NCBI RefSeq assembly: GCF_018977255.1
Contig: NW_024704742.1
Coordinates: 48,672,001-48,736,000, forward strand
Direction of reading: 5' to 3'
Origin: Callorhinchus milii
Lineage: Eukaryota
Length of the DNA stretch: 64,000 bases
In this document: positions 1 through 64,000 of the stretch, piece by piece
Layout of the letters: each line of letters starts with the position of its first letter
Numbering within the stretch: the stretch's first letter is position 1
Program-made: the position numbers and the translations under genes
Notes under the pieces: generated by a model
Told to the model about the DNA's origin: nothing
The model's database searches: none
The model's input: the letters and a program-made list of their open reading frames with translations, nothing else

Positions 1-224
1 GTGCCTCTAATTACTATGATGTTGGCACTAGCATGATTTTAAAAACTGCATCTATTCATTATCAATGCTCGTTTCTTGGTCTAATCCGAGTAATATACCA
101 TTACATAAGGAATGGCACTTGATGGTTGGTTATCTATTTTGTCAATTCTGTTTACATTTTTACTCTTGATGTATCAAAGTTAACAGAAAGACAAAAAAAT
201 AAAAGTTTATGAGTAATCCTGTTA

Positions 225-480
225 AAAAGCAGTGTGTGTGGATGTTAAAGAACACACGGCAATTTGAAACGAGAAGGAAGTTTCTCCTGGCCAAGAATCC
301 TCCAAATGCAATTGGACCTTCACTTCATAGCTATTTGTGGGATGTTGCTAGGTGTAAATTGGCTGCTGGTTTGCCTACAATTACATAGTCACTATATTTC
401 ACAATAAAATCCAGTGAAGTCCTTTGAGTTGTTGTGATGTGCTGCCCCACAACAAATGCAAGGATTATTATTGTGATTAT
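225..480 (+). mobile_element. Old Deu-type SINE, 3' fragment
   Basis: Degenerate ...GGATGTTAAAGA...GAAGTTTCTCCTGG...TTTGTGGGATGTTGCT...AAATGCAAGGATTATT, shared with the other old SINE copies. Confidence 0.6.
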
Positions 481-1101
481 AGATTTATATATAGATTTAT
501 ACCTTGCAAATATGAAGGACAATTGCTTTAATAGATACGAAAAGGCTAGACTGGAGATTTACTAAGCATTACATAAAACAACAATTTACACTTACTCTTT
601 GCCTTTCGTTACAAACAGTTACAGAATGCTGAAAGTTTGCCTGCCGATGGAGTGTATATATATATATAATATATATAGAGTAATATCTGGTGCATGATGG
701 ATAATGCTGATACCACTCAGAGATGGTGTAGGCAGATTTATGAGTATATCTGCAGCAATTTTAATCCCATATCAGTTCTCACAAGATCAATGAGTCAGAT
801 TATCTATTTAGTATTCTTGGTGCTGTAGATTTTTACTCGTGAGGAATTGGATAGAGATTCCCCAGATGCATTTTACTTAGGACCCTTACAGGCAGCAAAG
901 AGAAGAAAATTTAATTCCATTCGTCTGGGGTCAAACCAAGGTCCCAGAGGTGAAACGACAATGTGCCAACTTGCTGTACTATGCAATTCTCCAATTTGAA
1001 GGTCATAAAATAATCCCAATTAGTTGAGTGAATAAAAGCCTGGGTGCTGGCAGTTGCAATCTACAGTCTCCTGGATTAGAGAGGCAAAGATCAACCATAT
1101 T

Positions 1102-1420
1102 GGAGTCCTGTAGCTCAGTGGTTAGAGCACTCGTTTTGCAAGTGAGAGACCTGAGTTCAATTCCAGGCAGGGCGAAACCTTTGGCAAGTTTCCTTACTAC
1201 ACACAGAGCCTAATAATAATCCCTCCAAAACCAAAAACAATAATAAATTGGTCATTTTCAATCTACGACTGTTTGTGGGACATTGCTGTGCGCAATTTGC
1301 TGCCGCGTTCGCCCACAAATATACAGTCAATTCACTTTACAGTGTGTTCTGTGAAGCGCTTTGGGACGTCTAGAAGACATGAAAAGCGCTATATCAAATG
1401 CAAGGATTATTATTATTATT
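1102..1420 (+). mobile_element. Young tRNA-Ala-derived SINE, subfamily A, full length
   Basis: Head GGAGTCCTGTAGCTCAGTGGTTAGAGCA (Pol III A box), TTTGCAA anticodon-like loop, GAGTTCAATTCC (B box), conserved body, (ATT)n tail; near-identical to several other copies in the window. Confidence 0.95.
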
Positions 1421-3715
1421 GTATTCCCTGCTCCTGAGTGTATGTATATAAATGTTGGGTGAGGACAGGATCAGGCACTGTTGTGAAGCTCCACGCAGCC
1501 AAATACAGTATCCCACTGACAGTGTCTAGACTCGCACATGACAATATACCTCGTGGGGTAACGTACCAGAGGGTGGTCCCTTCACTTATGAAAGTTATCT
1601 AAAGGCCAGCATGTCTTGACAAACTGGAAAATGTCGAGAGGAAATAAACATGTTCTCAGGTAAAAGTGGAGAGATATGGTTCACAACCAATATAGATTTT
1701 CAACAGATATACTGACTGACTGAGTGAGTCAGAAATAGTGAGAAACAGTCAGAGAAGCAAGCCCATAATATGACCACTAGGAAAATGTACCGTAGCAAAC
1801 CTTTCTGCTTTGTAGGAGAATATAATGAGAACCTTAAGAGTTTTTATGTCACGCTTCAGTGAAATACGCAAATTCACAAATACTGGGCTACACTGGTGTT
1901 ATTATATCATTTACATTTAATTATGAATATATTAATAAAACCCTGCTCCAAATTAAATTTAAATATGTTTGCAGATCATATATTGGGTATGGACGTGTAA
2001 TGGATGTTCAATAATGTGTTGTTCTGGGATTCAGTGATTTTGATCCTTGAGAATGAATAATTAAAGTAATTAACTGAAATATCACTTGCCGATATGTAAT
2101 TACATTTTACACAAGATTGCAGTATGAAAGCCTTGGAGATTTCAAGCTACAGTAGGGATGTGACTAATCATTTCATTACCTTACTTTCAAAAAACATTCT
2201 TGTGAGATTTTAACCTCCTTTTGTCTTATTAACACATAAGATGCCAAAAATGACGCAGGTTTAGCCTTAAAGATTTTAAGTGGGTGTGGAAATTTGGAAA
2301 CTGCCTTAATTAAATTCAGTCTTAATTGGGAAACTGTTTTTCTGCAGTTATTAAAAATAAATTAAATCATAATTGAATTAAAAACTTTTTGCAAAATTCC
2401 ACACAATACTAAATTTTAAGACAACCTGTTTTTTGGGGGGCTTCTGCTCTCTCGACTCAGTAATTTTAGATCTTTCCCAGAACATCTCCTTGATCCAGTG
2501 ACACAATCTGTTAAATGGTAATAGAGACAAATTGAAGATGCAACTTCAGGGCCACTGAAAATGACAAACCTTATAAATTCAAGAAATCCCCACTGATTGT
2601 TTATTTTGTAAGTAATTCAGAATATGTCTTAGACTGTACTTTAGGACATGTGTAGACCCAGGTGATATTCCTAAGGGGTTTACAGCAATGCTGGCCACTT
2701 CTCTGTAATATTTGAGAGTGAATGGGACTCTCATGACTTTGCTGAATGTTGCATGAGGGTGTGCACAATGGTGCTTAAGATGAAGGATTACACTGATGAA
2801 GTGGAAGGCTACACTGGGTCTGTGCTGATATGATTGAAATTCATATGCAAGTGCGTGTGTATATGTGTGTGTGTATATATATATACACACACACAGTATA
2901 TATCTGTTTGGTCAGCCGGGTGTCTGACACGTGCAGAAACCCAGCGCCATGCTTAAGTGTATCCCAACCAGACTGAGAATTCCATGTATGCAATCTACAC
3001 ATGGAAATTTCAGGCAAGGCTTTCTATTGCTACTCTGTCTGTATGAAATAAGAGCCAAGGCTTGGGTCCCCAAGAGTGTGTGTTGAAGTACTGCTAGAGT
3101 TTAACCAACTAATAATGTGTATCTTGCCATTGGTAACATGACTGGCAAGCATCCTGCTGCAGAACATCCCACCCTGCCCCTTGGGCTTTGGTTTGCATGT
3201 TTATCAGGAGCTAGTGGGAAGAATCCCAACGCCTTGTGACTGGTCTTCCCTTCTAAGTCCTGCCAATCAGCTCGGCTGGCTGTGCCGTAATAAGCCGTGC
3301 CCTGGAATCCTGCAGGCCTATCTGTCTCAGGAACCAGCTACCGAGACTGCCACAGAAAATTGACTCAGTTGTGGCATTCCATTGCAAAGCATGTCACCTT
3401 GGAGCCTTGTATATTATAATAATTATATTAATATTTGACTTAGTTAACTATCTGTTAATTGTGCTGAATTGCTTTTAAAGGACCTTAGATGTAGTAAAAC
3501 CATCAGAGTTTTGATTTGGAAACCAATCAACATCCTTTAATTGATAGACTTATACCGTAGTCCAAATCATACTCAGTGAAGTGCTGAGACAAAGATGTGG
3601 CTGTGCTGTACAAGAAATGAAACCTCTTTTAAAGACAATGGGCACTCATTAACTTTATAGTATGCTTTCCTCACTGGTTTCCTTAGCTCCACCATTCACA
3701 AAATGCAACTGAATA

Positions 3716-4041
3716 AAAACTCTGGCGTCCACATCCTCACCCATACCAAACTCTACACCCTGTCACCCCAGTGCCTTGCAAGGCTCCTGTTGCAGAATAG
3801 ATCAATTTCAAGTTCCTCACGCTCACCTACAAGTCACTTCATGCTCCAGCATCTCCATACCCCTCTGAACTGCTCATGCCCCACTCCTCTATCCGTCCCC
3901 TCTGCTCAGCCACTATGCCCCTAACCTTTGGAACTCCCTGCCTCAATCCCTCCACTTCGCCCCTCTTTATCAATCATTAAATACCACTCTGGGAAGCTGT
4001 CCTGTGTGAAAGGTGCAATAGAAATGCAAGTTGTTGTTGTT
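3716..4041 (+). mobile_element. L2 LINE 3' fragment, decayed
   Basis: C-rich ORF2 C-terminal remnant (TCAGCCACTATGCCCCTAACCTTTGGAACTCCCT) ending AAATGCAAGTTGTTGTTGTT; parallels the L2 at 40665-41865. Confidence 0.75.
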
Positions 4042-5641
4042 ATACAAGTAAAGGTTGGTGATGCCCATTGAATAGTACAGTAGACCAAGTCATAGGCAAA
4101 TGAATACCACCAAGCTGATGATCGTTGGAGTGTTACATTTATGTTTCCCTGGCTCCTCATACTGACACTTTTACTAAGTGGAATTAGCCTAAGTGGATTT
4201 TGGTGCTAAGATCACCTAATGTGGCAAATCATAAAGAGAAATTAGTCAATCCTGCATAAAGAGATCACTTGGCCATTCACTCTATTTACGGAAGTTTTGT
4301 AGTTTAGTCTTTTGCATCCCAATGCTCCAAAATAAGTGAATGATTTGCTGTTTGACCCTTCTCTCGAGTGTTGCGACCTGGACTTATATAATGCACCCAG
4401 GAGTGGTAAGGTCATACCGTGCAAGAATTCCACAAGATAAGAGTAAAATCATACATCCATTAACTTCCAGCAATGCCTGTGCTGGCTCTGAAAGAGGTTT
4501 CTTTAATCTGGTCCAGATCTCCTCCATTAATGGAAGGAAAGTGCTAAGCGAAGGCCAGTTGCTTGGTTGATCGTGGGAGAATTAGAGGGTTGTCAGCACA
4601 GAGTCTATTGCACATCTGTTGGTGACCAGGTTCACATGAACACTGGTAGAAGCCTGGGAGCAAGGTACTTATCTACTCTCTTCAGTGGGAGTCGATGACA
4701 GGCTGGAGAAGAGAAAATAAAACCACTTCCACAAGGCAGGAAATAACTAAGATTCAAACCTCTCGTGTTTCAGGAGTTTGATACTTATTCTATCACAGCT
4801 CAGCCTAGTGCAGTGCTGACTGGCACCCGACACACTCAAAGGCCAGTTGTGGCCCTGGTCTTTGCCACAGACAGAGTAGCAATAGACAGTTTTGGATGAG
4901 GAAGCGAAGCAGTGCAGCAAGTGTGAGGCTGTGATTCAGGACACGTCAGGGATGCAGAAAGGAAATTCTGTCTGATCAGCATAAAAAAAACTACAGTAAA
5001 GCGTAGTTTCTGCACTTAGTCTACTGAAGGTGTTCTTGGGCTTCAGATTGTTTGATAGACACTCTGTGTTGCCTCAGGGGGCATGACAGCAGGACTGCTG
5101 TTGATTGAAGGACCAACAATGCTCCACTTGTTAATGCTGATCCCAATTTACATTTTGAATATACTTGTCATAAACCTTTGCTTTCAGTGTCATGCCTAGA
5201 ATCTGTAGAATATGATCTTCTGAGGCTATGCAAAATGCATTTTATATTGAGGACTTTGCTTTAAAGGTTAGATATGGTTTCTCTATCAGTGAGGGGTCCA
5301 AAATAACACAACAGTGTATATTTTAGCAGGCATTCCAGCGTAGGAGTGTAATAGTGAATAAACTGCTGCAGTTTACCAGTTCCTGTGTAAAATAATGCAT
5401 GATCCTTACATTTGATATGACACCTGTGTTGTTGAGATGTCTTAAAGCACTTCATAGGATTTTACTGTAAAGTGTAAAGACTGTGCATTTGTAGGCAAAC
5501 AAGGTAACCAATTTGCATACAGCCATGAAATGACATAACACATTTTTTTCCTGACACTGGCTCTGTACCAGTAATCTCCAGATATGAATTATTATGTCTC
5601 CTATTTGCAGTTGCAGACTAATTGATGATTCTTTACGTGTG

Positions 5642-5783
5642 ACATTTGGAGGTAGAAGTACATTGGAAAAGGCTGGCTTCAGCTCTTCAATGTAGCTGCA
5701 TGCTACAAGAGCTACATTTGGAGGTAGAAGTACATTGGAAAAGGCTGGCTTCAGCTCTTCAATGTAGCTACATGCTACAAGAG
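5642..5783. repeat. 70-bp tandem duplication
   Basis: 5642-5711 and 5714-5783 differ at one base and are separated by CT. Confidence 0.95.
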
Positions 5784-6869
5784 TGACTGTGAAGTGCTTT
5801 GAGATGTTTTGGCATGATAAGGCACTAGATGAAATCTTGATTTGATTGATAAGGTTTACTATTATAGTATCTTTGTGCCTGAATCACGCGGAGTGCAGAG
5901 CTCGGCGTCTCTCCTTGTCTCATTACTGTTCACTGAGTGCATCAGTGGATAATGGTATGTTCCAAGGTTGGCACTCAAACACTAGCAAAGCACGTGGAGC
6001 ATGGGCTTTCTAAAATGGGAGCTAGCAGCTGTTCCTCTGGGATTTCTGGCATTCAAGCAGCTGAAGATAAGCATGGCAGCAAACAGGCAGCAGGGGGTTA
6101 AAAATAAAACACTTGCATCATTATCTGATCGCTGGGGTTTCTCCCCCCCCCCACCCGCACCCCCGCCCCGCTTCTGTAAATGTAGAAGAAATGGTGTGAA
6201 GAAAACACATTTCTGGAAAGCTCGTTGGTCCCAGTGGGATAAGCTGTCGCGCCACAGTGTTTGGACCTCACAGGGAATGGTTCAAGATTTTAGCAACTTT
6301 GCGTGGGAAAGCAAGCAGTGGTTTGACATGACCTGAAATCTTGCCAGTGCTGCATTCTTTATGCCAAATGCAGCGTGTAAATTCGCCTAGCATGGCATCA
6401 GAAAAAAACTCCTCATCTGCAAGTCACACTCTTACTAATCTGTATATCGGTGTGGAGTGGGGAAGCATTGGGATAAACGATTGTTGCTCCCACCATTCCA
6501 TGCTACAAACTTGTCTCTTGTCAGAACTGTGGTTTGTATTCGTGCCCCGACTTGGCCTCCTCTCCCTGCAGGAGAAAGGCTGCAGGTATAGACTGGACTT
6601 GTTTATATAGTGAATGAGAACATTTGGGATACGTATAAACACGTAAAGCCACAAAACTAAAACATTTAACATCATTACGGTGTAATATTTTTCTGTTGTG
6701 TTGGTATATGTTCGAATATTAAAGTCCACAGGAAGTTTAATTATATCTGTGCTGTTCAATTATTCACCCCGCCGCCTCTCATCTTCGCCCATGTACTGCT
6801 TGCTTTCCCAATTTACGACCAAGGGATCTGTGCGAATACTAATGGAGAATAGATTGCATTCCTCTAGGG

Positions 6870-7070
6870 CAGTGTTGGCCAATCTTTATGCTTGGCCAAC
6901 CAAATAAGTTTCCTCGATTAAATATTTCTTAATTCATGCCATAAATCAAGAACATTCAATCAAGAAAAAATGAAAACACGTTACCGATCGAACACAGACT
7001 TGCCCAGACTAATGCGAATGTTCAGAGGGGGCTTCTTGATGGCCCATGGGCCACAGTTCGGCCACCGCTG
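6870..7070. mobile_element. hAT (Charlie-like) MITE, ~200 bp
   Basis: Ends CAGTGTTGGCCAATCT / reverse complement CAGCGGTGGCCGAACT (12/16); flanks CTCTAGGG and CTTTATGG (6/8) as a decayed 8-bp TSD. Confidence 0.7.
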
Positions 7071-7529
7071 CTTTATGGTCTGGTAGACTGAATTCACGTG
7101 CGCGTCTTTGAATTTGCTTTTGGAAAAGATACAAAATATTATAATGAAAAAATGAGTGAAGATAAATCAAGATTTTGCATCAATACAGTGGGGAAATCCC
7201 ATGTTTGTGTTTTAAACATAAAACAAGATGTTCACTTTTCTTCCCCATTTGTTGGGGACTTTTACTTCATCTCATGAATTTTCTACATTTCCATTTGAGT
7301 TGGCCCTACTGTTTTATTAATGGAGATACAGTGGAAAATTGATAATCCTTTCCATTATGTTGATTAATAATTTTTCCATTATACATATTTAAAGTAACTA
7401 TCTTTAGATTTAAACTTCAGCATGGCTTCAGTGTTTCCCTGATAGAATAGAGGCTCTTTGAAAGCATTAAACAAGGTTACGATTCGCAATTCCACATGGA
7501 TTCCCAGAAAGGATTTCTGCAAAAAACAT

Positions 7530-7875
7530 AAGAAGCATATTGTATAAATTAAGGGGAATATGGAAACCAGAAAAGAAAGGTAGTTAAGGGAACAGAGTAG
7601 AGTTAGATAGATGTTTTTCAGCTTGGCAGAATGCAGTCATTGACATTCCTTAGTGGCATATACTTCTTTCTAGACAGTATTATAAGTGATCTGGGTTTAG
7701 GCATAAAGGTCACTGTATCAAAGATTGCCTATCATACCAAATTGAGGGACATTGAAAACTGTGAGGAAGGTCAAGAAGCCCAGAGGAAGACATGGATGGT
7801 TAACAGAGATGGTAGATAATTGCCAAAAGGAATTCAGTGTAGAGAAATACACTGTGAATTTATACATCTTTGGAG
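7530..7875 (+). mobile_element. Decayed CR1 LINE RT fragment
   Basis: TVSKIAYHTKLRDIENCEE resembles the CR1 ISKFADDTKLGG..NCEE motif region. Confidence 0.55.
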
Positions 7876-9136
7876 TACCTTTTGTACTTACTTACCCTAA
7901 ATCTTTTTAACCTTATGGTTTTTTAAAACTAAATTTGCAGAGTCTAATCGTCAAATTTTGTAATTTGATTTGGTTGAATTATGTTAGGAGAAAATCAATG
8001 ATTGAAACCAGCTGATTGTAACAGCTAATAAATTTAGCTCTGCAGAACCCTTTGATTGATTTCATGCCTTACGTTTTTCCCAGTCTGATTGATTCCACAC
8101 TTTTGCCTGTCCTTTAATTGATCAATGCTTTCTAACACAAACCCAGTTTGTGCCATGTGCTCTTTCATTGATAGATTAACAAAATAATCACGTTCCCTCA
8201 ACTTTGGTGAGCTTTTGTTCCTTCGTGCAACTCACTTTGACCTGTTGTGAAGGTTTGTATCTCTGAGTAGCTCTTGTCTCTGAGGCCTTGAATTTTGTTC
8301 CTATTCCTTCCTAATTACTGTTGTAAGGTCCACAAGTGTGCATCATAGTGGATTTTATAATGAGAAATCTTGGTAAAGGATCACAACTCCAGGACACAAT
8401 CATCATTAAACATTACATGTGTTGGAGACCAGGCTAGATAAATGGAGAAACGGTGGTTAGATAATGCAGTACAAAGCTTCAGTTATAAAAACCTGTCGAT
8501 GATTGAGGCAAGTGAAAGAAGTAAAGAAATGGAGAGCTATGAGATATTATGACAGAATGAGTTGGTTGGCAGAATGAATTTGAATCCAGTTCATTGAGGA
8601 TACAGAGAAAGAATATATAAAATAGTATATTTTGAATTACAAGAGAGGAGTTGAAAACCCAAATTAAAAAAAAAGAGAAAGATTGCAAAGTCGTGAAGTT
8701 TTGAGGTGAGACGAGGATCACCTATCCAGCCACCAAGCTGGTGTTGTTTCACATTGGTTGACGTGTCAATTGCAGAAAGGTGAAGGCAGTTAATAGCATA
8801 ATTGGAACATGTGTAACTCTGAAGACATGTAGGCCAGGGCGATGATGTATTATCTGAAGGTTGTTTTGTGATACCTCTGGAGCTGTGAGTGGTTGATGTT
8901 TGCTAAAATATAAGAGTCTACAGAACAAGAATAGTTCATTGATGAAAGAGATTATTTTAAATGGCCACCTTGGAGTCAAGTGTTTTCAACTCTATGTAGT
9001 TTTTTAATGCTCTGCTACCCACCAATACCTTATACTAACTATTTGTGAACGATGGGAAGGGACAGTGGAGATGGTATCACACATCTGAAACAAATACTCC
9101 TTGTCTTTTTTACACATGGGTTTTGTACACATAAAC

Positions 9137-9470
9137 TCACTGGCTCAGTTGGTAGGATTCTGGGTTGAAGCTCCAGGTCAACATTTTAATCTTATCATCT
9201 TGGCTGACTCTTCAGTGCAATGTTGGGAGGAGTGCTGCATTGTCAAAGGTGCCTTTTGTGGGATGAGATGTTAAACAAGAGTTGCGTTCAGGTGAAGGAA
9301 GCTTCTCCCAGTACCCTGGCCAACTATCCAAAGATGGAATTGGTCATTCACTTCATGGCTGTTTGTGGGACATTGTGTGCGCAAATTTTGCTACAAGTAC
9401 AGTCACACTTTACAACAAAATCCTGTGAAGTGTTTGAGACGTCTCAATGTGATAAGGGGCTATATCAATG
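9137..9470 (+). mobile_element. Old tRNA-headed Deu-domain SINE (SacSINE1/AmnSINE1-like)
   Basis: TGGCTCAGTTGGTAG head, then GGAGTGCTGCATTGTCAAAGGTGCC...GGATGAGATGTTAAAC core and the shared 3' tail. Confidence 0.7.
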
Positions 9471-10979
9471 CTTTGAAGTCCCAATTTCCCATTCACCACT
9501 ATTAGCATAAACCGCAATTCTGATCTGCTCTACTCTTATTATTTTGTTATTATAATTATTAATTATTCGTTAAATTATTACTATACTTCAGTCAAAAAAC
9601 TTCAAGCAGTGAGTGAAAATATCCTGCAGGTATTACATGCAGATTGAAGATGACAGTAAGGGGAAAAACTCCATTCAGCATACAAAAAGCACTTCAACGC
9701 ATTGCAATCTCTTTCCTCTCCCACCCCCCCACACACAAACACACATAAAGGTACCCATAAATTGACATTTCCACTATCCCTGCATTTCTCAACATATAGC
9801 TTCCATCATAATGACTACACAGCTGAAATGTAAACCTAAACACAGATGCCAGAATACACTATCATGGTGGTTTCAAAAATGGTCAAGTTGTAAATGGTTG
9901 TCTTTTGTTAAAAACATATTATTTGGAATCCTGCTAATTGTGTTGCCAATAAATACTGATCTATAATGTGCTAAATATTAATAAATATATGTTTGAATAT
10001 TTTTCATTTAAATATTGGAACAAACTAGAGTTAAATGGTAATGTTCATCTCTCTGTATCATTCATTTCTTTAGAAATCTAATTCCTTTCCCATTTGCTCA
10101 CCTACATGTTATGAATAACAATGGTTCATCTAATGCAGCTGAATAGGACAATAACACAGCAGGTGTGCCTTATAATACACACTGTAAAGAATACATGAAT
10201 ATTCTGCAGATAAGTGCATCATAGCAACAACAACAATTTGCATTTTCATAGTGCCTTTCATGTAGTTAAACATCTCAAAGTACTTTTCACAAATGAAGTG
10301 GGAGTCTGAATAGAACAGGAGTTAATAATTATCAACCTTCATGATCCTTGCATTTGATAGCATCTTATCACATCATCTAAATGTCTCAAAGCACTCTACA
10401 GAATTTACTGGGTAGTGACTGTGAGTTTAACATGTCATCTGAAGGATTGGCATCTCCAAAAATGAGGACATCCCTAGCACTGCGCTAGACTGTAAATTGA
10501 AAGTCTGTATGTGTGTGTGGGGGGGGTGGTGAGGAGGTACAGTCAAAGAGTAATTTTTTTTAGAAGGGATTTGAAAGTAAGAAGGAGATATACAAGGTGG
10601 AGTTGCAGAAGACAGGTGGAAGGTTAGTTGGAGGAGGTGGGAACATAGGACAAACCAGAATAGCAGTTTGTACTAACAGTGATGCAGAGGAAATTGGGTC
10701 TTCAAAGTAACACTTGTAAGATTAGTCGTTTGGGTTTGTAGAATTGTGTTACTAGTTTAGTATAATGATAATAATAATAATAATAATAATTATCCTTGCA
10801 TTTGATATAGCGCCTTACCCTTCCAAACACATGACCAACTAAACTCATTGTGTAGAGAAAACAAATCCTTTGAATTCCTGTGGACATCACAATTAATAAA
10901 CAGAGACCAAAGCAACTTGTCATTTGGATATTCAACAGAGATAATTCTGTTGAATATCCAAATGGCCAGTTGCTTTGGT

Positions 10980-11306
10980 CTCTGGACGTCCCAAAGTGCT
11001 TCGAAGGATTTACTGTGAAGTGGAGTGACTGTAAGCGATTGCAGCAGCCAGTTTGCTCACAGCAATGTTCCATAGCCATGAAACTCATGCCCAATTTTAT
11101 TTAGGGGATTGTTGGCCAGGAGACTGGAGAAACTCTTCAATTTTCAAGATTTTTAGTGTACATTTGAACAGGCATACGGGACCTCGGTTTAACATCTCAT
11201 CTAAAGGACAGCACCTCGGATGATGCAACACATCAACACTGCATTGGAATGTCAGTTCAGACTAGTCAAAGTCCTGAGGTGGAGCTTGAACCCACTACCT
11301 TCAGAC
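10980..11306 (-). mobile_element. Old Deu-domain SINE interrupted by a young SINE
   Basis: Reverse complement of the Deu core (GGACCTCGGTTTAACATCTCATC); head remnant CAGGCTGACAC resumes at ~11613-11623. Confidence 0.7.
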
Positions 11307-11308
11307 TT

Positions 11309-11612
11309 AATAATAATAATAATCCTTGCACTTGATATAGCGCTTTTCACGTCTTCTCAACGTCTCAAAGCGCTTCACAGAATATGCTGTAAAGTGAATT
11401 GACTGTATATTTGTGGGTGAAACGCGGCAGCCAATTGCGCACAGCAGTGTCCCACAAACAGTCGTGGATTGAAAATGACCAATTTATTAGTCTTTTATTT
11501 TGGAGGGATTATTATTAGGTGTGTGGAGAAAGGAAACTTGCCCAAGGTTTCCCCCTGCCTGGAATTGAACCCAGGTGTCTCGCTTGCAAGGCGAGTGCTC
11601 TAACCACTGAGC
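11309..11612 (-). mobile_element. Young tRNA-Ala SINE, subfamily A, slightly 5'-truncated
   Basis: Reverse complement of the 1102-1420 element, (AAT)n tail at the left end. Confidence 0.93.
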
Positions 11613-14600
11613 CAGGCTGACACATATTTCCTAGATAAATTTACCGACTGCCAGAAAAATTTAACCCATGTGTTCTCGGTGCCTCGTATCATATCTTGTT
11701 TGTCTGTAATCTTTTCAATCTTGGAGATGTACCATACTTATGGGGCTTAGTTCTTTCATTTTTCTAAAATAGTACTCTTTACATTTGGTACAGTGCCTAA
11801 AACATTTCAGATTAATTCACAAAGTTTCTGTGAAGTGTAGTGACTGTATTTGTAGGTGAACACAACAGCCAGTTTGCATACAACACTGTCCCACAATGGC
11901 CATGAAGTGAATGACCAATTTTATCTCTGAGCTTGTTCATCAGAACAACAGAAGAAGCTCCTTTCCCTTTTTGAATAAGAAAATGGAACCTTTGGGACAT
12001 CCTTCCCACAGCAATGGAGTGTCAGCCTAGATCACAAACATGAGGGATTTACTGGAGGAATACTGCTCAATATGTGTTACCACCTTCAAGAGGAAAGAGA
12101 AAATTATGGAGAATTAAAGGAAAAATACATTCTAAAAGGTTAGCAACACCACCCCCCTCAATACACCCAATGAAATGTTGTAACATCAAATGTCTGACTG
12201 ATCTATTTAACATTTAAGTGAACTTCTAACACATTTGCTTATCCCCTCTGCTTCTGCAGTGGGTTTAGGCTTTGTGTGGATACTGCACTGGTATTCTGCC
12301 CCATATCAAGTAGTACTCTCACAGAAATTCAAATCAGGCCTCAGTCGGTTCAAGATCGTCTGTTCACTGATCTGCAACAACTGGAGGTCATGTCACTCAC
12401 TCTTGATTCCTGCTGTTGAAACTCATGTTTTGGGCTTTAGCTGAAAGTAAAACAGATGCAGTTGCATTTGATAAACAGCAGTAATGCAATCTAGAGGACA
12501 ATGTGGAATTAATCAAAGCTTACAGCCCTGGCAATCCAGCCGTCCAGGCAAAGTCCCCCAAGGATTGACTGGTGCTGAGGAGTTTGACTTGAACGATTCA
12601 ACCAGAGGGATCAAGATCGCGGAATTTCTTGCATGTGAGATTTATGATGATGAAGAATGAGAACAACTGCAGATCTATTTAAACTCATGTTTACTGTGTT
12701 TACTTTTTAAAGCGAGATGCATCAAAATAAACACAACTTTTCAAACCATGGTGAACGATGAACAAACCTGTCAAGTTTCAGTCATTGGGAGATGTATTCT
12801 GGCTTAACAATGCCATTTGTTGTGTTGTATGTTACTTGTAAATGTAAGCAGAGTTCCATCCAGTGTTTTAAATAGAACTGCAATCGCTCTCATTCTTTTG
12901 ATCATAAATCTCAATTGCAGCGCTTCTTCAATGTCAACAGCCCTGAACAAGGGAGACTTGACTGGTCTGCCCAAATGTTAAAGGCTATTATCTCTGGTTG
13001 ATCAACCCAGGAGCTGTTGTTTTTTGTTTGAGGGAAATTTTCAGATGGAAAGTCCGAGCTCTGAGTTTCTCTCCTCAAACTTGGGCGGTTTGTGACTATT
13101 AACTGTGAGATGCACTGAACTTTGCATGTTTTTCATTTGCATTCAAAGATAGACGTGCTCTTTGTTGGCATATTTTAAAATACACTGACTGTTCTGTGTG
13201 ACTATATGCAACCCATGGTACTTTGTGGACTGAGTATAAAGCACAGATGGAAAATGACAACAAATCCGCATATCATTTCAGATTTATTCACTTGGTAAAT
13301 GTGTATGTGGTGTTAAATTAGCAAATCTACTACTTTGCATTTGTAGTATTTTAGTTCAATATAATATCTCCACAGGTCAAAATTGCAGTATTCCTAAATA
13401 CATTGTGTTGCTTAATTGTCAGATGGTGATAATGAAGGAACAGAAGGCATTTGGAATACCACCATTTTGTGCCCAATATTAAGGTTGTATGAAACTAATG
13501 TTTAGATTCTGGAGTCACCTCATTGAAAGTGCAAATCATTTATTTTTGTTCAGCCAAACATTGGACGCCCAACCAACTAGTGGGGATCCTAAAAAAAGGA
13601 GGTGAGCAACAGGGAGGGGAGCGGAGGAAAACGAGGACAAGGTTTAAATATTGTTTTTTTTAAATAAGTATGCACTGTGGAAAAAGTTGGTAGAATTCCC
13701 TGATTAGTAATTAAACTGGTAGCCAATGTATCCAGGATTGTGGAGGAAATATTGCTCAGAAGTGAAGAAATGGGGTCCTTGAGAGATCATATAGCAATCT
13801 GAGAATATTGAAAGGAATGAGGGTAGACGTCAGGAGAATTGTGACAGGAATATTGCCTGGATGATCGCTAATGTTTCCATCTTTAAAAAAAACGTTTGTA
13901 AGTTTATCTCAACTGTTGAAAAAGTACGAGTGTGCGTCCTGAATTCAGGAGGATGAAGCAAGAGTAAAAACAGTGTTAAATGAGGCTGAGCCTGAGGTTC
14001 TGCAAAAATAAGGCACTTTGCAATTTAAATAAAACCGTGTAGTTCATTAGTTTTAACAGAGCTGTGGAGAAGATAATAGCCTGTTACAAAACTTGCAGGG
14101 TTCTGATGACATTGAGTGAACAGTTCATATGGTGACCTGAAGCCTATGATACCTTGAATATGATTCCAAATTTTTTTTAATATAATCTGTAATTGTTTCA
14201 ATGATTTTTGTTTCTCTTGAGTTTTCCCTTTGTTACTTGACTCCTCTGTCAATACAGGGCTTTGCAGTTTTGCACATCACAGGAAGAGATTTTCTTTAAA
14301 ACAAGATTGTGATGGTAGATCGGAAAGAAAGTGGTCACATTCTCGTGTGACTGGAAGAAAACCAAAGTAGACTGTTACTGGGTTATAATGCTGCTGTGCA
14401 TAATATTATACAGTGTTATTGAAAGATCAGTTGATGGACAATCCCAGATTTTCTTTGCTTTAAGACAAGGGAACAGTGGTAAACAATGGCTCTTCTGTGG
14501 CAGAGGCTGATACCAGAGAACTGCATTACAAATGAGAAGCTGGCAGGTAAATGTAGGTTTGGCTTAAACCCTGGGAAAATGTCAGTGGTGAATGCCTCTG

Positions 14601-15811
14601 CCTGGGTCTGTGGGGAAATCCAAGCTGAATCAGTGGTTTAGCAAAGCATTGTGCGTATTGTTTTGAAGACCTATAATATACAATAGCACTGCTAGTGAGG
14701 CCTGTTACTGCTGCTAATAGTGGAAGCTCATATTTACTGTACAAATCCACTTTATTATACTGAATGATTACAGAACATTCACAATATCATTTAGAGGGTA
14801 TTTCAATAGTGAGACATTTGAACTTCGTGCTGCAGTAGNTTTTTTGCACATTAAATGAACATATGATAATTCCCACGGGACTGTTGCATAATGACTCTGA
14901 TTGGATGTCTGTAACAGGTAGCCAGGTAACTGTCTTGGTGAAGGTCGAGCGATTTTTGTTCACTAGATAAGCTCACTGGGATGAAGAATCCTCAGTCTGT
15001 GGTGTGTGTGATGCAGCACCAGTGGTTGGATGAGTTTCTGTAGATTATTTCTCATTGGGTTTCAGTGATTAAACTGCATTTATTAATCCGTCGCTCTGGA
15101 CATCTCGCACACTAGTGGCATGGAATGTCCTGGCTGTTGTCAGAAAGAACACTAAGGAACTAATACCGAGTGAAAATACAACATGACATTTAAAGTCTAC
15201 ATAAGAGTGACTTAAAATCTCAATTTCACCTCGCAGTTCAGGCACCTCCAGGCTTGCTCATTGGGAGGTTTGTCACGTGTTCTGAACCGTTCAATGGGAT
15301 CAAACCCTATAAACACTCCAGCTCTCCATTGTTCATATGCTTAAATATCAGGGTCCGGAAATTTCTCAGTCTTTATACTTAAGGGCGTTGTCTTAAACCG
15401 CAGAAGCCCGGTTCAATTGAAGACAGCTTCCAAATTAACACTGAATTTAATAATTTTTCTCCAAAGCTGTAAATTGTAAATTTTAGGACAATGGTCTTAA
15501 TTATAAAACTGTGAGCAATTTCAGGCTGCTGATGTTCAAAAGGTTATGTTGTGGCACAGCTATCATCCCACAGGAGAAAGTGCAACTGTCATCCAAACCC
15601 TTAGATCATGTTATGAGTCTCTCAACAATTCTGCTGCTGCTTTTGCTAATCTACACATATGGTCTTGTGGTGGTGTTTTCACTGTGCTGAATATGGTGCA
15701 CTTCAGCCTGTTACTGCCCTGTGGCTGAGGAAAAAACGTGGTATTTATTCCATTCGATAGCAGTGTTCATAGGTCGGTGTTGACCAAAACAAATAGATGA
15801 GCTAGTTTTCT

Positions 15812-16105
15812 ATAGAATTTCACAGTGCAGGAGGCCATTTGGCCCATCATGCCTACAGCATCTCTCTAATCTAGTAACCCATTGAGTCTCACTCCTCTTA
15901 CCTTTCACCAAACCTTTTATAATATGTTTTCTATTCCCTATTCAAAGTTATTATGGACTCTGCTTCAACCACCCATTTTTAGAAGGGCATTTCATGTCGT
16001 TCTAAAGTTTGTGTGTAAAAAAAAGAATCTCCTAAACTCTTCCTTTTTTATATATAATGATCTGAAATGCATGCCCTCTAGTTACTGACTCATTGACCAA
16101 TGGAA
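15812..16105 (-). mobile_element. CR1 LINE 3' end remnant
   Basis: ATAGAATTTCACAGTGCAGGAGGCCATTTGGCCCATC...GCATTTCATGTC...TGCCCTCTAGTTACTGACTC resembles the reverse complement of a CR1 3' terminus. Confidence 0.55.
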
Positions 16106-16592
16106 AATATGACAAATACAAGGGTGTTGGAAGGTTTTATTTCTAGGGCAGTGCCAGTGTTGACTGCCCACGGTTAGCATTAGAATTCTGTTTAAGTTAA
16201 AGCTATCTGACTTTAATAGATGTCCCAAAAGAGGATCTACCAAGGCATTTGAGGTCAGAAAATCTCAGATCATTTCAGTAAAGTTGCTTCCACAGATAGT
16301 GACTGACAATATATCAATGATTCTGACAGAAGCTTATAACAGGATAATATAATCTGTATATAAAGACCACCTTGACTGTCCTGAACGGGGTCATTCCAAA
16401 GCGTTTAATTTGCTTGCAGTCATATTAAAAGGGAACTGACTGTTGGTTAATATGACACATACGATAGCTGGCAGATTGTAGTTTAACCAAGATGTCCTTT
16501 GTCGTGTCATCTAAATGAGGAGATTACATTCCAGGCCTGCTGACATTCTCTCCTGCCTTATTTAGCATGGGGTCATCTTGACGAGTTTAGTA

Positions 16593-17040
16593 GGTATCAC
16601 TTGGCTTAGTTGGTAACTCTTGTCGCTGAGTCAGAAGGTTGTGGGTTCAAACCCCATGTCCGGACTTTGAACTCACATAGTCTAGGCTGACACCAGTGAA
16701 TTGCTGGGCATGTGTTGCATTTTTGGAGGTGCTAAATGAGCTGATGAGGTGATGTTAAACTGATGTCCCATCTGACTGTTCAGATGGACGATAAAGATCC
16801 CATGGCAGTATTTGAAAGAGAAGGGAGTTTTTTTCCAGTGTCCTGGCCAACAATTCCCCCAAATAAAATTGATTACTCACTTCTTGGCTATGTGTGGGTC
16901 AGTGTTATGCGCAAATTGGTTGCTGTATTCGTGTATAAAATAAACAGCGACTACACATTACATTATATCTTGTGAAGCCCTTTAAGATGACCTCCTGATG
17001 TGAAAGGTCTATATCAATTGCAAAAAAATTTATTATTATT
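16593..17040 (+). mobile_element. Old Deu-domain SINE, near full length
   Basis: Head GGCTTAGTTGGTAA...CTGAGTCAGAAGGTTGTGGGTTCAAACCCC; core CAGATGGACGATAAAGATCCCATGGCA...GGGAGTTTTTTCCAGTGTCCTGGCCAAC; (ATT)n tail. Confidence 0.8.
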
Positions 17041-20000
17041 GTTGTGGTGGTTAATTTGGAAGTCACTCCCTCCTGTCTTGTTTATTGGGGGAGTAAATTA
17101 ATGATGTTTCATAATGTGTTTGATATGAGATTGAGTTGTTAAGCACTACTAATGTCATCCCTGTACGTACTAGACATTGTTATTCTGCCTTGACTGTACA
17201 CGTCCTTTTTTTTGGTGCCTCTGATGGAAACCAGTGACAAAACTGTGCGTTCACAGTTGGAAACAGATGTTTTTTTTCTGTTGGTGTATTATCATTGTTA
17301 GTTTGCCTGATTTAAAAAAAACGCATTTCTCCTCTCCAGTAATATTGTTAAAAATAGGATGACAGATTCTGAGGTCATTATTTTTTCTTATCACAACGAC
17401 TGTGTTGTAGTCTCTTACCAAACTCTGCTTTATATAGTGCACAACATAACGTGTCAATCTTTCTGTGATGTTACTTCAGGGACTTTTTTAAAAGAAAATC
17501 CCTTCCTGTTTCCTAAGGTAAACTGCAGCTGAGAACAGTGCAACAGGACTTTCACAGAGAGCTTTGTCACGTCATTCATGTAAGATCACAGAGAAGTCAA
17601 ACAGGAAAATGTTACTGAATATAGTGTGTGAGGAACTGTGTGTGACTGGCAATGATTCTAAGGCAGTGGGGTTCAGGTGATGTCCTAAACTGCCTTAAGT
17701 CACTGTGTATAATGAATTTTATAAAACATATCTTTTATAATGTGAAGCGCTTTGAGGCGTCCTGATGTGAAATGCTCTATATCAAATGCAGTTATGATTA
17801 TTAATTATTATGGTGATAAGAATAATTACACATCAACACATCAAGGACACGAATGCCACCCATTGAGACATTCTTATGGCGTACATGGGGTTTCTGCTAG
17901 AATATGTACTTCAAATCCAGAGGAACCTTTCCCAGGAACGAGACAACATTTATGTGGTTGTTTTCCAGGCGGGTCCATTTTCAACCCGATTTGATTTTGA
18001 TGGCATGGAATGTCGTGGCAAACTCTGATCAGCATTTTGTCCAATTGTTGTCAGTACTGTGGAATTAATTCACAGTTGTTACACATTCACTGCAAGTTTA
18101 CCAAATAAAAATCCATGGTCGATTCACTTAGGAAACAGGGTCAGCGTGTGTGAAACCAAAGGACAGCAAAAGAACACACTCTTTTCAGTGCTTGCTGCAT
18201 GTGGACATAATCAACTGAAAACTGCTGTTAGGTGGGAAATTGGCGTGTTTCAGTGTGGACTGATTCTGTGCCACCATTAGGATTCTACATCCATATTCTT
18301 ATTGGATGAAGCAAAGGAAAGCCACCCTTTTGTAAAGTAACAAAATGGGTTGTTTATCTGAACTTGCTGTGTTGGGGTTACAAGGACAATATCAAGGACT
18401 GTTTAGCCACAGACTGTTGAGCTTGGTAAGCCGGGCAACTTCTGTTGAATTGAAATAGTGAAGAACATGGTGATGCTCTTCTCTCATATAAATGACCTCA
18501 GTGTATTATGGAACAATGTTTTGGATCAAAGTAAGCTTTCACATGGAATTAGGCTCTGGAATGATAGCAAGCGTCTATCAGGCATTTACTAGCAGGCTGG
18601 TTGGGAAGCCTTCACTACCTACCTCACAAAATTAGTTTTAGAGAAAAAAAATTGCCCTCAATTTTTGGTGTTTCGAAAGATTAATAAAATGTTGAGAGAT
18701 ATGTAAATTATGTCTTGACTGAATCTTTCAACATTTTTAATTGTTGCTGCAACAAGTTTCCCAGAATTGATTCCACAATTGTCAATAGAATTGTAGAAAT
18801 TGCAGCATTTAGTCCAGCGAGTCTGATGTTTGTTAAGCTTGTAAATACAGTATTGGATAGCTCTGTCACACTATTAGCATGTTGGATGACACAGTCAAGA
18901 TACTTTTCCAGTTCAACCTTGGGTAGAGAGAAAATCAAAGAAAGAGCTGCGTTGTTGAGGTTCCACAATGAAACTAATGTCTTATGTGATACAATGGAAG
19001 AGCCTCTCTCCAGCTACAAGAATAAACCACAGAATTCAGTGTACCTTCATTTATGGTCAGATTATTAGTAATATATCACAGGTCAGAGATTAATCATCAT
19101 TTTATTTAAAAAAAGAACTAGGCACTTTATGTTGATACTATGAAATCATTCTATTTTTCGCCAATTCCCTGGCCTCCTTAGGCTGTGCTCAGACTGAAAG
19201 GATGGCCGAATAGGCTGTTCCTAGGTTTCCATTGATCCCATGATGACCTGGCCAGTACAAAGTGTCCCTATTTTTCCTCTACAAGTGGGCAATGTTGGTC
19301 TTGTTCAGAGCCTCTCTGGAGTGTCATGGTTCAGACCAGAAACTCACTGGTGATTGAGCTTGTATCCCATCAAGGTGACTGTGTTGCATTTGGGGAAAAT
19401 ATGTTTAATCTAAACTATCCCACCCACCCTCTAGAATATCAAGAGGCAACATTTACAACCGGTCCACTGTGCTTCAGCCCAGGGATTGGTGCGCTTCTCG
19501 TTCCGCTCACCCCAGGAACTCAATATGGACCTGTCAAATACTGCATTTGCTTTATCTGGAATTTTTTTGGCCTGGAAACCAGACACAATGACCACAATGG
19601 TTTCTTATAGACAAAAGGAAGAATATCTCCTCTTGGGGAAATAAATTCTGAACAATTCTTTTTCCCAGGATTTGAGTTGGGAGTTCATTCAACTAAACCT
19701 ACTTATCTCCCTCTGCCTCAGATAATTGTCCATCTGAGATCACTTTCCAGGGTGACCTAGTCTGTAGTTTTCAGTGCAGTTCTTTCATGGAATAGGTTGA
19801 CATCGAACTCCCCTTCATTCTCAAAAGACCAGTTTATCTAAGTTGACATGCTAAAATGTTTTGACCTGGCATCAGTTGAAATTGTAAGTAGGATTTTAGA
19901 AACCTATGATTTCGCTGTTGCTGATGTTCAAATTTGTTTCCTATTATGGGGTGGAAGTTCTAAATGATTTCAGAAGATCACATTCTTGTTTCTTTTTGAT

Positions 20001-20699
20001 TCGTTCTTCCATCATTCCAAACTACATCTTAGTTTATATATTGTGTGTGCAAGAAGTGAAAATAATAAGGCACTTGGCATCACATTCTCAGACATTTATT
20101 ACAAATATTTGCCAGCACAGATTTTTATTGAGATGGTTGGTCAAGGAGTGTGAAGGAACATTATATTAAGAACATGTTTTAATAATATCAATAAGAAATA
20201 GTTTACCAGAGCTGAATCCTGGTTTATATTCTGTCCTCATCGAAATTCACTCCAAAAAATTCAATGTAATTGACTGTTTGTCTCATTGTTGTTTGTAGAA
20301 CATTGCTGGTGCAAATTAGCTGCTGTGTTAGTTTACACAACAACATTCACTTCATTCTACTTAATCTCAGTCTGTAAAGCGCTTTCAGATGTTTCTTTTA
20401 CGTGAAAGGGGGTTGTATAAATGTAACTTGTTGTTGACTAATGCCAGCTCCACATACTGTTTGGTGATCCAACAAAGGGCAGAGTATTACTGAGTGGTAC
20501 GAGGCTGGTGTGCTGACTTGATGATCTAAAAAGAATGATGGTTGAAGTGTTCTCTTATACTCGGCTTCAGAATGCCAGCCTCGTTTTCTCTTTTCTGAAA
20601 AGCCTGGGCTTGTACTGAAGACCCCATCTGAGTGGAATAAGGTTAGTTCTGACTGATAAAAGATTCACTGAGATGCACTGAGTGTAACATTCAGCCCGA

Positions 20700-20985
20700 T
20701 TTGGTCAGCATCCCAGTCTCCGAAGGGAACAGAGGCTTCATTGATATTTGTCTTTGGTGGCTGTGTGTAGTAGTTAGGATTCTGATGCTGGTTCCCATTG
20801 ACTGTTTTGTTTAAATTGGCATGAAGGAAATTGAAAGTATTTTGTTTAGATAAAAGTATGTGTTTGCAGGACGAAGCCCCACACATAACTAACGGATTGG
20901 GCAATCTTCAGAGGGTGGGAGGTCAGCACCATAGTATGCCTGCACTCTGTATGTTAAAGTCCCCAGAAACGATGATGTACAATTA
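20700..20985 (-). mobile_element. Highly decayed LINE APE-endonuclease remnant
   Basis: Minus frame reads IIVSGDFNIQ (GDFN motif), with an NFLH-like segment downstream. Confidence 0.4.
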
Positions 20986-21750
20986 TGCTTATTTTACGAG
21001 TGTCTTGTATTTAATTAAAACATAGATTACTGTGGTCTTTGTGCTTCAAATTCTAAACTCGAAACGCTCAGTCCCACAGTGAAAAGAAGTTGTGGGACTA
21101 GTTAGAATCCCACCATCGCACTCTTTCCTTTTTTTTCAACCCCACGCACCCAACGACCCATTGTGTGAGTAGGAGGTAAAAACTGACTTGAAAGAATAAC
21201 TTCTAGATCTATTCATGTCATCACAGTGGAGGTCAGTTTCAATAAGACACGCTTTGGGTATTCAATGTTGCTGACATCTACCCTTTGCTCCCAAGCTCCA
21301 ACGCCATGATTGTCAGGAACCTAGAGGTAAAGAGCAGAGGTCAACAGCTTGCATATCAAACTACACTTTCCTGAAATTAACACGTGGTTCTAACCATGCA
21401 AATCTCCTCCCAACAAATGGTGCAGGGAAAAGTGGTTTTCATACATCCTTTATTCACAATTAAAATTTAGTCAGAAATGAATGGATTGAGGGATAACAGC
21501 TGGTTTAACAGTTTGCGTTTTGGATAATTTAAAGGAGATGCAAAGACTGACTTGAAAGTAAAACTTCTAAATCTTTTCATGTCATCGAAGCGTTTTGCAC
21601 TTCCAACTATAATTTTTTTTAAATCATCGAGTCAGCACACCAGCCTTGTGAAAGAGATTGTATTCTAGTTGATGCAATGAGAAGTTATCTAATAATAATA
21701 ATAATTCTTGCATTTGAAATAGTTCCTTATCACGTCATTAAGATAATATA

Positions 21751-22062
21751 ATAATAATAATCCTTGCATTTGATATAGCGCTTTTCATGTCGGGAGGACG
21801 TCCCAAAGCGCTTCACAGAACACACTGTAAAGTGAATTGACTGTATATTTGTGGGCGAACGCGGCAGCCAATTGTGGACAGCAATGTCCCACAAACAGTC
21901 GTAGATTAAAAATGACCAATTTATTATTGTTTTTGGTTTTGGAGGGATTATTATTAGGCGTGTGGAGTAAGGAAACTTGCCCAAGGTTTCACCCTTCCTG
22001 GAATTGAACTCAGGTCTCTTGCTTGCAAAGCGAGTGCTCTAACCACTGAGCTACAGGACTCC
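21751..22062 (-). mobile_element. Young tRNA-Ala SINE, subfamily A, full length
   Basis: Reverse complement of the 1102-1420 element, ending CTACAGGACTCC. Confidence 0.95.
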
Positions 22063-22117
22063 TGTGCTGCACCTATGGTTTACAAGACGTATGTAGTTGA
22101 ACCTTCCTTCCCGAATT

Positions 22118-22434
22118 GGAGTCCTGTAGCTAAGTGGTTAGAGCACTCATTTTGTAAGCGAGAGACTTGGGTTCGATTCCTAGCAAGCAGGGTGAAACCT
22201 TGAGTAAGTTTCCTTACTCCACACACCTGATAATAATCCCTCAAAAAAAACAATAGTAAATTGGTCACTTCAATCCACAACTGTTTGTGGGACACTGCTA
22301 TATGCAATTGGCTGCCGCGTTTCGCCCACAAAATATGCAGTCAATTCACTTTACAGTCTATTCTGTGAAGCGCTTTGAGATGTCTAGAAGATGTGAAAAG
22401 CAGTATATCAAATAAAAGGATTATTATTATTATT
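22118..22434 (+). mobile_element. tRNA-Ala SINE, subfamily A, full length
   Basis: GGAGTCCTGTAGCTAAGTGG head through (ATT)n tail. Confidence 0.93.
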
Positions 22435-22739
22435 AATCGATTAATTGTCTGAAACTTTGGGGGTGAGATTTGCTATATCATGATGTTCTGAATAACACAT
22501 CACTGAAAATAGTGACCTGATTATAATTAACACATCATCTAGTCCCCTGGTATGTTTCGAGACAGACGGCCCCACCCCTACCTCCACACCCTCTCAATGG
22601 TCAAGTCTCACAAACTGATCAAACACTGGACGTACAACTCTTCTGTTACAATATTGGTGAGAAGGATACTACCTTACTAAACAAAGGAAATTGGAGTGAA
22701 GCCTGTATGCATCCCAGTAACCAGCAATCTAATGTAGCA

Positions 22740-22940
22740 ATCCACAAGTCTGAAGTGAGGGCTGGCCTGTAGGTGGGATCATTCAGAGGGTGTTGGAGAA
22801 ATCTGTCCTCCACACATTTGTCCACATCCTTGTGAAAGAATGCATAGGGAAGACTGTTCCGAAAAAAGCCTATTCTGCCCATCAATCTCCTGTCCACAGG
22901 CTGTGTACAATCCACTTCTGCTTGACTTCTCCCCACCCAA
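22740..22940 (-). mobile_element. Possible decayed CR1 endonuclease remnant
   Basis: GLYTACGQE ~ GVYYRPP.Q and KCVEDRFLQHPLNDPT ~ ECVEDNFL.Q.V.EPT, in two frames. Confidence 0.4.
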
Positions 22941-24649
22941 TAAGTCCCCTGGGAAGAATTTGTGCACAAATGTTTCCTGATTCCCACCAAATTGAATCAA
23001 GTGAAATTTCTTATCTGTCCTACATTCTTGAGAGGTTGCCTTCCTTAGCAAAATATTTTCTTAGTTCCAAAAGCTTAGGAATGATCAAGAGTCCAGTCCA
23101 GGCAATATCACATATCTGGTCCTTACCCTTGAGGGTACCTGCCCCTTGGATTTTATTGTAGTCACAAATACAATGCTTGTAACTGGTTGTGGTTCACACA
23201 GCATTCCCGAATATTGTATCTACTTAGTAACTAGATGTACCTGATGCCGACCCATGGGAACTCCGCGCCAACACAATAGGATGGGATCACGTGCATGGGA
23301 TCTTTAACTTCCTGAACAGGAGGAAGGGTCCTTGGTTTAATGCTTTTTGAAGAATGGCACCTCTGACAATGCAGTGCTCCACCAACACAGATTAGCCGTC
23401 AAATCGAGGTCTCGTCTGCCTGCTCAGGTGGACATTAAAGATCCCATGGTACTATTCAAAAAGAATCGAGTTTCTCCCAGTGCCCTGGCCAACACTGCCC
23501 TGAATAAAATTTGCCATTCACTTCATGGCTCTGTGCGATATTGGTGTGCGCAAATTCGTGTTTGACTACATACTACACAATCACTTAACTGGACAGTATA
23601 TCCTGTGAATCGCTTTGAGACTTCCTCCTGATGTGCAAGTTACAATATCAAATGGAAGCATTATATTATCTTTCTATCGTTATGTGGCACATTGGTATCG
23701 CAGTAGCACCCCCTCCCCGAGCTTGGCTTGTCATTCTGCACATCTTTACATTTTGTTTATGAAAAGGAGCAATTATTTTTTGAGAGGAATATTCACATAC
23801 AGAAGCAGTGACAAAATAAAGATCTATTTGATTTATTTTGCTGAATAAATAAGACTTCTCTTCTTTGTTCACAAACCATGGACATACATTTTTATTTGTA
23901 AAAGGCCATCCATCAGAGAATTAAGTAATGAACAAGCGATATTTTTCTCCATACTGTTTTGACTTCAGGCATCCTTGGACACATCTCCTCCACAATTGTC
24001 ACATTGTAACATTCATCACAAAGAGGCAGGTTTCCAACAAAGAAGCACTTTGTGACGTCCCCTTGATGTGAAATGCACAGACTTCAATTCTGGTACTTTT
24101 GCATGAGCCTGTTTTTTAATTGGACGGTTGAGGGAATGAATCTCTGTCAGACTTATGCTGCAGTAAACGCTTCTTGCTGATATGTGCTTTGGAATGGACT
24201 ATATAAGGAAGTTTAGATTTTGAGCGTTGACAGTTTCAGTATGAACATGCACCTGTTTGCCCTTGTAATCAGGGACATAGCCATTTTGATGTGCTCAGCA
24301 GGGTGACCAATGTGCATTCTTAAGAATATCAATACCAGAGTTTCACATATCCATGTGACCTTTGTATGGCAATTTCCCTTTGTCTGCAGTGCACTCTCTC
24401 TCCCCGGCGGGACGCACCCTGTTTAACCCAATCCTAGAAAGTACGAGATGCAGGTACCAGGAACTCCTGGCAAGTTGCTTGTTCAGCAGCACATATTAGC
24501 ATAAAATGTCTGAAAACATTGCTACCATCTTCCTGTCCACAGATAGGATACCCATCCTACTAGTTGAATGATGGTTCCACAAGTTGGAGGTGCAGAGTTT
24601 GAGCAACAGCTGCTTACCTCTCTGCAAACCACTCAAGGGGATTCTGCAA

Positions 24650-24960
24650 GTATGAACTATAGAAATTTACGACACAGAAGAAGGTCCAACGTGTCTGTGC
24701 TGACTCCCTCAAGCAATCCTTCCAGTAACATTTACCTACACTTTCCCCTACCCCTGCAGCTGACTCTTTTTAATGTATTTGTCTAGTTCCCTCTTGAAGG
24801 TTAATATATCTTCTGCCTCAACCATCGCTCCTGGCTGGGTATTCCATATCCTAACTACTCTGTGTGAAAAACATTCTCCTAACTTCCGAATTTGCTTGTT
24901 TACCAACTATTTTAAATTGATGCCCCCTTGATCCTGACTCCGACCAGTGGAAATAATGAA
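24650..24960 (-). mobile_element. CR1 LINE 3' remnant
   Basis: ATAGAAATTTACGACACAGAAG...ATTCCATATCCTAACTACTCTGTGTGAAAA...TGCCCCCTTGATCCTGACTC, CR1 3' pattern on the minus strand. Confidence 0.6.
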
Positions 24961-25741
24961 TGTGGGTTCACTACCTGGACTTCAGGTAATGCCCTCCAGC
25001 AGCTATCATCCCAATCCTCGTAGTTTTGTCCTCAGCTATTCAACATACATCTGCCTTCAGCGTGGTGGCTGGAGCTCTACAGGCCAGCATATAATGTGCT
25101 AGCCACCTTTTTAGATTTTTACACAATTCCTTCTGTGTCGGGAGGACCCCTTAAAACTTATTGCATAGCTGACTGGTATCCTGAACTGAAGAGAAGAGGA
25201 AGATGATCTGTCGATGGGTTTTAAGGCGAGGGAGGAAGCAAAGTGGAAGAACTCTGGGATGAAGTTTGTACTCTTGTCGCTTAACAAGGGTACAACTTTG
25301 CCATCGTTAAGCACTCTGAGACGCCGCCCTACGTGGAGGGCGCTATGTAAATGCAAGTTGTTGTTGTTGAACTCCTGTTCTTGACTGTACTGCTGTAGGA
25401 TGTTTCTGAATGGATGCTGGAAATGCTGGAATCTTTTGTTATTGCCAGACTTGGCAACCAGATAGCAAACACATCTGTATGTTTTAGGTCACCATGAAAT
25501 AAAATAGAGGTGCTTACCTCTCTATATCATGTCCCCACAATCTCATTCTTCGGGCCTCACTCTCCAGCCTTCTCCAACCTCAGCTTTCTACTTATTTAAC
25601 TGTATTCTTGACTGCTTGTCAGTAATGCCTTAATTGACAGGGCAGATTAGCAAAGGGATTATTTATCAACTGTCAAAAAATACAATTATGCAACAGGGAA
25701 TCAAAAATCTTCCTCTTCAGTTAACATTTAATTTCCGTCCT

Positions 25742-26045
25742 TCAAATGAGATATTAAACTGAGATCCCATCTTCCTGTTCAACATCGCATGGCTCTGTTC
25801 GAAAAATAAGAAGGGAGTTTCTCCTGGTATATGAATCATATAAATTTATGGCACATTTATGGCTAACAATCCTCCAACCAAAATTGGTTATTTGTCTCAT
25901 GACTGTTTGTGAGTCATTGCTGTGTTCAAATTGGTTGTTGGTTTTGCCTATAAAATATAGTCACTACACTTTACAGTAAATCCTGTGAAGCACCTTGTGA
26001 CGTCTCCTTAATGTGAAATGCTCTGTATCAAATGCAAGGATTATT
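25742..26045 (+). mobile_element. Old Deu-domain SINE, 3' part
   Basis: ATGAGATATTAAACTGAG...GGGAGTTTCTCCTGGT...AAATGCAAGGATTATT. Confidence 0.65.
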
Positions 26046-26074
26046 TTAGAGCATTGATACTGATGTTAAAACTG

Positions 26075-26432
26075 AATAATAATAATCCTTGCATTTGATA
26101 TAGCACCTTATCATGTCATTGAGATGTCTCAAACACTTCACAGAATAAACTGTAAAGTGAATTGACTGTATATTTTGTGGGCGAAACCCGGCAGACAATT
26201 GCACACAGCAGTGTCCCACAAACAGTCGTGGATTGAGTGACCAAATTATTTTATTTATTTATTTTGAAGGGGTTATTACCTCTGGAAAGTGATCTGCCAA
26301 CGGCTAACAACTGGGTTCCTACTTACTGCTGGGTAAACAGAGGAGTGTGGAGCAAGGAAACTTGCCTGAGGGTTCGCCCTGCCTGGAAATTGAACCCAGG
26401 TCCTTTCGCTTGCAAGGCGAGTGCTCTAACCA
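26075..26432 (-). mobile_element. tRNA-Ala SINE, subfamily B (extra internal segment)
   Basis: Same head and tail as subfamily A plus CTAACAACTGGGTTCCTACTTACTGCTGGGTAAACAGAGG segment. Confidence 0.9.
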
Positions 26433-27959
26433 ACTTCAGGATAGGAGACCTGGATGGATCCTGAAAAATTTCAGCAACATTGAAAACAAGTGGACTGGAA
26501 GTGTGGAGTGTAGCATTTTGTTTTTAGAGAGAGATCTTTATCCTACATATCTACATATATCTCTCAAAACCAAATTCTGTGAAGTGGACCAGAAATACTA
26601 TCTGTTGAGAGTGATATATTTGTTTCATTCTGCTGCACTTCTGTGAAAGAAACCTATACTCCAGATGTGAAATGAGAAACAAATATCCATCTGTGGAGAG
26701 GTCACCAACCCAGCTGTAATAGCAATGTTCACTATACACATCAGAGTGAGAATTGACAGTGTGGTAATCCAATAGAACTTTATTTTACACAAATTTGTAC
26801 TGTACTTGATGATCTGACCACACATCTAGTTGAACATAGTGCTGCCGATAATCATTTCTAAACACCACTTAAATCATTGAATTTAATAGTTGATCTTCTT
26901 AAATAGTTGAATTTTCCAACAATTTCTGTTATGAAGAGATGGAGGTTTGTAGTAATGGCAATCATTGAGAAACGCACTGGTTGTGAACTAACATTCATGA
27001 TGTTTATTCTTTGAGAATGGTAGACTTGTTTGCAGTATATCTGAGCTCTCGAATTAACAAAAATACGAGCGAGGAGCTCAGCATCTCCGAGTCGTGGAAT
27101 CCTGTTTATCTCTTGAAATGATAATTGTGAGATTGATTTTTCAATTTTCACCCATCACTAGTTATATGGCATGATTTATGTATAATTAATATCATCTGAA
27201 TTACATTTGCTGAGTGTTCTGTACACAAATACAATGGGTACCATAAATCTGAAAGAAAAACTCTGCAAACCCCAGAAAGAGAATTGTGTACTTTCTTATT
27301 TGACTCAAATAAGCAACATCTCCCATTAATCACATGCAAATATTAATGGTGCTTTAGCAAATAAACCAAGTCAAGCATCATTTTCTGTAGTGAAACTGTA
27401 CGTACAGGTTTAACTGCTTTGCAATCTCAAAATAGCTGTTAATAAATATGATTAAATATCTCAACACATTTTATTTTAACTGTGTCTAATTCAAAAGGGC
27501 GTTTATGCAAATTCAATTTATGAACATTCCTTTAAATCCACATCTGCCTACTCTTAGTCAGTGACTTTCGTTCCACCTACGCAGCTTGTTCTGACCTAGT
27601 TTTCAATGAAGTGATGGGTCGTACAGTTTCCAACCAGTCAACAATGATAGTCTATGTCTGGTGGTGACACTACCAGGCAATCTGATTTACTGTCAAAGCT
27701 CTTCTCATGGATATTTGCTTCATAATCTGTAATAATCTTTACAATCTGTAAAAATGTTATAAAATTAAGAATGATAAAAGGCCATTCAGGCCATCAAGCT
27801 TCATCTTTAACCCATTCAAAACCTTATCATGGACTTTATCCTATCTGTGTCTTAGAAGAACGACTGCTTGAATGTGAAAGTTAATCAAGAAAAATCTCCC
27901 TAATCTTTCATCCTCCACATCACACCTGGCTTCCTTCCTTCAGTTCACAAGGTCATGTG

Positions 27960-28420
27960 GGAAGTGCTGACAAAGGAGGCTCTTCAGCCTATTTAATCTC
28001 CTCTTTCAAGAATACCAAACCTAACATCTTCCCATCACAGCATTCATTAGTTTGTTATATGTTGAATGTGGCGAGATCCAATTCAACAAATACTCACTGG
28101 GTCGTTTTCAACTTTTCCTAGGCAAATCCTATCCAATCCATGAATTACATGTATTTAGTTGTACTTTTTATATGCTGTACCTTGTATTCATCTATATTAA
28201 TCCATTTAAGCTCTTTGTAACATCTTGGCTGTTTCATCCGATTCTGCAGACACCCCAAATTTGGTTTCAAATTTAAGTACCTTGCTTTGAGTCTCCGAAT
28301 TTAAGTTATTTATGTGTACTAGGAGCATGAGAGGCTTTGAAATCTATTATATTTTTAAACCTTTGAAGATCTTCCCTTTAAACCAATATGTGGCATGAGT
28401 ATTAAAGACTCTTGGGGGGT
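27960..28420 (-). mobile_element. Decayed CR1 RT / 3' fragments
   Basis: Minus frame PLMLLVHINNLNSETQSKVLKFETK ~ PLLFLIYINDL...ISKFADDTK. Confidence 0.5.
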
Positions 28421-28653
28421 AGATCTGTTATTGGATTGAGGAGATTAAATTTACAGTGACATTGGTTCTCTGAACTGGTTTATACCGCACAGTCCTCTGC
28501 ACATGTAATATGTGATTTGCATCGATGTGATAGGACACTGACTTTGACAGATCAAGTTATTTGCAGCATTCTGCGATGGCATGTGTCACTGCTGCCGGTC
28601 AGCTCAGGTCTCGCGGCTGCTGTATGCAAACTACTTCAGCTTGAACAATGCCT

Positions 28654-28868
28654 TATAACATGCTGCTCTATTTAGAAAAGTATAATGTGGCTGCTCTAGA
28701 TAGAGTAATATAATGTGGTTGCTCTAGTTAGAGTAATATAACATGGCTAATCCAGTTAGAGTGATATAACATGGCTGCCCTACTTGGAGTGATATAATGT
28801 GCTGCTCTCGTTAGAATAATATAATGTGGCTGCCCTAGTTAGAGTAATAGAACATGTTGCCCTAGTTA
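28654..28868. repeat. Minisatellite, ~28-bp unit, ~8 copies
   Basis: Consensus TATAATGTGGCTGCTCTAGTTAGAGTAA repeated head-to-tail with divergence and no spacers. Confidence 0.9.
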
Positions 28869-29169
28869 ATTGCACTTTCAAAGGAGCACTGGCACTGGAA
28901 CCAATTGTCTTGTCAAATTTAAATTGATGTTACAATTCTTAAGGCTAACAATTTCAGGAATAAAATATATATACTGTATTTTACATAGGGTCAAAAAGTA
29001 AATGTGCAATGTGTTTGCATACCGTTTCTGATATAGAAGACCACTCCTGGTCATTCTCTTCCAACCCACTGGTCAGCATTGCTTTGAACTCAATAATAAG
29101 TCAATAATAATAATAATTCTTACATTTGATATAGCACATTTTACATCAGGAAAATGTCTAAAAGTGCTT

Positions 29170-29352
29170 CAACAACAGCAACAGGTAGCGTCTCAGAGCC
29201 CTTAACAGAGGCAGAGCCTGACTCTGAGTGGGGTGGGAGGGGGGCGGGGAGGTGCCCTTAAGCACGGTCAAAATGGAAGGTTTCTAGGCGAGACTTGAAG
29301 AAGGAGAGAGAGGTGGCAAGGCAGAGGAGGGATTGAGAAGGAGCATTCCAGA
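29170..29352 (-). mobile_element. L2 LINE 3' fragment
   Basis: GGTAGCGTCTCAGAGCCCTTAACA...GGAGAGAGAGGTGGCAAGGCAGAGGAGGGATTGAG is the reverse complement of the L2 tail seen at 41660-41820. Confidence 0.7.
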
Positions 29353-29359
29353 GATAAAC

Positions 29360-29706
29360 ACTCACAGGATTTAATGTAAAGTGAAGTGACTGTGCATTTC
29401 GTAAGTAAACACCACGGACAATTTGAGCACCGCAATGCCCCACAAACAACCATGAAGGGATTAATCAATTTTATCTGGGGAAATTGTTGGCCAGGACACT
29501 GAAAGAAACTGGGGATATTTAATAACCTGAACAGGCAGATGGGACCTTGGTTTAACATCTCAACTGAAATTCGGCATTTCCAACAATACAATGCTTTGGG
29601 GTGTCTGTCAGCCTAGATTATGTGAGTAAAAATTCATGATGCCAGGCTTGAACACATAACCATCTGCCATGGAGACTAAAGTGCTACTAGCTGAGTCAGG
29701 CTGTCA
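29360..29706 (-). mobile_element. Old Deu-domain SINE
   Basis: TTGGCCAGGACACTG...CCTGAACAGGCAGATGGGACCTTGGTTTAACATCTCA...GCTGAGTCAGGCTG. Confidence 0.75.
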
Positions 29707-31813
29707 GTTCAGTCAGGATGGCTATTCGGGTGTTCTGGTTAAATGCTACCAATAAGTAAACTGTTGCTGTGCCTGTTTCTCCCCTGACGGGTATTTTAAA
29801 CTCCATAATCTCCGATACAGTGTGGCTGCTGATTAACGCATGTTCTTTATGGCCTCCTCAATTTCAACTGCTTGAGCACCAATTCATAACACTTTTCTCA
29901 CTGTAACACACTTGACTAATACCTGAGTTTGTAATTCTGCTCAGCTTAGCAAATCATGCAATCAACTTTTTTAATAACATTTAAAAATCAGTCCCTCTAA
30001 AGCTTTTGAGCCATTTCATGAACCTTGTTGGAATACAACCCAGTTTGATTTGCTTACTCTGTACCAGTCTCCTTGCTCCTGAAACCAACTCCTCTGAATA
30101 ATTTCAGCAGCAGGGCCATTTTCCTCCTATCCAACTGGTCAGCATGGCTTTGAATGACAAATTTGCAACAGTTCACCCCAAAACGTGAGGTATAATGCAG
30201 TACAGACTTTTTCACTGTGTGATGGGAGGACAGTAGGGCAGTTGATCTGAAAGCTGAAGTCGGAATGGAATAAAGAGCATTCTTCATTCCAATCTATCTT
30301 GTGATCGTGTCCTGATCTTGTGTTTCCCACTCTGATGTCTGTCAAACAAAGTGAGGACTTCCTCCCCCACCAACACCTCCCCGCCACCCACCCATCACAT
30401 CACTCTAAAATGCTTCCAGCTTATGAGGCAATGTGCCTCAGCAGTGTGAATGGGGAAGGCTATTTGTGGAGCAAAGGATAATATTTATGATGGGGGCAGG
30501 GAGACAGTATGTGTGCCATTTTATAAAAGTTTCAAAAAGGAAAATTTTAGTTGAAAAATATCCTGTACTTCATTGAACTGGTTTGAGCCTTGCTACAAGC
30601 CTACATTTGGACAGTGTTTGTAAATGTCTGCCGTAGCAGTTTCATACTGAAGCTGTTCCAGTGTGCTGGGGATATTGAATAGATTGCACTGTATCTCGGA
30701 GCAGACACTCACAAAGGGCAGCATGGCATTTAATACAAACGTTTCTGGGATTCCTGAGATTCCAGTGCAGAATTGTCCCATTGTTGCTATGCAAAGCTCC
30801 AGGAAGGATGACTGAATCCGTAGGGAATTCCTGTGTCAGTGGATAAACTGTTGTCTCTAACCCCACTTCATGTTTGTACATGAGCTTTGCTCTTCTGGAA
30901 TCCTGTTAGTATGTTGTTGCCCTGTGTGCTGTAGTCTTCGGTTGGAGTGAATGGCATCTCAGATACTCCAGCCTGCAGCACATGACCTCTCTTGTGATGT
31001 CTGTGACCTTGAGCAAAGTCCAGGAATGATTCAGTGCTACAGGAAAATACTGCGACAGATTGGATGATGGACGAGATGTGACAGAGCTCGTGGGAAACAA
31101 TAATAATAATAATTCTTGCATTTGATATAGTACCTTATAACGTCATTGAGATGTCTCAAAGCACTTCACAGAATATATTGTAAAGTGGAGTGACTGTGTA
31201 TTTTGTGGGCGAAACGTGACTTGCGCATAGCAGTGTCCCACAAACACTTGTGGATGGGCCACCAAATATTTTTTCAAGGCTTGGGGACCTCAGAGTTTGC
31301 GTTGGGGTAACTGCTGGAGTCTAACCAGCTAAAACCGCGTAGCTTGCCATTGATAGCACTATCTAGCAAGCTTTCCTGCTGCTTGTCCAGTTACGAGCCC
31401 CCCTACCTGAAATCATAAAAAAGGCAGGAAAGAAGGTAACTATTCAGCCTTTCAAGCCTAAACTGGTGCTAGCTTATCAACTGGAGCTTTCTATTCTATT
31501 CCCAATTCTCTGCTGTATCCCTCACCCTTATATATTTCTTTCCAAAAGTTTATTCAGTTACATTTTAAATGTTGTTATTAGTCAGTTTCAACAGTACTTG
31601 CGCCAACGCATTGCTTATTTCTATAACCCAGTGTGAAAAAGTGCAAGCAATTTGTCTGATCAGCAACATTGCCAAGAATGGATTGACTTTGCATCTGTCT
31701 CTGCTGGAGTATTTAATATTCATCTCCTAAATAAAATGTACAGTAACATGAAAATGGGGAGAGCTCCTGATAAAATCAGCAGACAATAGCCACTAATTAT
31801 AGACAGGCCCAAA

Positions 31814-32136
31814 AATAATAATAATAATAATAATCCTTGCATTTGATCTAGCACTTTTCACGTCGGGAGGACGTCCCAAAGCGCTTCACAGAACACACTG
31901 TAAAGTGAATTGACTGTATATTTGTGGGCGAACGCGGCAGCCAATTGCACACAGCAGTGTCCCACAAACAGTCATGGATTGAAAATGAACAATTATTGTT
32001 TTGTTTGTTGGAGGGATTATTATGAGGCTCTGTGTGGAGTAAGGAAACTTGCCCAAGGTTTCGCCCTCTGCCTGGAATTGAACTCAGGTCTCTCACTTGC
32101 AAAGCAAGTGCTCTAACCACTGAGCTACAGGACTCC
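31814..32136 (-). mobile_element. Young tRNA-Ala SINE, subfamily A, full length
   Basis: Reverse complement of the 1102-1420 element. Confidence 0.95.
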
Positions 32137-32917
32137 ACAAAAGACAATGTGCACAGTTGCTCAGACTGCAGATCTACTTTAGAGCTGTGCAGTACAGGAA
32201 GGTGTGTACACCTGGGTTCTGGTGTTAACATGACAGCCACTATGTTTAAAAAAAAGCTGACTTCCATTCTGTCAGGTCGCCACACCCTTCCTGCGCAATG
32301 CGTAGAAAGTATGTGAAGTCATTTCCTGCACTCTTCCTTTGTGAAGGAAGTGATGACATAGGTGGTTCATGTACACATCATTCATGCTCAGGAAGTGACT
32401 TCAGCAGTGACCTGACTTTTATTGGACTTCATTGTCAACTGACCTTTGTTATTGCTACAAAGGATATTGTCCTGTATATACAAAGATATACACAATATGT
32501 TTACACCCACATAAGTAATTGAATGCAAAGGAAAATGGGAACAGGCTGCAGGGCAAAAGTGAAAAGCAGAAACTCCACATTGACAGTATTTTGTGGTGAA
32601 GCCAAAGAGACAAGATATTAAGTTCAAATCCAGTGAAACAATCCACTCCCAAATAACACCCTTGCAAAATGCAACTGAGTCTATAAAGCACCTTCTAATG
32701 AACTTTTGTTCCAAAGCAATGGGAAATTGAATGGGTGGGTAGATGGTTCTGCTCTTGCCTGAAATTATTGGTAAAGTTGTCATTTTAACCATTGACGAGG
32801 AGCATGGGATGCAAAAGCATTGTGATAATTCTTCAGTGTTCTCTCTTTATTACTCTAAAACATCTTGTTGATAAAATGCATTTTATGATTTAATAGCATG
32901 GTGGCACAAGTAAACAG

Positions 32918-33271
32918 TAATAATAATCCTTAATCCTTGCATTTGATATAGTGTCTTATCATGTCATTGAGACGTCTCAAAGCATTTCACAGAATATACT
33001 GTAAAGTTAATTAATTTATATTTTATGGATGAAATGCAGCAGCCAATTGCACACAAACAGTCATGGATTGAGTGACCAAATTATCATTTTTTTAAGGCAT
33101 TATTATCCCTGGAAAAGCCATCCGTCAATCGACTAACAACTGGGTTCCAACTAGATAAACAGAGGCAGGTGGAGTAAGGAAACTTGCCTAGGGTTTTCCC
33201 CTGCCCGGGAACCAAACACAGGTCCTCTCGCTTGCGAAGCGAGTGCTATAACCACTAAGCTACAGGACTCC
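32918..33271 (-). mobile_element. tRNA-Ala SINE, subfamily B, full length
   Basis: Contains AATCGACTAACAACTGGGTTCC segment; ends CTACAGGACTCC. Confidence 0.9.
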
Positions 33272-33273
33272 AT

Positions 33274-33582
33274 AGCCTAGGGCTGCAACTTAACAAATGG
33301 AAGGAGAGAGCTTCAGTATATTTGTATCTGTCAAGAGAATCTTGATTGAAATCTTCCCTCAAATTTCACTTCACTGTCAAACATGCTACTTAATATTCTT
33401 TATCACTTGTGTGCCAGACCACCACTTGCATTGTACACAAACAATCTTATAAATTGGTTTCTGGGCTAAACAGATACCTGAGGCATCCTTTTCAATTTCC
33501 TACCATGAACACCGATGGCACAATTACAATTATAACCTTTCAAATAGCATATTATCCAATAATGGCATCTGTCTGCACCTGG
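33274..33582 (+). repeat. Copy 1 of a ~310-bp low-copy inverted repeat
   Basis: Aligns end to end with the reverse complement of 45554-45862, about 35 differences by hand count. Confidence 0.95.
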
Positions 33583-34744
33583 TTTTACATTGGGGTGAGG
33601 GGTGGAATGAAGGGAACTGAAATTAATTCTAATGTATTCAAATCATGCAACAATTTCACTTATAAACTGACAACTTTAACAAATGATTGGCTTTTTGCCT
33701 GAAAACAAAAATGTCCTTAAAAATGACTTCACTGCTCAATTAAACCTGACTTGTGGAAAACGAATGGCATTCACTCCTATTTATGGAATTGTTTTCTGAA
33801 AAAGCAAGATGCATAGAGATCCTTTTAGGGCTATATTTCAGATTTTGTAAGTTTGGTGGTGCTGAGTTAGGGTTTGGCTGTGATCAATAAGCACCTTATC
33901 ACATTGAAATGTCTCAAAGCGCTTCAAAGGAGGTTTGAGCTTTGTCAATTATACAATACAATAAAAAAAACATTTGTATAGCGCCTTTCAATTTTAGGCA
34001 AATGTTGCAGCAATTTTTGTCCAACAAACACCCATGTGGCAAATGATCAATTTAGCTGGAAGATTGTTAGAAGACATTCACTTCTCTTTTTGAATCGTAT
34101 CATGGGTTCTTCAAAGTCTATTTGAAAAGGACAAACTGGCCTGTCTTAGAAATGGCCTATATGATTAGTGTCCTGTAATATAATCAGCCTGAGGTTAACT
34201 GGACAGTAGCACAAATGGCGTGTAATGTTCTTACCTTGTAGCTGGATAGAAGTATACATTAATTGCACTGTTATTGGTATGCATATTAACAACCCTATTG
34301 CAGTATTCAGCTTGTTCAAAACCAAAGTTCTTGCAACAGTGACGTTTTAACCTTCTGACAATAACAAACAGCTGGTGGTGATGGCACAGTGTTAGTAGGA
34401 TATCAGCCAGGAAAATGTGACCCGAATTAACCTGTTAACAGACTCCCAGGAGTGTGATTACATTAATACAAAGAACATGTGTGCATAAAACACAGGAAAC
34501 ATCCGCACATTTAGAGTATGATTTTTATTTGAAAGTTCGTTTCCCTTTTTGAGCCCCATGAAAGATTCATTTTTTTATCATTCCTGTTTCCGGTGATTAA
34601 ATGTGGTGGTATCCTAAAGAGCCAGCCAAACACCCTGGAACTGTATCAAAAAAGATACAATGTATTGCTGTGCAGTGTCCTTGCTGAAAACTTAAGTTAT
34701 GTCACGCAACATTTGGATTAGAAAGTATTGCGACGCTGCAAATA

Positions 34745-35285
34745 CAACAACTTGCACTTATATAGTGCCATCCATGCAGGGTAGCGTCTCAGAGCGCTTA
34801 ACAGTGACTCTGAGCCAGGGGGAGGTGGCTGTAGCACAGTCGAACAGAAAAGTCTTCAGGCAGGACTTGAAAACTTTCTCTTCAACCGTGCCTTCACCTC
34901 CCCTCTCGAATCTCTACCCCCTCCTCGCTCCCTCCCTTCCCTCCCCTCACCTGACCATTTCCCCCTGCTCGGGTCCCGATCCAACTGTCCAGCGCCTTGG
35001 GACGTCCTCCCGACGTGAAAGGCGCTCTATAAATGCAATCTTGTTGTTGTTGTTGAAAGAGGGAAGAGAGAGGGCAAGGTGGAGGGATTGAGGGAGAGTG
35101 TTTCAGAGTTTTGAGGCATAGTGGCTGAAAGCGCGACCTCCCATGGTAGGGCGGAGGGTGCGAGGGACGAGCATGAGGCTGGTGTCAGTCGAGCAGAGGA
35201 GCCGGGTGGTGGATTGGGGAGTGAGGAGGTCGGAGCGATAGGGAGGTGCCAGGGAGTGAAGGGATTTGAACACGAGAGTGAGGAT
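34745..35285 (-). mobile_element. L2 3' fragment (-) interrupted by an L2 tail (+) at ~34873-35052
   Basis: Minus ORF LTLVFKSLHSLAPPYRSDLL...GGRAFSHYASKL; inner plus-strand L2 tail ends in (TTG)n; TTGAAA flanks both sides. Confidence 0.85.
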
Positions 35286-35324
35286 AAATAACAATAATTA
35301 TTATGATCCTTGCATCTAATATAG

Positions 35325-35607
35325 CAAGTGAGAGACCCGAGTTCAATTCCAGGCAGGGCGAAACCTTGGGCAAGTTTCCTTACTCCACACAGAGCCTAAT
35401 AATAATCCCTCCAAAACCAAAAACAATAATAAATTGGTCATTTTCAATCTACGACTGTTTGTGGGACATTGCTGTGCGCAATTGGCTGCTGCGTTCGCCC
35501 ACAAATATACAGTCAATTCACTTTACAATGTGTTCTGTGAAGCGCTTTGGGATGTCCTCCTGACATGAAAAGCGCTATATCAAATGCAAGGATTATTATT
35601 ATTATTA
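35325..35607 (+). mobile_element. Subfamily A SINE, 5'-truncated, inserted in a subfamily B SINE
   Basis: Starts in the anticodon arm; host minus-strand SINE pieces lie at ~35284-35324 and ~35608-35880. Confidence 0.9.
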
Positions 35608-38129
35608 TCACGTCATTGAGAAGTTGCAAAGCTCTTCACAGAATATATTGTAAAATGGATTGACTGTGTATTGCTGAGCGAAACACGGCAGCCAATTGGA
35701 CACAATTGTGTCCCACAACCGGTCATGGATTGAATGACCACATTTTGGGGGGGAGGGCGGGGGAAGAGGGATTATTATCCCCATAAAGTGATCCGCCAAT
35801 CAACTAACAACCGGCTTCCTATTTACTGCTCGGTCAACAGAGGCGTGGGCTAAAGTTTCTTCTTGGCCTAGAATTTAACTTGGTGCGATAAAATTGGGTT
35901 ATTCACTTCATGGCTGTTTATGTGCAAATTGACTGCCTCGTTTGCCTACAAATACAGTACAGTATTTTCAGTAAGTCCTGTGAAACACTTTGAGACATTT
36001 CGACAGCGTGACAAGGCACGGTATTGTCAGAATTATTGCATTTGTGCAAAATTTGATCAAATTTTTAAATTTCATCTCAATCAGGACTTTGAAAAATGTT
36101 GTATCTGTGTCCATGAGAACTTTAAGCCTCAGAATGTGTACAGCAATGTGTGGTTGAAGGTTGAGCAAAATATTGAATCTCTTCTTCACACCAATGTTGT
36201 GTTGCAATTGGTAAGTCAAAGGCAGTAGTAAGTTTTATTAGGAAAGACTGCAACTGGGTTGCTTTTCTATGTATGAGAAGTTTAGCTGCTGGTAAGTCAA
36301 CACGAGCAGCTGAGTCCTTTGTTGACCAAATTACCTGCCATTGAGAAACTTCTGCAGACCTCACTGGTGAAGTCACAGGTTACGATGGAAGTTTTAGCAG
36401 TGTTAGGGTAAGGTCGAAGCTCCAGTGGATCATGTGATGGGAAGAGCCAGTCATTGGGAATTTTTGATAGTGTGTCACTGGAAAGTAGCAGCTGCTCTGG
36501 AAAAAAGTGCTTCTTATTTCTATAAAGAAGCCAGGTGGATTTTTCCAGGTATTAACTGATATTGTATTTTGAGTTCTCAGCTGTATTGTGGAAAGATGTC
36601 ATGTGCAGCAGATCTCTTCTTTTCCTATTTATTCACAATGTGCCTTATTTTCCCCACTTCATTGAATCCCTTTGTACGTTTTGGTCCAGAGTCCTATAAT
36701 CTTCCTTTTCACACTGCAGGGAGTTTTCAGGCTTCGCTTTGTAACTGCTCGATCTCCTCCACTTGAAACCTTTCACCATGTGGTGGGCTTGGGCACACTA
36801 AAGGCATTACTGTGCTGATTCCTGCAGTTGGCTTTCAGAGTCTCACCATCAGCTCTAACTCTGCTGGAAGAAACATATTCCCTCCTTTTATCAACCCATT
36901 GCATCCATATTCTGTAAAATGCCAATCTCAGCAAAGCATCATCACGCCAAATACTGCACTCAGCCTGATCTGTCTTTAATTTCTTTTGACATTGAGCTCT
37001 CTCGTAGCCCAAAGTGTGATGGCAACTGTAGTTTATTACTGTATCCAGTCAAAACCCCAGATTGTCAGGGAAACTATTAATGTTTGTTTGAGATTGAAAC
37101 AGATCGGAACAGATTGAGATCTAATGACTCATCTTTCATTCCTTTCACTTATGACAGCTAGGACTGTATTGCCCTTCATTTTCAGAATTGGTGCCTCTGA
37201 CTGTGAATTACTGGCTTTGTTGCTTCCTTTCTGCTTGGAGAGATTGAGGATTAATGCAAAATCTGGGTTTTGTGCAAATCCAGTATGCTATTTTGAGATT
37301 TGTTTGTTCATTTATATCTAGCCTAGTATGTAGTAAAACCTAGTATGTATTTCAAAGCCAAGTACTTTGCAACACACCAGGCACATAATCATAGTTGTGA
37401 AGGAGAAATTTAGGACAGACTCCAGGAAGCATTTCCTGACATAGAGAGTAACCAACAACTGGAATTAGTGATCTCATTTAAGAAATATCTGATGGAAGGA
37501 TCAGGTCAGATGGACCTTGTTCATCGAAACATTCAGCAATAAACAACATATTGAACAACTAAATATTGTATAAAAGTAACATTTTAAATCCATGTTCTTG
37601 CAAAGTAATTTAAGTAATTATGACCTCTCAGCTTTATCAGTTGAAAACAGTGTTAGGACCACTGTACTCATTAAGATTTGGTCTTAAAATTTTCAAGACA
37701 TGTTTACAATGCAAAACAATTTACATTTATATTGGATCTTTCACATCGGGAGGCCATTTCAAACTAGATGGGCACCTAAACTGAGGTGGGATCTGAGGGA
37801 GGGGGTGGGAAAGATGATTGAGAGCGCAAAGAGGTATGTTTTGAGACAGGCCTTGAATGAAGGATGGAGCACCACCAAAGCTCATTGATGAGTTGGACTG
37901 ATTGATCAACAATCGACAATGCATTATTGTGGACCTTGAAGAGAGTCCAACTCAAAGGGAAATCCTGGTTACCTCCCCTTCAATACTGAGGAGTGGAAGC
38001 TCAACAAATTCTGCTGGAAGACTGTTTGAAAACATTGTCCTAAATGCCTCAAGAACTTTGTAAAGGCCAAATGGGAATTATTTAGAGCAACCGGATATAT
38101 GGAGGATATTGATGAAAACACCGGGACAA

Positions 38130-38335
38130 ATACCCTTTTTTAAAATGCTGCCATGGAATGAACAGACAGACCGGGCCATGGTTTATCTTCTCAACTGAAG
38201 GATGGGAGTTTATCCCATAATAACACTGCATTGGTGTCAACCTAGACTTTGGGAGTTCAAAGCCCTGATGTGGGGCTTGAACCCACAAACTTCTGAAGCA
38301 GTGACAAGAGTGATACCAACTGAGCCAGGCTGACG
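38130..38335 (-). mobile_element. Old Deu-domain SINE, 5' half
   Basis: GGGGCTTGAACCCACAAACTTCTGA...GTGATACCAACTGAGCCAGGCTGAC. Confidence 0.75.
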
Positions 38336-38659
38336 TAATCTTTATTACACCTATTACTCAAGTATCTATCTATCTCTCTTTTAAACATCCCTATTAATTC
38401 CATCTCTACAGCTTTCTGGAGTAGAGCATTTCACATCCACTCACCCTCTGTGTAAAGAAATGTTTCCTGACCTCAGATCTAACCATTTTGGTTCTTCTTA
38501 TTCAGCAATCTCCTTCCTTTCTTGACATATTGCTAGATCGGGTGCTTAGAATATCTTCAGACAGAATTGACTCAAGTTTTGAAAGATAAAGTAAGGATAT
38601 AATAGAAACAAAAATATCAAAACTGTACTTCACCAATAGGAAAATTTGACGAGAAAGAT

Positions 38660-38850
38660 TGGTGCATTTTCTTCCTTGAGGCAACAAGACAAATTGATGC
38701 AAATCTAATACATGATAAAGCTGTGAACAACCAAGTTGCGATGCCAAAACAAGAGACACAACCAGTAGACTGAGTTTTTTTGGAATTAGTTAAAAACTTC
38801 AGATATCTTGGCATTAACATCACAGCCAATGGAAGTCTGACACCTGTCTG
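38660..38850 (+). mobile_element. Decayed LINE RT C-terminal remnant (RTE-like)
   Basis: Frame reads LELVKNFRYLGINITANGSL, the LE.V..F.YLG..IT.NG motif. Confidence 0.5.
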
Positions 38851-40664
38851 CAGCCTCTTTTCTCAAGAAATTGTCACTTAATCTGAACCCAAATAATATC
38901 ATTTTAGCCATCAAGGCAGATGTGGCCATTCATTTGCACTATATGGATTGCAAATTTGGAGTATCATAAAACATGAGATATAGCTGGAGGTCACATTTTG
39001 TTCATCTGAAGATCTCTCAGAATTAACTGGTTGGACCATGTTACAGATGAAATTGTATGCTGTCCCTTTAAAACCTGATAGCTGGCATTCTAGTGGAGAT
39101 GGGTAGCCAATTTTTGTTTGGGGAAAGGGAGGGTAGAGAATTATGCAGCCTCAAAAGTAATATGATGTACCCACCGATTCTATTGAGGAAGTTGCTTGGC
39201 ATTGTGTTAATAGTGTAACGCACTACAAGGAACACTTAGAATGAAGAGGAAACCGCTTTGTGATAAGGATACTCCCTTTGTCCGATTAGTGCCAAACTGG
39301 TTGTACAGTATTTTTAGGTGATGTGTTCTGTCCATCTGATGGTTAGTAGCCTAGTGCTGATGGTGATATGTGGTCTTTCAGCAAATTTGCATCTCACCGA
39401 TTTCTAGTAGTAGAGTGGGACAATAATATACAGTTTTGTGATTGTCTGTACACACAGTACAGCTATTACCCATATTCCTTACATAAAATTATGGAGCATC
39501 ATTGCTCTGCTTGGTGACCCTGCAATACAATGAACATGTGACATGCATGTTACAATTTAACACTGGAGCATTGGTTTCAATGATTTACAGTTCTTTCTCT
39601 CCAATACCAAACTCTAACTGGTAGTTTGATTCTCCACAATTTCTCTGTGTTGGTTCGTTGGTTGGTTGGTGCTGGCCACTTGTCATTGCAAAGCTAATCA
39701 GAAAGACTTGTACAACTGCAAGCTTCTATATCTTTTAGAGTCAAGAATTGCAGAATCTTTTGATCTCTGTTCTTCAAGCTCAGACAATACAATTTGAGAT
39801 TGCTTCATTTCCCAACAATATTTCACACTTTAGGACCATGAGAGTCAATTTACTCCTGAGGTTCATCATTATATCTCCCATTCAATCCTAAAACATTGTT
39901 ATATTATTATGCTGAAACATGTTAAACCTCAAAACCAGGTTTTAATTCCGTACGCAGGGGTTTGAGTAGGGTGTGGAGGGAGAGGTACAAAACCCATTTG
40001 GGAAAGTGGTAGTTTGATTCTCCACAATTTCGAAGAGGTAATTTTTCAAGTGGGATTTAAAGATAAAGGGGGAGTGAGACAGAAGGATAGTGACAGAGAG
40101 TTTCAAAGGTTAATTCAAAATTGCTACTTGATGAAAAAATCTTACAGAGTCATGGTGTTGGGGGGAAATGTGTTCCTCGGAAAAGCAGTTATGTGAGTGA
40201 ATACAATTTATATACTACTCTAATCTTCAATTGATTTATTCATCAAATAGCTATCTAATCCCCTTCAGAAACGGTTGCTACTATCTGCCTCCATCGCCTC
40301 CTAAAGTAATCCATTCCAAATATTCACTGCTCTCATTCTAATGAAAATAAATCAAAACTGTTTACCTTCCTTCTCCTGAACTTGTGTTTGTGCCAATCTG
40401 TTGTCAACTTGTCGTAATAACAATCCTTGCATTTTTATAATCCTTGCATTTGATATCCTCACAATTCAAATGGCAGACACATTAAATTGTCCACGTTCCA
40501 CAGGAGTCCCCTCACTTATCAGAATGTGGTGTAGACTGAGCTGGTAGCCCGTGTCATCTGGTGATTGTACACATCCTGCTTGTTATATGTGCAGTGAGAT
40601 GTGCATTACATAAATCACATCTTTAGTGGAATTTTTAAATAAGCAAACAGACTTTCCCAATGGG

Positions 40665-41865
40665 TTTTGTACCTCTCCTTCCACACCCTACTCGAAACCC
40701 TCCAGTCCGGTTTCCACCCTGCTCACAGTACAGAGAAAGCGCTCGTGAAGGTCGCAAACGTTATCCTCTCTATCTGTGACCAGGCTCCCTCTGTCTCCTC
40801 GGCCTCCTGGATCACTCCGCCGCATTCGACACAGTCGATCACGCTATCCATCTCCACCGCCTGTCCTCCATCATCCACCTCAGGGGATTGCACTCGCTTG
40901 GTTTGAGTCCTACCTTACAAACCGCCAGCACTACGTTTCTGCAAGTGGATTTTCTTTGCGCTTCCACCCAGTCACCTACAGTAAACCCCAAGGATCCATC
41001 CTTGGCTCCCTTCTCTTCCTCATCTAGATGCTCCCTCTTGGTGATGTCATCCACAGACAAGGGGTTAACTTCCACATGTATGTGGATGACACTCAACTCT
41101 ACTTTTCCACCTCCAGCTGCGACCTCCAGTCCCCTGATGTTCTGTCAGCTTGTCTATCGGACATCAGGAGCTGTATGAGTGCAAACTATTCTTTCTCCAC
41201 CACATCCGGTCTCTGACCAGCACTGCTTTCCTCCACCATTGTCACATTGCCCATCTCCGACAGTACCTCCCCCAAAAGCTGCCGAAACCTTTGTCCACCT
41301 CTCGGCTGGACTACTCTAATGCCCTCCTCGTCGGTCTCCCCACCTGCACTATTCACAAAATTCAGCTCATTCAAAACTCCATCACCCACATTCTCACCCG
41401 CACCAAACTTCGTAACCTGATTACTCCAGTCCTTGCCAAACTCCACTGGCTCCCTGTCACAGAGTGGATCGACTTCAAGATCCTCACTCTTGTGTTCAAA
41501 TCCCTCCATTCCTTGGCACCACCCTATCTCTTTAATCTCCTCTCTCCCAACAGCAGTAGTTGCTGCCTCTGCTCTACTGGGTCCGGCCTCCTCCGCATCC
41601 CTCGAATTCTCTGCTCCACCATCGGCGGCTGTGCCTTCAGCCACTATGCCCAGAAACTTTGGAACTCCCTCCCTCAACCCCTTCGCCTCGTCCCTCCTTT
41701 CCCATCTTCGGGTCGCGCTTGAAGACCTTCCTTTTCGACCGCGCTTACAGTTACTTTCCCTCTCCCCCTGGCTCGGCCTAGGGCTCCACCATTGTTAAGC
41801 ACTCTGAGACGCTGCCTGGCGTGGAGGACTCTATATAAATGCATGTTGTTGTTGTTGTTGTTGTT
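40665..41865 (+). mobile_element. L2 LINE, 5'-truncated, ORF2 RT to 3' tail, disrupted
   Basis: LQSGFHPAHSTEKALVKVAN, PQGSILGSLLFLI, FHMYVDDTQLY, SRLDYSNALLVGLP, ITPVLAKLHWLPV..IDFKIL; (TTG)n tail; frameshifts and stops. Confidence 0.95.
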
Positions 41866-41975
41866 TTGTCAAGTGCACAATTCACGAGTATTTCATGAGA
41901 TATTCCTAGTTCCACCCTTCCACTGCAGTGGATTACCTTTAATTGCCAATACATTTCGATGATGCTGATGATGCT

Positions 41976-42304
41976 GGAGTCCTGTAGCTCAGTGGTTAGA
42001 GCACTCGCTTTGCAAGCGAGACACCTGAGTTCAATTCCAGGCAGAGCGAAACCTTGGGCAAGTTTCCTTACTCCACACGCCTAGTAATAATCCCTCCAAA
42101 AAACAAAAAACAATAATAAAAAAAATTGGTCATTTTCAATCTACGACTGTTTGTGGGACATTGCTGTGCGCAATTGGCTGCCGCGTTCGCCCACAAATAT
42201 ACAGTCAATTCACTTTACAGTATATTCTGTGAAGCGCTTTGGGATGTCCTCCCGATGTGAAAAGCGCTATATCAAAAACAAGGATTATTATTATTATTAT
42301 TATT
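41976..42304 (+). mobile_element. Young tRNA-Ala SINE, subfamily A, full length
   Basis: Intact arm CTCGC-TTTGCAA-GCGAG (TGC anticodon), A and B boxes, (ATT)n tail. Confidence 0.95.
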
Positions 42305-43368
42305 TTACCTTTTCACTTAAACAGCCGTGTCAGATTTTGCAGCTGCTCATTTTGTAACCAGTTATGTTGGGGGTGTAGATCAGCTTCCATATGGGAGGAG
42401 GTGCATTTTGTGCTTGCTGTATGGTGCCAAACACAACTAAATGTCTGCCAGCAGAACTCTTCTCCTTTGTAAAATTAGCTAACTTCCTCCATCCCTCTCC
42501 AAACCAAACCTTTTCTCCACAGAAGCAGGCACACCAATTCACTCCATCATGTCTGCCACTGCTGTCTCTTTGTTTCCAAGGCCCCTTTTATACAAAATAC
42601 ACAGTCAACAACAACAAGATTACATTTGTATAGCGCCTTTCACGTCATAAATATGCAGGTTGGTAGGGGGTTAGTATTTTATAGTAAAATCCTGTGAAAT
42701 ACTTTTAGACATCCTCCTGCCCTACATCAAATGCAAGGATATTCCCACTTTGCCAGGTTCTCCTTCACCCCCCCACCCCCCATATATCTTTGATTTTTTT
42801 TATTTCTCAGGTCTTACTAGTTTGCTATTGAATGATTTTGTCAGTCCAGCCTCAATAACAAATGGCGTGCCTCAATACTATGGAGGAGGAGCTCTGTGAA
42901 GCGCTGTGGCATTTTACAGAGCTCCAGCGTGAAGGGCACTAAATAAATGCACGATGTTGTTGTAAATACTGGTGCCCTGATGCTTCTACTGAATTACATC
43001 TTCTGCACTCGACTCGAGGTATTATAACTTTATAATAGTTTTATTACTAAGATTATCCAATGCTCGTGACAGGATCTCTTGTGTATTACAGATTTCAAAG
43101 CAAGCATGTTACCATGTTAGCTTTGGTGTTACCAAAGTGGAGTGTTGACGCTGTGGGGAAGTTTCTGCAAATAAAAAGAAAGTATGTCTCTCTTGAGCTG
43201 GGTACAGGGAAGTGAAGAAGAATGACCTGGGGTGGATTTGTTCTGAGTCTTTTTTTCCTCCCTGTGGAGAAGGGAGGGGTTTGAACAGGGCAACTTGCCA
43301 CTACATGGCAACGTGGAGATGAGGAACTCGGCATGTGAGGAATTGCTGACACAAGCAAGCGGTCTATT

Positions 43369-43506
43369 GTGGATTTCAATGGAAAGTATGAACTCAAGCG
43401 CCAGGAAAGCTTTGAATCATTTATGAATGCGATTAGACTCCCAAATTAGTTTTTTGAAAAAAACACTGGGCCCATGAGTGCCACTCAAGTCGTTCACAAT
43501 GGAAAG
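43369..43506 (+). pseudogene. FABP1-like (liver-type fatty-acid-binding protein) processed pseudogene fragment
   Basis: VDFNGKYELKRQESFESFMNAIRLPN*FFEKNTGPMSATQVVHNGK aligns ungapped to recalled human FABP1 residues 1-46 (20/46 identical); GTG at the start position, TAG at 43447-43449, no intron at the exon 1/2 junction. Confidence 0.85.
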
Positions 43507-43605
43507 TTGGAGCACCAACTACATTTCTGTGATCGTATATTTAGCTATATTGTTATCACTGTATTTAAAAAAAGATAACAATTTGTTCAATTGCATAAAA
43601 ATCAG

Positions 43606-43765
43606 GCGTCAGCCTGACTAAATTGGTAGCACGTTTGCCTCTGAGTCAGAAGACTGGATTTAAGCCCCATTGGCATAATTTGAGATCATAGCCTAGACTA
43701 GCACTCCAGTGTAGTGCTGAAGTAGTGCTATATTGTTAGAGATACCAATACAAGGATTATTATTT
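43606..43765 (+). mobile_element. Old Deu-domain SINE, internally deleted
   Basis: GCGTCAGCCTGACTAAATTGGTAGCACGTTTGCCTCTGAGTCAGAAG head; CAAGGATTATTATT tail. Confidence 0.7.
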
Positions 43766-44330
43766 GTTTTGATGCACATTGGGATTGTCTAAACTGTATT
43801 TGCATACTCGAAATTGTGTCTTGGTTTATGAACACAATTGTGGGGTTCCCCAAAAATTGGGAAAGAAATGATGATCCTGAAGGTCAGAGTTGTGGCTAGC
43901 ATTTGTGTTCTGAGCATTTAGTGGACTTTGTGGGCCTTTTTCTCAGCTCAGAAACTCCCCAAAAAGCAAAACAACGGCTGTGATTGTGAATTCAGGTTGC
44001 AAATGCTGCATTTTCAACCTAAATTTCTGATTTATATTTAGTTTTGAATTTGCACACAGAAATCAACAGTTTGTATCATGGTCATGCTGCAAAAGAACCT
44101 TATATTTGATAACAATTTATATTGACATAGACAGAGCCTTTCATGTTAAGAGGATGTCTCCAGGTGCTTTACGCAACAGACTGGGAGCCCGAGCTGCAGA
44201 TGGGGAAACAAGGGGTAGAATGTCTGAAAGAGGTTCAATCATATTTCCCATAGTCTCTAATCTAGGTCACCAGTCCTGTTCCTGTAACCCTGATACCTGC
44301 TGCAGTCTTCAATGTGTGATTCCTCTGCAG

Positions 44331-44793
44331 CAGGGTACTCAAACTTTGTCATAGTGAACCTCCCTAAGCTAAGAAAAGCAATTGCGCCTTCCCATATAGA
44401 AGAATGCGTGGAAGAAAAAATGTCACTCTGCCCGTATTGCTCAGTCCTTCCACAAGCTATGTTCCACCCTAAATTTCACCTTCATCTGATCTCTTCAGCA
44501 ATAAAACTCTGTCTGAAAACTCCCAAACCTGTGAAGGTATTTGTCCAAAAACTGCAGAATATCTATCCATTCCTGCATATCCACTGTTCAACATCAGTTT
44601 GCTTTTGCTCCAGTCAATCTTGCCCACCCCTCTTATACAAAGAACTGAAAATCCTTACCTGTGACCATGGAAAGTGGCGGGGCTGTTTTTGAACATGCTC
44701 TGGCCTCTCACAATTTTAACACAACTGGTTAGTGCAACTGGTGCATGCCCACGTCTCCCTGTGCAGGTTTACCCCGTAGTTTGAGAACCTCTG
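44331..44793. mobile_element. hAT-type non-autonomous DNA transposon, ~460 bp
   Basis: Left CAGGGTACTCAAACT vs right reverse complement CAGAGGTTCTCAAACT; flanks CTCTGCAG / CTCCACAA (5/8). Confidence 0.6.
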
Positions 44794-45553
44794 CTCCACA
44801 ATATTCAACACAGTGTCATAAATGCCTACACCTGCCTCATTCTGTCATCTTGTATAATATTTTCATTGATTTATTCCAGTACAGCACAGCATTTTGCAGT
44901 ATTGTATAAATATGGCCACGATATTGTATAAGGCACACCCTGAGACATTTTGACCGCCTCATAAGACATTATGTAAATTGCAAGGGTGTTGATTATTATT
45001 ATTGCTTACAAAAATGGTCACTCCACTTGACAGTGATTATAATAAAGTTCTTTGCGATGTTTCAACATAAAGTGCTATAAAATGGACAGGCTTTCTATTG
45101 ATATTTTCCCCACAAGGTATTCTGTACTCTTCTATAACATTCACAGTCGTTGCACTGCATTACTTCAACCACCCACATTCCCCAATCCTGTAGAGATCAT
45201 TAGCATATACAATATAAACAATATAATTTGTATTTATTTATGTAGCATGTTTCAAATTGGGAGAATATCTTAAACACTTTATACAGCTAGGGATTCGATC
45301 CAAGGCTGGANGGGGGGATGACCTAAAGTATTACAATGATTGAAAGTACTCATGTAAGTACCATGTGCAAAATATACAGTCAATTCACTTCACAGTATAT
45401 TCTGTGAAGCGCTTTGAGACGTCTTGACATGATTAGGCGCTATAACAAGGATTTTTATTATCCCAGTCTCACATATAACAATTATACATTGAGTGAACCA
45501 ACAACATAGTAAATCCATGGTAAATTTTGTGATCACTGAGGGTTGTCCTTGCC

Positions 45554-45862
45554 CCAGGTGTAGAGTGGCGTCAATGTTGGATAATATGCTATTTGAAAGG
45601 TCATAATTGTAATTGTGCCAGGAGTGTTCATGGCATGAAATTGAAAAGGTAGCCTCAGGTATCTTTTTAACCCAGAAACCAATTTATAAGATTGTTTGTG
45701 TACAATGCAGGTGGTGGTCTGGCACATGTTGATAAAGAATATTAAATAGCATTTCTGACAGTGCCAGTGAAATTTGAGGGAAGATTTCAATCAAGGTTCT
45801 CTCAACAGACACAGATATACTGAAGCCCTCTCCTTCCATTTGTTAAATTGCAGCCCTAGGCT
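45554..45862 (-). repeat. Copy 2 of the ~310-bp inverted repeat
   Basis: Reverse complement of 33274-33582. Confidence 0.95.
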
Positions 45863-48800
45863 GGGAAAGCATAGCTTCCTTGTGTTGGAACAGAGCCGAT
45901 TAATAAGACTTCTGAACAATCGCAGTAGCTTGTTGCAGTATATCACGTTAAGATTACTTTAAAAGAGAATTTATTCTTTTAAAACTGGATAGACGCTTGA
46001 AAAAGAGAAATATTTTGTATTATTTATTATTATGATATTTATTTAATGTATAATTGTTTATATATGTTAAAGGGTATGGTGAGTGAGCAGGATTGTGGGA
46101 TTAGACAAGGTTTTTCTATGACTAAAAACACAGCACATTATGATGGGCTGAATGTTGTTGTTGAATGGCCAGTTTTTGTCTTGTGACATTACGATCTATA
46201 CTGCCACAAGCTTTTGTTAAAGCAGAGTTCCTGAAGTCTTTGAAACTTTTCAAAGATTGACACTTGGTCCAAAATATCGGTTTTAAAGGTGTAAACCTTG
46301 TGGCCACCTTCTAGAGCCATTGGGGAGGGAGTGGGGAGTTAATTTTGCAGCTTTTCTTACAATGCTTCTTGTGATCATTATCACACGGAACCATTCTGAA
46401 ATACTGCAAATTATTTACAAGTTTAGACTGCAATAAACAGGCAAACTATTGAATTAGTCGGGCACCTTAATGCGTTCCTCGTTAGATTAACATTGCTTGT
46501 TTAATTATGCAGAGGATCAATTATTGCTTAGAAACAGAAATGCTTTTGATTCAGGGTTGAAGGGATTTAAGGTCCAATGCTGTCTATAATCAACGTTTTT
46601 CTGTTTGGCTTCCATCATATGACGGATCCGTTGCTTGAATTCATTCTATACGTGTTCTAAGATTAAAATGTAGCAAAATTAATCCTAAATTTTCCAATGA
46701 CTGATTCCTATGTGTGCTGCGATACTGTTACCTCACTTACTCACAGCTTCCAAATAGGCAGCAATACTTAATCCATTCCATAAACGTCCAGAAACATTCC
46801 CCAATACTGTCCTCACCATGTAACAAACAGTGTCAATTACATATGCTAAAATGAGCCTCAATTCTTTTCAGCTAAAGGCGTTCTGACTGGAAAATAAGTC
46901 GTTTTAGTTTCAATGCTTGCAGCGATTCCTGAAAAACGTTGTTTTTGATTTTTGCAAATCACATTCGGGAGTTTTTACATATCCAATCCTAGGAACATCT
47001 CGTTTTGAAAACTCAAAGACTCAGTTCTTGGCAAGTTATGGTAATGTTCAGGATACAAGGGAAACCCCATTATAATGCCAATTGATACAGTTCTGCTTTG
47101 GGTATAACACACGTATACTGTGGATACATGCTAACCTGAAGCTTGGCACACCGTGCTATAACAGAGGTTATCTGTCTGTATAAGGCAACCTCAATTATAA
47201 GACTATTATCATGGTTATACTTGTGGGGAAATAAAAGTTTAAAAAGTGTAATACAGTTTTATAGAGCAGTCAAAACACGTTTTATAATTTTAGAGCAACA
47301 TTGTGATGAACTAAAATTATCCTAACAATCATAACAAATCTGAATTTTAAACCACTGGCAATTTAGAGAGAGTTTTGTGGAGCAAAATCTTTTGATGCTG
47401 TTGTCACGGCTTATCCTATAGTTAGTTGTGCTCCTAAAATCCTCTCCCCAGCCATGTCTTACCTTTAGTGATTGTTTTCATCACTTCTGATTTTGTTTTG
47501 GGCTGTTTCTATGTTGTTACAGTTCTGCAAATGACAATATCTTCCAGAGGGCTTTGGAAGCAAGTTTCACATTTGTAGTCAATGTTCATCGAAATTAAAA
47601 AATAAAACCAAACCCAACGTGTACAGTGAGCAATATCCCTAATATTGCCCTGCATCATTAAGCTAATAATCTCAAGTCTCTGCTTGTCAAGTCACCATTC
47701 ACATTTTCTCTTTATCTCTCCAAATGTGCTGAGGAAAGGGATTTAAGATGCAAGGATGTTGTGGTGGGAGGGTGTGGGCCTAATGCTTGCACTAATTTTG
47801 ACTTCTTCTTTGTGACTATCAAATTGCAAAATTCATAAAACATAGTTGTGAAGCCCAAGAGTCAGCAAAGGCTGAAAAAGGCTGGAAGATCCATTACAAG
47901 ATCCTGTACACTGACACTACCGTCCCTTTAAAACTATTTGTCAGAAGAAGCCAATTGTGAAAGTTCCTACTGCGTTTTTTTTAAATGTATCTGAAAATTG
48001 GCAGATGGATCATGTATGACATAGTTTTAAGTCTGTCTGTTTAAGCACATTTAGATGTACATCTGCTTTATCCATTGTTGGATCTTGTCTGTTCATTTGA
48101 ATTTTGACTCAGCTGTTAATCACTCGAAACAGCTGAGCCCAAACGGCAATAAGTCCAAAACGAAAATCTGAAGAAGTAAGACATGAAATCTCCAAAGAGA
48201 AGTCATCCTACTTTTGCATTGCACATCTTATGACCCAGAGTAGCATTCACTCACTCTTTGATTCGGGATTTAGGGACAGAGTATAATTTTCATCTGGTTG
48301 ATGAATTCAGTCTAACATTTAAAGCAATACCAGGTGAAGGGTTTGACGTAGAAGTTGTAAGCTGTTGAGGGGTGGTGACAGACACTTGGGAGTTTTGGGT
48401 TCAGTTCCTTAGATGACATGTGGTAAAAGCACATTTGAAGCATCAGATTCTGAAGTGCTCGAGGGTGGATTGTTTATTTAAATCAATACACTGAGTTGCC
48501 AACACACATACAATCTTTGATCTTTCTGTCATTTTGTACTTCTCTAGACATGGCAACATCTCATGCAATTTGATCCATTTCCACTCCCCAACTTGGCTTG
48601 ATTTGATGCCCATCCTCAACATGCACACAATATTACCTCAATATATCCATATATCACCAAACCTTCAATGTATCCAGATTACCGAGATTCCTGTATTTCT
48701 TTGTTCCCAACCCCTGTCACCTGTGTAAGTCTGAACTAAATGTTGTGGTGCCCAATTCTCAACATCTCCAGGTTTTCGGCATTGCTCTAACTTGTCTCCA

Positions 48801-48888
48801 CGAAAAGTCTGGTAATAAACTTGGGAATGTGTACATTTCTCCCAACGTCTGCATGGATAAACTCCTAGCCTGAGAAGGCAGATATAAA

Positions 48889-49155
48889 GGAGTCCTGTAG
48901 CATATTGATTAGAACACTCGCCTCGCAAGCAAGAGGACCTGGGTTCGATTCCTGGGCAGGGCGAAACGTAAAGCAAGTTTCTTTACTCTGCATGCCTCAG
49001 TTCACTTAGCAGTAAGTAGGAACCCGGTTGTTCGTCGATTGGCAGATTGCTTTTCCGGGGGTAAAAATTAGCTGCCGTATTTCGCCCCAAAAATATACAA
49101 AAATATACACTTTGCAGTATATTCTGTGAAGTGCTTCGAAACATCTTGAAAATGT
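48889..49155 (+). mobile_element. tRNA-Ala SINE, subfamily B, internally deleted
   Basis: GGAGTCCTGTAGC head; AGCAGTAAGTAGGAACCCGGTTGTT segment. Confidence 0.85.
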
Positions 49156-49184
49156 CATACTGCTACTGATACATTTTCTCTTTA

Positions 49185-49439
49185 TAATACTGTAAAGTAA
49201 TTTTGTAGGCGAAACTCGGCAGACAATTGCGCACAGCAATTGGATTGAAGTGACCAATTTGTTATTTTTTTTGAAGGAAGCAATCTGCCAATCGACTAAC
49301 AACCAGGTTCCTACTTACTGCTAGGTAAATAAAGACGTGTGGAGTAAGGACACTTGCCCAATATTTCGCCCTGCTGGGAATTGAACTCAGGTCTTTCACT
49401 TAAGAGGTGAGTGCACTAAGCACTGAGCTACAGGACTCC
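49185..49439 (-). mobile_element. tRNA-Ala SINE, subfamily B
   Basis: AATCGACTAACAACCAGGTTCCTACTTACTGCT...CTACAGGACTCC. Confidence 0.85.
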
Positions 49440-51299
49440 AATAGTGCCCCTCTCTCAGGTCCAATCCTGATAATAAGTATCCCCTTGGACAGGAAATAGC
49501 AGGGTTCCCTTGTATCCCTTGTAGCTGAACTGGCACTAATGTGACAACTTTGGCAATGGAATGTATGAATTGAGTCAATCCATTCTGATGGTCATGGTAG
49601 TCCAGTTCTTGAACCAGATGGGTCTGCAGTAATGCTGGTCACTGCTGCTGACAAAACAGCCAACCTGGCTGGTTCACAAGATTTGGAGGGGCAGAGATTG
49701 ATGTCAGCCTTTCATCTTGCTTACAAGTACAGTCACTGAATGTTACAGTAAATCTTGTGGAGCACTTTGAGGTGTTTTGATGAAGTGATAGGACACCCTA
49801 TGAAATGTAAGGATTATTATTATTATATTTGTAATCAGCAGACAAAAATGTTTGCCATGTAAATGGAGTCTGCTCAATTTTGCCAACTTGCTTTATTCAG
49901 TGCAAGATCTTATCAACCTGACTGTGGCTTTGTCCTTCACAAATAGTGCATGGTTCTCCTCCCAAACCCTGCTTAAAACTTTTGAAGCTACGAGGATCAT
50001 TAGCAAAGAGAACTAATTTATCTTAGTACACAGAGTGAGAGGTGGCTGTGCCACACACATCTACATCATCTTGGTCTGTGATTAATGTATCAAATTTTAG
50101 ATTCTTTTGTGCTGAGCTGCTCATTCCAAGAAGTCTTGCTAAAAGTTTTAATAAATAAAAGTTCAATGAGTTTTATTCTTTATCATTCTATATTTAGGGC
50201 ACTCCAGTGCAGGCATGTCTTCTTGAGTCTATTTCTAACTGATGGGCTGTCTTGGCACAGTATCAGTCCCTGCACCTTGCCAGTTTAAAAGTAGAAACTA
50301 GGCCATGGCTTCCCATATCAGTCATCAATTTAAAACATGATCTACCCTTTTGCAGTCTCCGGAACACTTACTTTATGCGTTTGCAGTCAGAAGCACAGAG
50401 CTAATAACCATCTTAAAAAACCTCCTGCAGTAATGTATCAACCAATGTATTACACAAGGTTATTTATTTTACCTAAATGTTTTCCTTTTTTTGACAAACA
50501 TGGATTTTATTTTTTGAATGAATCAAAGTCAGTGCTGTTAGCTTTGAGAATGTTCTCCAGTTCTCCACCTTAAAATATACTATTACTTCTGGTTTCTACA
50601 GCTAATAGAATTAATTTTTTTTTTTACCATCCATCCAAATTCTCCCTTTTTTCTTTAAGACTCTGACTTATGCTGGATACCTATCCATGTGTACCAGTAG
50701 TCCTGTGATATTTTGATTAAGTTTCCATTCTTCATATGTGAAACTAGATGGTCAATGTTGTCAGGTCATTTAACCATGGAATGTATCACAATTGAGTCCA
50801 ATCTTGTTCTTACACACGACCCACATGGGAGAGAGGTGTCAAAGTATTAGCAGTGGTAACTCTGGATGAATATATTTTCCCCCCGATAACCCACAAATTC
50901 TGTAAGCAATTATGATGCCCCTTATGGTCTGGCTGGGAAATTCAGCGCAAAATTGCGGTTGCATACCCGGGGCCTGAAATATATTTAAAGTTAAGGCCAA
51001 TGTCCTAAAATTTAAGATCATGTGGATATTTGCAAAACAGTCTTCAATTCTGTCTTCATTTGGAAGCCAATTTTCTGCAGTGTGCAAAAAGGAATGTGGA
51101 AAATCATCTTCCAAATTAAGACTCAATGTAAAACTGCATTCCAGATTCTGCATAAATTTTAAGACAATGTTCTTAAATCTACATGAGAGCATGAAACATT
51201 TTTGGTCCCAGATTGTCTGTAAGGTTGTCTAATAACTTTAATTACAGCCATTGGGGGAACGTGTATAACTTTTTCATCAGTATTGCTGCCTAGATTGCT

Positions 51300-51776
51300 C
51301 TGCGACCTTATCAGCCCCATCCATCCTCGCAAGACTCCACTGACTTCCCATTACACAGAGTTCAAATTCCTGGTCCTCACTTTCAAAGCCTTCCATGGCG
51401 TTGCTCCCCCCCACCTCTGCGACCTCCTAACCCCCTACCAACCTTCCCGCTCCCTCCGCTTAGCGGGCTCCAGCCTGCTTCATGTCCCCTGCCTCGCCCA
51501 CCCCATGATTGGTGGGCAGGCTTTCAGCCACTCTGCCCCCACCCTCTGGAACTCCATCTGCAGTGCTTCCAGCTCGCCCCCTCCCTTGCCTCCTTCAAGA
51601 CCCATCTCAAGACCTTCAACCATGTCTTTAGTCACCCTCCTTCCCCCCCCTGCCCTCCAACCTCCCCGATCCCGACCCTCAGCTAGGGTCTGAAACACTG
51701 ATTGTCCAGTGCCTTGAGATATCCTCCCGATGGGAAAGGCACTATACAAATGTAATTTTGTTGTTATTGTTGTTGT
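51300..51776 (+). mobile_element. L2 LINE 3' fragment
   Basis: EFKFLVLTFKAFHGVAPPHLCDLLTPYQPSRSLR...GGQAFSHSAPTLWNS; (TTG)n tail. Confidence 0.9.
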
Positions 51777-52430
51777 AGATTAATATTTTGCTGCAGTCAT
51801 AGTTTAATGGAGAAAACTGACTGTGGATTTATTCTATCAGTGCAAAGGGACTTATAGTCCGCAAGTGACTGAAGTACACATAGGAGGATCTCAGAGATCT
51901 GTCACCGATCTCCTTCTGAGCTCAACAAGATGCATAGTCCTGTCTGCTGCAATTGAATGTTTGTTTTACAAAACCATGTTTGCAGCCACAAATAGTTGAA
52001 ATCCATAAATCTTTTCACAGCATCGTCCCAAAAAGAGTTGTGAGAATGGGAGGTGCACTGCCCCAGAATTTACTAGATTCAGAATCAATTGGGATGTTCA
52101 AATGTAAATATTACCCATCGGGCTCTGCTATATCATGATTCATGGTTCTAAATCTCAAAAAGTTAACAATCCCAAATCTAATGACTCCGTAGCCCATATT
52201 CTTTCCTGCATTAGACTCCATGTGTTCATTGCTAATCTTTCAGCCACGATACCGCCATTCTCTGGAACTTTAAAAACCTAACAGTCTACCATGTGTTTTA
52301 CCCAGAAGTACAGTGATTCCATTTTACAGTATATCCTGTGAAGCCTTTGATACGTCTCAACGATGTGATAAAGTCGCTATTAGCTGAATGCAAGGATTAT
52401 TATTCTGCATTATTTGTATTGCTCCTACTT

Positions 52431-52749
52431 ATAATAATAATAATAATAATCCTTGCATTTGATATAGCGCTTTTCACGTCGGGAGGAAGTCCCAAAGCGC
52501 TTCACAGAATAGACTGTAAAGTGAATTGACTGTATATTTGTGGGCGAATGCGGCAGCCAATTGCGCACAGCAGTGTCCCACAAACAGTCGTGGATTGAAA
52601 ATGACCAATTTATTATTGTTTTGTTTTGGAGGGATTATTATTAGGCGTGTGGAGTAAGGAAACTTGCCCAAGGTTTCGCCCTGCCTGGAATTGAACTCGG
52701 GTCTCTTGCTTGCAAAGCGAGTGCTCTAACCACTGAGCTACAGGACTCC
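52431..52749 (-). mobile_element. Young tRNA-Ala SINE, subfamily A, full length
   Basis: Reverse complement of the 41976-42304 element. Confidence 0.95.
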
Positions 52750-53739
52750 AAACACTTCAACACTTACGACTTCCCTCAAGTGATTCATACCATCCCTATA
52801 AACTACTTTGAGACAATATCCTAGTGAAATGCACTATATCATTGCATCCTGTTGTTGTTATTGTGTATGATGGAGTTTAGCAGCCCAGTCTGGCCTTGCC
52901 TTGGTCGAAAGGGTTTCTGTAGAAGTTAGAATTTAATACACTAACACCTGCCATGTCAAATACACTGACGGATTTTGCAATCCAGATCCTGAAAAGTGAG
53001 CTGAGGAATATAAACTTGGAGCATTTGGAATGGATATAGAAGCTGAGTGGGAGTCATGTGAGGAGGTCAACACAAAGTGCATAAAGATATGCCTTGGGTG
53101 TGCATGAGTTCTAGGTGTATACAAGCCTTTCAGAAGAAGTTACTTTTTTTATTACATATATCAGGTGCCATATCAAATGCAAGTATTATTTTGTTATTGT
53201 CTTCGGGAAGCCAGAATTAGGATTGGTGTAGGACATCCAGGGCAGAGCTGCAAGAACAATAGCCTGGTTTGCCAGTCACCGAGTAACTGATCAGTTCCAG
53301 ATGGCACTTGCCCCTCTTTGCCAAAATGTTTGGGATGTGTCCAAAACAACTGGACTGCAGAGAACTCCACAGCAAAGGTCAAACCATTAAATTCAACCTA
53401 ATGTGAACTCAAGTTCCAAGAATCCTCAAACACAGTGGATTGAAGACATGTTCACAGACTATTTCTTATGTCTTCCGAACCATTTTAGCGTTATTTTAGT
53501 GCCTTGCATGTCAGAATATACAAACATTTACCAGTTTCAATTGCTGCTTCTGTGGATCCAGATCTTACTTTTTTTCCTTTATTCTTTGTAATTGTTACAT
53601 TTGATCCGTTCTATATTTGTTGAAAAGAACTGAATATTTGTGCTGCAGTGAAAATGTTAAAACAATTTACAAGAACAAAAATATATTTAAAGTTTTAAAA
53701 CAAGTACATTTAAGTGTACTTATGTTCCTCATTGTAGAA

Positions 53740-54140
53740 AAATGTGAAATGGTACATTTTATGAGCAAGAATAGGGAGTGGAATTATATCGTGGGTGGTA
53801 GAATTCTCAATGGAGTGGAGGAACAGAGGGCTATGGGGATATAAATACATAGTTTGTTAAAAATTGGATTGCAATAAGAGAAAGCTGTTAAAAGGGCAAA
53901 CGGAATTCTGGGATTTATTTACAGAGCCAAGGAATACAGAAGTGAGGATTTTTTATTGTTTTATTTGCTCAAAAAATATACAGTCAATTCACTTCACAGT
54001 ATATTTTGTGAAGTGCTTTGAGACGTAGTGACAGCTCTGTATCAAATGCAAGGATTATTATTTATAATAATTGATGATAAATCTGCCTATGGATATTGTT
54101 TGGTTTGCTGTTGGAATATGGGGTTCCTGTCTTGGACATA
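53740..54140 (+). mobile_element. Decayed CR1 ORF2 fragment with a SINE tail inserted
   Basis: VEKCEMVHFMSKNREWNYIVGGRILNGVEEQRAMGI...KAVKRANGILGFI matches the CR1 region also seen at 62282-62866. Confidence 0.7.
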
Positions 54141-56514
54141 TATTGCCATTTCTTAATCTTGGAGTTTGTCCCACAACAATTAAGAAACATGGTTAATGAT
54201 CCCAAGGTACTGTTTGAAAAGAAAAGGTAATTTCTCCCAATGTTCCTGGCAAATATTCCTTCAGATATAATTGGTCAGTTTCTCTGCAAATTGGCTGCTG
54301 CGTTCACCTACAAAAATATTCCAGAACTACACTTTAAAGTAAATCTGGTGAAGCGCCTTGAGATGTCTCGACAGTGTCATTAGGCGCTATATCAAATGCA
54401 AGGATTATTTATTTAACTCCCGATCCAAGAGCATTGTGAGAGGCACCAGGAGTTTAAAGAGAAGGCCATCTTTTCATGACAACCAGGTATAGGCAATAAA
54501 TACAGTGGAGGCTGGCATCGGCTCTCCTTATCTTGAGATGAGTTGCAAAAAGATCCATAATGTGAGCTCTTCATGTGCAGACACCCTTTAAAGTCCCACA
54601 AAGACATTATAATAGCAGCTTCAGGCAGGAGAAGAGTATGGGTCCCATCAGCCAAATAACTGCAGAAACCTTAAAGTGAAATGTTTGAGACCTATATTTT
54701 ATATGGAAGCAAATGCAGTATGGTTGCAAGCATCCCAGTAGAGTCCAGCACACACAAAAAAAAGGCTTTTCCCTCTGCATTGTAGTTAGTTTCCCTCCTG
54801 TGCGACAAAACAATTCCACTTTGTCTTCTGAAATAAAGCTACATTCTGTGAGAACAGAAAAAAAATTAATGTTAGCTCTGTCGGCCCCAGCTAATCTGGT
54901 CGTATAAAAAATTCTTAACAACCTACAGTGACATTTTTGCTGTGTGACTTGAATAGTATTTTTACTTTTGTTCTTCAAGCTTTCAGTTAAGACTGTAGGA
55001 GCCCATGGATTTTTCTGCAGTTCCCATTACAAAAGCATCCGCTGAATGGTTGTGTTCAGAGACGCACTTTTGAATTTTCTGGCTGATATGAATTATTCAT
55101 GAGGCAATGTTGCTTCTCAAGTTCCTCTGTGTCAGTGGCCAGTTCAAACCATCTGTGTCTTTGTGATGTAGTTAAGATGTTGTTACATAGGCTGAAATCA
55201 CGGCTGGTTATGCCGCAGTTGGCTCTTTTAGGCACAAATGGTATTTTTCACCTTTGACAATGGATTCAATGAAAGAATTTGGCTCAACATGGGAACATAG
55301 ATTTCCACTAGAAAAGCAAGTCCATCTAATCGACCTCAGAGGGAAAAAAATCATACCTCTATCGTTCTCATCTACGTATATCTCTATTGACTTATTTTGA
55401 TATAATTATTTAATTTCCTATTGAATCTGATAGCGTAATTTGTTTCCCTGGATAATTTGGTGACCCACTGTGTAAAATAATTCAATCTGAACCGACTGTT
55501 CCCCTTCTCTCATCAGAACCCGTGCCCCTTATGTACGCTCTATGGGACGCCTTCTTGATGTGAAAAGCCATATATAAATGTTAATCTGTATTGTACTATT
55601 TTTACAATGTTGTACAAGATGCCGTTGCCCTTTAAACTCAATAAAACCGATTACATGGGATTCAGCTATCCCTTCCACTGGTTCTAATGAAAGCGCTCCA
55701 GGACGCTACCCCAAGTGAAGGGCCCTATATAAGTGCAAGTTGTTGTTAATTATACACCCGAGGGCAACTGTAAATCCCTCCCTGCACATGGTTTACACAT
55801 GGTTTGCACAGTTCACATAAAAGTAGCTGCCATAGCACAGCAGATGTCCTGTAGTGCTTTGACATATACGCTGGAGAGAGCCACAGTGTCTGTAGTACCT
55901 GGAAAGGATGGGATAGCACTCCCGGCCTACAGTACTGAAAAATAAAGCCAGTGGCATAGCAACCGACTCCAGCTCTTTTTCCAACAGTGTGAAACACACA
56001 AGAGCTGACAAGTTCTGGCTAGCATGCCACCTGGTGAATAAAATGGTATTACAGTTATTTCATTGATATTTCCATCTTTCTGCACATTCCCTGCTTCTCA
56101 GAAACATATATAGTTTCAAAAACAACCGTGAAGACAATCCATGTGCGAAATCATCAAAGGTACACTATATTTGTCTCCAAATCGTACATAGGGTTTCTTG
56201 GGATTATATTATTGATCCTGGCATAAAAGGAGATAGATATCTACTCTACCTGGGTCAAATAAATAATATTAATCCTTGCCTTTGACATAGTGCCTTATCA
56301 TGTTGCGATGAGTCTCAAAGCGCTTCACAGGATTTGCTGTAAAGTGTAGTAACTGTATTTTTATAGGCGAAATGTACAAAATCTAAATTGAAAAAGGTGA
56401 TACACCCTATGCAGTAAGGAAGGGCAGCACACTCTTGTACTATCCTATTAACAGTGCATATATTGTTAAAGTGCGCACAGTCCGCACAATGTCGTCACTA
56501 CATTCTCTGTTAAA

Positions 56515-56995
56515 GCAAATAATATGCAGCACTGCACATTCTTCCATCAACTAACCTGTGAGTACATACATATATCCACCCGTTTTGGCTTTCCACAGTA
56601 AGCTGGTACACAAACTATCTCTGCCGTTCCAACACTGTGGTTTTAATCAGTACATGGCTTACTTTAGTCCTGTTCCTCTTCCAGTCTGTCATGCACTTCC
56701 AACCAATTCTGCTGGACTCAGAGGGCCTTAATGATGTTCAGGATGGTGTGTATTTGTCTTCAGTGGTGAAGCTGCAATGAAGTCACTCAATGTTGCATAA
56801 AGACTCGCTCTGTAGTCAATCAAGAGTTTAGGAACAAAAGATTGCCATGGTGATCTTTCAAGGTCAGCCATTTGTAAACAGTCTTTGAAAATATGATTGA
56901 AACATTCCATCTCCCCACATGCGCTAATAAGGATGAATGCTTGTATTCTCTCTTGTTTGAATTCGGTCAGCTCCTGGGAGGTGAAGGGCATGCCA
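56515..56995 (-). mobile_element. Ty3/Gypsy LTR-retrotransposon integrase remnant
   Basis: PFTSQELTEF.QER, GEMECFNHIFKDCLQMADLERSPWQSFV..LL.DYRASLYAT ~ integrase core PQFTS.EF..F / NGEVERFNR.LK...W....L..YRAT.HAT; downstream THRLVDGRMCSAA ~ TY.L.DGR.WNA. Confidence 0.75.
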
Positions 56996-59840
56996 CAGTG
57001 TCAGAATAATCCTTGTATTTTATAGCGCCTTAGCATGTCAAGACATCTCGAAATTCTTCACAAATAATTGATGCCAAGTGTAGTGACTGTTTTTCTGTCA
57101 GTGAACACTGCCGCGTTTTGTTCATGAGGATAGAGGAGGGAGGAAGATTGCCACTGCCCTGCATTTATGAACAACGTGATAAACATGAACATTTTGCAGA
57201 TTACATATTGCAACTTACTTTCACCTGGTTACAATTGTCATCATTACGTATCCTTGCTAAACTGTAATAAACCTGCTTCTAACAACTTTCTACAAGTGGA
57301 TACAATACATGTATATCCTCAAAACACCCCAAAGTATTTAGCCAACTTCCTGCAATATCCAGTGAAAAATAAATCAGAATAATGTGCAACTCTTTGAAAT
57401 AATATGGAATGGTTGTATAAATTCAATGTTGTAATTGGAATTTAAAGCTCTGAATTTGTTTTACAACCCTGGCAACTTCAGAATTTGAATGTGCTTTTTT
57501 GGTCAACCTTCGTTGCTTTCTGACTTGAGGCGTGCTATATAAGGAAGGAAGGACCGCCTGTGTTTTATTTGCTGATACAGGGTCAGTTGATTAAAGCAAA
57601 CACATTAAATACCGTTTGTTTGAGCAGTGAGGTCCACAGAGAGCAATCTAAATACTAGTGCTGGACTGTATTCTCTGTGAACTAGACTTTTATATCAAAA
57701 TACGTAATTTTTTAAAAAAGGTTATGGTACAAGAGGGGAAGTTCTGTATAACAACCTCCCTAGCTTTTCCTGACATTAAGAATGTGAATGTGTTGTCGTT
57801 TTGTGTTATTCTGTCATGCAGACTGTGCTGTAATAGTACCAAAATGCTTGTTATAAATTCACAGTACTTCCCTCCTGGACATGATTTATAGTTGAACTGC
57901 TCCACAGGAGCTATTTCTCTCCCACCCCCAAGGAGAATGCAGAATTGCTGCAGAAGTGAAACTTTTGTTTTTGATATGACGTATGTAACTTGGCCCACTT
58001 CACAGTCAGGATACTGCAGTACTGCCGTTTGAATATTTTTGAGGCATTGGGATTTGCTTTGAGCATTTTAGTCTTTTGTAAAGAATTCTGGGAGGGCTTC
58101 ACTGAAGATGAAGGAAATACTGAAAGGGGGGAAAAAAATAATTTTTATACTTTGTAATAGTTTTGTCGAGAGCTTAACTTGATCACCAATTTCAGCTTTT
58201 AGCAAATTAATTCAGAGAGTTGATGACTTTTCCTTTCTCCCCTTGCTTCCCCTTTTGATTGCTTACAAAAAAGTCACTACATTTTTCAGTATATCCAATA
58301 AAGCACATTGAGACACTCTCCCAAAATGAAAGGTGCTCTACCAGATGGAAGATCTATGTAAGATGTTACAAAGCTCCAGTGCTTTGAACAGTGAAGTAAA
58401 TCCAGTCTTAAAAGCGTTCTGCAGACTGAAAGAAAATAGGTCAACTTGTGTTTCTTAGCATTTGAATGAACTTAAATTGGGGTGCATCGAAAAACAGCAA
58501 AAAATTAGATCTAGAGATTTAAGAATAATAAGAAAAAGATAAAATCACACAGTCAGTCATATTGCATTTTTTTAAAAACACGTTCTGTTTGCTGAGGGAG
58601 AGTGCACCGTTGCATGTAGAAATGGAAATAAATAAGGGTCTAATTTGTAATATTTCTTCAAGAAGATTACTCAATAAAGAATGCTGGTAGAGTTCATGGT
58701 CACCTATGGAAACTGTTTAAAAGTAGATCCCTTCACAACCAAGATCCTGCAGGTTGGCTTGATGTACTTCTGGTTACTGTTGAGAATCTTTTACACACCC
58801 AACAGCAACTTGTATCTTTAATAGTTTTATTAAAATACCTGGTAATGGAACATGACCGCTTTTAACTTTGTTCTAAATATACAGTAAATGTTCAAATAAT
58901 TACAAAGCTCAGCTACTCATGAATTATGTTTCTGGACTCCCTGCCCCTCAGGCAAGACTGTTCTTTATGGAGAACAAATTAAACACTGAGACTGGAATGA
59001 GACTCTGACAGAGCGAGTTTCAAAATTAGAAATTAACATTAATTATAGAGTTCCCGGTACCAGTGATCAACAAGAGCACAGCAGAATGTGGAAGGGTGAA
59101 AAACATTTGACCTATCAAGCCATTGCTTCCACAGACTATGTATAATTTACTGTATCATGGATGATACTCAACTAACCCAAAATCTCTGAGAGAAGCAGCA
59201 AACATATAACAAACCATAGGTACCCTCTCATAAGCACAAAAAGATCTGTAATATTCCCAAGTGAAACTTCAGCATATCAGCCCACCCACAAAGAACTCAT
59301 CTCTTGAACTCTGATCAGTTGATTTTGTAATGGTTAGATGTGCCTGTGGGCGTTCTGGAAGGGTAGATCAAATGGGCTGAAGGTCCTTCTTTATCCAAAC
59401 CTCTCCTACAATCTTGTGAGCTGTGATCACAAATGTCCCTGAACTTCTATGGTTCCAGTAGCGCCTTGTGTCCTATAATAATAACAATAATCCTTTGATT
59501 TTGTGCCTTTTCTGTCAGGAGGATATCCCAAAGCACTCGACAGGATGTATTGTACAGAAAACACTATCTGTTTCTATATTTGATCGTTATTGTCCTCAGT
59601 TTTGTTCTTACATTAATATTTATCCAGCTCATCTTTCTAAAAGGAGTTGATGAATGTAGTATTTATAAGAGCCTAATCCACTAATGGGAGAGGAGACATT
59701 TTCTTTAATTTTATTTCAAGCTTGTTAATTATGTATGAATCCATCAGTTCTGCGATGATAACCAAGTTTAATAATCATGTTTATTGTTATGTCTTTCAAT
59801 GCACAATATTGTGTTATGTAAGATTAATCCAAACCAATAA

Positions 59841-60472
59841 GGTGTCAGTTTGGCTCATTTGGTAGCACTTTGGCTTCTAACCCATATCATTGTGGATTCA
59901 AATCCATGTTAGGACATTGAGCTCACATTTCAACATTGTAATCAAGGAATCTCTGAATTGTTGGAGCTTCAATTCTCTGGATGAGACATTAAAAGCTCTG
60001 TCCTCAAGTGGATATTAAAGATCCCATGATGCTATTTGAAGTGAAAAATGTTTCTCCTGGTTTTATGATCAACAGTTCCCTAGATAAATTAGTTATTCAC
60101 TTCATGGCTATTCGGATGAGACATAAAACCAAGGTTTCCGTCTGCCTGTTCAGGTGGATGTTGAAGATCCCGTGCCACTATTCGAAAAGAGAAGGGAGTT
60201 TCTCCTGGTGTTCTGGCCAACAATCTACAGTTACTACACTTTACAGTAGATCCTATGATGCAAGTTGCGAATGGAAAGGCACTGTATCAAATGCAAGGAT
60301 TACTATTGGTAAACATCTATTACTATGGTTGTTTATGGGACCCTAATGTGTGGAAATTGATTGTTGCATTTGCCTGCAACTGCAATGATTACACTTGACA
60401 GCAAATATTTGTGAAGTGCTTTGAGATGGTTTGACGTTAGAGGTGCTATATCAAAAGCAAGGATTATTTATT
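59841..60472 (+). mobile_element. Composite old Deu-domain SINE(s) with repeated core and tail
   Basis: GGTGTCAGTTTGGCTCATTTGGTAGCAC head; the GGATGAGAC...GTGGAT.TT.AAGATCCC core occurs twice and the CAAGGATTA tail occurs twice. Confidence 0.7.
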
Positions 60473-60714
60473 AAGATACTAAAATACAATTTGAATTATT
60501 CATTATGCTCTTGCCAGATTCCAGTTTGTTATTTTTCTTTTTTCTCTCAAACTGTAATGATTTTTTAAGGCAGAAGTTGTCATTTCTGTAATGTGTCACA
60601 GTCATAATGGCTTATTTTGAATTGCAATACTTGCTGAATGCTGGTGAGTTGTCTTGAGTGATTGGAACCACCATGTATGAATCTTTCCTGCATTTGTTCA
60701 TTAACTCTATATAG

Positions 60715-60990
60715 TCTTACAAAGTACTACACAGATGGAGGTCCATTCAGCAAATCAAGTCTCTGTTGCTGACTCCTCCACTGGAGCTAACTATTCTAAT
60801 CCCAATTCCCTCCTCTCCCAATTACCTTTTACATTGTTCCTTTTAAAACATTGATCCAATTTCCCTTGAAATGCTGATGTGGTCTCAACTTCAACAGTTA
60901 CTTTAGCGAAGCATGTTCCAAATCCATGTTCCAATAAATGTTTCTTCCAACTTCCTTCGCAACCCTTCCTGGGATTAAATCTCCCTAGTT
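60715..60990 (-). mobile_element. CR1 LINE 3' remnant
   Basis: Minus ORF VEVETTSAFQGKLDQCFKRNNVKG ~ CR1 C-terminus VEA.TI..FK..LD......IKGY. Confidence 0.6.
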
Positions 60991-61439
60991 TTCCAATTTT
61001 TACCAAATATTTAACATTTTATCACTGTGACATAGTAATTCTTCACAAGTGGACATAAACAGTGAGTGCTAACAGGCTCTTCAGCATTGACGAGGATTGT
61101 ACCTGGGACCTTTAGGATCTTACTTAATTTCCCATTAGGTGACAGCTTTACCAATTGAGGCATTTGGGAAACCCAAGAAACCATATTTATAATGCAGTTA
61201 TGGTCACGTCACTTATCACATCATTGTATTCTCATCTGATTGCAGCAGCACTAATAGCTTTTATGTTTATGTCCCTCACACAACTTCCCTGGTCAAAAGA
61301 GCAAACACAAGTTCTGATGCCAGTCTCTGCAATGTCACCAATCACTAAGTACTGTCGATTGTGGAATCTCAGGCGGCCTTTATCGACAACCTTTCCTTCT
61401 GTCACTGCAGGGCAGGATATGGTACTCTGTGTCTCTGGG

Positions 61440-63379
61440 CGTCTTTGTTTGACCCTCAATACTCCTTTCTTCCCCCATATCCATGCCATGACCCGTTCTG
61501 CCTTCCCCCACCTCTGCAACATTGCCCGACTCCACCACTGCATCACCCCTCAGGCCACTGAAACTGTCATACACGCATTCATCAACTCATGGCTCGACTA
61601 CGGAAACACCCTCCTTGTCGGTCTCCCCAACTCTTTCCTCCACAAGCTGCAGATCATCTAGAATTCTGTAGCTCGTGTCCTCTCCCACACCAGGCTCAGT
61701 GACCGCATCACCCCCACCAGCTCCACTGGCTCCCCATCCCTCAGAAGATAGAATTGAAAATCGTTGTCCTCACCTTCAAGGCCCTCCGTGGCCTTGCTCC
61801 CTCCTACATCTATGACCTGCTGACTCCCTATGAACCTTGACAATAAGATGTAGGAGCAGGAGTAGGCCATTCAGACCCCGCCATTTAATATGTTCATGGC
61901 TGATCTTCTGACCTAATTCCATTTACCCGCCCTATCCCAATATCCCTTAATCCTTCTATCCTTTAGAAATCTATCAACCTCAGCCTTGAATATGTTCAAG
62001 GACTGAACATCCACAGCCTTCTGGGGTAGAGAATTCTACAAATTCACTATCCACTGAGTGAAGAAATGTTTCCTCAACTCAGTTTGAAAAGGCTGACCCT
62101 TAATCTTGAGACTATGACCCTTAGTTTTAGATTCTCCAACCAGGGGAAACAGTCTCATAGCATCTACCCTGTCAAGACCCTTAAGAATCTTATAGGTTTC
62201 TATAAGTTCACCTCTAATTCTTCGATATTCTAGAGAATATAGGCCTAATTTACTCAACCTATCCTCATAGGTCAACCCTCCTCATCCCAGAAACCAACCT
62301 AGTGAATCTACGCTGCAGATTATGTCTGCAGTATGTCCTAAGGCAAGTATGTCCTTTCTTAAATAAGGAGACCAAAACTGCACACAATATTCTAGGTGTG
62401 GTCTCACCAAGGCCTTATACAACTGCAGCAAGACTTCTCTATTCTTGTACTCTAACCCTTTTGCAATAAACGCCAACATGGCATTAGCCTTCCTAGTTGC
62501 TTGCTGTACCTGCATACTAACGTTTTGTGACTGGTGTACAAGGACACCCAAATCCCTTTGAACACTACCACTATCTAGTCTCCCCCCCTCTAGAAAATAA
62601 TCTGCTTTTCCATTTTTACTGCCTAGGTGAATAACTTCACACTTGCCCACATTATACTCCATCTGCCACCTTCTTATCCACTCACCTAGCCTGTCTATTT
62701 CCCTTTGCATTCTTTGTGTGTCATCCTCACATCTTACTCTCCCACCTATCTTCGTATCGTCCACTAATTTAGATATGTTGAGTTCTATTTTCTCATCTAA
62801 ATCGTTGATATAGACTGTAAATAATTGAGGTGCAAGCACTGCTTCTTGTGGCACTCCACTTGTCACATCCTGCCAATCTGAGAAGGACCCGTTTATCCCT
62901 ACTCTCTGTTTTCTTCCTGTTAGTCACTCTCCAATCCATGCTGATATATTACCTTTAATTTTATGGGCTCTAATCTTATGCAACAGCTTTTATGTGGCAC
63001 CTTGTCGAATGCCTTCTGGAAACCCAAATACACCACATCTACTGAACCTGCCTGCACCCTCCGCTCGGCAGGCTCCGGCCTGTTCCATGTCTGCCGCCCG
63101 ACCCACCCTACCATCGGCGGCCGAGCTTTCAGCCTCTCTGCTCCCACCCTTTGGAACTCTATCCCACAACTCCTTTGTCTTGCTGCCTCTCTTGCTTCCT
63201 TCAAGGCATGACTCAAGACCCTCCTTTTTGACCGTGCCTTCAACCGTCCTCCTATCCCCTCTGCTCTCCCTCATCCCACCCTGCCCTCCCACGCTCGGGT
63301 CCTGATCCCTGATTATTCAGTCACTTGTGATTTCCTCCCGACGTGAAAGGCGCTTTACAAATGTAATTTTGTTGTTGTT
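61440..63379 (+). mobile_element. L2 LINE 3' portion split by a CR1 insertion (arms 61440-61837 and 63043-63379)
   Basis: TETVIHAFINSWLDYGNTLLVGLP...; joining the arms restores LLTPYEPACTLRSAGSGL; (TTG)n tail. Confidence 0.9.
61838..63042 (-). mobile_element. CR1 LINE, 5'-truncated, RT domain to 3' tail
   Basis: VDVVYLGFQKAFDKVPH, TSGVPQ.AVL.PQLFTVYINDL, SKLVDDTKIGG, LYKALVRPHLEYCVQFWSP; tail GAATGGCCTACTCCTGCTCCTA; TGAACCT on both flanks. Confidence 0.95.
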
Positions 63380-64000
63380 TAAGGCTGAGAGCTGACAGTG
63401 TGGGGAATCACAGGGAGAGTCTCAAATCCTATCACCCCATTGCATAATATGCTAGGAAGCTGTGGCATGACACTACCCTAAATTATGTACACAGGTAAAA
63501 TAGGAGAAAAATGTACTCTAAAGGTTCACACGGGTTCAACCCCCAGAAAAGCTGCTGGAGTTTTGCAAGGTATTGCAAGACGTTTATTGTTGCATTCAAG
63601 GGATTGTTCCTGGTGGCATTGACGCAAATCTTGACTTCACTGATTCTAGGCCACACAACCATGTGTTTGATGTGTCGGCCTCAACCCATGTACTGAGCAG
63701 TATTTTTAATTAAAGAGGAAGCAGATAAGGGAGGATATTGCTCAGTGCTTATGATGCAGAGCATAGTAATTATGCAAAAGTGGAAATATAAAAGTAGAAA
63801 CATTTGAAGCTATGGAAGCTGAATGAATGTGTTTAAGTGTGAGGCTTGGAGTCTGGGGAATGCTTTGGTTTCTCATTTCTTCTGGGTCAGAGGCAATGGA
63901 ATTTTCTTGCACTGGTGTTACAAAGAGTGTAGATTAATGCATTGAGGATAAACTATAGCTGCAATTGCAATATACTCAAAGGAATTTAAATGATACCATA

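Follow-up and report, generated by a model that had tools for sequence, protein, structure and literature searches.

Does the stop-interrupted FABP1-like frame in this stretch of DNA (64,000 nt in all, hereafter the window) descend from a reverse-transcribed mRNA, as the original prediction proposed, and has any part of it been put to new use since? Positions 43369-43506 correspond to FABP1 codons 1-46, read on the plus strand from a GTG and broken by a TAG at 43447-43449, the position of codon 27. With the stop read as X, the frame matches PDB sequences over 46 residues without a gap (phmmer, 177,635 PDB sequences; E 1.2e-7, 35.6 bits), and the human liver FABP chain is identical to it at 20/46 residues. 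A profile built from 84 full-length FABP1 proteins scores 28.5 bits at 43372-43506, the next best place elsewhere in the six frames of the window scoring 1.0, and this profile finds no other FABP piece in the 64 kb. The Pfam match is weak (Lipocalin_7, E 0.042, under the Pfam cut-off). Similarity ends after the Asn-Gly-Lys at codon 46: codons 47-80 match FABP1 at 1/34 positions and are unrelated, and a functional FABP frame of about 127 codons is not present at the fossil. Frame, GTG start, stop, human identity and end point had all been described in the original prediction, and each held when the translation was checked and the identities were recounted.

In a comparison with 227 proteins, two shark FABP1s and a lizard FABP1 score highest without gaps (22-23/46 identical). 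The sharks are Scyliorhinus torazame (XP_072338115.1, P0122) and Carcharodon carcharias (XP_041073396.1, P0134), each identical at 22/46 positions without a gap, and the comparison with chondrichthyan FABP1 thereby bears out the predicted kinship. These proteins were reached via a fish fabp1 exon in metagenome contigs (108 of 109 candidates); a direct homologue search with the read-through frame gave no match at E 0.001 or better, and a second search gave no candidates. Among the 120 of 291 protein matches listed there are two sharks and none named C. milii. Where a codon departs from both shark proteins, a single base change separates it from them in 20 of 24 cases, as expected from decay. 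The TAG, too, is one base away from the Glu codon of both sharks, which agrees with the predicted placing of the stop at a Glu position. Codons 1-19 are more FABP1-like than codons 20-46, and an early freezing of the former was considered as a reason and rejected, the same gradient being found in intact FABP1s (89% vs 69%; Fisher P 0.13). An exact 11-nt direct repeat within the fossil (43377-43387 and 43497-43507) has its second copy where FABP1 homology ends; both copies encode Asn-Gly-Lys, and the repeat is therefore probably due to chance.

The position of intron 1 was taken from a teleost fabp1 gene rather than from the host's own parent gene. The teleost sequence lies at 1-160 of a metagenome contig (L001), evidently host DNA; it comprises the promoter of a fish fabp1 gene and its exon 1, with TATAAAA 50 nt upstream of the ATG and GTAAG following codon 22 and one further base. 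At this position the window reads GACTCC, with no GT within 10 nt. Compared with four FABP1s, codons 1-22 alone are the best of 127,864 window positions (14/22 identical), and codons 24-46 alone are the best of 127,858 positions (8-9/23 identical, score 41-44, next best 29-34). At the nucleotide level, 43369-43435 is identical to the fish exon 1 at 42/67 positions. Each side of the junction is thus independently homologous, and exon 2 sequence directly follows exon 1, just as had been claimed for a sequence running straight through intron 1. No TATA-like motif occurs in 42900-43369. Together with the lesions in the fossil (GTG for ATG, TAG at codon 27 and truncation at codon 46), the sequence, intronless and dead as FABP1, is very probably a processed FABP1 pseudogene, and the retrocopy proposed in the original prediction remains the most likely origin. 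Table 1 gives the features of the locus.

Table 1. Features at and around the FABP1-derived fossil, in window coordinates.
Feature	Positions	Strand	Evidence
Pyrimidine tract plus AG, possible splice acceptor for the +1 frame (weak)	43248..43269	+	Top 2.7% of 3,821 plus-strand AGs, rough own matrix
Block nearly unchanged in organism B	43315..43426	.	1/112 nt different
35-codon ATG-TGA frame, candidate only	43319..43426	+	+1 relative to FABP1; coincides with the block; open upstream to 43247
Probable parent 5′ UTR remnant (inferred)	43345..43368	+	Extra depth in run X1
FABP1 exon-1-derived coding part, codons 1-22 plus one base; start decayed to GTG	43369..43435	+	14/22 identical to each of four FABP1s
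Exon 1/exon 2 junction, without intron	43435..43436	+	GTAAG in fish fabp1 (L001) vs GACTCC here
FABP1 exon-2-derived part, codons 23-46, premature TAG 43447-43449	43436..43506	+	Codons 24-46 identical at 8-9/23
Segment beyond homology, possibly 3′ UTR plus decayed A-tail (A7 43567-43573)	43507..43580	+	Without FABP coding similarity; organism B aligns to 43535
Right copy of two weak target-site-duplication (TSD) candidates	43581..43594	+	8/8 with 43236-43243; 10/14 with 43333-43346
High-copy repeat (SINE-like) adjoining the fossil, outside it	43597..43760	.	Summed contig depth hundreds to thousands in all four runs

The copy keeps its 5′ end and is without codons 47-127; the usual LINE truncation removes the 5′ end, and a 3′ coding loss is the reverse of this. 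The supposed C-terminal remnant (STNYISV) is rejected, since 31-48% of 300 random window segments score equally well against the three parts of the FABP1 profile. The A-run is real, although one base off, as A7 at 43567-43573; its reading as a polyA remnant is weak, with no AATAAA or ATTAAA in 43427-44300, and the window holds 21 plus-strand runs of at least seven A (about 0.33 per kb). The search for target-site duplications likewise produced nothing above background: its two candidates share their right copy at 43581, and exact 7-mers give 2 matches where the background averages 1.5, while 14-mers with at most four mismatches give 2 where it gives 10. At the 5′ end, run X1 (DNA-like, same species) is covered more deeply in the bins 43310-43350 and 43351-43391, in keeping with a second contig at about 43345-43391. 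This contig, deduced from depth and itself not listed, gives a hint of a candidate parent exon 1 comprising a short 5′ UTR and the first codons.

Two other origins of the copy have to be weighed. A source in FABP6 or FABP10 rather than FABP1 is very improbable: although no fabp6 is listed for C. milii in the available part of PMC7193176, the ten top-scoring PDB sequences are liver FABPs without exception (33-36 bits), with ileal types at 21 bits and the liver-basic ones at 16, so that, as judged from these bony-vertebrate structures, the fossil is closer to FABP1 than to FABP6 or FABP10. We also regard it as improbable, if less so, that the copy is a DNA-level duplicate of a FABP1 paralogue already without intron 1, or the remnant of an ancient genome duplication. 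Such an origin would accord with the lack of a clear tail or TSD, and shark FABP1 (22/46) is not matched more closely than bichir or lizard FABP1 (22-23/46), which leaves room for a very old copy. Against it stands that intron loss itself usually needs a cDNA. Moreover, no trace of exons 3-4 or of the rest of exon 2 exists in the 64 kb, and the TATA is lacking. C. milii has two tandem fabp1 genes, whose six annotated transcripts have 3 or 4 exons in the part of PMC7193176 at hand (supplementary Table S1). The annotated genes thus have introns and lie at one locus, which speaks against a DNA-level origin, while some transcripts have only 3 exons, in rows that do not state which intron is absent.

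The intronless copy is shared with a second species. Run X10, from organism B, includes a contig of 382 nt whose unbroken alignment covers 43256-43535 and contains 31 other letters and 3 gaps. Of these substitutions, 24 are given individually; the remaining 7 presumably sit in the outermost 30 nt at either end, where differences go unlisted. In organism B, no difference is listed at the GTG or the TAG, the intron is likewise absent, and the sequence stays in register past codon 46. Consequently, the copy was inserted, truncated and dead as FABP1 before organism B and the species of the window (organism A) split. The presence of this FABP1 copy in a second species, and hence its age and its death by the time of the split, is new here, as is the near-unchanged block at its front end. 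Our literature search, outside which most subscription papers lay, found no report of this FABP1 copy. Organism B further carries insertions of 2 nt and 1 nt within the FABP1 coding part, and differences between A and B in the FABP1 frame number 5 non-synonymous and 1 synonymous over codons 1-30, against 3 and 2, respectively, over codons 36-46. Small as these numbers are, they suggest that the parental FABP1 frame was under no protein-level selection between A and B. A second contig of organism B at 43893-44024 (16 substitutions and 2 gaps in 132 nt) fits an orthologous locus; window parts without X10 cover are evidence neither way. That second stretch may represent neutral DNA of the orthologous locus, or else a further element under mild conservation. 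Two substitutions and a 2-nt deletion with respect to the window (43703, 43960, 43961) are common to runs X1 and X4 and are either alleles or assembly errors.

Differences between the two species are unevenly spread. Positions 43315-43426 hold a single difference in 112 nt, with 84 identical bases in a row, amid aligned DNA that is 12-21% different (23 substitutions in 108 listed positions of the neighbourhood, 16 in 132 in the second flank). This evidence comes from one contig and one species pair, and its P value runs from 1e-10 to 0.1 with the null chosen. Binomially, the block has a P of 9e-6 to 7e-11 at background rates of 0.12-0.21, and a uniform permutation for the 84-nt run gives 8.5e-5. 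With clustered differences collapsed, the block has a P of 0.04-0.05; under gamma rate variation it has 0.11 at shape 1 and 0.03-0.0008 at shapes 2-8. X10 was found by about 5% shared sampled 31-mers, a share nearly supplied by the 84-nt run alone, which introduces an ascertainment effect. On balance, we consider it likely that the 112 nt around the fossil's 5′ end are under constraint. A non-coding reuse, most simply as an enhancer-like element, is a candidate to which we give an even chance; reuse as a micropeptide or an exon is a candidate of clearly lower standing.

That the locus is simply a neutral pseudogene, its quiet block produced by rate variation plus ascertainment, appears rather unlikely. 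The collapsed-cluster value and the gamma values at shapes 1-2 would permit it, and it would fit that RNA folding of the block is unremarkable (z 0.15 and 0.08), that Rfam gives no match in it up to E 1, and that X10 was found through the block itself; yet 23 substitutions crowd the 108 neighbouring positions, so that collapsing clusters over-corrects, and the second flank differs at 16/132. It is similarly doubtful that the front end of the retrocopy was recruited as coding sequence in the +1 frame, either as a 35-residue micropeptide starting from the ATG at 43319 or as the terminal exon, from the acceptor at 43269 to the TGA at 43426, of a gene further upstream. The block begins 4 nt upstream of this ATG and closes with the final base of the TGA, the next difference being the base after it; such a two-ended ATG-stop match occurs in 0.7% of 42,658 non-repeat 112-nt blocks within 4 nt and in 2.6% within 8 nt. 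The coincidence of block and ORF was noticed post hoc, however, and the TGA at 43424-43426 arises automatically from FABP1 Phe-Met-Lys codons, while ATG frames of at least 35 codons cover 31% of non-repeat plus-strand bases.

The differences themselves lean towards the +1 frame. The single difference in the block (43399) is synonymous in it and non-synonymous in the other two plus-strand frames; one minus-strand frame also reads it as synonymous, yet has a stop in organism B. At the 84 non-synonymous sites 0 changes are seen against 10-18 expected, and at the 21 synonymous sites 1 against 2.5-4.3. Over 43286-43426, 6 of 10 differences fall at third positions, with 4 synonymous and 4 non-synonymous codons, and the frame is open in both species. 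On the other side, the 35-residue peptide has no match in Pfam, the PDB, the Atlas or an exact look-up, no upstream partner exon was recognised (137 of 938 non-repeat ORFs of at least 30 codons in Pfam, no convincing family), and no spliced contig is listed. Run X4 covers the stretch evenly and unspliced, like the X1 contigs, and is uninformative on expression, X4 and X6 being RNA by guess. Overprinting, by which a dead FABP1 retrocopy would have given rise to a new micropeptide or terminal exon of the chimaera lineage, is unlikely: the +1 frame would span the 5′ UTR and the first 19 codons, with its ATG in or near flanking DNA and its stop latent in the FABP1 codons. Antisense to the fossil, 43098-43445 on the minus strand is a stop-free frame of 116 codons in which the differences of organism B are 2 synonymous and 8 not; on this sequence evidence, it is probably not coding.

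Returning to the processed pseudogene with a constrained front end, we propose that the copy arose from a spliced FABP1 mRNA by reverse transcription and entered this site before organisms A and B diverged. The RNA route would have been taken by trans-mobilisation, probably through a LINE reverse transcriptase of unspecified clade. Codons 47-127 may then have been lost by later deletion or by incomplete copying, both of which fit, and the 112 nt around the 5′ end would afterwards have become constrained, for which a non-coding role is the simplest explanation.

The original prediction had thought a retrocopy surprising among CR1 and L2 elements. The window does contain a reverse-transcriptase fragment at 62282-62923 (Pfam RVT_1), which, going by its motifs, we take to be CR1-like, just as we take an element at 41 kb to be L2. 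On the minus strand, 61916-62923 is a fairly intact 3′ fragment of a LINE reverse transcriptase (Pfam RVT_1, E 1.6e-7). L2 and CR1 are given as the prevalent LINEs of C. milii in the accessible part of PMC5381603; several LINEs require their own 3′ end, while mammalian L1 is relaxed (PMC3747384, as far as its available text goes). In non-mammalian chordates, retrocopy number is reported to track L1, not L2, copy number, as cited in the portion of PMC4641402 consulted. The surprise was nevertheless overstated, because neighbouring LINEs do not identify a past trans-acting enzyme. The copy predates the species split, so that present LINE content says little about the mobilising enzyme, and trans-mobilisation would have been independent of the neighbouring LINEs.

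Pfam scans of 137 of the 938 non-repeat ORFs and 13 long ones, which may miss short exons, revealed no protein-coding gene in the window; they returned the reverse-transcriptase domain and four sub-threshold matches. A rough exon scan of the window gave 8 candidates. At 18708-19015 on the minus strand, a 101-codon open frame follows a pyrimidine-rich AG, ends in TAA and reads like a helical protein segment; it has no match in Pfam, the PDB or the Atlas and may represent either a terminal exon or the relic of a transposon. Nine tRNA-like Rfam matches of 30-51 bits (1104, 11553, 21989, 22125, 32068, 33200, 41978, 49366 and 52676), none of them at the fossil, are most likely the heads of tRNA-derived SINEs. 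Single N bases stand at two positions, 14839 and 45311.

The pseudogene itself is ordinary, one more old retrocopy; it is useful as a shared insertion marker for chimaera-like species and as a sign of mRNA mobilisation in this lineage. The conserved front end is the part worth following. Confirmed constraint on the block would make it a compact, datable example of a fossil gene put to regulatory use, while translation of the +1 frame would make it a de novo gene from the alternative frame of a pseudogene, in a slow-evolving vertebrate and with the source still readable.

Compared with vertebrate FABP1, of which the sharks are examples, the fossil shares codons 1-46 ungapped (22/46 identical) and a junction at the position of intron 1, but it is without the ATG, the intron, the TATA and codons 47-127 and has a stop at codon 27. 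With LINE-made processed pseudogenes, as described in the available parts of PMC3747384 and PMC4641402, it has in common that it is an intronless, disabled mRNA copy of a multi-exon gene and, to judge from the window, lies apart from the locus of its parent. It differs from them in its 3′ rather than 5′ coding loss, in being without a clear tail or TSD, and in a genome whose prevalent LINEs are L2 and CR1 (PMC5381603, same part), elements described as needing stringent 3′ recognition. A further likeness is to the exapted protein fossils of host genes, derived from ERP44 and SPOP, which in the accessible portion of Frith (2022, PMC9004415) are likewise disabled protein fossils with strong local DNA conservation; that study also produced protein-fossil tracks for C. 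milii, in which the present locus may already be marked. Those fossils are conserved from human to chimaera and show no 3-periodicity, whereas the FABP1 fossil is seen in two related species and its differences lean to the third positions of a shifted frame.
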